64,000 nt of DNA from Camelus dromedarius. Its lineage: Eukaryota. Under the pieces are notes generated by a model, which saw nothing but the letters and a program-made list of their open reading frames with translations, did not search any database and was not told the DNA's origin. A program made the position numbers and the translations under genes. Below, in pieces: positions 1 to 64,000 of this stretch; position 1 is the first letter of the stretch, and each line of letters opens with the position of its first letter. The stretch is from the NCBI RefSeq assembly GCF_036321535.1, contig NC_087464.1:16802001-16866000 (forward strand), given 5' to 3'.

Positions 1-49
1 AAATGCATATTGTAATTAGCAAAAGGTTTATTTAAAAAATAAATCATTC

Positions 50-390
50 TTTACCCTGAAGTCATAAAAATATTCTAGATTTTCTTCTAAGTGTGTTAAA
101 AATTTTGCTATTCACATGTAAGCCTTGAATCCACCTGGAGTTGTGTGTGTGGTGTTAGTTGGGATCTAATTTTACTTTTTCCATCTGGACCACCACTTGT
201 CCCAACACCATTTATAAAAGAGTCTGTCGTTTCCCCACTGGTTGGTGATGCCTCTCTGTCATGTAGCAAGTTCTCGTTCATGCACAGCTCCGCCTCTGGG
301 CCCTTCTTCTGTTCATTTCATCTCTTTATAGCCTGATGCCAAAGCTAGTCTGCTTAATTTCCTTAAAAAGTTTTAACATTTGGTAGGACC
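50..390 (-). mobile_element. Old L1 (L1ME-like) ORF2 fragment
   Basis: Antisense L1 ORF2 phrases (ATCCACCTGGAGTTG, TTGTCCCAACACCATTTAT); recognised from memory. Confidence 0.55.
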
Positions 391-429
391 CAATGAAGGA
401 CTTGAAGACAGGAAATGGTTGAGCCGGAG

Positions 430-700
430 TGATGCTGCAACGAGGTCACTCTGATGAGGGGAGGATGGACTTTAGAGGACAAGGCCAAAGGGTCAGGAGT
501 CCAGCTGGTGGCTGCTGCAGCGTCCAAGCCAGAGGTGAGCAGCTTGGCCAAGAAGTGGGCTGACGTTGGATATGTCGTGGAAGTAAAGTGGATGGGGTTT
601 CCTGACGTATCAGAAAAATTGGGGACCAAAGATGACTCCTTGGTTGTTGGCCAAAGTAGCTGGTGGTGCCATTTGCTGAGATAGGAAAGCTGGGGTGAAG
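430..700 (-). mobile_element. L2 fragment
   Basis: GATGACTCCTTGGTTGTTGGCC...TGCCATTTGCTGAGATAGGAAAG is typical antisense L2. Confidence 0.55.
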
Positions 701-3700
701 GTGACAGGTGGACTTTTAGAAAGTGCCCAATAAATGACTGTCTGGATGAATGAATGAGGGGGTGCAGATGGGGGAGTGAGTGGGGGTGGGGGTGCTGCCC
801 TACTTCCTGCAGCCCTTCCAGAGGATTAAGCACCACCTTCCTTGTCTCACACCATCAGTTGTTTCAGCACATGTGTGTCATTTCCCCCAAGCAGGACCGT
901 CATTGTTGGGGGAGAGGGACATCTTCCCTGCCCGTGCGCTGGTACCTCCCCACCCCGACCCTGGCTCAGCACAGGGCCCCCCAGATTCTTGGCTGCAGGA
1001 CACTGGCCCATGGCAGGCTTCCAGTCCCAAGGAGGCCCAAGGCACCTGGGGAGACAGAGCAGGCCCCTGAGGCTGCAGGTCCCGCTTTGTTACTCACCTC
1101 CCTCCTCAGTTTAGGAAGTGGCCTGGATGAGTCTCCATGTCATTTTAGGGGAGCTCTGTGCTGTTTGCCAGATGAAGGAAGGAGCTGTTGGTCTCACTGG
1201 ACGTGAAGGAGGCGCCGCCGCAGTGGAGAAGCTTCCAGCCTCGGAGGCCCTGCTTGTGGGTGGGGCCTCAGACCGGGGCAGTTTTTGCTGTTTACAGCTT
1301 ACTGCTGCCTCATCATCCCCAGCTGTTATAAAAACACCTTTTGTCTGGTGGACGTGGAAAATTGCATCTGAGCACTCCAGCTGAGTCATTTCTCCGAGCA
1401 GGCCTTCAGCTGGGGCAGGGATTCTGGCCGGGCGGGGCCCTGCGTGGGTCTGTGTTGATCCTGCGGGCGGCTCCGGTGGCCTGGCCAGCCCACTCAAGCC
1501 CCAGGGCGCAGGCATCGCTCATTCATTCATTGAATCAAGATCGATTTTAAGCCCTTTCTCTGTGTTAAGAGTAAAGCCCTGGGGGGGCTCAGTGGTTGAG
1601 CGCCTGCTCATGCATCTGGGAGCCCTTGGCCAGCAGCTCCACCCATCCCACCACCGTAACCCTGGCCAGGAGTGACCTTCAGACTGGGGCCCAGCATGAC
1701 TCTTGGCAGGAAGGGGGAAGGGAAGAAGGGAGGAGGGAGGAGAGCGGAAGAGGCGAAACCAGTCTTTATTAAGCAGCTACTCCATGCCAAGCCCTGAGCT
1801 ACGCTTGTTCTTAGGGCCTCATGCCTGGTCCAAGAATGCTGGCCACTTAGGCTGCAAGGCCCTGGGCCAGTGACTTCAGCTCCTAAGTGTTCTACCCTCA
1901 TCTGCCTTGTCTTCCTCATCTGACCTCAAGCTTGTGAGGATCAAGTGAGATGATGCAAAAATACAGTCAATAATGATCCTTCATGTTTTTATAACTAATA
2001 ATGACATGGTTCACATTTATTGAGTACATCCTGCACCAGGCTCTACACTAAGTGTCTTCCTCACACTAACTCATTTAATCCCCCACCCCCCAGCAACTTT
2101 GAGGCGAGTTCTGTTTTTAGCCCCATTTTATAGAGAAAAAAAATCAAGGCGCAGCGACATTAACTTGCCCAAGACCATGGGAACACTAATGCTGGAGCCA
2201 GAGTGCTCCGCAGGTGATAATCACTTATATGTTATGAAGTACATCAGGCCGGTTGGATTAAATTGGTGTTTCTCAGTGTAAATTCTCCAGAACCCTCGCC
2301 TTTGCTCCATCAAAAAAAAAATTTGCCTTACCATCAGATAAGCATGGAAAATGCTGGAACATGGCAATCTCCTCCTGGAGAGATTCATAGGGCACTCTGA
2401 TATATCAAAGGCTCTTAGACGTGCTGCGATTAAAAGGGAAAAAACGAAGAACCTGTTTATGTTTAACCCAGCATTTCCAAGCTTGTTTGCTCTGAGAGCC
2501 TTATTTCTGAGACGCCCTTGGTGAGATCAAGCTGGAAACGTGTGCATTTTCAGGAGGCACTGCTGCCCTTCATTACAGGTCCTTTAGTGTCTCATTCTTG
2601 TGTTCTCTCATTCATTCATTCAACAGATGTCTCTTGAGTTCTCACAGGTGCAATGAGAGAGAAGACGCGACTTCTGTTTTAAGAATCTCATGAGTCTGAT
2701 GGAGGAGACAGAACAGTGTGATCAGAAGTTCAAGGGACCAGGGGAGCTGAGTGGATGGCACCTACCCCGCCCCCCTACCCCATCTTGGAGCCCCTACATT
2801 GTCTCTGAGGTCCTGGGGGAGGCGTGACCTCAGCAGGCCGGGTGAAGGACTTTGGTGGCCAGGGGTGTAGGCAAATCTTTGTATATCAGTGGAAAATCTC
2901 TGCATTAACTCAAATTTTCAGGACACCCCTGGGATTATCGGGTTCCATTCTATGAAGGCTATTTTACAACCCTGCAAAGCATAGGTAACCGATAGTAATG
3001 CAAACTAATTCTTGTCTATCCTGCAGATTCTGCACTGACCTTTAGAACAGACTGACTTCCCCTGCTCAGTTTTGTCTCTGTTTCCTCATTCGTTTCCATA
3101 TTCCCATCAAGAAATGTGTCTGTTCTTCACATTCTCTTTTGATCTGGTTACATCTCCCAGTTCCCTCATCAATTGAGGGGTATAATAAACTCTTTAACAC
3201 ATGATCATTTTTATATATGTGTGACAGTCATGATTTTACCTCTTTTTAAAAGAATGGTAGCAAGTGGCTCCCCGGGCAGAGGGACATGTGGGCAAAGGCC
3301 CAGAGGCTTGCTCTTAGCACTTGGCATTGAGCAGCAGGCGGCCTGACCCCATCCTCAGCTGAGCAGACAGCATCAGGAGCCGCTGAAGGAGGCTGGCTTT
3401 TCAGCCCCCACTCATGAAGGGTGGAGGCAGCTGGAGTAAAATGAAAACACACTAGTGACAGGCATCGATGTGCACAGAAACGAGGGACTGCTAGGCTCGC
3501 TGGTGCCTCCTGATCAGTGTGTCTGCAGGGAAGCAGAGCGCACTTCTGCAGTGGGGTCCATCGCATCTCTGACACTGCGGTTAAGCAGTCTTTCCTCACC
3601 GGTGGTTGGGGAGCAGACCATGGGCTCGGCTGCTTTGTTCAATGAGCCCGCTCTGCACACAAACACAGGCAAAACTCACCAAAAACAGGAGTGAGTGGGC

Positions 3701-4857
3701 ACACGTGAAGCCTTGTGTCTGAAACCAGGCAGATTCCTCAAATGCTTGTTGAATCACCAATCCTAGGCACAAGAGCCCTTAAGTTAATTAGCTAAAAATT
3801 CCTAAAGCGCACAAAAGAAGGCGAGAGAAGCTGGACTCTCCGTCTAGGATCGTTATATGATACGTGCACCATTTGAGGGAAACTGGCTTGGCTCCTCCTG
3901 CCTCACCCCCAGTGGCCTCAGGTCTGGGGGGAGGACTCTTCATTTCTCTTCCTTCTCCCTCTTGTGGGCTTGTTGCTGGTAACTCTGGCCGGAGTGCGTG
4001 TGTCATCCCCAAGGACCAAGGACCGAGGACTGGCCCTGCTTGGGGGCCGTGGGCCAGGCATGGCTTTGTTCCCGCTACCTGCCTGGGTGGCACTGTCAGG
4101 GTCTTCGGTGGGACGCAGCCTGGGCATCTACGACATGGGGCTGGGCGCCAGGCCAGCGCCGATGAACCTGACCCACTCTGCTAGCACAGAGCTCACTACC
4201 ATGCGGAAGGGTCAGGGCTGTGGGCACAGGGGAGACCCCACTGGACGTTCCCGCATCACTAGGGGACGCCATGTAGGCAGCTGAGGGGCCAGAGCTAGCA
4301 AAGGGGAAGGAAACGGCCATTCTGTCTCAGGATCCGCCCAGACTGGATTCTGAGCTCACACAGGTGCTCTGGAGGGACTCCTAGGAACACAGGGGATGGA
4401 GCTGAGACCAGTTTCCCTGGGACTGGGTGGGCCACTCCCTGAACCCCTCAGGCCTTCTGCAGGGGTGGGACTGCTAGTCCCCTTTTTTCCTGGCAGGTGG
4501 CCCAGCAGGAACCCCTTTGCTCCCTGAGCTCTGCTTCCTAGTTTGATTTGCATAACAATCTGCCCAGACCAGCTTTGTACCTTGTGCACCCAGGGCTGGA
4601 GCCCAGCACTGCCCTCTGGCCAAAAAAACCCAACCGACCAAACAAATAAATCTCTGGCGTAAGGAAAGGCCATTTTTGTTCCAATGTAGTCTTTCTGAGA
4701 GTCCTTGGAGACTGGCTGATTCTTGGGGACTGGCTGGCTCTGGAGTGAGCTTGGGTCTGTCCCAGGTGAGGGGCCCTCCTGGAAACTGTGCCCTCCTGGC
4801 GTGAGGCCCAGCATCCTGTCTATGGGGCCTGCCAGAGCCCTTGGAGTATTTATCCTA

Positions 4858-4858
<1 letters not shown>

Positions 4859-4914
<56 letters not shown>
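4859..4914. repeat. (AC)28 microsatellite
   Basis: Uninterrupted AC repeat, 56 bp. Confidence 0.98.
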
Positions 4915-4917
<3 letters not shown>

Positions 4918-7092
4918 CACTAGAGGGATGTAAGACAAGGGGAGTCATCACAGCTCTGCTTGTCTTAGCAAGACTAGAAATAACCTGCATGTCCAACAGT
5001 GAGGGAGGGGATCCGGGATTCTGGGCATCCCTTCAGTGGAGGGCTGTAAGGGAAAAAGAATGAGGTTTCTTGGATGGGGCTGAGAGAGGAGGGTGCCTCC
5101 ATGTAGGCTCTGTGCCCATCCCTCAGAGTGGCCACAAACGTCTTAGCCAAGGCGCCTGTGTCCCTCAGAGCCCCCTCTCCCCTGCAGCCTCACTCAGCAC
5201 CCCTGCATTGCGCTGCTCTGTCCCTGCTAGGCCCTGGGGCTGGGCAGAAGTGAGGTGGAAGATGTCAGAGCCTGCCAATCCCAGCCTTGTGTCCTTCAGC
5301 AACCCATTCAGTTCTCTTTGCCTCAGTCTTCTCATCCATGAAATGGGGACATTTTGCCCACCTTGCTGCTGAAATGAGCACCTAATACACAGAATAGGTG
5401 TCTAATAAGGGTGAATGTGACTTAAATTTTGTCCACTGGGAACTGTGGGAGTGCAGCCCAGAGGCCAGACTGGGGTCAGACTGGCGGGTGAGCCATGGGC
5501 TCTGGCCTGGCCTGTCACGCGCTCTGTGTGCGTGTTGGGGGTGCTGAGCCAGCTCCCCAGCACCCCCCCCCAGCAGACGGAGGGGAAGAGTTCACGCCAC
5601 TATTTCCTGAGGGAGGAGGAGGCACATCAGGCGACACAGGGTGACAGTCCCAGCCTTCACCCCCGCCCCCTGCCTGCCCGGAGATTCACCCAGCACCGTC
5701 GGGGTGGGGGTGACCTCAGTTCACCCACCTGTGCTGGGGGCTTGCCTTGGAGCTGTATTTGCTCAGTGAGCTCGCTGTGTGAAGAGAGAAAATGATTCGA
5801 GGGAAATTCTGCAGGAGCTGGTGGACACGGTTGGGTGAGGCTCCCCAGGGCTCTGAGCGGGCGCGGGGGCTGCGCTGTGAGAGGTGAGGGGTCTGAGGAG
5901 GAAGTTCCCACTGGGTCTGGAGGCCCTTGTTTCCAGTTAGACTCTTTATTGCTTTTCTCCCCTTACTGACTTAATGATTTCCCCTTTCACCCTCCCCTCC
6001 TCCTTTAAGCTCATATCTCATTGTTATTCTTTTAACAAACCTTAAAATAAAAATGCAGATTATCTTTTTTATTCCTCTCAAGGATCCCATGAGGAAGACT
6101 TTACCATGTCCTTATTTTTCAGATGAGGGAAAGTCAGAGAGGACAAGGGACCTGGCTGAGATCACCCCACTGGTAAGAGACCAGGGCCCAGTCTCACCCA
6201 CGTGTCTTGCTGTCTCTTTGACACCAGGCTCTGGCTCCCCCGGGGCCACAGGGCTGAGCAGAGCCAGACTGGCCAATGGGGGGCTCACAGCCCACAGCCA
6301 GGGGCAGCCCACAACACTGTGGGGTTGAGAGGGGTCAGGGAGGCTTCCAGAGGAGGGGCCTTGGGATCTGGTGGTGAGGGAAGGAGGGCAGGAAAGGGAT
6401 TCATGGAGGGAAAAGCATGTGCAAAGGCTGGATGGGATGGGAAAGGGGAACTCAGGTAGTGTGGCTGGAGTTAGGGTGTGAATGAAGACGGTGGGGTCAG
6501 GGCTCCACTCAAGAGGTGGGAGTGGGAGGTGAGGGTAGTGAAGTCAGATGGGCTTGGGCACCTCCTAGGGAGGACAGCCGTGGCCATGTATGTCCCAGAC
6601 ACTTCCCAAGGCTGCCTGGGTCCAGTGCCCACTAGAATGAGTATCTGTGTCACAGGCTTAGGAGCCTAGGACAGGGACAGGGACAGGAAACTCTGGCTGG
6701 AGGCTCAGAAAACAAGCTCATTGGTTCTTCCAGTGGAGAGGGGCCGAAGACCCTGGGACCAGCTCCTCTCCCGCTTTTTCCAGGATTCAGCTGCTGGGGT
6801 TGGGATCTGCCAAAACACTGGTCCTTGGGTTGTCTTCCTAAAAACCTTATTTACAGTAAAGTGTTAATGACTCATACAGCTTAAAATGTAGTATTTCTCA
6901 ACTCTGGCTGTTCAGAAGAATCATCTGAGGTGTGTGTGAAGGTAATAACCATTGTTTTTCTAAAAATGATACATACTCACTCTTAGACAAAACAAGTAAC
7001 ACAGAAAAGTACAAAGAAGGAAGCAATAATTCCCTCCATTAGAATGCCGGCTTCCCGAGCATGGGCTTTTTTCTTTATTTCCTTTTGGTTTC

Positions 7093-7223
7093 TTTTTTTT
7101 CCTTTTTCGGGGGTGGGGTGGTAATTAGGTTCATTTATTTACTTACTAATTTTAATGGAGGTACTGGGGTCTGAACCTCCTGCATGCTAAACAGGTGCTC
7201 TACCACTAAGCTATCCTATCCCC
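7093..7223 (-). mobile_element. Camelid tRNA-derived SINE (Vic-1 type)
   Basis: Reverse complement GGGGATAGGATAGCTTAGTGGTAGAGCACCTG...CCCAGTACCTCC plus AATAAA/AACCTAATTACC tail. Confidence 0.85.
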
Positions 7224-8577
7224 GCTTCTGAGCGCAGGATTTTTATTTGTTCTGTTCCCTGTATTCCCAGCACCTAGAACTTCCTGGCACAGAGTAGATG
7301 CTTATTAAAGCCCACCACCCCTGTTAACATTTGGTGACTGTCCTCTATACACAGAGAACTTTGAACAGACAAAGAGGTATAGGTAGAGAGAAAAGTAAAT
7401 AGATGGAAATAATTTTAAAACATGAGATTGTACCACACCTGCTATATTTAAGCTTAAAGTATTTAATTTTAATTGAGTTTAGCAGAAAGAAAATGAAGAA
7501 ATTGCTGAATCTTAAATAAATTTTTACTTTCCACAGAGACATTGGTTTATAACGAATTTCTCTAACAGTAAAGAAAAAGATTATGAAACTCATTAAGAGA
7601 TTGGAGTCTCGGGGAAGAAGAATAAACCCTTCACTTCGGGCAGGCTCAGTTTTTCTTGTGATGAAAAAAGTGATCACTTCCTCTGCATCCTCCCTCCCCA
7701 CGCTCCAAAGCTCCTGATTTTGATGCTAATATTTTCACTTTGTCAAGGTTTATAATAATTATACCCTGTTCGGCAACCATAGTTCTCCTGGTATTTTGTC
7801 TTAGTCCTGTACGTAAATATATTCTGTTCCATTTTTTTAAGAACATTGTGTCCCTGAGTTTTGTGTTTGGAGTTCTCTCTCCACTGTATCAGGAAAAATT
7901 GTGAAAGACTTTGAAATGGACCACCATCACCACCACCAAAGACCGGTGGGTGTCCGGTACTTAGGGACTTGTGCCTTTCATCCATGTCTTTGAGCAAATC
8001 TAACTTGTAGGAAACCTATAGCAATGCAAATGAGTCTTGTCCATCCGAAATGCAAATAGATTTTGTCCAGTGGAATGTAATCGATTGTTACCTGTGGCAA
8101 CTGATCAGTTTTGCACGTATCTGTAAATTCATTTCGGTATTTCTTGTCTGATGATATATGTGTATGTTGTTCCAATTTTCTTTTGAACCAGTTGGGAAAT
8201 ATTGCTGTTCCCTAATGACTTCATGAGTTAAACAAAAATTCTGACATGTGTTCAGTTTATATCATATGAGAGTCATGATTTTACCTTTGAAAACGCAGAC
8301 ACTTTTCGTTTTCATTGCTGAGTAGTTTTTTTTTCCTTCCAAAAAAGGCCTAAAAGTGCTATTTTCCCCGACCTTTTCTGTGTTGTCTATGAATCTGGAC
8401 AACCTCGCTGGGTGAAATATTCTTGATTTCCCCCTTTTCATACCACTTTGAGCACTCAGCTCCCTTGTCTTCTGGTCTTGAATGTTGCTGTGGAAAATTT
8501 TGAGGCCGTCGACCAAAAAGGCTACAAATAGGAAAAGAGTTTATTCGGGGTCTTAAGAATTGTAACTTCTTAAATTC

Positions 8578-9012
8578 TTTTTTTTGGGGGGGGGCAGGTA
8601 ATTAGGTTTATTATTACTATTTTTTTAATATATCATATTGTTTATTTAAAATCTAAGAAGTTTGAATAAAAATTAATCTTCATAATTGCTTCCAATATAA
8701 AAAATGATTGAAACAGATGATAATGCAACCAAAAGGAAATGGATATCATAAAAACTGCCTGATTAACTAAATCAATAAAAAAATGAAAGTATTATCCTGT
8801 GTTGGTTACATTATATTTCAAACTATTCAAATCAGAGTACATTCTAGCTATGAGTTAAGTTCAGGAAAAATTGACAATGAGAGTCACCTCCTACACAAAG
8901 AAATATACTTCTTTGTGTATTATTACTATTTTTTAATGAAGGCACTAGGGATTGAACCCAGGATCTCGTGCATGCTAAGCATGTGCTTTCCCGCTGAGCT
9001 CTACCCTCCTCC
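8578..9012 (-). mobile_element. Camelid tRNA-derived SINE split by a ~290-bp insertion
   Basis: Tail half at 8578-8625 and body/head at 8918-9012, with a 17-bp duplication at the break. Confidence 0.85.
8626..8917 (-). pseudogene. 5'-truncated retrocopy of an unidentified mRNA 3'UTR
   Basis: 17-bp TSD TATTATTACTATTTTTT (8609-8625, 8918-8934) at a TTTT/AA site; minus-strand AATAAA at 8641-8646, 14 nt before the A tract; AT-rich, no ORF. Confidence 0.55.
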
Positions 9013-9755
9013 TAGGAAGAGTTTCTCTAAACATTCTTTTACTTTAGTTGTGGGATAATCGACTTCAGGGACTCAAAGTCCCTAAGTACCGGACACCCAC
9101 CGGTCTTTGGTGGTGGTGATGGTGGTCCATTTCAAAGTCTTTCACAATTTTTCCTGATACAGTGGAGAGAGAACTCCAAACACAAAACTCAGGGACACAA
9201 TGTTCTTAAATTTACAATTTAAGAATTGTAAATCAGGAGACACAGACTTGGGTAAAACCGAAAGAGACTTCAGGGAAGAGAAAGAGTCAGGGGCTTGTTA
9301 AGGCAAAAGGCATGAGGTTGTACGCTGACACAAGAAAGGGAACATTTGCCTTTAAGGGATAGGCTGTCATGAGTTATTTTCGATAAGGGTCCAGTCAGCA
9401 TCTGGAGTTTCTGAAACATTGGGTAGATGTCCTAGATGTCTGTGTTAAGATGGTAAGTGCTCAAAAGGTCAGATTCCATGTGGGCTGAGGTGTACAGAAG
9501 TCATACTTCCTCGGTGGCCTCCAGGCTCCATTTTAGAGAGCTCCCTTAGAGACACCGACTCCATTTTGATTTTCCTCTCGCAAGGCCAGATTGCTTTTCT
9601 TCTCCCCCTTATTGTTGATTTGGTGCTTCCTCCTGGGTGCCTGAAGCGTTGTGTTCCAGATGTCCATCAGTCTGAATCCTTCTCGTGCCCTCTTAATCTG
9701 TGCAGTCGGTTCCCCCTTCGTTTCAAGGAGAGTTTCTCTGTTTAAAAACAATTTC

Positions 9756-9878
9756 TTTGCGAGGGAGGTAATTAAGTTATTTACTTACTTATTTATTTTA
9801 ATGGAGGTACTGGGGATTTGAAGCCAGGACCTCTTGCATGCTAAGCATGTGCTTTCCCGCTGAGCTCTACCCTCCTCC
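9756..9878 (-). mobile_element. Camelid tRNA-derived SINE
   Basis: Head GGAGGAGGGTAGAGCTCAGCGGGAAAGCACATGCTTAGCATGCA..., tail ...AACTTAATTACCTCCC. Confidence 0.88.
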
Positions 9879-10239
9879 TAGGAAGAGTTTCTCTAAACAT
9901 TCTTTTACTTTAGTTGTGGGATAATCGACTTCAGGGACTCAAATCATCTTAGGTTGGAAGGTCTGGGTTCCATGAGGATTGTCTTCTAACTCTTTGAATT
10001 TATGTGTCCTCTTTCTCTGAATTCGTTGTGGTTAGTTCAAGTTTCTCTCCGTGCTATGAATTTGCTTTTCAGGAGAGAGCCCTGCATTGTAACTCTGTGT
10101 TTAGATGTGTGAAGGTCCTTGTGCAGCCTCCCATCTTCAAGCTCTTTTTGCATTTCTCAATGCTATATTTTTTAAAAGTTTGTTTATTTTTAATTTTCTT
10201 TTTTGTTGTTGAAGGGGGATTAAAAGTTTGTTTATTTTT

Positions 10240-10375
10240 AATTTTCTTTTTTGTTGTTGAAGGGGGAGGTAATCAGATTTATTTGCTTATTTTTAGAGGA
10301 GGTACTGGGGATTGAACCCAGGACCTCATGCATGCTGAGCATGTGCTCTACCACTTAAGCCAGACCCTCCCCCCC
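10240..10375 (-). mobile_element. Camelid tRNA-derived SINE
   Basis: A-box/B-box head GGGGAGGGTCTGGCTTAAGTGGTAGAG...GGTTCAATCCCCAGTACC; tail region tandemly duplicated. Confidence 0.88.
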
Positions 10376-13300
10376 AGTGCTATTGTTCAATCATCTCTCC
10401 TTTGTGCTCTTTTTATCTTCGATTCATATTCTCATTAACTTTTCTCTCTCCTCAAGCTATTAGTTTCAGGGAAGCTGCCTTTGATCCTCGGCCTCATCCC
10501 CTTCCAGCCGTGCCCTCGTGATTTCCTTCCCCTGCCTGGCAGTTGGCGGGGTGGCCTTGCGAGTTCTTTTCATCTTGCTCAGTTGACTTGAGCATCTCCT
10601 GCAGACCCTCTACTCGTTCTCACACAGGAACCAGGCTGCAGTCCCAGAGAAGGACAGTCCCCGAGAAAGACTGCTTTTCTGGTGCCCAAATGTGCAGGGG
10701 TGGGGGAGGACCCCCCCCCCCAACATTGCTGGGGGCACGGGTCTTCTGTTTTCTGCCATCCCTTCCATGCCCTGCGCCCGGGCCCCCTCTGCCCCACCAG
10801 GAGTGGGTACTCCTCCACATCCCAGGCAGCCCAGGGTCCGTGAGGGCGGAGGGCCCTGGAGGCCGTTGCAGTGGAGGTTGTCTTCTTCACATGTTGGCCC
10901 ATTCTCTTCATAAACAATTTGTCATTGTTACTCATTTTGTCAGGTTTTGGGGCAGGAGAGTCTGTGTTCTCCCCTCACTCTGCCTTCTAAAGTCTCAATG
11001 CCTCTCCTAGGTAGACCCCTACAAATGCAAATCTCCAGGTCCTGCCTACCCAGAGGCCCAGAGGCTCTGATTCCACCCTCCCCACCCCAAGTGATGTGGG
11101 TGTACAGGCCAGGGTTGAGGACTGATGGGTCATCTACCAGGGCCATTTGCATTTTTGTCAATTTAAAAGAATGTGGCTCTGATTATGTAAAATCACATGG
11201 CAAAGAACACTTCACAGTTTTGGAATGTCCTCATGGGTAAACAAATTGGATCATTCATTCTTTTGGTGCAGCCTCAGAGGCCCAGAGAGGGGAAGTGATT
11301 GCCCAAGGTCACACAGCAAGTCAGCAACATGTTTGAAGGTTGGAAGAGATAAATTTGAAGAATTGGCAGTGCCAACCTCAGATCTGGGCCCTGGGGATGG
11401 GGGTAGCCCAACTCCATGGGCTGGAAGGTTTTTGCCTGTGGCTGGAGCCCCCTTCCCATCTGGCAGAGAGGATATGGTTGTGGCCCTTGCCCTGGGGAAC
11501 TCTGGCCAGGAGGGAAACTGGCTGTCCTAACCCACTCAGGAGGAGTGACCCCACCTCCCCTCAAACCTGCCACACCCCATTCACTCACAGCTCCGCGGCT
11601 GTGTTAGGAGCCCAGGGCCTGGTGAGGAAGCTGCCTCAGAAGAAGTGGGGTCAGCACTGGGGAGAGGTGGGGTCAGGCCTCTCTGGGAGGGTCTCCCTTC
11701 TTCCCCGGGAAGGGGCTGCTGGAGCAGTTGGGGCCACGACAGGGCAGTACAACTTGACCCTCCCTGGAGAGGACGGGCCAGGACCCTCAGGGCAGCTGGG
11801 CAGAGCCGCTCAGAGTGTCTGCCCCTGGCCTGTTCTCCTCCTGCCCCACCGACCTGGTGACATCAGGCAGCCTGAGGGGACTCCTGGGCCCTCAGGGAAT
11901 GATAGGACCCTCTCAGCCTGTGGTGATAGTTGGTTCCTGCAGAAGCACAGGCCCTCTGTATTGGGGCTACTGAGCTCAAAACAGTTCCATTCCACCAGGA
12001 AACAAGCAATACTTCATTGGAGTATTTTTGTGAGGAGATGGGGAAAAGGCATCTCTTTGTTCACCATAATAAAGCTGCAATTTAATGTCCCTCTGGGCAT
12101 TTCTGATCTTTCCCTGCTAAATTCTCCCACCCCATGTGTTCTGGAGTCCCTTCTGTGGCCAGCCTGGCCCTGTATTTGCACTGCACTCACCAACACAGCG
12201 GGGCTGACGGCGCCTCCGAGTGTGTCCCAGGGCGTGTGTGAATCACAATGTGGCTGCGCCACTCTGGAAAGTACAGGAAGTGACGCTGTGCCAGGGTCAT
12301 CCTGACCCCATGAGCTCCAGGAGCACCCAGGGAGGAGTGGACAACTCAGGAGTCAAACTCAGGCCGCCCAGGCCCCAGCGGCTGCTGAAGCCAACCGTGA
12401 ACACATCCCCGCATCGACGGGCTTCTGGGCTCTTGACAGCAACCTCCCAGAGGAGACAGGTCATGTGGCCACGTCTGTCCCACAGGGTCTTGTTTTTCAG
12501 ATGAGGAAGCAAGGCCAAGGAAAGCTCAGGGCTCCTGCAGCTGAGATGCCCCAGAGCCTGGACTCACCCCGTTCTGCAACTCCTTCGGCTATTCTAGTCT
12601 GAGCTGCAACATGGACACCTCTCCACACCCTGCTGAACGCGTGGCTTACTTGGTCTGTGATGGGGCATCTCCACTCACTCTTCCCCAAGGCTTTTCTCCC
12701 TAGAGATTGAGGGCGGCTTGTCATTAGCACTAATTGTTTTCAGGCATTTTTACCTAGGGTTTTACACTTCCTGATTTGCTCTCACCACCTTACAGTGTTG
12801 AGTCCTCTCCTCACTTTGGAGAAGGCCTGGCTCTCAGGGGAGGTGGTGCAGAGCTGAGATCCTCCCATCTTTGTAGCGAGTCTTCGTTTCAGAGAGCCCC
12901 TTGTGTTCCTGGGTGGGGCTGTACTGTCCAGGGAACGTTTTGTGGCCTTCTTCAGCCTCTCTGAGGAAGGGTCTCTTAACCTTTCAGGGGTGCTGGCCCC
13001 TTTGACCGTCTGATGAAAGTCGTGGCCAGACTTTTCCCAGAAAACTGCACAGACATATAAAAATAGTAATATAATGTAGGGGTTTATATGCCCTCAGACA
13101 TCTATCCCTGGAACTTCCAGGGGTTCCTAGAGTCTGGATTGATACCTCCTATGTTAGGAGATGCTCTCTGCCAATCTTCAGAACCCAGAATCTGGATGCT
13201 TATGATGCTTGGAGAACTGGATGTAACCATCCCTGGAGGCTTCTTTTTTAAGTGGGCAATTTCATAAAAGGATCAGGTTGAGAATGGCTGAGCCCACTGA

Positions 13301-14244
13301 GTGAGAACTACGTCCAGTTTATTTGCCAGTCAACTTCTGCACATATCTATACAACAGACAACACACACACAGACTGGGCCTACTCTACAGTAACAATAAT
13401 TCATGGTCAGTGAGTGCCAGGCATCATCTCGTTAAGTCCTCGTAACAGTCAGTCCCATAGGGTTATGCTATTATGATCAGTCTGAGGCTCAGGAAGTTAA
13501 GTAACTTACTCAAGGTCACACAATAAATGGACCCAATTGACCTTTAACCTCAAGCACTCTGACTCCAGAGCCATTTGATAGTCTTCCTTCCTGTGAACTG
13601 GTGATAAACTCTGAGCTGGGGGTGGGTGGGCACCTGGCCCCATCCTGTTCTGAGACTTGACTTTAGATGCTGCAGGGTCGAGGCAAAGAGAGCCGGCTCT
13701 AAGTGGACGCTGGAATGACGGTTTTCTGGAAAGCCTCTGTAGCACATGGGCCCCTATCTCGAGAGCTGACAGACTGTATCACGAAGTGGCATTTGCCTGG
13801 CGTGGCAGGGAGACAGAACTCCTTCCTCAGGCAAATTTGGGTGGTAATGTGACCCCATTTGACTCCCCCAGGCTGGCAAGGCCTGGGAAATGTCAGCTTA
13901 CACTCTTTCCACCGCCTTTAAGGTTTCCTTTGCCTCTAGTGCCCTTTGCAAAGTGCCTGCGGGAAACGGCGCTCCTGCTTCAGCTTCCCGGTTGCCGAGT
14001 CTCTTTAAGGCGGCTAGACCTGTGAGACCCCCTCCTGAAAGTGGCTCTCCCTGAGCAAGGCTGTTCCACTTGTATATTTCTAAACAGCCTCTGGATGGTT
14101 CCGACCCACCCACCTGCCTGGCCAACATTGCGGGGAAACAAAGATAAGGATGCTTTGCCCAAAGCTAAATTCCCAGCAGCTGAGGTTCGAGTTCACCCTG
14201 TGGGCTGACCCCTGGTGCCCTTTCCCCTGCCCGAGGCCAGTGGG

Positions 14245-14385
14245 CCCAGGGTGGCTGGCAGCCTCAGCGTCACTAGGGAGCTTGTTAGAGGTGCAGACCC
14301 TCAGGCCCCAGCCCGGATCTGGATCAGAAACTGTTTTAACTAGCCCTCCAGTGATGCTGAAGCTTTGAGAACCACCGCCCTAGGC
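14245..14385. mobile_element. MER5-type hAT-Charlie MITE
   Basis: GGGAGCTTGTTAGAGGTGCAGACCCTCAGGCCCCAGCCC...TTTGAGAACCACCGCCCTAG. Confidence 0.55.
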
Positions 14386-17300
14386 TGCTGCCTTCTCAGC
14401 TGGGATCTGAAGATCTGCATAGGCAGCAGTGACTGAAGTTTGAATTCCAAGACTTCCGCACATCTTGGTCCTCCCCACGTGAGCGAACTCCAGATACCGA
14501 GGCCAGAATAGGGAGCTGGACACTCACCAGTGGTTAGTGTACCAGTGGTACTAATCTTAGCCCACGGTAAACAAGACGTCTCCAAATCAATACATGGGGA
14601 AATTGGCTAGCTTTCTGAGAACGAATAAAACACTAATAACCAAAACATCAGTCACACGTAAAATAGGAAATCTAAGTGAATACTGAGGCCAACTGGAAGG
14701 CAGCTTTCACTCGTCTTGGTGAAGCCAGCAGAAGCGGTGAGGGAGGAGCCTCCAGTAGGCCGTCTGCCGCCCTGCTCCACAGGTCTGGCAGTGCCAACTT
14801 GGCTGCAAGATTCTAAGCTCCAGCAGGCCTCAAGCCCCTGGCCCCAGCCTCCTGTCTTATCCTCTCATGGGGAGGGCGGTCTAGGCAGATGCCTTCACAG
14901 TGGCCTCTTCCTCCACCCATCCAACAAATGTTATTAGGCACCTGCCGTGCGCCGGGTCCTCCTGGCCAGAACCCCGCTGTGGGGCAAAGCACAGACCCAA
15001 GCTAAGGACTGTGGAGGGAGTGGCGGGACTTGTCGGGCGGGGGTCCTTGCAGGCTGGCTGGCATCCCTCTCTGCCTTCCCCTATGTAGCACTCTGTCCTT
15101 GAGCTGGAGTTCCTGCTGTGCTCCCTATGGTCACCTAGGCAGGTGACCCAGTTCAGGGCCCTTGCCTCTTGAAGTGAGGAGGGTGGCCAGGTGGAGAAGT
15201 GTGACTTTCTGCTCAGGGATAGACAGGGCAGCCCCCAGTGGGGTTGGCTGGACCTAGGGATCCCCAGTCTAGGGGCCACGTGATCACTCCAGCCTCCTGA
15301 GCAAGTTAAACTCCATTGACGCCGGCTGGCCTTGCTTGGTCCTGGCCCTGGCCAGGCCCTGGGAGGGGGTGCTTTCTCGTGGCCCTACAGCCTATTCCTA
15401 GCTGGGGGGTTCCAACTCCATAGCCCTCCAGAGCAAAGCTGAACCTGAAGGTGGTAGAGTGGCTGTCCCTTGCTTTATTCTGATGATAAAAATGATACGG
15501 AGCTTTTTGTAAAAAGTCAAGCAATTTAGAAAAGTAAAAATTATCTCAATCCCACCACTGTTAATATTTTGATGAGCAACTCTCTCTCAACACACACATA
15601 CACACACACACACAGGTAAAGTGACAAATAAAATCTTTACTAGCCATGTTGTTCAGTAACCTGTTAAAAAAAAAAAAAGAAGCTGTCATTTACAGGACAT
15701 ACAACTGCTGAGCACACTGTGCCTTATGGCAGGGCCCACCCTCCAGCCTTGTGGACCTGGGTTCCAGGCTGGACGGAGGGGTGGCAGGGATTTACAGTGA
15801 TGCCATAGGACTCTGATCAGCTCCTCAAAAATATGCTGTGGATGACTTTCTAGGTCAATAAGCAGAGCATTCATCACATGCTCTTAAATATAAAAAATAA
15901 ATTAGCACAGAGTTGGCTTTTTTGAGGGGGAGGGGGTTGATGTGGCCTTTGAGGACTTATTTGCGAAGCATGGAGGAGGGAGGCATCATGGGCTGGACAG
16001 AACACTCACTTTTGCACACACACGCACACCATGTGCACTGCAGGAGATCCTGGGCCTCAGGGGCTGAAATGGAGCCTGGACCAGAGGCCCCCAAGTTGAC
16101 CCCTCAGGTAACAGAGTGTCCTCGTGCCTGAAAGGGGTAGGGACTGTTGGTATCACTTATGCAGGAACGCCATTTCTCTGGGATGTCTTTAAAGCATGTC
16201 TACAGCCCCTGTCCCTGCCCCATTTCCCCTCCTTGGCCAGTGGAAGTTGTCCTCTCCTGTCACTTGCTACCCTGAAAGCTGCTAATTCTCTTGCTGGACA
16301 AGCAAGGGACTCCTGCCTGTCTGCTGGCATTCAGTCTCACCTGCTCCAATCCTTTTCTGACCCTGTGGTCAGAGCACTTTTTCTAACACTCTAATCGGAT
16401 CACATCTCTCCTGCTTCAGAGCCTTCCCTGGGACAGGTCCCTGCTCCTCAGCCAGGACCATCTTGGCTGGCTTTTCCACCTCTGTCAGCTCTTCCTGAGC
16501 CCAAGGAGGTCCCCTCACAGGCCAGGCTCCATCACATCTCCATTCTTGACCTCTGTGGGCTCTGCTTCTCTTGTTCTGAATTCCTATTCATTCACCAGGG
16601 CTTGAACTTCACCTCCTGTGCCCCCTAGATGGGATTAGCTCTCCCCGGGGGCTCCTGCCACACCCTGATACCCCAACACTGTTTCTCTTCTCCTTCTGCC
16701 GAGGTGAATGTTTGCAGCTTCCCTCTCTGACTGTGACCTCGCTGAGGGCCAGGGCCATGCCTGGATTTCTGTGTTTGGACCAGCAAATGTTTGCAGACAT
16801 CCAACCATACGGTGCCACAACGGTCTCAGAGGCAAGGGCCGGCTGCTACGTTTATTGTGCAGATGAGTTGAGGCTCAGAAAGGTCATGGAGCTTGCAAAG
16901 GTCACCCAGTGAGTACCAAGGCAGCAGGGCCACTCAACTGGATGCCGGGACCAGCGGTGACAGGTAAATGGCGGTCCCCCGTCGCAGCGCACGTGCAGCC
17001 TGCAGGCGGTGGGTCTCGTGGGGCTCGCGTGGGCGGACTGCTTGCTGACACTAGCTGTTAAACCACGGCCGCCACAGACGTTCACGCTTCCGTCTTGAGG
17101 TTAGTGGGGTTACCTACTCCCCAGGTCACGAGGGGCTCTGGGCCCCTCGCTAGGAAGGAGGCCCTGGGGGGTGGGTGGCTGGGTGCGAGCAGGACTCTGG
17201 CCACAGGTCACGTTTCTCAGACGAGCCCCCTTCCAGGCTGGGGTTTCAGACCCTTCTTGAGAGCAGTGCCCAGTCACCGCCCCCGCGGTGCCCTGCTCCA

Positions 17301-18569
17301 CGTTCTGCCCCGTGGAGGGAGAGGGAGACTTCCCTGCAGGAGGCAGGGACCTATGTGCTCTGCTCTGCTCTGAGCGAGCTGGGCAGGGGCCAGGGCCTGA
17401 CCCCCATGTGGGCTCGAGGCTCCTGGCAAGGACTGAATACTTGGGGCCAGGACAGGCTGATGCCCGAGGCCTGTGTGTGCGTGTGGCACACTCAGGGACA
17501 GAAGGTCCCCTAGGGTGAGCTCCTGCATCCTGAGCGGACCCAGGGGCTACTGGAGTCACTGATGGTCACTGAAGCCTCTGTGGGATGGTGGAACCATGTA
17601 GTTGAGCTGTGATGACATCAACCCCCCATCCTCCACACCTGTGGGCAGCAGGGACCCAGCCTTAGGCCCTCATCCCTGCTTGGGAAATGCCTCCCCTCCC
17701 CAGGGTTCTGTGGACTCAAGTTCAGGCTTCTGTCTCCCCTCTTGTCCTGTCCTCTGACCCTCTGCCCAGTAAACAGAACAAGGGCCCAGCAGCCCACTCC
17801 AGCCTCTGTGGGATTGTGTTCCCTCCCTTCCTCCTTCCTCTTTTGCCGAAGGGAACACGAGTCTGGCTGAGTAAAGCCTTTCTGGGCGTGGGAAGAACGG
17901 GAGACCGAGTGCGTTTTGGAAAGCAGGAGCTTTACAACGGCCAGGGGTGCTTGTCCTAGCAGTCCTGGTGGAGCTCTTGCCTCCTCTGTCCATGGACTGG
18001 AGCACATAGCAGGGGCCAGGCAGGGCTTGGGTCTCCTGAGCACGTCCCACCAGCCTGCTTCTCCAAATCCTGTCTGTGAGGCCATGTGGGGGATGTGGCT
18101 GCTGCCTCGAGGAAGCAGTGGCTGCTGGGTATTCCACCTGGTCCCCGCTAAGGGTCCATAGGTCATCATGCCTCTGCCCAGGGGTCTCTGCCAGGGAGGG
18201 AGCCCAGGGCTGTGTGAGATTCACGGCTGCTGCCAACCCAGGGCAGCTGCTCAGCAGGAGAACCGGGCAGGGACTTTGGGAGCCTCCTAAGCCTAGGGTG
18301 GGCTTTGGGGGTTCCAAGTAGCTCCAAGTTGTAGGAGGAGAAGCAGTTTCTTAACAAGTGCAAGAAGGGCCTGGACCACAGCCTCCACTTCCTCTTCTGG
18401 AGAAAAACCACAGCTCAGCTGCGCTGGCTGATAATTCTGCAGCTTCTGTCCCTGGAGCCTGCCTCAGAGGCTTGAAATTTTGAGCAGGTGGCCCCTGGGC
18501 TTTGGATGGAAAAACAGGGTTGGGAGAGGAGGCTGGATTGTCCAGGGAAAGAGCACAGACCTGGATTCC

Positions 18570-18692
18570 TTAGAATTTATCATCTAAACTGGAGCACTTT
18601 CAAGAATGAAAGGGAGCTGCCTTAATTATTACACCAGGGCAGCAGATGCAAACTGGGACTCTTCACGGCAAACCAAGATGTGTGTTACCCTA
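18570..18692. mobile_element. MER81-like hAT-Blackjack MITE
   Basis: GAGCACTTTCAAGAATGAAAGGGAGC...AATTATTACACCAGGG...GTTACCCTA resembles reversed MER81 as recalled. Confidence 0.5.
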
Positions 18693-20289
18693 CTTACTAC
18701 CATTTCCCAGCTGTGTGGATTTGGGCAATTACATAACCTCTGAATTCCGGTTTCTGCATAAAAGAGGTTAATATCATGAGCCTGCCTCCCAGGGCTGTTG
18801 GAGGGATTAAATTATGTGAATTATGTGAAAATGTCTGAACAGCCCTTGGCCTAGAGTGGGCTCTCCATGTTTGTTCTCTTCCAGTACAGTGAGGTAGTGG
18901 GTTCCCAGTCCCTGGAGGTAAGCAAGGACCTGTTGGCTCTCTGCAGTGTTTTCGTGGTGGGAGAGGGACCAGGGAAGGTATGTATACAGCTGGAGAGCCA
19001 GATTCCAATTCTTCCTGCGTCCTCCAGAGGGCTGATGGGGAGGGTGGGAGAGCCCCAGGCCTGGCCTCTGTCTTTGGCTGCCTGAGTTCCCCGGTTTTGG
19101 TTCAGGGAACATTTGTGTGCTTCTGCCCTCCTGAGACTGCCCCGTGTGGACACGACTGTACTCTCTGAGGGTCCTGGAAGGTGGCTGGAGGTTGAATTGA
19201 AGGAGGCTGCTTACATTTTCTGTGTCTGTTCCTGGGGACTGAGACACTGAACAGAGATTGTTCAGACCCAGAATTTTTAGAGGTGGGTGTGGGGTTGGCC
19301 TTTGCCACTTGACCCTGGGCTAGTCCAAGGTCTTCAGGCCTCAGGATCCTGCAGGGAGGTCATGTTCAGTGACGGGCAGGTGAAGGGGCCGTGGGTGGTG
19401 CTAGCCCTGCTCACAGCCTCTGCACTCCACCCCGGGGCTCCCATGCACTGCCTTCATCGGTCTTCCCCATTGCCCTGGGAACCCCTGCAGGCAGAGTGGG
19501 CAATCTTGAGGGGAGCTGTTTCCAGTATCTGAGCGGAAGAGGCACTCAGTAAAGGAATGAATGAATCAGGTCAGAGCTGGGAAGTGACCCAATGTCTGCA
19601 GCATCCCTGCCCAAAGCCAGAGATGCTGCAGGTGGAAGGGTATGACCTCCTGCCAGGGACATTATCCCAGTAGCCTTGAATACTGGCTAATTCGTCCTCC
19701 ATTTCCTCTCTGACGAACCTCCCCTGAGGTTTTGACTACAAACTGGGGCTCATTGGAAAGGTGGTTTCTGAAAATGTCAGCTCTGGAAGGTGTCTTGAGG
19801 TAACAGTGCACAGCAGCCCTCAGCAGACTCCTGTCTGGCCGGTCTCCTCCATTAAACAAAGGAGCCAAAGCCCCAGGTGGCGGTTGAGGCGTGCTGCTCC
19901 GAGGACCGGCCCCGGGGTGGGTCCAGGGCCTCCCCCTGCAGAGTCTCCAGGCTGAGCCCACAAGCCTTCCAGTCAACTCTGTCTTCAACACCTTTGGCCC
20001 AGGCAGGGCCTCCTCAGCTCAACCCTCTTGATGGAGGTCAAGGAGAGAAGCGGGACACCAAACAGGTGAGTCACCAAGGGTACGTCCCAGCTAAGAAAAG
20101 ATGGCTCCAAACACAGGGTACTGGAACTCTGAAAAGAGGTGCCAAAATCCCAATGTAAGACTTTCTGGCCTATTAGCCTATTAATGGAGGATCTTGAAAA
20201 GTAAGGCTTCCCTGATACTAACAGACGACACCAGCATTCAAAATATTCTCACAAGAGAATGTCTGACCCTTCTCTGTTGACCCCAGATC

Positions 20290-20650
20290 TGGGATATCAT
20301 CCAGTGCCGACAATTTGACAGGCAGAAAAATGGCATCTTGTTGTTCTAATTCTTATTTTTAATGAGGGAGGTTAAGCATTTTTCACATATTTGTGGGTCG
20401 TTTGCATTTCCTTTTCTGAGAACAGCCTATTCACATCCTTTGTTCATTTTTCTACTGGGCAATTTTTTTGTTAATAATTTATAGGTACTCTTTGTATATT
20501 ATGGATATTAATCTTTTGTCAGGTTTTTTTTCCCCCTTTTTTCTGTCATTTATCTTTTAATTTTGTTTAGGTCATTTTCTACAAAAGGTTTTACACTTTC
20601 ACACTGCCCTATGCGTGTCTTTTCCTTTGGCTTCTGTGTTTCATGTTGTG
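20290..20650 (-). mobile_element. Old L1 (L1ME-like) fragment just past the BLM poly(A) site
   Basis: Antisense L1 ORF2 3' phrases (AAATGGCATCTTGTTG, TTCACATCCTTTGTTCATTTTTCTACTGGG). Confidence 0.55.
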
Positions 20651-20759
20651 CTTAGAATTTGTCTGACTGAGATGATTCAGCTGCTGCTTCAGGCGTTCTG
20701 AGAAACACCGGCCACAACGCTTGCAGTGGCAGCAAATCATGCTTATTTAAAAGAAAAGA

Positions 20760-20799
20760 TTTATTTTAAAAATAAGAACTGTCACCCCAAGCATTTATT
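20760..20799 (-). terminator. Two AATAAA poly(A) signals in the BLM 3'UTR
   Basis: Plus-strand TTTATT at 20760-20765 and 20794-20799, 120-160 nt downstream of the stop; short UTR resembles the human BLM 3'UTR as recalled. Confidence 0.8.
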
Positions 20800-20918
20800 T
20801 AAATATTAATAGATATGGGTAAAAATTACAAATGGTATAACACAACTAACAGCTTTATATTCACAGATGGTCAGATGCTGACAAACAAGAAAGATCTATG
20901 TACATTGAGATCTGGTTG

Positions 20919-21251
<333 letters not shown>

Positions 21252-21827
21252 TTACAATTTAAGGAATAGACAGCTTCCTTTTACACAAATTTGTCCTAAA
21301 TTTGTCTTCCTACAACGTCAAGGATTCTGTGACTTGGGACCGACCTCCTGTGCCTTCTGTCCACCCTCTCACAGCCTATAATCAGACCTCTCCCTTCCAC
21401 CCCTCCCTCCAGACAACAGAGCTGAGATCCACATTCCCCTCTACTCTGACCACAGAAAGGAAGTAAGAATACCTTGTTAAGGCCCCAACGCCCAGACAAT
21501 AGACACAGTGGAATTACTGTGCTGGCATAGTCCAGAGGAGGTAGCTTTGTGGGTGGGTGGAGATGGGGCGGAGCAGAGCAAGCCTCCTCCAGGCCGGCCC
21601 GCCCAGGGGGAGGCTGCAGATGTGGTTCCCCGGGGGCCCCAGAGTAGCTCGGGGCTGGCACATCTCCATCAGGGCCTCAATGCCAGCGGCTTGCTCGCCT
21701 GTCCCGCTCTCACCTCCCACTCGCTGCTGAGAAGTCCCTGCCACAGCCTATTACAAAGTCCTTCCAGCACCTCTCTTCCCTCTCTGATCTGAAGATAACA
21801 GCTTTTTTCCTCCCCTTAAATAAACTG

Positions 21828-21858
<31 letters not shown>

Positions 21859-22172
21859 AAATCATAGGGCCAGCATGTTTACAAGGATAAAGGAAAACAG
21901 CAGGCAACATTCTCTATAGAAGCCTTTCCCTAAAAGAATATTTCCCACCGCTTTGTAACCAGGCTGAATTCCTGCCCAGTGTTAATATTCCCTCGCATCA
22001 GGGCATGCCAGTGGCCTCCCATCTCTGAGTTTAGGGGCCAGGGTATCAGGGCCACCAGTCTGGTAATGACATTTTGGTGGGGGTGGGTGAAGAGTGGTTT
22101 TTCAACATTCTAAAACTCTTGCTCGAGGGCAGTTTTCCTGCAGAACAGGCAAAGATCTGCTAAACCCACAGA

Positions 22173-22304
22173 NNNNNNNNNNNNNNNNNNNNNNNNNNNN
22201 NNNNNNNNNNNNNNNNNNNNNNNNNNNNNNNNNNNNNNNNNNNNNNNNNNNNNNNNNNNNNNNNNNNNNNNNNNNNNNNNNNNNNNNNNNNNNNNNNNNN
22301 NNNN
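22173..22304. other. Assembly gap/masked run, 132 N (others: 23117-23263, 45094-45240, 45376-45505, 48811-48960, 51822-52026)
   Basis: N runs counted directly. Confidence 0.98.
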
Positions 22305-23059
22305 TACTCCCACTCAGAGCCCAGAACACAACTGGTTCATTGTGTGTTATTCTGAAGATGTAAAGCTCTGAGGCGAGGGTGGAGAGGTAAGGGCGCTGGC
22401 AGAGAGCCACGTTTACTCTGGCTGCGCAGAGACGCTCGGCCAGGTGAGCGGCCTGGACACGCGGGAAACCACCCTGCAGAGTGGTTCCGTGGAGCCCAGG
22501 AGAATGCAGCACAGACACAGGCTGCTGCACGGTGCAGCAAAGTGACGCAGTTTACTGATTTTGGCCAGTAGGGATTAGGAAGGAATCCCACATAAATACA
22601 CTGGCTAATTAACAACCAGCAAAAGAACTGGTGCTGGCTATTGGACAAGTGTGAGTTTTACCACTTACTAGATTAGGCTCTAGGCCACAGGGCAAAGTGC
22701 TTCCCTCTTGTAAACAAAAGCTGTGAAAATTGAATACGGGAGCCAATGGCAAGGAACACTGAGATATGATTTGATTGTTTTTTCAGGAATCTTCCTGGAT
22801 GATGTGTAGCCGTGAAAGTGCTCCGGGCAGGCGTGGGTGAGCCAGTGTCCAGTCCCACCTGGGAGCCTGGGACCAGGCTCACAAGCTCTCCCCAGGCCAG
22901 GCCTCAGCTTCCTCATCACAGTGGACTAGAGGCCTTTTAAGGTCTCCTACTCTGCCTGAACTCCTGAGGAGATGAATATTTCTCAAAATGGGGGAATAAA
23001 TGAAAAACATAAGAAATGTCCCCACTGAAGAGTATCTGCTGGTCACTTGCGCACTAAAA

Positions 23060-23350
23060 ACCACAAAAATTATTATTTAGCTGTAAAAATGAGTGAAATC
23101 TTGCCATTTGCGACAANNNNNNNNNNNNNNNNNNNNNNNNNNNNNNNNNNNNNNNNNNNNNNNNNNNNNNNNNNNNNNNNNNNNNNNNNNNNNNNNNNNN
23201 NNNNNNNNNNNNNNNNNNNNNNNNNNNNNNNNNNNNNNNNNNNNNNNNNNNNNNNNNNNNNNNACAGAGAATAGATTGGTGGTTGCAAGAGGCAGGGTTG
23301 GGATGGTGTGTAGGATAAATGGGTGAACTGGTTTTTTAAAAAAAAGTTTA
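23060..23350 (+). mobile_element. L1 3'UTR fragment spanning an N gap
   Basis: GAAATCTTGCCATTTGCGACA[N147]ACAGAGAATAGATTGGTGGTTGC. Confidence 0.7.
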
Positions 23351-24403
23351 AATTAAAACCCACAAAATTAAACTAGTATTTCCTAATGCCTTTAATTTCT
23401 GTACCCTGACAGAAGGATTAGCACATATAAGATGTTTGTTTATGGACTTAACAAGAAAATGACAGTTTGGTAACATTTGATTTCCTTTCTCTTCCCCTAC
23501 TCAGTTTTTGGTTTTTATTACCCAGAAGGAAGAGGTAGAAAAACTGCAAAAGAAAAACACAACAGCTTGCTCAAGTTTACTGAGGACCTGCTTCCCTTCT
23601 CCTATAAGCATTTGCTACGATATGCAGATACTTGGGGCCACATTCTCCAGACTGACAGGATGGTCACGGTCCTGCTAGGTCTTACCTGCCAGGCGAGGGC
23701 AGAGGATGTCCTTGCAGGAGACAGGAAGAAGGGGCTGCAGGAGCAGTGCAATTACGAAGTAAGAACACTGCCCAGCTCATCATCAGGACCTGATGAGCCG
23801 ATAGCACCCCAAAGCAGACATGTCCCAGCCTGGAGGCCGGGCCGATGGGGGAAATGGAAGATGGCGGGGCTCGAATGACCTTTTGGGTCTCCTGTTGTGG
23901 CCTCTTCTCTGCTACCCTGCAAAGCTTGGGAGGCTGGCTCTCCCAGGTGTTACTGAACGGCAGGGGGTGTGTGGGGCTTCCACGTGGAGGCCCTGCAGAT
24001 TCTGTGGCAATAGAAGCAGTGTGGCAAGTGCTGATGGAATCATAAGAGCGATGAGGAAACAAACCCCTTTGTTTATATGATTTACAGCATTTTAGGTGGA
24101 AAAGTCTCTTAAGTCTCTTAACTGTCCAAAAAAAGTTCTTTTTCCCCTAAGGTAAGGTCAAAATTAGAGACGTTTTTGCAAACTAGAAAGCTTTGGTGAT
24201 AATCACACTTAGGAGTAGATATTTTAAAAATCTGAAACAAATGTTTTTGTTTTGGATCAAACCTTAATCCTCACTCCATGAACTGCAGAGGCAACATTTA
24301 ACAATGGCTTATTTTAATAAATGCTTCAAAGCCAACCAGCGCAGTGGTACTTCTGTGCCCTTCTCCCTTCTACCCTACGATGCAGAAAAGGTGGCAGAAC
24401 TTA

Positions 24404-24658
<255 letters not shown>

Positions 24659-26514
24659 TTACCGTCTTTCAGGGGATATTCGATACAGGGGAGCAGTTCA
24701 GCTGCTACCTAGCTACTTCCTGGTGAATCCTGCCACGTGCAGTCAACAATTCCACAAGAACTGAGTACTTCTTTTTTTTATTTCACAAAGCCCCAAAGTG
24801 GTCAATGGCAATTTGTTTTTAAAGAATGGGGATCAGAATTCATTAAGAAAATGTGTGATGCTCTTTAACTTAACCAGAGATGTCAGATTTATTAGCTGAT
24901 ACTCTGGAGCCTGTGCCCCTGTTATTGTTTGGGCAGTTAACCTGTTAAGCTCTTTGAAAAGTTTACAGTGCTAAATAATAGACAATTTTATTTATCATTT
25001 TACACGTGCTCAAAAAATAAGCCCAATATAAGGAAAACATAACTATGTTCTGCACCTCATCTTTGAATGATGGTTTACTTAGTAAATGAGTGTCAGAAAA
25101 TTCTAGACCACATTTTACACTTTGCATAATGGTTGTGAACATTTCACATACTATGCAAGAAACTAGGAAAGCATACGTCTGCAAAGAAGAGGATAGTTTT
25201 CATAGATACTTGCAATGCGAGGCCCCCCCAAAGCATGAAATCTTCCTATGTCAACAGTGATGAGGTCTTCATTTTCTGAAGACATTTCCTGGCTGGTCTG
25301 GTTCCCCTCCTGCTTGGCAGGAAGGGCATGTGGCGGGAGGCTTGCGGGGAGTGCAGCTCGGGTGAAGAGTGCTGCTATCCCCGCTGTGGGACTTCGGGGA
25401 AATAAAAAGGCCTCACCCATTTTTACTTTTAAAATGGGTGTTATGAGGACTGACTGACACAAAATAGGCAAAGCTCTTGGCTCAGTGTCTCTCCCTCAAA
25501 AAGTGGGAGCGATCATGACCACACCCTGGGCTGTTTCACGAAAGCAGCCCTGTCTTACGTGGGCAAAATCCCCTTCCAAACAAGTTACTATACTAAACAA
25601 GTGTTAAGTTCCCACTAAGAGGTCAAGGCTTTTATGGAATAATTACCATACAGAGGAATTAACAAAAACCTGACTCTGAAGCATTTTGTCAATGGATAAA
25701 AAACGATCACGGAGAGAGGGAATCTGAAATGTACACTTACTCACTTCTCATCCTGCTACCATCTCCCTCAGCCTTGAGAAGGCCCCCTCCCAGCGTCCTG
25801 TATAGAAACAGGAGAATATCCCCCTGGCTGGTCTGCATGGCAACCGCTGGAGGAGGGCACAAGGCTCTTGCACTTGTCACGTCTCCCGCAATAACATCTT
25901 TGTGCTTGATTTGCCCCCCGTCCACGTGTGCTGCAGCTCAGTGACGAGCTTTGTAATTAGAGGTGCCACATGACAGGCCTCCCGTAACCTTTGGGAACAT
26001 CCACTAACGATGCACTCACTTGGGTGGACTCTTTCAATGGCTAATAACAATAAGATTCTCTAGCGTTCCAATTACATGTTCATTTTTCCAAAACATTTAA
26101 ACTCCACTCTTAATCTTTATCTTTAGACATTTTTGTCAGATAACATGTTCCTTCCTCAGATAAGGAAACTGAAGCACAAAGAGGTTACTTGTGGCTGGAT
26201 AGGGATCATATGGAGATGGTGGCAGATCTGCAATCTGCACCCAGGACTCCAGGTTCCTCAGGCACTTGCCATAACAGAACTAGCAACTCCTGGGCCCAAA
26301 AGTCCTCCTGTGAGTCTTACTGGCAAATTCAGTAAATGGCATCCCCAAGAGGAGCCTAAGCACCAATGTCCTGAAGGAGGAGCCTGGCACACCACTGGGT
26401 CTGCTCCGAGCACTGGACGCCAGTATGACAAGGTGTAGAAGCCTTAACACAACCCAAAAAGCAAATAATTCTAATCCAGTGAGATGCATCACCTAACGTT
26501 AAAACAGGCTTTCA

Positions 26515-26697
<183 letters not shown>

Positions 26698-27768
26698 TTA
26701 CCACCCATAGAAAACCCACTGAATTTATGCTCATTCACCCATTCAGCACATGTGTGTTAAGTGCCAACTAACTGCAGAGCACTTGGTACATGGGCCAATT
26801 TTCTAAAAGGCAGTTGGTGCCAACAGAGGCACAGAGAGGCCCAGAGGGCAGGAGCCCATCATCCAGCTCCAGCAGCAAAGGTGCATGAAGCCAGGGCAGA
26901 GAACGAGAGAGAGCAGAGGACATGCGGGGAGAAGCGGAGTCGGGGTGCCTGTGGAGGGCGCCCCAGGGTTAACCAGACTCAGCTCTGGCCTACTGTTCTC
27001 ACAATGATGACTTGTCGAGCTGGAAGAATGGTGATCCTTCTGTTTGCAGGGAATGCCCACGTTCGTATTTCCAGCTCTGACTTCTCCCTTGCACTCCAGA
27101 CTTGGCCACAACTGAATCCTTTCTTCCCCCAACCCCAAACCTGTTCTTGATCCAGTCTTTCTGCATGTGGGGGGAGGCAAGTCTTCAGACCTTAACAAGT
27201 AGGCCGGTAAGAGTCCTCTGCACAGAGAAGGCACATCAGTCTTACAGCTAGACAAGCCAGTCATTTTAAAGATCACTCTGGGTGCTGTACGGACAACAGA
27301 TTATAAAGGAAAGAGCTGGAACCGAAGCCTGGCGGAAGGCACTGCAGGAGCAAGCGAAGGTGTGGTGAACTTGCAGGGAGCGGCAGGGACAAAGAGAAGA
27401 GACTCGGACATGTTTTGGAGGCTGGGTCGGTATGACTGATCGACTCACTGGCTGTGGGGAATGAGGGAGTAATAATCCCCATATTTGACTTGAGCAAAGG
27501 GTGGCTTTCAAATCTGTGATTCTCACATCATTTTTGTGTTTAGAGGAAAAGAACAGAGCTGTGGGATAGACCAGAAGGTTTATGGAGAGGTTTAGAGGAA
27601 GAGGAGAGACAAGTAGACATGCAGGTCCCTGAGGACATTTGTCCTTTATCTGGAGAGCTGGTGGTGTTATACCAGAGTACTTGGAAGATTAAAATGTATA
27701 TACCATGTTCATATCTGGAGTTGAGGAGACTAGTTAGGAAATTACACTAACAGCCTAGACACAAAATA

Positions 27769-28632
27769 CTGCATTTCACTGATTCTAAGATACACACTTT
27801 TTCGTGTTGTGGCATTCCTGAGGTCAAGATGTGCTGACGGCCAAATGGCAGGTGTATAGTGGTCGTCACTGCCTGTGCACGTGAGAAATTAGTACTGCCG
27901 GCAAGTCCACAGTGCTACTGCCGTGCTGGTTCCTCACGTGCTGAGTTTAACTGTCACATGAAGTGTCTTCAGAAAGACTAGACTGCGATCAATATGGAAA
28001 AAGTGCTAGTGAATGCAGAAAAGCTTAGAAATGTGTAAAATGGAGAATAAATTTGGCATAATAAAGTAAGTATTTGTCCTGGAGGAGAGGACAATTTCAT
28101 AGTTTCTTGCAAGCAACAACCAAGTGCTGGGTATGCCCCAAAAAACAAGACACCCCAAGTGGATGCAGCACTGTTACATTTGTGCTACTGAGAGATGTGT
28201 ACCCTTCCATGGGCACTTTCTGGTACCATCAAGAAAACATCACTGTCAAATCAGAATGGGAGACAGGAGTTTTGATTAAAATAGTGGGACACGAAGAAAA
28301 TAATGGAACACGCAGAAAAGGCTGCACCACTGACATTCCTGATCACACGAGGGAAAACAAAGACGTGGACAATTGAGTCAAAAAATGATTCAGAAGAGTC
28401 AGGCTTTGAATGTGAATTTTTACTAGCACCTAAATCAGTTTGCTTTCATTATATGCATTTTCCATATATACAGAGTTAAATGTGATAAAAATCTAAATAA
28501 AGTAAAAAACAATTTTTCTTTCAATAAAAGCACTGTGTCATAGCTTAATTAGCAGAATTTTTTCCTTTCTCAACAGTCTATAAGGTAACAGTGTCTTAAT
28601 ATGGATGGCGTCTTAGAGTTGATGAAATACTG
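27769..28632. mobile_element. TcMar-Tigger family DNA transposon remnant
   Basis: Imperfect TIRs CTGCATTTCACTGATTCTAAGA / TCTTAGAGTTGATGAAATACTG, each flanked by TA (27767-27768, 28633-28634). Confidence 0.7.
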
Positions 28633-29205
28633 TAAAGACCTGTGGTGGCAGGAAGGGGAATGGAGGAGGGAGAAGGTGATGATTATGAGCTTTTCTGAAA
28701 GAACAGCATGGAAGGTGACGTCTACTAGTCAGTCAACTATGTGACCAGCTTATTTTCCAGGGACTTTACTATTAGAATTCCGGGCTGAGATATCTGGGGC
28801 CAAGGAAGTAACTCAGGTCAGCAGGCATTTATCACAAAATACTTAGAACATAATATTTTTCCTAAGGAACTTAGCTCCACATTGCAAAGATGTGTATACA
28901 CAACACAGTTAAACGTCCTAAGGCAGGCAAACAATGCACACAAAATCATTAGGTGACACCTGCTGTTAGGGATTACAGTTACCCATATCCTAACAGGCAG
29001 CGCTAGACTGAGGTAGAAAATTAAAATTATACCGTATGTCTGAATAACACAGTACTGTGTGTATCTTAAAGAATATATTTTATCTCAAGGATAAGTTTAA
29101 ACTGTTTCTCTGAGCTTTCAATTCAGAGATGAAAAAGACCGAGATCTACTTATGCATTGGTTTTAAAAGTTCCTCAGAAAGATTAACTTTGGGCCTATTA
29201 ATTTA

Positions 29206-29493
<288 letters not shown>

Positions 29494-29526
29494 TTAACGC
29501 TTAACCACATTTAAAAATTTTTTTCA

Positions 29527-29648
29527 GGGGAGGGCATAGCTCAGTGATAGAGTGCATGCCTAGCATGCACGAGGTCCTGGGTTCAATCCCAAGTACCTCC
29601 ATTACAAAGTAAATAAACCCTAATAACCTCCCACCAAAACAAAAAAAA
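29527..29648 (+). mobile_element. Camelid tRNA-derived SINE
   Basis: GGGGAGGGCATAGCTCAGTGATAGAGTGCATGCCTAGCATGCACGAGGTCCTGGGTTCAATCCC plus A-rich tail. Confidence 0.9.
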
Positions 29649-29724
29649 TCCTATTATGCCAAGTAGATAGTAAGCCCCTTGGGAACAGGGGCTGTATATC
29701 GTCTATCTCCAGTGCCTGGCACTT

Positions 29725-29920
29725 TCTTTTTTTTTTTTTTGGTATATATATATTTTTGTTGAAGTATAGTCAATTTACTATGTTGTGTCAGTTTCTGGTG
29801 TACAGCACAATGCTTCAGTCATACATGAACACATATATATTCGTTTTCATATTCTCTTTTACCATAGGTGATAAGATACTGAATATAGTTCCCTGTGCTA
29901 TACAGTATGAACTTATTGTT
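29725..29920 (-). mobile_element. L1 3'-end fragment, same family as 43707-44018
   Basis: Poly-T then GTTGAAGTATAGTCAATTTAC...GTGCTATACAG; highly similar to 43729-43880. Confidence 0.75.
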
Positions 29921-30127
29921 TGAAAAGGTTCTTGATAAAGGCTTATTTAATGAATAGATGATGATTAGTGATCTGATAACTCATTCAATTCATTTCGACA
30001 GGTATTACATTACTTGGGTTCAATTTTAAGATCTCTTTCCAAATTAAGAAGAACAGAATATGGTCATATAGCATAGTATATATAAATTCAGTATCCATAA
30101 ACTTTGCAAAAGACACTTTAATTTTCA

Positions 30128-30433
<306 letters not shown>

Positions 30434-32699
30434 CTAATAGAAGAGGCTAAAAAAAGTCATTTATGGATAGGTCTAGCTAGATACATGGAACAGACAATCT
30501 ATTCCTCAGGAAAATCCATGGTACTAACAGCCACTCATTTCCATCAAATGAGAACATTTAGTAAGAGCTCTGAAATTTCTATAGTGGTATGTACTTTTCC
30601 TCATCTTTTAATAACATGCATTGACCAAAAACAGCAGCAAAATTAAGTTTATCATTTTAGGATGTTGCATTTACAGCTTACAAAATTACATCAGAGCAAA
30701 CAAATCAAAGAAAAAAGTTTATATAAATTTTAATAGCTTCATATCCCTGTGCTATATTAGGATATATAGCATGTATTACTGATCTAGTTACAAAAATTAT
30801 CAATGATCAATGTTTATACAAATTCCAAAACAAGAGCGTAACATTCCAGAAGACTGGACATTTCCCTCCTCCTCCTGCTGGCTGAGAGCCCCTCAGTCTT
30901 GGTTTCACGTTCAAGCTGCAAAAATTACTAGTGTTTTCATCGTAAACACAATTTTATTATAACAATCTACTTAAGAAGGCTGGTGACACCAATTATAATC
31001 AGAATTAAGAGTTACTCTGTAAAGCTTTAGCTCTATTTTAAGAGTTCCAAATAACTACATTATTATACATTTCAGATGGCTTCTGGTCACAGATGCTGAA
31101 CTATTCAAGTTTTTCCTTCTTCAAGTGATTTGTACCCCCGAAGTATCACATTCCAGGGCCACGACTACTGCACTGGTAATGGTGGGCTGTGTGATGTGGA
31201 CCAACACTAGTGCAGAGGATAACTAAGAAAGCTGGATGAAACATAAACAATTTTCTTGAAAACATAAAAGAACTAAGGAGGAACTGAAAAATGTGTCAGA
31301 AAAATGTTTGATTTAGCAATCTTTCAAGAAACCTACATGAAAGGTACAACCAGAGATGCAGTCGAAGGTGTATGTAAAAGGCTATTTGCACCATTATTGA
31401 TAATAGAAAAATATGTCCTAAAATAAGACTATTTAAATATATTTCATCAGTATAATAAAATAGAAATTAAAAACTACTTTAGAATTAAAAATTAAGAAAA
31501 TGCTTATATCTTGTTATATAAAAATGATAGAAATTACACATACAATATGATAAATACATGATTGAGAGCAAACACAAGGCTGCTCTATCCTGAGGAATGT
31601 GCAGATCCAGAAGAAACAGCTGAGAAACTGAGCAAACCATCTTCCTACTCCAATCTAGGGGATTAATTTTTAATTGCTTTATAGATTTTTAATTAAAGTA
31701 ATACATGACATGGGGGAAAAAATACAGTACAGGAGGGTTAATAATTAAAAGCGACATTCCTCTGTTCCACCTGTGCCCTCCCCAGTCTCACTCTTCTCCA
31801 CGGCAATCACTTTTTAAATAGCTTGTTTTCAGCTCTTCTGTGGTAGCCTGCACGTGGACCCCTAACTCCTGCTGTCGTTCCACTGGCCAGAGTCACCCCG
31901 TGACATTTATTTCCTGACCCCTCACTATGGAAGATGAAGCTTTAACTCATTTACACCATCCTCTTCACTTTACCTTGTCCCAAATTTTGCTAGTTTTATA
32001 ATATTGGTTCATCTATTGGTTATTTTTGTAATTTTAGACAGAACTTCTGACCACTCTCCCTTCCCACTATGTAGGAAGTTATCAGCACCCCAAGCTGTCC
32101 ATATATTCCCCTTCTTTTACTTTTATTTATTGTACTTTTATTTTTTACATCATCAAGATGAACATTTACATCCTGTACTGTTCTCCAATCATGTTTAAGT
32201 CTATTCGTTGACTGTATTATATAGCTAATCAACAGTGTTTATATTATGACGAGACCTACTTAGAACGCAAGACTCCTGCGCAACTCTAAGGAGGATGTTT
32301 ACTGTATCCAGACAAATAGATTATTTTTTGCACGTTTCATCACTCAGAATCGTGCACCCATTTCCTTTATGTTCGACCTTGGCTCTCTTGTATCTCTCCC
32401 CTAGAGTTTCTAAGTGCCTTTCTCTTTCTGTTGTTGAGAAGTTAACGTTTGTGTTCTTTACTGTCATCAATAAAAAAATTAATTTCTTGTTCTTTATATT
32501 GCTTGGGACTTATTTTTCCCAACTTTCTGTTACACTTTGTACAGACTGCTTACTGGACCTGTTGTGACTCTGGGATTTCTTCTCACTGGACCCACGGGTC
32601 AGCTCTTCTGTTTACGGTGTACATCATATCATTTTCTTTGCCTTCTAGTCTCCAGGGCTGCTGATACTAATCTGATGTGTTTGGTTTTGGTTTGTTTTT

Positions 32700-33150
32700 T
32701 CTTTCCAAAGCTTTCTGGATTATCTCTGAAGGGATCCAGAATATGCCAGGGTGACATAAAAATTATTTTGAGCAGAAGGCATTCGAGTTTCTGAAATCCA
32801 TCTGCCAAAAAAGCAGAGACTCCCAAAAGAACTCAATTGTCAAAAATCCCTTCCCCAGAAGCAACAAGAGAGACTGACTCTTATCACTGGAGATGAGAGG
32901 TCCCCACACCACATCCACACAGACACTGTCAAAAAACTACCATTCTCCTCCCATCTTTCTCCTAAGGGCCAGTTTATCCTTCCAAAAAGTCACTTGTTTT
33001 CCCTTAAGTGCCTTTCTCCACCCTCCCCCTATTAAAAGGGTATATAAACTCCAAATTCTAACTGCCCCTTTGAGTCACATTTTTCCATACATAGCTGATT
33101 AAATCTGTCTTTTGCTAATCTGCCCTCAGCAACTAAATATAACAGAGCTT
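32700..33150 (+). mobile_element. Old ERV1-type solo LTR (MER34/MER39-like)
   Basis: GGGTATATAAACTCCAAATTCTAACTGCCCCTTTGAGTCAC followed by ATTAAATCTG; boundaries approximate. Confidence 0.45.
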
Positions 33151-34525
33151 TTCCTCCCCTATATCTCTTTACCCTTGGTATTCTTAAATCTCACCTTATA
33201 AAGCATCTTATTTGGCATTCTGTGGGCATTTTACTCAGGTTTTTTTCTCTTTCACTCTGGAAAATTTTATCATTAGTTTGTTAATTCCCTCTATTTTTTA
33301 TTTCAAAATTTGTCAGATTTTCTATCTCCTAAGAACTGATCTACATTTTCTCTCTGATATTTTCCATATATCTTTTTGATCAGGTCTTAGAAGATTTCCT
33401 TGGCTTTATCTTCCAGCTTTTCCACAAAATTTACTTTGTCAATCACTTAAAACTTTTAACAACTCTTTTCTCATTCTTTCTTTCTCTTCCATACCATGCT
33501 ATTGTTACTAAAGTCTGTGTGAAGATACTAATTAGGTGTTTCCCCTCCCTTCTCCCCAAAGTCACTGCCTATTTTCTAAAGGATCTCCATCCCCAGGGTC
33601 AAACACACTACTTATTTGGTCTTTCTCTTGATCGTCCATTTACATTTAATCTTTAGGGACCAGGTTATTAAACTTTTTGGGTGGTTATCCTATTATTTTT
33701 ACGTCTCCCCCAAATTCTTCCTCTGAATGAGGACATCTAGTTATCAGGTTTGCTTTAGGGTTAGTGGGCTGGTTGGTCCCCAAATGCTACTCAGGGACTT
33801 CGGCCCTCAACTCAGAATGTCTTTCTACTCCTCAAGCTGTTTATCTTTGTTCCAGGATCAACTGCAGGCTGGTATTCCACACAGTTCTTCTGTGAGCAGA
33901 CTTTCTTTTAACTGTGCCCTCCTATTTTTGGCTTCTCTGCTTTCACTTCCACTCCCTAGAACCCTCAACTTCAAGTCTGAGGCCTGGTGATAATGGGGTT
34001 CTGCCTGGCTGATAGCCCTTCCTCTGTTATGACTTTCTCCTACATTTATTTTGCATATAATTTACAGCATTTCATCCCATTTATCAGTATTTTTCCCATC
34101 CATTTCTTAAAAGATTTTAAAAACCTCTAATCTGATGATGGTCTCTTTCTGGTTCTTTATGCTGTTATGGATTTAATCATTTTATTTCCTTACTGTTATT
34201 TTAATAGGGCCTCAAGCAAAAAAAAGAAGACAGATACTTATGCTCAGGTTGCCATCTTGAACTAGAAGTCAGTCAATGGGTAATTCTCCAGAGAAGTTAC
34301 ATTCCATTCACTTGGAATGTAAGTTTTATTATTTTCTTTTTTGTTTGTGAAAACTCATCTTAGTGACTTATATAAATACTATAAAAAGAATTGATATAAT
34401 TCTTAAAAACTTATTTTTTGTTACTCAGAAAGACTTTATTCTAAAGCCCTCAAATTCAATAAGAAAATAGACAAAAGAAATTTTTTCTATGAACTTGTAA
34501 TGAATTCTTTAGATGTTCAATTTTA

Positions 34526-34705
<180 letters not shown>

Positions 34706-34995
34706 CTATGAATAAAAAGTGATTACCTTTTACTATAATTAAGATAATGATACCTAGATTGCTAGAGCTTAATACTAACTGTAATAGTCCCACAACAAAC
34801 CATTTCCAGACTAAAATCAAGACCAAAACCAAGGAAGTTTCAATTGTTCATTCTTTTCTAAATTCTTACATTAACCTTGTTTGAATAATTGGCAATCTAC
34901 TATATCTATTTCATTACTGCTTCACAGATATACATCTTGTCTTTCAGTTACCTGAGAGCACCCTGTGGGTAGAAATAATCTTTTCCAAAAAAACT

Positions 34996-35148
34996 ATTTA
35001 TTTATTTATTATTGTATTATTGAATTGTTTTATTATGGTGGGGGGAGGTTATTAGGTTTATTTATTTTTAGAGGAGGTACTGGGGATTGAACCTAGGACC
35101 TTATGCATGCTAAGCATGTGCTCTACCATTTGAGCTATACCCTCCCCC
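34996..35148 (-). mobile_element. Camelid tRNA-derived SINE
   Basis: Reverse-complement match to the same consensus, with A-rich tail. Confidence 0.88.
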
Positions 35149-35599
35149 AAGAAATACTCTTTCTTTAAAAAAAAAAAAAACCCTTCAGACCTCTTCACTC
35201 ACCTCTTACTGGATGGTGACTTTTGGGATGAAAAACATTGTCCACGCAAATATGTGAGTTCTGATCTCTTCTGGGTGTTTGGTGCTAGTCAATCCATTTT
35301 ATTATCTCTACTCAGTTCCCTTTTCTCATTTCCCTCAGTTGTCTCCGAACTCTGCTTCCCTTTTAAAGCCCCCACTGCTACGTGAACTTTTGCTATCATC
35401 TACCCCAGTTCTCTAACTTAGCAATACTAAGCACCAGCACTGCTCGAAAGCTGTATTGTGTTTCTGCGCCTCTGTATATGCAGTTCCTCTACCTTCCAAT
35501 CCTTGCTCATCCACCACATTCCAACAACCCAAAGACAAACAGGACTGGTGTCCTGTACTAACAACTAACTGGTAGTGATTCTGAGGCTCTATCTAGCTT

Positions 35600-37870
35600 C
35601 ACCATGAAACAGTGCCCCACCACTCTCTCCAACATCATTCCTGCCTTAATTCTTGGTGACTCACACTGTAAAATGACTATTACTCAATAAAAAAAAGTTA
35701 AAAAAAAATTCTTGGTGACTCAGTGCACAGAGATGATCCTCCCACACCTAGCCTTTTGGCAACTCGATCTCCTGTGCTCTGGTGATCCTGTCCCTCACAT
35801 GTCAGCCACTCACGCCCACTGTCAAATCCACCACCTTAGCCTCATTAGTTAACGGCAACCTCTTCATTCTCTGACCACCACCTCCTACCTTTCCAGCTCA
35901 TGCCATCCAATGTTCTGACTCCAACAATCCACTGGGACAACTTATCCATTGATCCTCATCCTCAGATATTCATTCTCCTAATTCAGCTTCAATTCCAGAG
36001 CCAATCATTATAACACTACCTTTCATAGACCTTCAACTCCCTTGCCCTTAGGTCACACTGCTTGATAAAACACGTTAGATCTAATTCTCTACCACTGCAT
36101 GCCCATATCTCTGTAGCCGCAAGTGGCTGGAGAAACATACAACCATGCTGACCATGTTCACTTTCAATACCTGGTCATAAACTTCACGTGGTTATGCAAA
36201 CCCTTAATGCTGCCAGGTAATCATGACACACCCTTGGTCTGTCACTCCTGAGTTCTGTTAGTATAGGTGTCAGCAAACTATGGCCCATGAGCTGAATGCC
36301 CATTTTCATAAATCAAATTTTACTGGAAAACAACCATGGAAAATCAATGTATTTATTATTCACATCTTCCTTTGGGCTAAAATAGCAGAGCGGAGTAATT
36401 GTGACAGATGCTGCCACAAAGCCCCAAATATTTATTCTCTGGTCCTTAAAGATAAAGTTAGCTGACTCCTGTCTTAGTGGCGATTTCACACTTTCTCCCT
36501 TCTCCTCCATCCTCTCTTGTCCTGTTAGCTGACAACCTTGCTTCCTACTTTGTTGAGGAAACTGAAACAATCAGGAGAGCTTTCACAAACTTCCTCCACT
36601 GCATCACCAGCACCATCTGCCCCACATCTTCTCCTCTCCTCCTGCTATTATAGATGAACAATCCGAGTTCCTGTCTCAAGCCAGTCTTTGTACTTCCACA
36701 CCAGCCCCCGCCCCCGCTCGCTTACTCACGGACACTGCTTCACAATTCTTCTGTCTCCTTACACAGCAACTTCCATCCTCTATAGGAACATCCCCACCAG
36801 CATACAAATATGCCATCTCCCCTGGCTTTTCTTGACTCCACTTCTCCTGGCGCCTACTGGTTCATGTCTCTGTTCATCCTTGAAGCAAAATTTGAGAATT
36901 CTCTATGTTCACTGCCTCTAATTTTGCCCCACTCCACTGAAGCTGGTCAAGTCCAAGTCCCATGATTTTTGCGGTGATAAATCCAGTGGTGGCTTCTCAG
37001 TCCTTATGGTACTTGGCTGGGCAGCAGCATGTGACTAGTAGCACTCCCTTCTCCCTGAGACACTTCTGCATTTGGTTTTCCTCCTGTCTCACCTGTTCTC
37101 TTTCCTCATCTCCTTTCCTGGTTCTTTCTCTTCTCCTTAACTTCTTCAAGTCCCAAGACTCAGTCTTTGGTTTTCTCCTCTTCTGTCTAAACTTATACCC
37201 CTGAAGATTTTATCTGCTTTTGTGACTTTAAAGACAACTATATGCCAACCACTCCCAAATTTACCTGTATCACCAGCCTCTTTTCTGAATTCCTGAATCT
37301 AAAAGACATACATAACCTCAATATGCCCCAAACCGAACTCCTGGTCTCTCTTGCCGTGCAGTCTTCCCTGAATGTGTCAGCCGAGGGTCGCTCTACTCTT
37401 CCAGTTACTCAGCTCTCTGGGTACCGCTCTGGCCTGCAGCACCTCTCCCCTGCCTGACTTAGTCCGGTGCAGGCAAGTGAGCTCCCTCACCACCCAGCAA
37501 ACGCATAGGCGTGTCTGCCCTCAGGGCCTTTGGTCTGGGCTTCGGCCAAGAAAGCCTGTATCTGGAGAGCTGCTCAGCTAACTCTTATCTTCAAGCTTTT
37601 CCTCAGGTCTCATCTCTGCAGTAAGACTTTCCTGGGCCACTGCATCCTGCATCCCATTCATCATTCCTGACTTGTCACACTGCTGTACTTTTCACTACAG
37701 TTCCCCACCCTTTACATGCACTTACAATGGATATGTCTTTATTCAGCCTCCTTCTGCTAGAAGGTAAGTTCTTCAAGAGCAGGGATCTCTGTATTTTGTT
37801 CAGTGATGTATCCCAAACTCCTAGAACAGTCTGTCACAGAGCAGGCACTCACAAATATTTGTTGAATGAG
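35600..37870 (+). mobile_element. Long L2 remnant interrupted by a MER58-like MITE (about 36263-36471)
   Basis: Pyrimidine-rich L2 ORF2 sequence ending in the L2 3' terminus (CCTAGAACAGT...AAATATTTGTTGAATGA); inner GGTGTCAGCAAACTATGGCCC...TTAGCTGACTCCTG MITE. Confidence 0.6.
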
Positions 37871-38735
37871 TTAACTGATTAGCGATGTCTACAGGGTAGG
37901 GTGTGGTGGCTGGAGATGGCCGTGAACCCCAGATTCCACCCTGAGAGGGAATAAATTGCCCTCTGCTCTGGCTAGTGCTGCCTATCTTGGTAACTGCTCT
38001 TAACGCACGGCATCACGATGACATGCATACACGTATGTCTGCCTCCCCTCCAGCCCATGGGCTGCCCCACGCCATGTTCATCTGTGAATCCCTGGCTCCT
38101 TGCACAGAAGTTCCAAATAATATGTCAAATGTGAGAATACTCTGTAAACTGTGAAGTACCGTAGACATTAAAACACAGAATTACCATGGTAGGTACAATA
38201 AAGTATCTGATGATGGAATTTAACAACCTCCCATCGTTATTTTTAGGACAGATGATAGCGAACTCATCCAGGAGTTACTGCCATTACCCTTTATAGTTTT
38301 TAAAAAACCAATTTATAGAGTAAATGAGTTCAAACATATAGTACACTAGTTATAACCCTTTTGAGAATGAGATCTTTAAATAAAATTAGAGTTGAATGTA
38401 AAATATTCTACCTGCCCATGTTGGATCTTTTTGGATATTTCCAGATTGCTTTTTCTAAGATATCCTATAATCCCCAGTGCACTTATAAAACATCAGCATT
38501 TTAGATAGGTCCAGTATAGTATTTTTTTACAGGCTTCTAATTCTAAGGATATCCACAGAATTACTATTAAAATGTTTCTATTCTCAAATAATATGAGGAG
38601 GAAGCCACCTTTCCCCTGTTAAAGCGCTTCGGGCCCACTTACTGCAATCTTACTTGTGCCTCACGCTTCTAAGTTAAGAGAAGAAAAAAAAAATCTTGGC
38701 AATTTCCTTATTACAAAGAATTTGAAACTTTCTTA

Positions 38736-39029
<294 letters not shown>

Positions 39030-40056
39030 TTAAATGAAATAAAATTATTAACATGACACTGTTCTGTATTATAGTTAACTGAATATTTTTGTTCATCTTT
39101 AAGATTTTAGTTGTATAGGAATAAATGTATGTTGTCAGGAGTAGCTGAGAATATTCTGCAATTCTATTACCAATGATAAAAATCTGAATTTTATTAACTG
39201 TATTTATCAGATTTGCATGTACTGAACCCATCATCCAAAATAAGCAGAGCACGGAACTATGGCAGTGCACTGTGCATCTCCCTGAGTATTTGGATCAAAG
39301 TGGTTAAGCTAGTGGTTCTCAAACTGTATGCCAAGGACCCCTGGGGGGGCGGGGTCAGGTGCTGCAATGAACTCACAGGGGTGCCAGCAGGGTGTTTGAA
39401 ATTTAAGGGAAACACAGTTAATACCTGGCATCTGTTGAGCACTACACAAACTACTAGTTTGAGGTAACTCATGATGTGCTACTTTCCTTCTAATGACATC
39501 TTCCTGAAGCTGAATTTCTGGCAGTTGCTTTGATAAAAACAAGTACCTCCCAAAATTCAACATGAAACAGGAAATGAAGGCAGTAGTGTCTAATCTGATC
39601 CCAAGGTTTGAGAACAACATGAACATATTTTCATTTGTAAGCAACTCTGGATAGTTAAAATTAAAAAAAATTTTTTTTTCTGGTTTATCAGCATTATTTT
39701 TTTCAAATGGCTGCTAAGTGTTTAGGATTTAAACACTTACTAAATTGTCTGTACCTAACTTAATACAGGTTCTGTTTAAAAACACAAATGGACACACTAA
39801 GTTGAAAAGTTTCATTTTTTTTCACTGAGAATCATCTTGGTACAGTACAAGGGACATGGACTTTGGAGTCAGATGAACCTGGGCTCCATCAGGGCTCTGC
39901 TCTGTCTGGAGATTTTTCTGCTTATACATGCCTGTATCATTTGAGTTTTACAGAACAAGCATACAATACTTCCAGCACAAAAATGAACTAAAATAAAACT
40001 TCCATATCCATCTAAGTCTTCTGGACTGTTTGAGGAAAACTGGACCAAAAGCACTA

Positions 40057-40392
<336 letters not shown>

Positions 40393-42879
40393 CTAAAAGC
40401 TTTATCCTCTATTTTACTTTAAAGTGTACGCTATACAACGATCTAATATCTTAACTTGGTTCCATTGGTTAGCATGACTAATATGAGATTTTCACATTGA
40501 TAATTTACAATTCTACTCAGACCCAAGAAGGTAAAGAGAAGCTCGGTGTGGCAGTCACTGGCTTGTATGATTTGGTGTTATCACGTAAGGGAGCCAGAAT
40601 TAAGAGCAGTCATCTCTAGATGTGTCGCTCTCTTATGTTCTGGATCCGGAGGTGTGGGGGTTGTTGCTCACATAGCCATGGGATCCACGATGCCCCAAGA
40701 AGTGTGTTGCTCAGGAGCTCCGGGTGTTCCCAGGGTTTGAGCTTTCAGAGGTCACTGCTGCTAGCTTATTCGATGATTCAGGAACAACGGTGTTCTTGCC
40801 TGCTCCAGGTCTTACCATTCGTTTTCCCAGTGGTAGCAGCTGATCATACACCAGCTCCTTTTAATCATCAGCTGATTTCACAATCAAAATTTGTGAAATT
40901 TTTATTGGAACCCATGTGGACAAGTTTGAGAGCTGCTTATTCTAGAAAAAAAAAAGGCTGCAAAACAGGGCTCTTGGCCTATGCAAATTACTCAGTGATG
41001 CAAGGTGAGAGTTAAATTTCAGGAGCTTGGTATATCAGTTTTTAGTCTAAAGTCATTTTCAAGACTATCCATTTCAGTTGTAAATTCAGGACCTATTTAA
41101 TCCAGACAAAAATACTGTTATCTCCAGGCAAAATTACATTATACAAATAAAGCTGCAAGTCTTTTTTTAGCACTTAAAAAAAAAGAATTGCTACTTCAAG
41201 AATAATATTTCAAAAGCAACTGGACTCTCTGGCAGGCCGACTGGGGCTAATGACATGCTATCAGTAACTGTGAGTACCAGAGACAGGAACTGCATGCTAC
41301 GGAGTACACGGACGGCGGGTGGGTGCCCTCATCAATGCTGGAAACGCTGGTGGCCTGCACTCTAGGTTAGTCGTCCAAATTCATGGCACTGTGATCAAAG
41401 GCAAATCTCCTTGGAAAGAGAAAGTCTACTGTAGCCTCTAGAGGGGGGTGAGCAGGTGGAGAGGCTGCAGAGCGAGGTGTGCTAGCCCACAGGCTCACAG
41501 TTTTCCAAGAAGTTTCGGTGCATTTCCCAAGGTCGGGTGAGCACATGGCTGCGAGGCAACCTGTAGGCTAACAGGGTGACGATGACACCAATTTCTAAAC
41601 GTCTGTATTTCTTGTGACTGGGAAAACTGGATTTGTTGAGTTGTTACCTCCTTCTTTATTTCTGTGTTGCTTTCAAAACTTCAGAGTACAATCATTTCTT
41701 TGTGAAGAAAAACAAGTTTTATTCTGTATCATGAATCTAGTAAGATCAAGGCTATGCAGTTAGTTATATGATTTTATCTTGACTGAGGATTAGCTGCTCT
41801 GAGAGCAGAAACGATTAGATTTTTTTTTAAAAAGCTCACCAATTTAAAAAAACTATATATTTGACCAAAGTATTTTATATATAAATATATATATATATAG
41901 ATGTATATTATAGAATACTTACATATAAAGAGATAAAGAATTTTTAAAAATTGACTTTCTTCTTTTTTTCTTATTTTCTATTCAATTTTAAGACAATTTT
42001 TCTTGTCTATTTTCTGGTTGGGATTACACATTTTTGAATTATAGTTTTCCCTACTTTTATCCATCATTAACATTCGAACATTGTCGTATCATTAAAAAAA
42101 ATCCTTCATAAGCCATTTTTAATGGCAGGAATGTACCATAAGGTACCCAATCATGCTCTCAGGACATTTAGGCTGTTTACTATTAAAAATAACACTGATG
42201 AAAATTCCACACCCACATTTCAGATTTGAGGCTTTTAAATATAGTCTGCCATATTGTTTTCCAGAAAAGCTCTAAGTACCAAGGAAATTGCCTCTTACAA
42301 CACTGTCCCTAACAGTTAATAAGTTTGCTAACACAAGAGGTAAAAATGACCTCTCAGTTTTAAATTTTAACTCCTTTGATTATTAGCAAAACTGCACTTA
42401 AAAATTTGTATTTAGCCTTTTTTAGGTCCTCCTTTCCAATAGTCTCAATAGCCTAGGGTAATTTACTATTTGAGATCCATATTTTTCTTATCAAATTTTT
42501 ATAAACTCATTATGTTTTATTTGCTGAAGATATAGTTCCTATTTGCTGCTGTCTTTAATTTTTGTTTACAAACATAGAAGTGTTTAGTTCTTTAGGTTTT
42601 TAATCATTTCCAGTAATTACCTCCTTTTGGGCTGCGTTTTTTTCCGAGTTTATTCTTCATTTAACTTTTAAAACAGTATAGTTGAATTTTAATCTTTTGG
42701 GGCTATTTTTAAGCTTAGGTGCTCTTCCACTCAGAGTTTAAACATATCAGTTCCTTTATTTTACTTGTAATTAATTTTAATAAGGATCCAGAGCAATTAC
42801 CCCCATCAGATAACCAAACCACTAGCTGAATAGTCTTCCCTTCCTGATTGATTTCATTTACTCATTTAAAAATTTTTTA

Positions 42880-43014
42880 TTTATTTATTTTTTGTTTTGG
42901 GGGAGGGGATTAGTTTATTTATTTACTTATTTATTTTAATGGAGGTAGTGGAGATTGAACCCAGGACCTTGTGCATGCTAAGCATGCACTCTACCACTGA
43001 GCCACACCCTCCCC
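42880..43014 (-). mobile_element. Camelid tRNA-derived SINE
   Basis: Reverse-complement match to the same consensus. Confidence 0.88.
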
Positions 43015-43515
43015 ACCCCATGACTGATTTTAAACACCTTCCTAATTATAGATTGTTTTTACGTTTCTCAGTCTATTTCCGGATATCTGTTTCACTGATC
43101 TGTCTATAAGTATTGCAAAGCCAGTGTTCATGTGTTACTACTTTCTTGCCAAATTCTTTTAGTTATTTTCACTTGAATATTCTTCTAGGCAAACTTTTGA
43201 AAAAGTTTATCAAAAGAAAAAAACACTAGAATTTTGATTAGTTAAATATAAATTTGGGAAGAATGTCATCTATAATTACTTCAGTGAAGATAAACCAGTA
43301 TTTTCTGAACTTTTACATTCTGTAAAAAGCCTTTCTATTGTTTTCAAATGACAATGAGCAGGGTATGCAAAGCTTCAGTCCCAGCCTCCTCTCTTCTGAT
43401 TCTGAGGACAGTCCACTTCTGCTTTTTTAATTTAGTGAAACCATCTCAGGCATGTCTGTTTTTTGTTCTTTGCAGAGTAACCTATTTCTGTATTTTCATG
43501 CATATAATTTCTTCT

Positions 43516-43686
43516 TCTTCTTCTTTTTTTTTGAGGAAAGGTAGATTTATTTAGAGAGATACATCAAAAGGCAGGAGAAAGGCCATGACGTGTGGGGGTT
43601 GGTTGCATAGATTATAGAGCAGAAGTAGGTACACACTCCATAGAGAGAGTGCAGGCCTGTCTCCGAAGAGGGAGAGAGAAAGGGCC
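43516..43686 (-). mobile_element. Retroposed polyadenylated fragment with LTR-like 3' end
   Basis: 15-bp TSD CATATAATTTCTTCT (43501-43515, 43687-43701); minus-strand AATAAA at 43546-43551, then 13 nt, then A9(GAA)n tail. Confidence 0.75.
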
Positions 43687-43706
43687 CATATAATTTCTTC
43701 TAACTT

Positions 43707-44018
43707 TGTTTTTATTTTTATTTTTTATTGAAGTATAGTCAATTTACAATGTGTCAATTTCTGGTGTACAGCATAAGTTTCAGTCATACATATACATACA
43801 TATGTTTGTTTTCATATTCTTTTTTATTATAGGTACTTTCAAGATATTGAATATAGTTTCTTGTGCTATACAGAAGAAACTTGTTGTTTATCTATTTTAT
43901 ATATATAGTAGTTAAAATCTGCAAATCTCAAACTCCCAATTTATACCTTCCCACCTCCTCCCTCCCTGGTAACCATAAGTATATTTTCTATGTCTGTGAG
44001 TCTGTTTCTGTCTCGTAA
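43707..44018 (-). mobile_element. L1 3'-end fragment (cetartiodactyl-type) with TSD
   Basis: TTGAAGTATAGTCAATTTACAATG...CTGTGAGTCTG L1 3'UTR antisense; 15-bp TSD AATTTCTTCTAACTT at 43692-43706 and 44019-44033. Confidence 0.8.
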
Positions 44019-44784
44019 AATTTCTTCTAACTTCGTAAATCAAACAAAGTGCTCTGAACTATGTCTACATGTAAGTTTTTCCCTAGGGATTTTGACACAA
44101 CTCTTAAATCTGTTATATATTTGTTACGTATTTATTTAGAATACATTTGGCTACTCTATTTCAACCATGCTGACTTCTTTCTTGGGTGCATTTATTATTA
44201 TTCTTAGGCTGAACCACAACTCCCTATTGCCAAGAAATATTTTCTTTCCCCTTCAATTATCATCTGTTGTTTTCCCTTCACATTCTTAAGTTATTCACTA
44301 CATCATTGATTCAAATGTCTGCACTGAGCTGAGTCATTTGTGTCTTGATACAGAGTTCTATTTGTTTTGTTTTTCTTGCATTTGCTTGTTTGGATAAACT
44401 GAATTATTTCTCCCTTCATCTCAGCCTCTGATCTTCTTAGGGCAAACTGTTTCCAGTTCATATATATCAAGTTTTCCTAAATCCTTCTGAGGATACTAAG
44501 TTGATATCGTCTAAGATTTTCTTTTGTTTTCACTTAGAAAATAATTTTGAGAGATATTTTTCTTCTGAATCTTCAGGGTAAAGATTTCTTCTTTTGTGAG
44601 CTGAAACTTCCAGGCTACAAAAACATTAATAGACATTCTTCTCAAATTCATCCTTGTATGTAGAGAGATCTATCCAGGGCTGGTATTTGCCACAGCATGG
44701 GATGACTAAAGTGTTTTCAGCTTCCTTCCTGATCCACTTGGGTGACAAATTTGTCATCTCAGAAACAGATGCTCGACACCATTA

Positions 44785-45555
44785 GTTACTAGGGAATGTA
44801 AACCAAAATCACAATGAGATACCTACCACTTTACATCCACTAGGATGGATATAGTAAAAAAGATAATAATGAGTGTTGGAGAGGAGGTAGAGACACTGGA
44901 ACCTCATACCTTGTTGGCAGGAATGTAAAATTTCATACCTGCTTTGGAAAACAATTTGGCAGTTCCTCAAAAAGTTAAACATAGAGGTTCCACATGACTA
45001 AGCAACTCCACTCCTAGGTATCAACCCATGAGAACTGAAAACATATGTTCACACGAAAACCTGTACAGAGATGTTCACACATTATTCACAATANNNNNNN
45101 NNNNNNNNNNNNNNNNNNNNNNNNNNNNNNNNNNNNNNNNNNNNNNNNNNNNNNNNNNNNNNNNNNNNNNNNNNNNNNNNNNNNNNNNNNNNNNNNNNNN
45201 NNNNNNNNNNNNNNNNNNNNNNNNNNNNNNNNNNNNNNNNTGCTAAGTAAGAGAGGTCAGTCACATAAGAACACATACTGTATGATTTTATTTACAAAAA
45301 CTGCAGAATAGGAAATTCTATAGAGATAGATGAGTAATAGTAGATTAGTGGTTGTCAAGGATTAGAGGGCTGGTGNNNNNNNNNNNNNNNNNNNNNNNNN
45401 NNNNNNNNNNNNNNNNNNNNNNNNNNNNNNNNNNNNNNNNNNNNNNNNNNNNNNNNNNNNNNNNNNNNNNNNNNNNNNNNNNNNNNNNNNNNNNNNNNNN
45501 NNNNNGGGTAAATTTTATGATACGTGAATTATGTCTCAATAAATTTTTTTTGATT
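44785..45555 (+). mobile_element. L1MB/L1ME 3' end with two N gaps
   Basis: CAAAATCACAATGAGATACC...TTTGGAAAACAATTTGGCAGTTCCTCAAAAAGTTAAAC...AATTATGTCTCAATAAA. Confidence 0.7.
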
Positions 45556-45703
45556 TAAGAAAGAAAAAGCAGCTTTATAAGTCTCAAAAAGATCTGTTTT
45601 TAAATTTGTCTTATTTTGATATTTACTACCTTGAAGAAGTAAAAACAATTTTCATCCTACACGTGCAAGGTGGCTTATAGACTATAAAAGATTGTTTCCT
45701 TTA

Positions 45704-45952
<249 letters not shown>

Positions 45953-46726
45953 TTAACATAACTAACAACACAATTTACATTATGTTCTTAGAAATATTAT
46001 CTGAATCATAAATAGACCTCCATAGTTTTCTTATAGCAGAGAAGAATCACATAGGTAGAATAATTCATGCACGAAATCCCGTGCACTGGAAATGACAAGA
46101 TTTGACCTTTAATCCTGTCCCTCCAAATGACTCCTTAGATGTCATTCGCCTGGAGGAACCCTGGGCTCTATATCACACTGGCTATAAAATCGGAAGGCAC
46201 TCTTACACAAACTTTGCAGAAAGCACATGACAATATGTATCAAGAGCCTTAGAGATGCTCCCATCTTTTGACTCAGTTTCCTTCTAGGAAACAAATCTAA
46301 GAAATAAACTGGTCCAAGGACTTATGTAAGAAGTTTTATTTATAATTTTAAAAATTAGAAAAATTTTAATGGCCAACCAAGGACAATAATTAAGAAAGGA
46401 AATTATGAAATAAAACATACTGCAACTATTAAGTGTTTTCTAGGTTTTAAAAAAAGACCTAAGAAAATGTTCAAGACATAATACAGGTTAAGGGTAGAAA
46501 CAGTGTATATATAGTACCCTAATGGAAAGAAAAATGCATATAAACATTATTGGAAGGAAATAAACCAAAATGATAACAGTAATTTGTCTTGAAGTGAGGT
46601 TTGTCTTTTGCTTCTTTCTTTTTTTGTTGTTGCTTTCTAAATTTTCTTTACTAAATTATATTTATTGCTGTTTGTATGTATGTTATTCCTAAAATCAGAA
46701 AATAAAAGGTAAAGAAAAAATCAGCA

Positions 46727-46870
46727 GGGAGGGTGTAGCTCAGTGGTAGAGCCCATGCTTAGCATGCAAAGGTCCTGGGTTCAGTACCCAGTACCTCCAT
46801 CAAAAATAAATAAACCCAACTATGCCCCCCAAACAACAACAACAACAACAACAAAACAACAAAAAACAAA
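46727..46870 (+). mobile_element. Camelid tRNA-derived SINE with (CAA)n tail
   Basis: GGGAGGGTGTAGCTCAGTGGTAGAGCCCATGCTTAGCATGCA...; tail expanded to AAC repeats. Confidence 0.88.
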
Positions 46871-47446
46871 GAACAAATCATTTCTCTGTGGCAGAGCCAA
46901 AGATATACATACACATACAAAACTATTATATTAGCTGCGTAGAAGAGGGGGACTGGAAAAGGAAAATACTGACTTTTTCTTGGTCTGTTTCTGTATTATT
47001 TGATTTATTCAAATAAATATGTACAGTAATTTTTAAAAATTGAAAGAGATGTTTAACAAAAAAATTCTCCATGGAAAAGTAGAAAAGAAGTTACATGGAA
47101 AACCACCAGGTATTTCAAAATCTTATTCTAGTTAATATAACTCAAAGGCAGACACACTTGGGAGAAGGCACTAAAACAAAGAGCTGTTTAATTCATACAC
47201 CAATAGAAGCCAGAGGAAAGACACTGGAACCAGGAATTATAATATAGGTGTATAAGAGGGAGTATTTAATGTATTTTTTGTTAGGGTTTATGATTATCAA
47301 ACCAAATGAGATTTATAATTTCCAGAATTGAGAGAGTTGCAATATGCTGCTCTATAAATAGCAAGTTAGTGCTATCATGAGAAATGTTTAATACGCAATT
47401 TTATAGTCAATTGTGGTACTAAAAAGATATTTATTTATTACTTCTA

Positions 47447-47611
<165 letters not shown>

Positions 47612-49467
47612 TTATTTTGAGAAAACATAGTGTTAGCCACCTTTGAAAATTAAATGCTGAATTTTCACAATGCAAACTTAATCATCAAGTTGTCTTACAC
47701 TGAACACAGCCACCGGCAGCTTACATAACAAAAAACAAATGGAAGTTAGGTTAAGGATTAAAACGAAAAGAATGGTGATAAGGAGGGAATGTCTATGGGA
47801 CTAGATACAAAGAATCGGAAGGATTGCAGAGGAGAAAAACATGTAGAAAAGACAGGAGCCTAGTCTCCAAGATGAGGTAGATTTAAAAACACAGATGGCT
47901 AAAATATTATTTAAAAGATTAAGAAAATCACAGAGAAAATACACACAACTTTAAGCCACTAATGTTCCCAAATTTTGTGAACGTGGAGAGCTGGGTGCAG
48001 GGCCACAGAAGCGCCAGCCTACAGATCCTGGGTCACCGTACTTTGGCCCTGTGCCCCAAAGCAATCGTGGCTGACTCTAGACAGAAGTGCTACTCTTTCT
48101 CTGGCCTCTTGCTCCAGGTGTCCCACTTCCTCACACTTTAGTGAGCTCTTCGTCTCCACCATCTCCTTTCTTGCGTCTCAGTCTCTTCCGTGAATTCTTC
48201 CTGTTTGCTCCACCTGTGTTCTAGGACCCTCCAATCCTAAAACCCACAAAAGCTGCTCTTGACCCTACATTCCCCTGCAGCTGGCAGCCCACCTTATTCT
48301 TTCCCTCCAAATGCCCCCAACCAACTAACCATACATCCAGTTTCAACTCTTATCACTTCCATTCCGGCTTCTGCCAATACTATTCTACCAAAATTGCTTC
48401 ATCAAAGCTTTTAAAAACTAAAGAAAGGTGAGGGAATTGTTACAGGGTCCTCGGCCATGCGGACAACCTCCGACTGCCCCAGGTTCCAACATCTCCAGAG
48501 GAAGGAGGGAGAACACCATCTCTCTTTAAGGAGTTAAGGTTAGGACATAAAGACATCTCGGTGCCTGGGTGGATGGAATGAAACAGAGACTATAAAGTAC
48601 AATAACCTGTGGTAAGGAGGTTGCCTATATTCAGAGGTGGAGATCAGAGGGAGGAAAGATGGGGAGTAAAATCACTGGCTTTCTGCCTTAGTATCTAAAT
48701 CCAGTAGAGAGAGTTCACATCAACTGATGGAATGGATAAGTAAAATGTGGAATGCCCAGTCAACGGAAGATTATTCAAGCCATACAAAGGAATGAAGTAG
48801 CCATGTCACTNNNNNNNNNNNNNNNNNNNNNNNNNNNNNNNNNNNNNNNNNNNNNNNNNNNNNNNNNNNNNNNNNNNNNNNNNNNNNNNNNNNNNNNNNN
48901 NNNNNNNNNNNNNNNNNNNNNNNNNNNNNNNNNNNNNNNNNNNNNNNNNNNNNNNNNNNNACAACGCTGTGAAAATACCAAAAAAAAGCACTAAATTGTA
49001 TCCTATTTTAAGTGGGCAAATTTTATGGTGTGTCAATTATATCTCAACAAAGATTTTCTTTTTAAAAAAAGCTTTGGATTCCTATGTATCTTCACTAAGG
49101 GAGGACAGATGTTGCCATTAAAATAGTAAATATTAGGTCCTGGGTGTCAAACTCATGTCATTTTAAGTGACGTTTCAGGAAATGGAATCAATTTGTACTC
49201 AGCTTTTGTTGCTTTTGGAACTGAGGAACTGTCATGGGCATGTGCACTAAATGGTTTATGTGAATTGAAAAACAAAGTCAGAATATCTGTTTTAATATGC
49301 AAGAAAATAAGTCAAGTTTGGCTGATTGGTTTGGCCATGAAAACTGGCTTTGCCAATTAGGTTATAAGGTAGTCATGTCTCATTGTTCGAAAGAGCTAAT
49401 TGGCAGCCACAACTTTGGACAAAACTATAATTTAAAAGTATATCACATAATAAAAAAATAGGTCAAA

Positions 49468-49600
49468 GGGTGAGGATATAGCTCAGTGGAAGAGTGCATG
49501 CCTAGCATGCATGAGGTCCTGGCTTCAATCCCCAGTACCTCTATTAAATAAATAAATAAATAAATCTAATTACTGCCCCCTCCACCCCCAAACAAAAATA
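49468..49600 (+). mobile_element. Camelid tRNA-derived SINE inserted in a hAT transposon remnant
   Basis: GATATAGCTCAGTGGAAGAGTGCATGCCTAGCATGCATGAGGTCC..., (AAAT)n tail. Confidence 0.88.
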
Positions 49601-50519
49601 CACCAAAATATATTAGGAAAGGTGTATTGAAACTAATAGTATTTTTATTTCCCCAACTCTTCCAAATATACTGGATACAAGATTCATTTAAGTAAAAGAG
49701 TAACAAGAGTATTTAATAGTCATTAGAAAAATTTTAGAAAAGCATTTTTTAGGATACATTTCCCAGAAAAAGTAAAGTGAAGTAACTAATGATCTGACTT
49801 ATTTTGCCAGTCAGATGGTTTCCAATTCTTTGCTATCCACAAAATCTGGAGGACCTAATTGAGATGCCAGCTGACTGATCATTAAAAATAATTCTTGATG
49901 ACAAATCATTATGTAATCTTGGCATATACGTCAGAAGGAATTCAAATAATTGAGTGTTAATACTACAATAAAATGCTTTCTGTTTCCATCTATGTGTTTA
50001 TGAGAGCAACAATTCTCAATGCTATAAAATACACCTATAAAAATAAGAAATATGAACTGACTTGATTTACTCAGAAATATATAAGCTAATTGGAAAAAAG
50101 TTCTATCTCATTAAGCTACATATTACCAATCAAAATTTATGTTTAAAAACTATCTTTAAAAATATATTTAAGCTATTCCAGTAAGTCATGTACTACTAAT
50201 GAGCATAATAATTCAGTTAGGAAGAAATGTTGGTATAGGAAATTAAGAAAACAGTTTTAAATTTATATACATATTTTTCTTGAAGTAAATGGAGTAAATA
50301 AACAGAAATAGGTAAATAGATAAGATAAAAAGAAATAGAGTAAGCAACAAAACTTCATACATAAAAATATATCACCCTTAAGATAAAGATCTGTGGGCAA
50401 ACTGAAAGAGAAATATGCGTTCAAAGAGAAAAAGGGAAATTTAAAAATACCTGTTAAACGTTAGAAAATTTTAATGTCTTTCGTAAGTGGGTGATAGTAG
50501 GTCCAGAATTGCTATTATA

Positions 50520-50636
50520 GGGAGGGTATAGCTCAAGTGGTAGAGTCCTGGGTTCAATCCCCAGTGCCTCCACTAAAAAAATAAATAAACCTAATTACAC
50601 CTCCCCGCCCCCCGCAAAAAACCTTAAAAAAAAAAA
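50520..50636 (+). mobile_element. Camelid tRNA-derived SINE with internal deletion and 16-bp target-site duplication
   Basis: CAGAATTGCTATTATA at 50504-50519 and 50643-50658 flanks the element. Confidence 0.92.
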
Positions 50637-51479
50637 GGACTGCAGAATTGCTATTATATTTTTATTCTATTGGATACATTAAAAAGAGCTAAGTAACAAT
50701 TCTGTTTAAAAATGTTATTTACAATAAACCACATTCTCTTTATTTAAACTTACTTTAAAAAATTTTAGGTGTCAGGTTAAAAACAGAAAAGTGGTACAAT
50801 TTTCCAAAATTCTCTTAAGAGGTATATGTCACTAAGAAAGTATGAAGACTGTTGTCTTGGCCATCTCTATTTATCCCTTAAACATCCCGAACACCACACA
50901 TCTAAAATCAAATTCATTATCCATTCCCCCACCTCCCTTCCCCTAACCTTCTCCCCTCCTGCATTTCCAGTTATGGTCAAAGGGATGTCACTTGTGCCGG
51001 AAAGTAGTAGAAACCTCCACTACACCAACTTCCTGTTCCCATCAATTGCCAGTCTTGCTGTTTCAACTCTGCTTTCTCACTTGACTCTGTCCCCTCCTCT
51101 CTCTTCTGCTGTTGCTACCATCATCCTCTCTCTTACATGGCTGCAACAGGGTTCCTAAAGGGCCACCCTGTCTTTAATCTCTTATTCCTCCGCTCCATCT
51201 TCTGTTCCACTGTCAGGGTTATCATTCTGCATAGTTCAGATAAAGCCACTTCCCAGGTCAGAATGCCCACAAAAGGAAGTCCAAACCCTTTACCATCAAG
51301 ATTTGCAAGACCCTCCAGATCTGGCCTCAAGTCACCTTTCTAGGGTCATCTCTTTATACTTCTCTACTTATCCAATGGGTTATCCACCATTCCTTGGGTC
51401 TGACCTGTATAATTTCATGCCAGAAACTTCAGCCCTGAATTTTTTCTTCACTGGTTAAAATGCCATTCATCTAGCTCTT

Positions 51480-52205
51480 CATACCCAATAGGATAGATAT
51501 AATAAAAAAGATACAGTAACAACTGTTAGTGTGGATGTGAAGAAATTGTAACCCTTATACCCGTATTATTGCAGATAAAGTGAAATGGTGCAGCTCCTTT
51601 GGAAAACAGTCTGGCAGTTCTTCAAAAGGTTAAACAAAGAGTTACCAATGACTTAACAATTCCACTAACTATATGACCAAGAGAAATAAAAACATACGTC
51701 CACACATCCACAAGACAACTTGTACACAAATGCTCATAGAAGCATTAGTAATAATAGCCCAAAATGGAAACAACTCAAATATCCATGACAAATAATACAT
51801 GACAAATGGATAAATAAAACANNNNNNNNNNNNNNNNNNNNNNNNNNNNNNNNNNNNNNNNNNNNNNNNNNNNNNNNNNNNNNNNNNNNNNNNNNNNNNN
51901 NNNNNNNNNNNNNNNNNNNNNNNNNNNNNNNNNNNNNNNNNNNNNNNNNNNNNNNNNNNNNNNNNNNNNNNNNNNNNNNNNNNNNNNNNNNNNNNNNNNN
52001 NNNNNNNNNNNNNNNNNNNNNNNNNNACAGTGGGAATTGACTGCTAATGGATATAGTTTCTTTTAAGGGAGACATGTTCTAAAATTAGATAGTGGTGGGG
52101 TTGCACAGCCCTGCAAATAAATGAGAAAAAAAAAACCCCACAGAATTATATATTTTAAATAGGTGAATTTAAAGGTATGCAAATTATATCTCAAGACAGC
52201 TGTTT
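51480..52205 (+). mobile_element. L1MB-type 3' end with N gap
   Basis: TTTGGAAAACAGTCTGGCAGTTCTTCAAAAGGTTAAAC...AATTATATCTCAA. Confidence 0.7.
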
Positions 52206-54379
52206 AAAATTTTAAAAAGAACATTCTTCTTATGAAGCCTCCTTCCTTTATAAAACCCTATCTGACCCCTCCTCATCAAGTTAGTTGTTACTTTGGGTTA
52301 CAGTTAATCCTGAGATTCTGCAGTCATAATTTACATCTCTAATCACCACTTACTTCATTCTGCAATTTTGTATTGTATTTAAAGGGTTCTAAAACTAGAT
52401 TGTTCAGGTTTAAGCCCTCACTCCAACACTTGCTGGGTGTATGGTCTTGTTCAAGTTATTTAATTTCTCTGCGCCTCCATGAAGTGCAGGATATAGGAGA
52501 GTTGACCACGTGAGACTTTTGCGTGGATAAATGAGTTATTACACATAAAACGCCAAGAGTAGTGTTTGGCACACTGTATAGGTTAAACATGTTAAGTGTC
52601 AGCTACTGTTGTTATATTATAGTATTATTGTTGCCTAAATGTCTGCCTCTTCATTTTCTCAGTTCGTATTTTAAGGCCCTATGAAAAAGAATAAATAAAA
52701 TCAATTCATTTTATTTATTTCCATCTTCCTATTTCCCAAAGGGGGAGAATATTATCACTGACTGGCAACTGGAGAGTAGCATGAAGGCCATGGCCTCAAC
52801 CCTCGGGGTACCTGCCTTCACCAGGGTCAGGACACAGCAGCGGCTGGGAAATTTTATTTGAATGAGGGGCCTACTGGAAGAAAAGATCAGGAAAAAATAT
52901 AACAGAAGAGTGTTTGTTAAAATCTTTTACTTCCACTCAGGGATTTAAATTCTCCCAAAAATAGAAGTACCAAATTTATTAAGAAGTCAACAGATCTGCC
53001 CAAATTTTCATATTTTACCCACATATATCAAAATTCCTCCATAAGTTTCACTTATTCATTCTGAGTGCTAAGTATGCACAGGGCACCACATGCTAGACTT
53101 CGGAAAGGTACAGTCTATTACTTTCCAGGCAGATCTCCCCCTCACATTACTAAGAAACAACATTAAAAGTATCTGCCTCTAAACATGTATGTGCAATGTT
53201 CACTCAGAGCAAAGTAACTAATTCTCTACTTACAAAAAGTTATTCAAAAGGTGAACTAAATTTGTATCATTTAACTATGGGCATTTGGCAATTAATATTA
53301 CTGGTCTAAAAGAACAGTAGATTGCATCTGGCATAAGTTAATGGAAAAAAGCTAAAAACATTGCCTAATTAAAAAAAAAACTTTTAGAGATCAATACAAT
53401 ACTTGTAGAAGCAAATTTCTAGCATGTGAGTTCTTCACTAGAACCTAAACTATAATTAAGACACCTTAAATACAATGTAATGTATGTCATTTATGGAAGC
53501 AAAGTATCCCCACCCCCAAATTTTATACAAACACTCCTCTGCAAGTGAGATTAAATTAAAATCCTGTATTCCAAATTTTGTGTTTACATGCACAAAATTC
53601 TGAGGACTCCCAAATTCTTGGGCTTGAGAATGCCAGTTTAACCTGCAAAGGTCTTTGCAGCTCCACCTCGTAACCCCCTCACACCCTTCACATGGCACTT
53701 TCATGGTTTCGTGGTTCTTCTCATAACCCCCCAAGATGCTTTTGTTGTTTTTACTGACTACAATATTTACAGAGCCACCTTACCCTCTTTATTTCTAAAT
53801 GAACAAAGCTTTAAAAATTCTCCCAAATACATTAGTCATTATTCCTTCAGACATTCCTCAATCTCAAAGTACTAATAAATTAGAAGGAAAAAATATTTTA
53901 ACTTTGGTAGACAACAGCTGTTAAGTAAATATTTGCTAAGTGGATGAACCTGTCAGAGAATGTACCTGTCTCTACAAAGTCATGTAGAGACACAAAATAA
54001 TTCAGTACAACCTATAAATGTGAGGATATTTTTTATAGTGGTTTTTTTGTTACTGAATAATTATAGATCTGGTGGCAACAAGAAGCACTTTGCTGTTGAG
54101 ATGAAATCAAGTAAAAAAAAGCTGTTATACATAGTTTCTGGACTGTTTTCAACATTGTAGATATAATTGGGACATCAGAGAAAAATGACAGAGCAGGGTC
54201 ATCTGTTCACTTTATCATGTATACTCTAGGATATATGGGAACCAAAATTAGATAAATAAAAAGTCAATTTATCACTGAGACTATCCCAGGGTTTAACAGG
54301 TTCGCCACGCACTTTATCCCTACTTTCAAAATAGGTACTAGGATAGAGTTTTAATTTCAGTAAGCGAAGAAAAAGCCCT

Positions 54380-54556
54380 AGGGCTCTGGGTCCCACCATT
54401 TTGCTGCACATTAGAACCATTCAGGGATTTTAAAAAACATATTGCCTCCCAGCCCTCAAATTCTGATCTAACTGGCACTGGATGCAATCTGGGCATTGGG
54501 ATTTTTAAAGTTCCATAGATGATTCTACTGTGCAGCCATCCAGGAACCACTGCCCC
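54380..54556. mobile_element. MER5-type MITE about 35 nt from the exon 12 donor
   Basis: GCTGCACATTAGAACCATTCAGGG...GATTCTACTGTGCAGCCATCCAGGAACCACTG. Confidence 0.55.
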
Positions 54557-54589
54557 AGGGTTTTAAAATTAATAACTTTCAACAACTTA

Positions 54590-54739
<150 letters not shown>

Positions 54740-54874
54740 CTAGTTGGAAAAAAAAATGCTTTTCAGACTATTTGGATCTTCCTTATAAAAAGCAAACACT
54801 ACTCATTATATTAAGAACCACCTTATTCTTCAGTGAAATAGCAGAATAATTCACTCAATATGTTTTCCTCTTCA

Positions 54875-55042
<168 letters not shown>

Positions 55043-55419
55043 CTAGACCAGAAATGCATTAGACATTTTAAAACATTTAAACACATCACCTTAAGGATTT
55101 GGCTGCCTTTAAATTCCATTACAACTTAAGCTGTATTAAAACCCCCACATAAAACTGCTTCTGATTTCAATCAAAGAAGAGAATTAGAAGAATAGAAAAT
55201 AGCAAATGAGACATTTCAGAATCTTCACCCACTTTTAGCAAATGGTTATGTATTAGGTCAGTGGGTCTAAAACATTTTTTCTGCCTCAATGTATCTGGGG
55301 CCACCACACGTTTATATTGGTAACAGGGTTACAGATGTGTGTTACACGCTCGCATGTTGTTTGGGGGAAATACATATATACATTTTATTTCTATTTCGTA
55401 GCTCTGCCCATAACTGGGC

Positions 55420-56500
55420 TTGGAAGCAATGACATTCCAGTAGCAATGACCATATCTGGCATCCTTGTCTTAAAAGACATGTCAAAGAGACACAGAAGCC
55501 AATTTGGTGGAGCTTTCCCACTAACCAAATCTAGTATAATTAGAACATCAAAATACATAATGGTAATTATAACCTACTGAATACATTAAGAATCCATTAT
55601 TTCATATTGATATAAATAAATATGTGGGTGAAAAGGAAAGCTCATCCTTACAGCAGAATGCCAAAAAAAAAAAAAAAAAAAAGAAAAGAAAAATCATCAC
55701 TTGGCATCCATTATTATAGTAATTGATGGGAAATCATCAATGGATGATAAAACTCTTGGTTAAAAGTCTGATGAGTATAAGAGGATATTTACATAGTCTC
55801 AGAGTATTCCACAACAGGATACCTACAATTACCAAAAAAAAATTACATTTATTTTTGTAATTAATAATTTTTTTAAAAAGTAATTTCAGTGGAGAAATCT
55901 GGCAGACATCACCTTAGCCAAGCGATCAAAGTTAACTAACACCACCAGCAACGGGATGAAAGGACATCAGATGCCTCCTGACAGGACACACTGAGATCGT
56001 ATTACCACATTCGTTGATATTTTCAACAAAATGAGTAACATAAATCTTATCAAGAGGAAACATAAACTCAAATTGAGGGACAGTCCTCAAAACAATTGGC
56101 TTTCACTCTTCAAAACTGTCACAATCATGAAAGACAGAGAGAAACTGTTTAAAGAGACAACAACTGAATGCAGTGCATAATCTAGGATTTTCTTTTGCTA
56201 CATAGGATATCATTGGGACAACTAGTGAAATTGGAAAAAGGTTTACAGATTAAGTAATAGTATTGTATCAATGAACATGTTCTAATTTTGATGAACTGTA
56301 CTGAGGTTATGAAGAGAATTCCTTGTTTTTAGGAAATGTACAGTGAATTATTTAGGGTTAAAAGGGTATCATGTCTGCAACTTACTCTCAAATGTTTAAT
56401 GGAAAAACAGAGAGAAAGAATGATACAGCAATTACAGTACTATGTTATCATTTGGGGTTTCCAGGTGAAAGTTATACAGAATTCTTGCACCATACTTGTA
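55420..56500 (+). mobile_element. L1MC-type 3'UTR fragment
   Basis: GAAATCTGGCAGACATCACCTTAGCCAAGCGATCAAAGTTAAC...CAAATTGAGGGACA. Confidence 0.6.
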
Positions 56501-56569
56501 CATCAGAAATTATGTCAAAAATTTAAAAACATATGTATTCTAGAGGGCTTTTATGAGATAATAGAAAAA

Positions 56570-57360
56570 ATATACTAGTTTCCCAGTTCCTAGCACAGGG
56601 CTCCTGAAACCCTCATAAATTCTTAAGTGATAAGAGTACTAGGAGCATCTTTTTTCTACAGAGGCAACTCTGAGTGGGCTCCTGGGTTGGGGTTGGTCAC
56701 CAGAAAGACCAAGCTATGATTAGAAGCTTGGAATTTTCAGTCCTACCTCCATCCTCCAGTCAGGGCAGACGGTCTCGAAACGGAATTAGTAATTGTTCAT
56801 GCCTATGTGAGGAAGCCTCCACAAAATCCCAAAAGAATGGGGTTTGGAGAGCTTCCAGGTTGTCAAACATATCCATATCAGGAAGGTGACCCACCTCAAC
56901 TCCACAGGGACAGAAGCTCCTGTGCTCAGGACCCTCCCAGAACTAGCCTGTGCGATTCTTCATCTGGCTGTTCATCTGGGTCCTTTATCATATCCTTTAA
57001 GTGTCTCTCTGAGTTCTGTGAGCTGCTGTAGTAAGTAACTGATTTCAAGGGGGATGAGGTCATGGGAATCTCCGATTTGTAGCCAAGCTGGACAGAAGCT
57101 GTGGGTAACCTGTGGACTGGCACCTGGAGCAGAGTGGTAACAACTGCATGGGACTGAGCTCTTAGCCTGTGGGATCTGACACTGTCTCTGGGTAGACAGT
57201 GTCAGAACTGAATTAAATTGTAAGATACCCAGCTGTTGTCACAGAGAATCATGTGATATAAGGAAAAACCTCCACACATTTGTGGACTAGAGTGAAACAT
57301 TCTATGTGAATAGTAAAGGAGAGAAACACAGAAGGGAAAGACTGGGTTTTCCCCTACTCA
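56570..57360 (+). mobile_element. MER21-like solo LTR
   Basis: GAAGCTCCTGTGCTCAGGACCCTCCCAGA...TTCATCTGGCTGTTCATCTG...CTGAGTTCTGTGAGC...CCTGTGGGATCTGACACT. Confidence 0.6.
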
Positions 57361-57397
57361 GTAGGGAGAACTCGGTTTTTTTGTTTGTTTTTTTTTA

Positions 57398-57559
<162 letters not shown>

Positions 57560-58439
57560 CTAAGTGTAAGAGCAATAAACAATTAAAATTTTACACATAT
57601 AATCTGACTCGTTTACATTTACCCTTAGGTTTTATAAATATTTTATAAGTCAAATGTCAAATCTGTCAAAGGAAAGAGAATCTCAACATAAAATAATAAT
57701 CAGTACATGTTTCATTTAATATGTCAAAATACTCTTCCCATCGTTTACTTTCTTTTCTTTTTTCTCTTTTCTTTACTTCCTTAGCTTGTCATACTTGTAA
57801 CTAAGATAAATATGAATTCAGCAAACAGTCCTAATGTATGGCTATATTTTTTTTTTCAGATAAATGTCTTTTCAGGGTTTTAATGCATAAAGACACTGAA
57901 AGGACCATAACGTCATGAATGATTGAACAGCTACCATCACTGTACTAAGATGTCCTTTGGGAGAAAGATCAAACCAGTGGTCTTATTGAGGGATGGGGGC
58001 TCATAACCCAGAAAACAGCTCTGTTTGATCACAATATGCAGGATTTAGTAGAGTGCATTTAGTCAGGAGGAAAAGAACACATGTGTGGGCATGCACATGT
58101 GTATGCATTTTTAAATATTAAGGGAGTGAGAACTAAGCCAATCTGATAGTAGTTAAAAAAAAAAAAAAGAAATCCTTTTATATTAGAAAAAAAATTTACA
58201 TCCACAAAATATAGGTTAAAAGTTCTTACTAAAATATATTCATCTACAATGAAATTAGATTGAACTCCAAAAGGTTATCTACATCAGAATTTTCAGACTT
58301 GTACTTAAAAATACAACATAACTTCAGTGCTTTATTCTTATAATTCATGAACTATTTAATGAAAAAGTTTACCCAGAGTACTGAAATATATATTTTTTTT
58401 TAGTATTTAAAAAAAAATAATTGGTAGTGTTTCATTTTA

Positions 58440-58655
<216 letters not shown>

Positions 58656-59855
58656 TTAAAGTAATTAACAAATAGGACACTGAGTGATATTTCCCATGGT
58701 GCCAAAATGTGCCATATTTGAGCCAAAATATTTAGGCAATTTAAATATGTAAAAATTATCTTTTAGGACATCTTACATAGGTACATACGATAGCAAAAGC
58801 AAGAATGAGGGCAGGAAACTTAAATGCAACAGAATTACTTTAAAAGTCTACTTGAGAAGGACCCTGAAAAATGGTGCCTCGAAACCGTAAAGGATCACAG
58901 AAAGCCCTGAAACCACAGGCCAGGGTCCCTTCCAGCTTTAGTTTTGGAGTATCAAATGGGAGTCGAAACAGAAGACACAGACTGAACAACAGGTTAATGA
59001 AATAGGTAGTGCTGCCAATTAAACAGACCAACACTGGCTAAAATTTAAAATCAGTCTGGAAAAATTCAGATGCCCAGTCAACATTATTTAATGATGATGG
59101 CAATAACTAACTGCTAAAGGTCACAACAAGGTAAATAAAAGGCAGAGGGAAGACAACACGTTAAGTAGTGAAACTCCAAACTCCCCATGCTTCTTATCCT
59201 CACGACTTACTTAATACTCTTAGTTGGATGACTACAAATCATTGAGCAGCTGCTATAAGCTTTAATACACAATGGAAAGTCCTGGAGCTCTTCCACAACT
59301 GGGGCCAAGAAACAACTACGCTCAACGCCTTTCACTGAATCCTCACGACACTCGTAAAGTGGGCACTTCATCATTATCCCCACCGAACACACAGGAGCCT
59401 GGGGTTCAGGGAATGAAGTCTTGCTCAATGCCATCCTGTTAATAAGTGTCAGAGCTGTACTTTCAGTCCAGGCCATCACTCCAGAGCTGATGATCTTAAC
59501 CACCATGCAACACTAGGTTGTGCCAAGTAAACTGCCAGAAATGGTTGTGGTCTCTGACAGTCATTTTTTGGTTCCTGTTCCAGGTTAATTTAGACTAGAA
59601 AAAAGAAAAATTCCCAAAGGAAAATCCTAGATCAATTCAACACAATGAGCTTTGAGTTGAAAATCTTAAAAGGGCTATAAATGTTATCATGTCAACAACT
59701 GGAACAGAGGATACGAGGTAATACATGTTCTAAACTATGGCACGGGAGGTTTAGAGGTCCCTAAATGATAGAAATACTGTGTAGGTGTTCTTTTTATTTC
59801 TATTAAAGGGCTTTCATTTAACATCTGCCAATGGATTCCTGCCAATTCATGTCTA

Positions 59856-60086
<231 letters not shown>

Positions 60087-61800
60087 TCAGGGCATTATTG
60101 TAATAAGTCAGTTTTAGCTTTTTTACCCTTTGCCCTGCAAAATCACTGGTGTTCATTTCCCTTCTTTAACTGTTTACCAGGGTTTCCTCGCCACCAAGTG
60201 TCAAAAGCCACCACCCTTTTCCTGAGGCTCAGATTCAAGTTTTTCCTTGATTTTTTTTTTTTGCAGCACCTACTACTACTATTTATTCTCCCCCTTTTCT
60301 CTCCTGATCTTTAAGACAAACGTGGTTTTCTACTCACTTTAAAGTCCCTTTCCTGGTTCCACTTCCTCCACCTGTCCCTTAAATTTGGGAATCTTTCAGA
60401 CACTTGGGATTGGGCTCTTCAGACATTCTTTTTTGGAATTTTTCTGATCCTATGATCTTAAATATCACTGATGTGCAAAGAACTGCCTAGATCTCTTAAG
60501 ATAAGAACTGACACCCTCCTAAGTTCCAGTCCTGCCTGCACTTTCAAGTGCCTGCAAGACATTTCTACCTGAATGACTTCCCAACACTTTTAAGCTCAAC
60601 AAGCCTTAAAATAACCCTCCTCGGCTTTTCTTCAAATCTGCCTCTGCCTCCTGACTCCCTTATTTCTGTCAATGGTGTCAGGGTCTTCCCAGTCACCGAG
60701 TCTGAAACCTCACAGGCATCCCAGCTTCCTCTGATCCTTCTTCAATAATGTCTCTCACTTCCGCCCCCGTCCCGCACCCTCGTGGTCACAGCTCTGGCTC
60801 AGCGCAGGGAACAAGAGGTGCTCACGCCAGCGCCGGCGGCCACTCCAACCCCAACACTCAACTGCCTCAAAGCTAATTGTGAACACCAAGCATGACACAT
60901 TCAAACATGGTACAAAAATATATCCATTAATGGTTATTTTAAAGGTCAACAGTGCAACTGTAAGAACAATCTCCGTGGAATTAAGCCATCAGTGGCAAAA
61001 ATAGGGAGAGCTGTACTTTACAAAACCTTATACGTATAAACTTGTTTCAGTTAAGAAAACAATTTGTGATAACTTTATAGGGTTGATGTAAGGCTTTCAA
61101 ATTAATTTCGGCTTTTCTCGGCAGCCTTTACAACAGCTAACTTCACTCTGCCAAAACCTTCTCTTACTGAACTGTGAGTTCCAAGAGGGTAGGAGTTCAC
61201 CTATTCCCGGGATCTGTGCACAGAACATGGCACAGAGTGGGCACCCAACAAGTACTTGTTGAATGAATTAAAATGATTCTAGAGCAAAAGGAATAATTTG
61301 ACTTATTTAAAAAAATTCTGACTTCATACCTCTCCTAGGCTGCCCTAAATTTTAATATTTTTAGACATTAAACACGTTTCTCTCCTTTTATAAACTGATC
61401 AGTTCTCATCAATCCAGAATTCTGAAAATACACACAATTACGTTTTAAACATATAAATTCAGCTTTGCTTTTACCCCCCCACCTCCAATCATTTAAAAAA
61501 CCTAGCCCTCATGAGCTTTATTGTTTTAGGAACTAAAAAATGTTAATTTAAAGGCAAAGCACATTTGGAATGACTTTAGAGCTTTACTACAATAGGTTAT
61601 AATTACACATTTTATAAAACTACAGCTGCTACAGAGACAAAAGAGCAACTTGCTTTTGAAAATGTGATTTGTAATTCATATTATCAGCAGAAATTTGCAT
61701 AGAAACAATGTCGTTTTCAGGCAATGATGATTTGCTATGGTTTTCCTTACACAATTCCTATTTTGGGCAGTTTTGTTTTCAAATAAAATATAAGCATTCA

Positions 61801-62547
<747 letters not shown>

Positions 62548-62768
62548 TCAAATATGAGTAGTCTGCTATGGTAGGCCACATACATTTATCTTTAGTTTTC
62601 ATGCCAAATTGTGGCAAAATCTATCCTCATTTCCAATCTCAAAAATCTGAATACAAATGCTAAAGGAGCCGTTTGAAAAAGGAAATAAATTTAAGACATG
62701 GTGATAATGATCCCATTCAATTTCCAGCCAGAACACCTGGAAATATTGCCCAATAGGTTTGCGACTTA

Positions 62769-62975
<207 letters not shown>

Positions 62976-64000
62976 TTAATATTTTTCCTTGACAATAAGA
63001 AAAGACTTAAAATATTGAAAGCCATGCATGTAAAACTTGAAGTAGTTTAAAAACAAGATTACAAACAACCATATATTCTCCCATTATCTGCCTATGAAAA
63101 AATTTGAAATCAGATTCTCTCTATTCTATATCATGAGCACTCATAACTACGTTATCATTTAATTTCATGTTAATTCTTATTCTTTCTCATAGGGTAACCA
63201 AGGTCATTGTAAGATACTGACGTTTATCAATTTACTATGATTTTTACTAACTTCGGCTGTAAATCTCACCATGCCCACACAAAGTATATTGTAAAAGGTT
63301 GGACAGGCAGGAACCCTCCTTTTGTTCTGGTCTGTCAGCCATCCATGTTTCTTTTCAATGGTAACAGCACAGCACCTAAGACTTTTTTTTTAGAGACCAC
63401 TCTCAGCCCCAGCCCCATCCCCACACCCCCAGTCAGCATCTGATATAAGGCAGCTCAATGAGAATTAGGTCTGAGAGTTTTTTGAACGACTGGAAAAGAG
63501 GACTCTCCCTTCAACAAGCTGGACAGATTGCTGGTGGCCATCTCTGCTACCACACAGGACAGCACAGCTTGAAAATAAGATCAACACAAGGGAAAGCAGA
63601 AAACAGAGATGGAAGGAAATGCGGGACTGAGAAGGAGAGATGGGATGGATGAGCGGAGAGAGAAGGCAGGTGTGAGAGAGAAATTCCCAGTAACAGCGTC
63701 TGGGCATTTGAATCCAGGTAGCCCACTCATCCTTTAAAAATTACAGCTATATAATTAAAACATAGAACGTCAAAGGAGGGGAGGTTTTAGAAAAAAGAAA
63801 AATATGGGTCAGGGTAGTAATGGGAAGCAAGGAAGATGCCTCCCTACCCCGAGGCCGACGGTATGCAGGAGAAATCAGCAGTTCAAGTGGGCTGCCAAGG
63901 CAGCAATGTTCTCAGGAGACAGTAAGAGAAGAGAGTAGGGCTACTGGGAAACTGCTGGCTGAGGGCAGTTGGCTGAGGGCAGCAGGAAGGAGAAGAGGAG

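Follow-up and report, generated by a model that had tools for sequence, protein, structure and literature searches.

Template switching during SDSA between dispersed repeats, as in SINE- or Alu-mediated gene conversion in which the flank of a repeat is co-copied, is known from work in yeast and in humans. The inserts left by polymerase theta are typically a few to about 30 nt long, with templates that lie within tens of bases of the break. Complex templated insertions of the MMBIR/FoSTeS type are attributed to serial template switching in replicative repair (PMC8421209, PMC5120786, PMC11293582). The MMB-TI signature that has been searched for consists of inverted templates within 100 bp and of insertions no longer than a sequencing read (PMC8421209). 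Fold-back (snap-back) inverted duplications in yeast are described as mostly 5-34 bp long and copied from the broken end’s own flank (PMC11724301; PMC3907307), and the template-switch mutations of great apes are presented as short-range events below kilobase scales (PMC7954356).

At the locus described here, which lies in a 64-kb window (the whole stretch of DNA that was analyzed), two exact copies of neighboring sequence are fused into a single patch at the head of an old SINE (Table 1). The direct copy is 109 nt long and the inverted copy 135 nt; the identity of neither pair can be extended by one base at either end, the two inverted arms are separated by a spacer of 1105 nt, and the direct and inverted copies overlap by AA at 9076-9077. 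The original prediction had listed both copies, with their ends and the spacer, and each of these proved exact. Across the whole patch there are 0 differences from the donors in 242 nt. From the start of the direct copy to that of donor 2, further right, the distance is 866 nt; on the left, the end of donor 1 and the patch are 1043 nt apart. As in other templated insertions, the inserts consist entirely (100%) of copies of nearby DNA, with both donors within 1.3 kb. Some homology is found at every junction: 45 nt of SINE sequence at the first, AA together with an 11/12-nt motif at the second and the 8-nt TTCTTAAA at the third. When the 64-kb window was compared with itself, with cut-offs of at least 95% identity and at least 40 nt, the 109-nt and 135-nt pairs were the sole repeats returned. 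An exact 48-nt tandem duplication at 10172-10267 was missed by the same self-comparison.

Table 1. Positions of the patch, its donors, the host SINE and the BLM coding sequences within the window.
Feature	Position	Strand	Remarks
SINE1 left target-site duplication, TTCTTAAA	8567-8574		Directly before the T-rich tail; same 8-mer at 9203-9210
Old SINE1, ancestral part	8575-8968	-	Aligned with three further SINEs of the window; tail 8575-8626, body ~8921-8968
Donor 1, template of the inverted copy	7836-7970	+	Exact reverse complement at 9076-9210; ends ...ACTTAGGGACT-T
Donor 2, SINE2 head (to 9879) and right flank	9835-9943	+	Ends ...ACTTCAGGGACT-CAAA
Direct copy of 9835-9943	8969-9077	+	Identical; 45 nt of SINE2 head and 64 nt of non-SINE flank of SINE2, including the right target-site duplication
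Inverted copy of donor 1	9076-9210	-	135 nt, 100% complementary
Junction 2 hairpin	9060-9091		ACTT-C-AGGGACT (9062-9073), loop CAA (9074-9076), AGTCCCT-AAGT (9077-9087)
Junction 3	9203-9210		TTCTTAAA; final 8 nt of the inverted copy and, at once, SINE1 right target-site duplication
Nearest recognizable BLM coding sequence	29203-29481	-	~19 kb from the patch
BLM Helicase_C	40054-40338	-	BLM exon
BLM BDHCT_assoc	61798-62427	-	BLM exon

The abrupt onset of identity at 8969 sets the patch apart from sequence shared by inheritance. In alignment, SINE1 and SINE2 are only ~80% alike to the left of this position, with an indel, and 109 identical bases follow to its right, a change that common descent would not give. 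The chance that 45 more SINE bases should be identical is about 0.8^45 = 4e-5, with the 64 non-SINE bases left uncounted, and, judged from the sequence, chance is excluded as the source of the copies. The three-junction anatomy that had been proposed, with its first switch inside homologous SINE sequence, is borne out.

The direction of copying can be read from several characters of the donors. The direct copy bears the SINE2-private variants TTTCCCGC... and CTCTACCCTCCTCCT, which are lacking in SINE0 and SINE3, two other copies in the window. SINE2 is flanked by a target-site duplication of its own (AGGAGAGTTTCTCT at 9726-9739 and AGGAAGAGTTTCTCT at 9880-9894), hence the flank within 9835-9943 is in its original place, and positions 9014-9028 of the direct copy repeat the right-hand member of that duplication, AGGAAGAGTTTCTCT. 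Since private mutations and target-site duplication of SINE2 were copied together, 9835-9943 is the donor. An independent Logan contig, L001, which comes from another animal (SRR36380800), contains donor 1 unbroken and at 100% identity; the contig matches the window over 5262-8609 at 99.67% identity and ends before the junctions, and 7836-7970 is thus the original copy. By these characters the outer copies are the donors and the patch is derived, as the original prediction had supposed; the private variants of SINE2, its target-site duplication and L001 all point the same way.

SINE1, the host of the patch, is an old, decayed tRNA-derived SINE on the minus strand, whose head ends near 9013 and which is split by a 293-nt AT-rich insertion (25% GC, ~8627-8920) bordered by the direct repeat TTATTACTATTTTTT. 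Because TTCTTAAA stands before the SINE1 tail and recurs at 9203-9210 ahead of the unique LTR-like flank, which restarts at 9211, it is the SINE1 target-site duplication, and the patch fills a break exactly at the SINE1 head without loss. The foreign DNA occupies the exact gap between the SINE1 head and the right TTCTTAAA, with flank neither lost nor doubled. The net gain is 189 nt (9014-9202), the 45-nt head of SINE1 (8969-9013) having been replaced by SINE2 sequence, and the loss of flank is zero. A gap between head and target-site duplication that has been filled while the flanks stay intact is the pattern expected from second-end capture in break repair.

The same position, at the 5′ junction of SINE1 and exactly between its head and its target-site duplication, would also be occupied by DNA added through template jumping of reverse transcriptase when SINE1 integrated, that is, by 5′-end addition during target-primed reverse transcription, and chimeric 5′ junctions of L1-mobilized elements are known. 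SINE1, however, has diverged by ~20% and was later split by an insertion; its tail, together with the left TTCTTAAA, is present in the other animal represented by L001, which reaches 8609, and the patch is therefore far younger than the element that houses it. The patch itself matches its donors at all 242 nt and is lacking in other animals, and the SINE1 head has been overwritten with mutations that SINE2 gained in place. This mismatch between the ages of SINE1 and of the patch excludes an origin at integration, to which we attach next to no credence.

The occurrence of the patch was examined in public DNA runs from three closely related camel species, covering 12 studies, by means of sampled 31-mers. 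Over 7700-10000 these runs hold 0.89-0.93 of the sampled words. Over 9040-9240, the interval that contains junctions 2 and 3, exactly 13 of the 16 sampled words are held by 19 of the 20 best-holding runs (three organisms, 10 studies), a count that fits a site without the insertion; one run, X31 (organism A, from a multi-sample study of 2024), holds 15, and none of the 20 best-holding runs holds all 16. About 50 of the 171 words in this interval are junction-specific, such that ~4.7 junction words are expected among those sampled, and the words that do not cross a junction sit inside the copies or in sequence that every animal has. Because all non-junction words are common to every animal, the three missing words are best read as junction words, with the qualification that the identities of the sampled words were deduced rather than seen and that Logan contigs can drop heterozygous variants, which weakens the absence in the 19 runs. 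The best reading is accordingly that none of the three organisms has the patch fixed, which agrees with its zero divergence; the patch is rare or private, and the event is, to judge from its unaltered copies, very recent. A very recent date had been proposed from the lack of divergence, and it is upheld by the lack of junction words in 19 of the 20 best-holding runs, across three species.

Zero divergence would also be seen in an older, long-fixed insertion whose copies had been kept identical to their donors by continuing gene conversion. However, runs of each of the three organisms lack junction-specific words, arms of 109 and 135 nt offer little length for conversion to be sustained, and identity ends abruptly at all four ends; we regard this history as highly improbable. 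Metagenome scans with the unique flank 9226-9251 and with junction 2 gave no match, as expected of host DNA. Among the open reading frames through which contigs of other animals were sought, one led to L001, 21 others on either side had no entry, and homology searches with the 72-aa and 91-aa frames gave no match, which reflects missing gene calls and not absent sequence.

That 19 of the 20 best runs lack junction words, and that no run has 16 of 16, is also what a reference-assembly artefact would produce. Here a chimeric or misplaced long read, or re-assembly during gap filling, would have put copies of the neighboring sequence at 9014-9202, and polishing would have made them letter-perfect; the zero divergence is what Illumina polishing would give. 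The site is a likely short-read gap, with a T/G homopolymer run, the insertion of 25% GC and SINEs. In a published dromedary pipeline ~74,000 gaps were filled, and often over-filled, with raw 11x PacBio reads (PBJelly), after which the same assembly was polished with Pilon (Illumina) and filled by ABySS Sealer at k = 20-90 (PMC6618069); if the window derives from that assembly lineage, local errors are plausible.

Several features of the locus speak against such an error. To arise as a chimera, the patch would have required three switches inside 1.3 kb, the last of them landing exactly where the first had left, with the flank unchanged. The 64-kb self-comparison brought up no comparable exact copy of nearby sequence, the 48-nt tandem duplication, which it missed, aside. 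Chimeras in amplification-free long-read libraries are mostly ligations of unrelated loci and not local microhomology chains, and the chain of local microhomologies seen here is unlike them. At junction 2 the overlap is only 2 nt, which no graph or overlap step makes; because neither a de Bruijn nor an overlap join can create a junction of this kind, junction 2 would have been carried by a physical molecule. Finally, two of the three missing words are present in X31, which seems to be a second data set with the structure, although it lacks one word and is not independent if X31 is the reference animal or its parent. We consider an artefact of the assembly unlikely on balance. Two narrower candidates were rejected: a graph error of ABySS Sealer or Pilon as the source of junction 2, where the overlap is only 2 nt, and a rare SNP in 9211-9240 as the source of the extra words in X31, which is ~100x less likely than junction words by a rough Poisson estimate and for which only 8 of the 171 words qualify.

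Junction 2, at which the direct copy turns into the inverted one, carries more than the AA overlap. The motif ACTT(C)AGGGACT stands on the plus strand at the ends of both donors, as ACTTCAGGGACT in donor 2 and ACTTAGGGACT in donor 1, with a match of 11/12 nt. In the product, 9062-9065 and 9067-9073 pair with 9077-9087 in a stem of 11 bp with one bulge, and the fold has an energy of -10.4 kcal/mol (z = -3.3). Among ~193,000 inverted joins drawn at random from the window, a fraction of 7.4e-4 reach at least 11 paired bases, a test made post hoc, and the 7-bp core alone occurs at a rate of 0.8%. The motif at junction 2 is non-random. Its large excess, although measured post hoc, indicates that the switch was probably guided by more than the AA overlap, which alone probably did not direct it; the arrangement suggests instead a motif-guided U-turn. 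The original prediction had described this junction as an AA overlap that builds an AGGGACT hairpin, with AGGGACT at both donor ends. These features are there, and the stem is longer than supposed (11 bp); with the 11/12-nt motif at the donor ends, the AA overlap is no longer a sufficient explanation.

How the motif might have acted is less obvious, as in its direct orientation it could not have primed synthesis on the strand that served as template. Self snap-back of the growing strand was rejected, there being no 3′ pairing to prime it and the sequence being AGTCCCT-AAGTACC where AGTCCCT-GAAGTCG would be expected; after the 7-bp stem the sequence is that of donor 1 (7836-7970) and not of the upstream strand, as a fold-back would have it. 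The simplest proposal would be that the motif let the growing strand pair with the next template, on its complementary strand, where the mismatched 3′ end would not be extendable, and that the growing strand then flipped onto the displaced strand through an AA/TT pair. We offer only tentatively, as a rather doubtful proposal, that the strand entered the next template via ACTT(C)AGGGACT, stalled on its mismatched 3′ end and turned onto the displaced strand of the same D-loop.

Overall, we regard real and recent break repair with serial template switching, of the SDSA or MMBIR type, as the probable origin of the patch, which would be a very young germline insertion, rare or private to the lineage of the sequenced animal, and hold with good confidence that a real event of some kind, under whichever model, took place. 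We infer both that the patch exists in the animal rather than in the assembly alone and that the pathway was SDSA or template switching of the MMBIR type. In the mechanism that we propose, a double-strand break or a collapsed fork at the head of the old SINE1 would have been mended in one repair event, in which the broken end was extended by synthesis that hopped among three nearby templates. This synthesis would have laid down 135 nt of 7836-7970 in inverted orientation and then 109 nt of 9835-9943, with the turn at the common ACTT(C)AGGGACT, and closure would have come through annealing by SINE-to-SINE homology (at least 45 nt) on one side and by the 8-nt TTCTTAAA on the other.

Which switch came first would not be readable from the product, with which both orders appear equally consistent. 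In order A, that of the original prediction, SINE homology would have been used first and TTCTTAAA last. In order B, the right end would have invaded donor 1 via TTTAAGAA, made its U-turn into donor 2 and copied back through the SINE2 head, after which, as the final step, the left end would have annealed through at least 45 nt of SINE homology. Order B seems slightly more natural than order A. The original prediction had synthesis return to the LTR by microhomology in TTCTTAAA; the inverted copy does end in 8 nt that the flank has too, at 9203-9210, but the order of switches is not fixed by them, and TTCTTAAA is the target-site duplication of SINE1.

The patch lies in intergenic repeat DNA downstream of BLM. 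No recognizable gene or conserved element is touched, and a phenotype is therefore not expected. Nearness to BLM had been judged a probable coincidence, and the ~19 kb that separate the patch from the nearest recognizable BLM coding sequence accord with that judgment. Even were the masked runs near 22-23 kb to be the last exons of BLM, a 10-kb flank of the gene would end near 12 kb, short of the patch. No function is implied, and the class of event is well known. If real, the patch is a clean natural germline case of one break repaired from three templates, with donors intact and no later decay, whereby every junction can be read to the base, including the motif-guided turn-around. The two 135-bp arms, perfectly inverted and 1.1 kb apart, would also be a possible weak point for later rearrangement, and dromedary populations could be scored for presence or absence of the patch as a marker; an artefact would point to a local error in the reference assembly. 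Should the turn-around within a D-loop be true, it would be a little-documented step with a signature, namely a motif at both donor ends and a hairpin at the junction. Were this signature general, it would offer a means of tracing inverted templated insertions across germline genomes, and inverted junctions described as having “two-nucleotide microhomology” would need re-reading.

Among the described systems, polymerase-theta end joining (TMEJ) resembles the patch in the microhomology of 2-8 nt at two of its junctions and in filler that is templated and not random. It differs in tract lengths, in template distances and in the 45-nt homologous junction, and the patch is neither a short insert nor copied from a template near the break, as inserts of this pathway are. 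Templated insertion by polymerase theta, which the original prediction had named as one option, fits poorly with tracts of 109 and 135 nt and templates ~0.9-1.0 kb away. Fold-back duplications also have an inverted copy joined through a short hairpin-forming sequence; unlike them, the patch continues after its stem with sequence from 7836-7970, ~2 kb away. With the template switches of great apes the patch has in common a germline record, inverted local copies and hairpin-forming sequence, whereas it is a net insertion from two templates on opposite sides.

The likeness to insertions of the MMBIR/FoSTeS type is broader: the tracts copy nearby DNA, more than one template is used, one of them inverted, the junctions show microhomology or homeology and the flanks are kept. 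One junction departs from this type in using 45 nt of SINE homeology and not microhomology. The patch also falls outside the MMB-TI signature, with tracts of 109 and 135 nt and templates 866 nt (right) and 1043 nt (left) away, and it is far smaller than DUP-TRP/INV-DUP rearrangements, which range from kb to Mb. As in SDSA, SINE2 overwrites the SINE1 head, and synthesis runs on into the unique flank of SINE2 and ends by annealing to the other break end; unlike plain SDSA, the patch has an extra, inverted third segment acquired through the U-turn at junction 2. The mechanism class put forward by the original prediction, serial template switching in repair or replication, is supported.

The target site of SINE1, the old minus-strand SINE at whose head lies a probable templated insertion of 189 nt (the patch), is palindromic: TTCTTAAA and TTTAAGAA pair as a hairpin whose 8-bp stem encloses a loop of 7 nt, and TTAAGAATTGTAA is present on both sides of the element. 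A site prone to hairpin formation may have favoured the integration of SINE1 as well as the later break. SINE1 is also interrupted by 293 nt of AT-rich sequence (~25% GC) with the direct repeat TTATTACTATTTTTT on both flanks. This insert resembles a fragment that was retroposed into SINE1 afterwards and made a target-site duplication of its own. The only independent contig retrieved for comparison, L001 (Logan, run SRR36380800, another animal), covers window 5262-8609 and shows 9 substitutions and a single indel over these 3.35 kb, a difference of 0.33%; it ends at 8609, inside the SINE1 tail and just short of the AT-rich insertion.

About 230 nt to the right of donor 2 (9835-9943), the source of the direct copy in the patch, a 48-nt unit is perfectly duplicated in tandem (100% identity), making this the second zero-divergence duplication within the same 2.5 kb as the patch. 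Possible explanations are a further event of very recent date, a polymorphism or a slip in the assembly. A look-up of the product of the 103-aa ORF that spans it returned no record elsewhere, an absence of a gene call there rather than of the sequence.

Six N runs (130-205 nt) occur around BLM, four between recognisable minus-strand exons of the gene and two, near 22-23 kb, downstream of these exons. All six have the size of exons and are therefore probably masked exons rather than gaps. Two GC-rich islands (0.55-0.66) lie on either side of the repeat-rich stretch containing the patch. An open frame of 321 codons (11340-12305) gave no exact match when its product was looked up. The islands may serve as CpG-island promoters or as enhancers for transcripts, so far unannotated, that lie between BLM and its neighbouring gene.

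Window coordinates of the features described
Feature	First	Second
Target-site palindrome arms	9203-9210	9218-9225
TTAAGAATTGTAA copies	8551-8563 (within 8549-8574)	9219-9231 (within 9203-9231)
Region with the AT-rich insertion (insertion itself about 8627-8920)	8608-8938	
Tandem units	10172-10219	10220-10267
GC-rich islands	6150-6750	10500-12000
N runs	22173-22304	23117-23263
N runs	45094-45240	45376-45505
N runs	48811-48960	51822-52026
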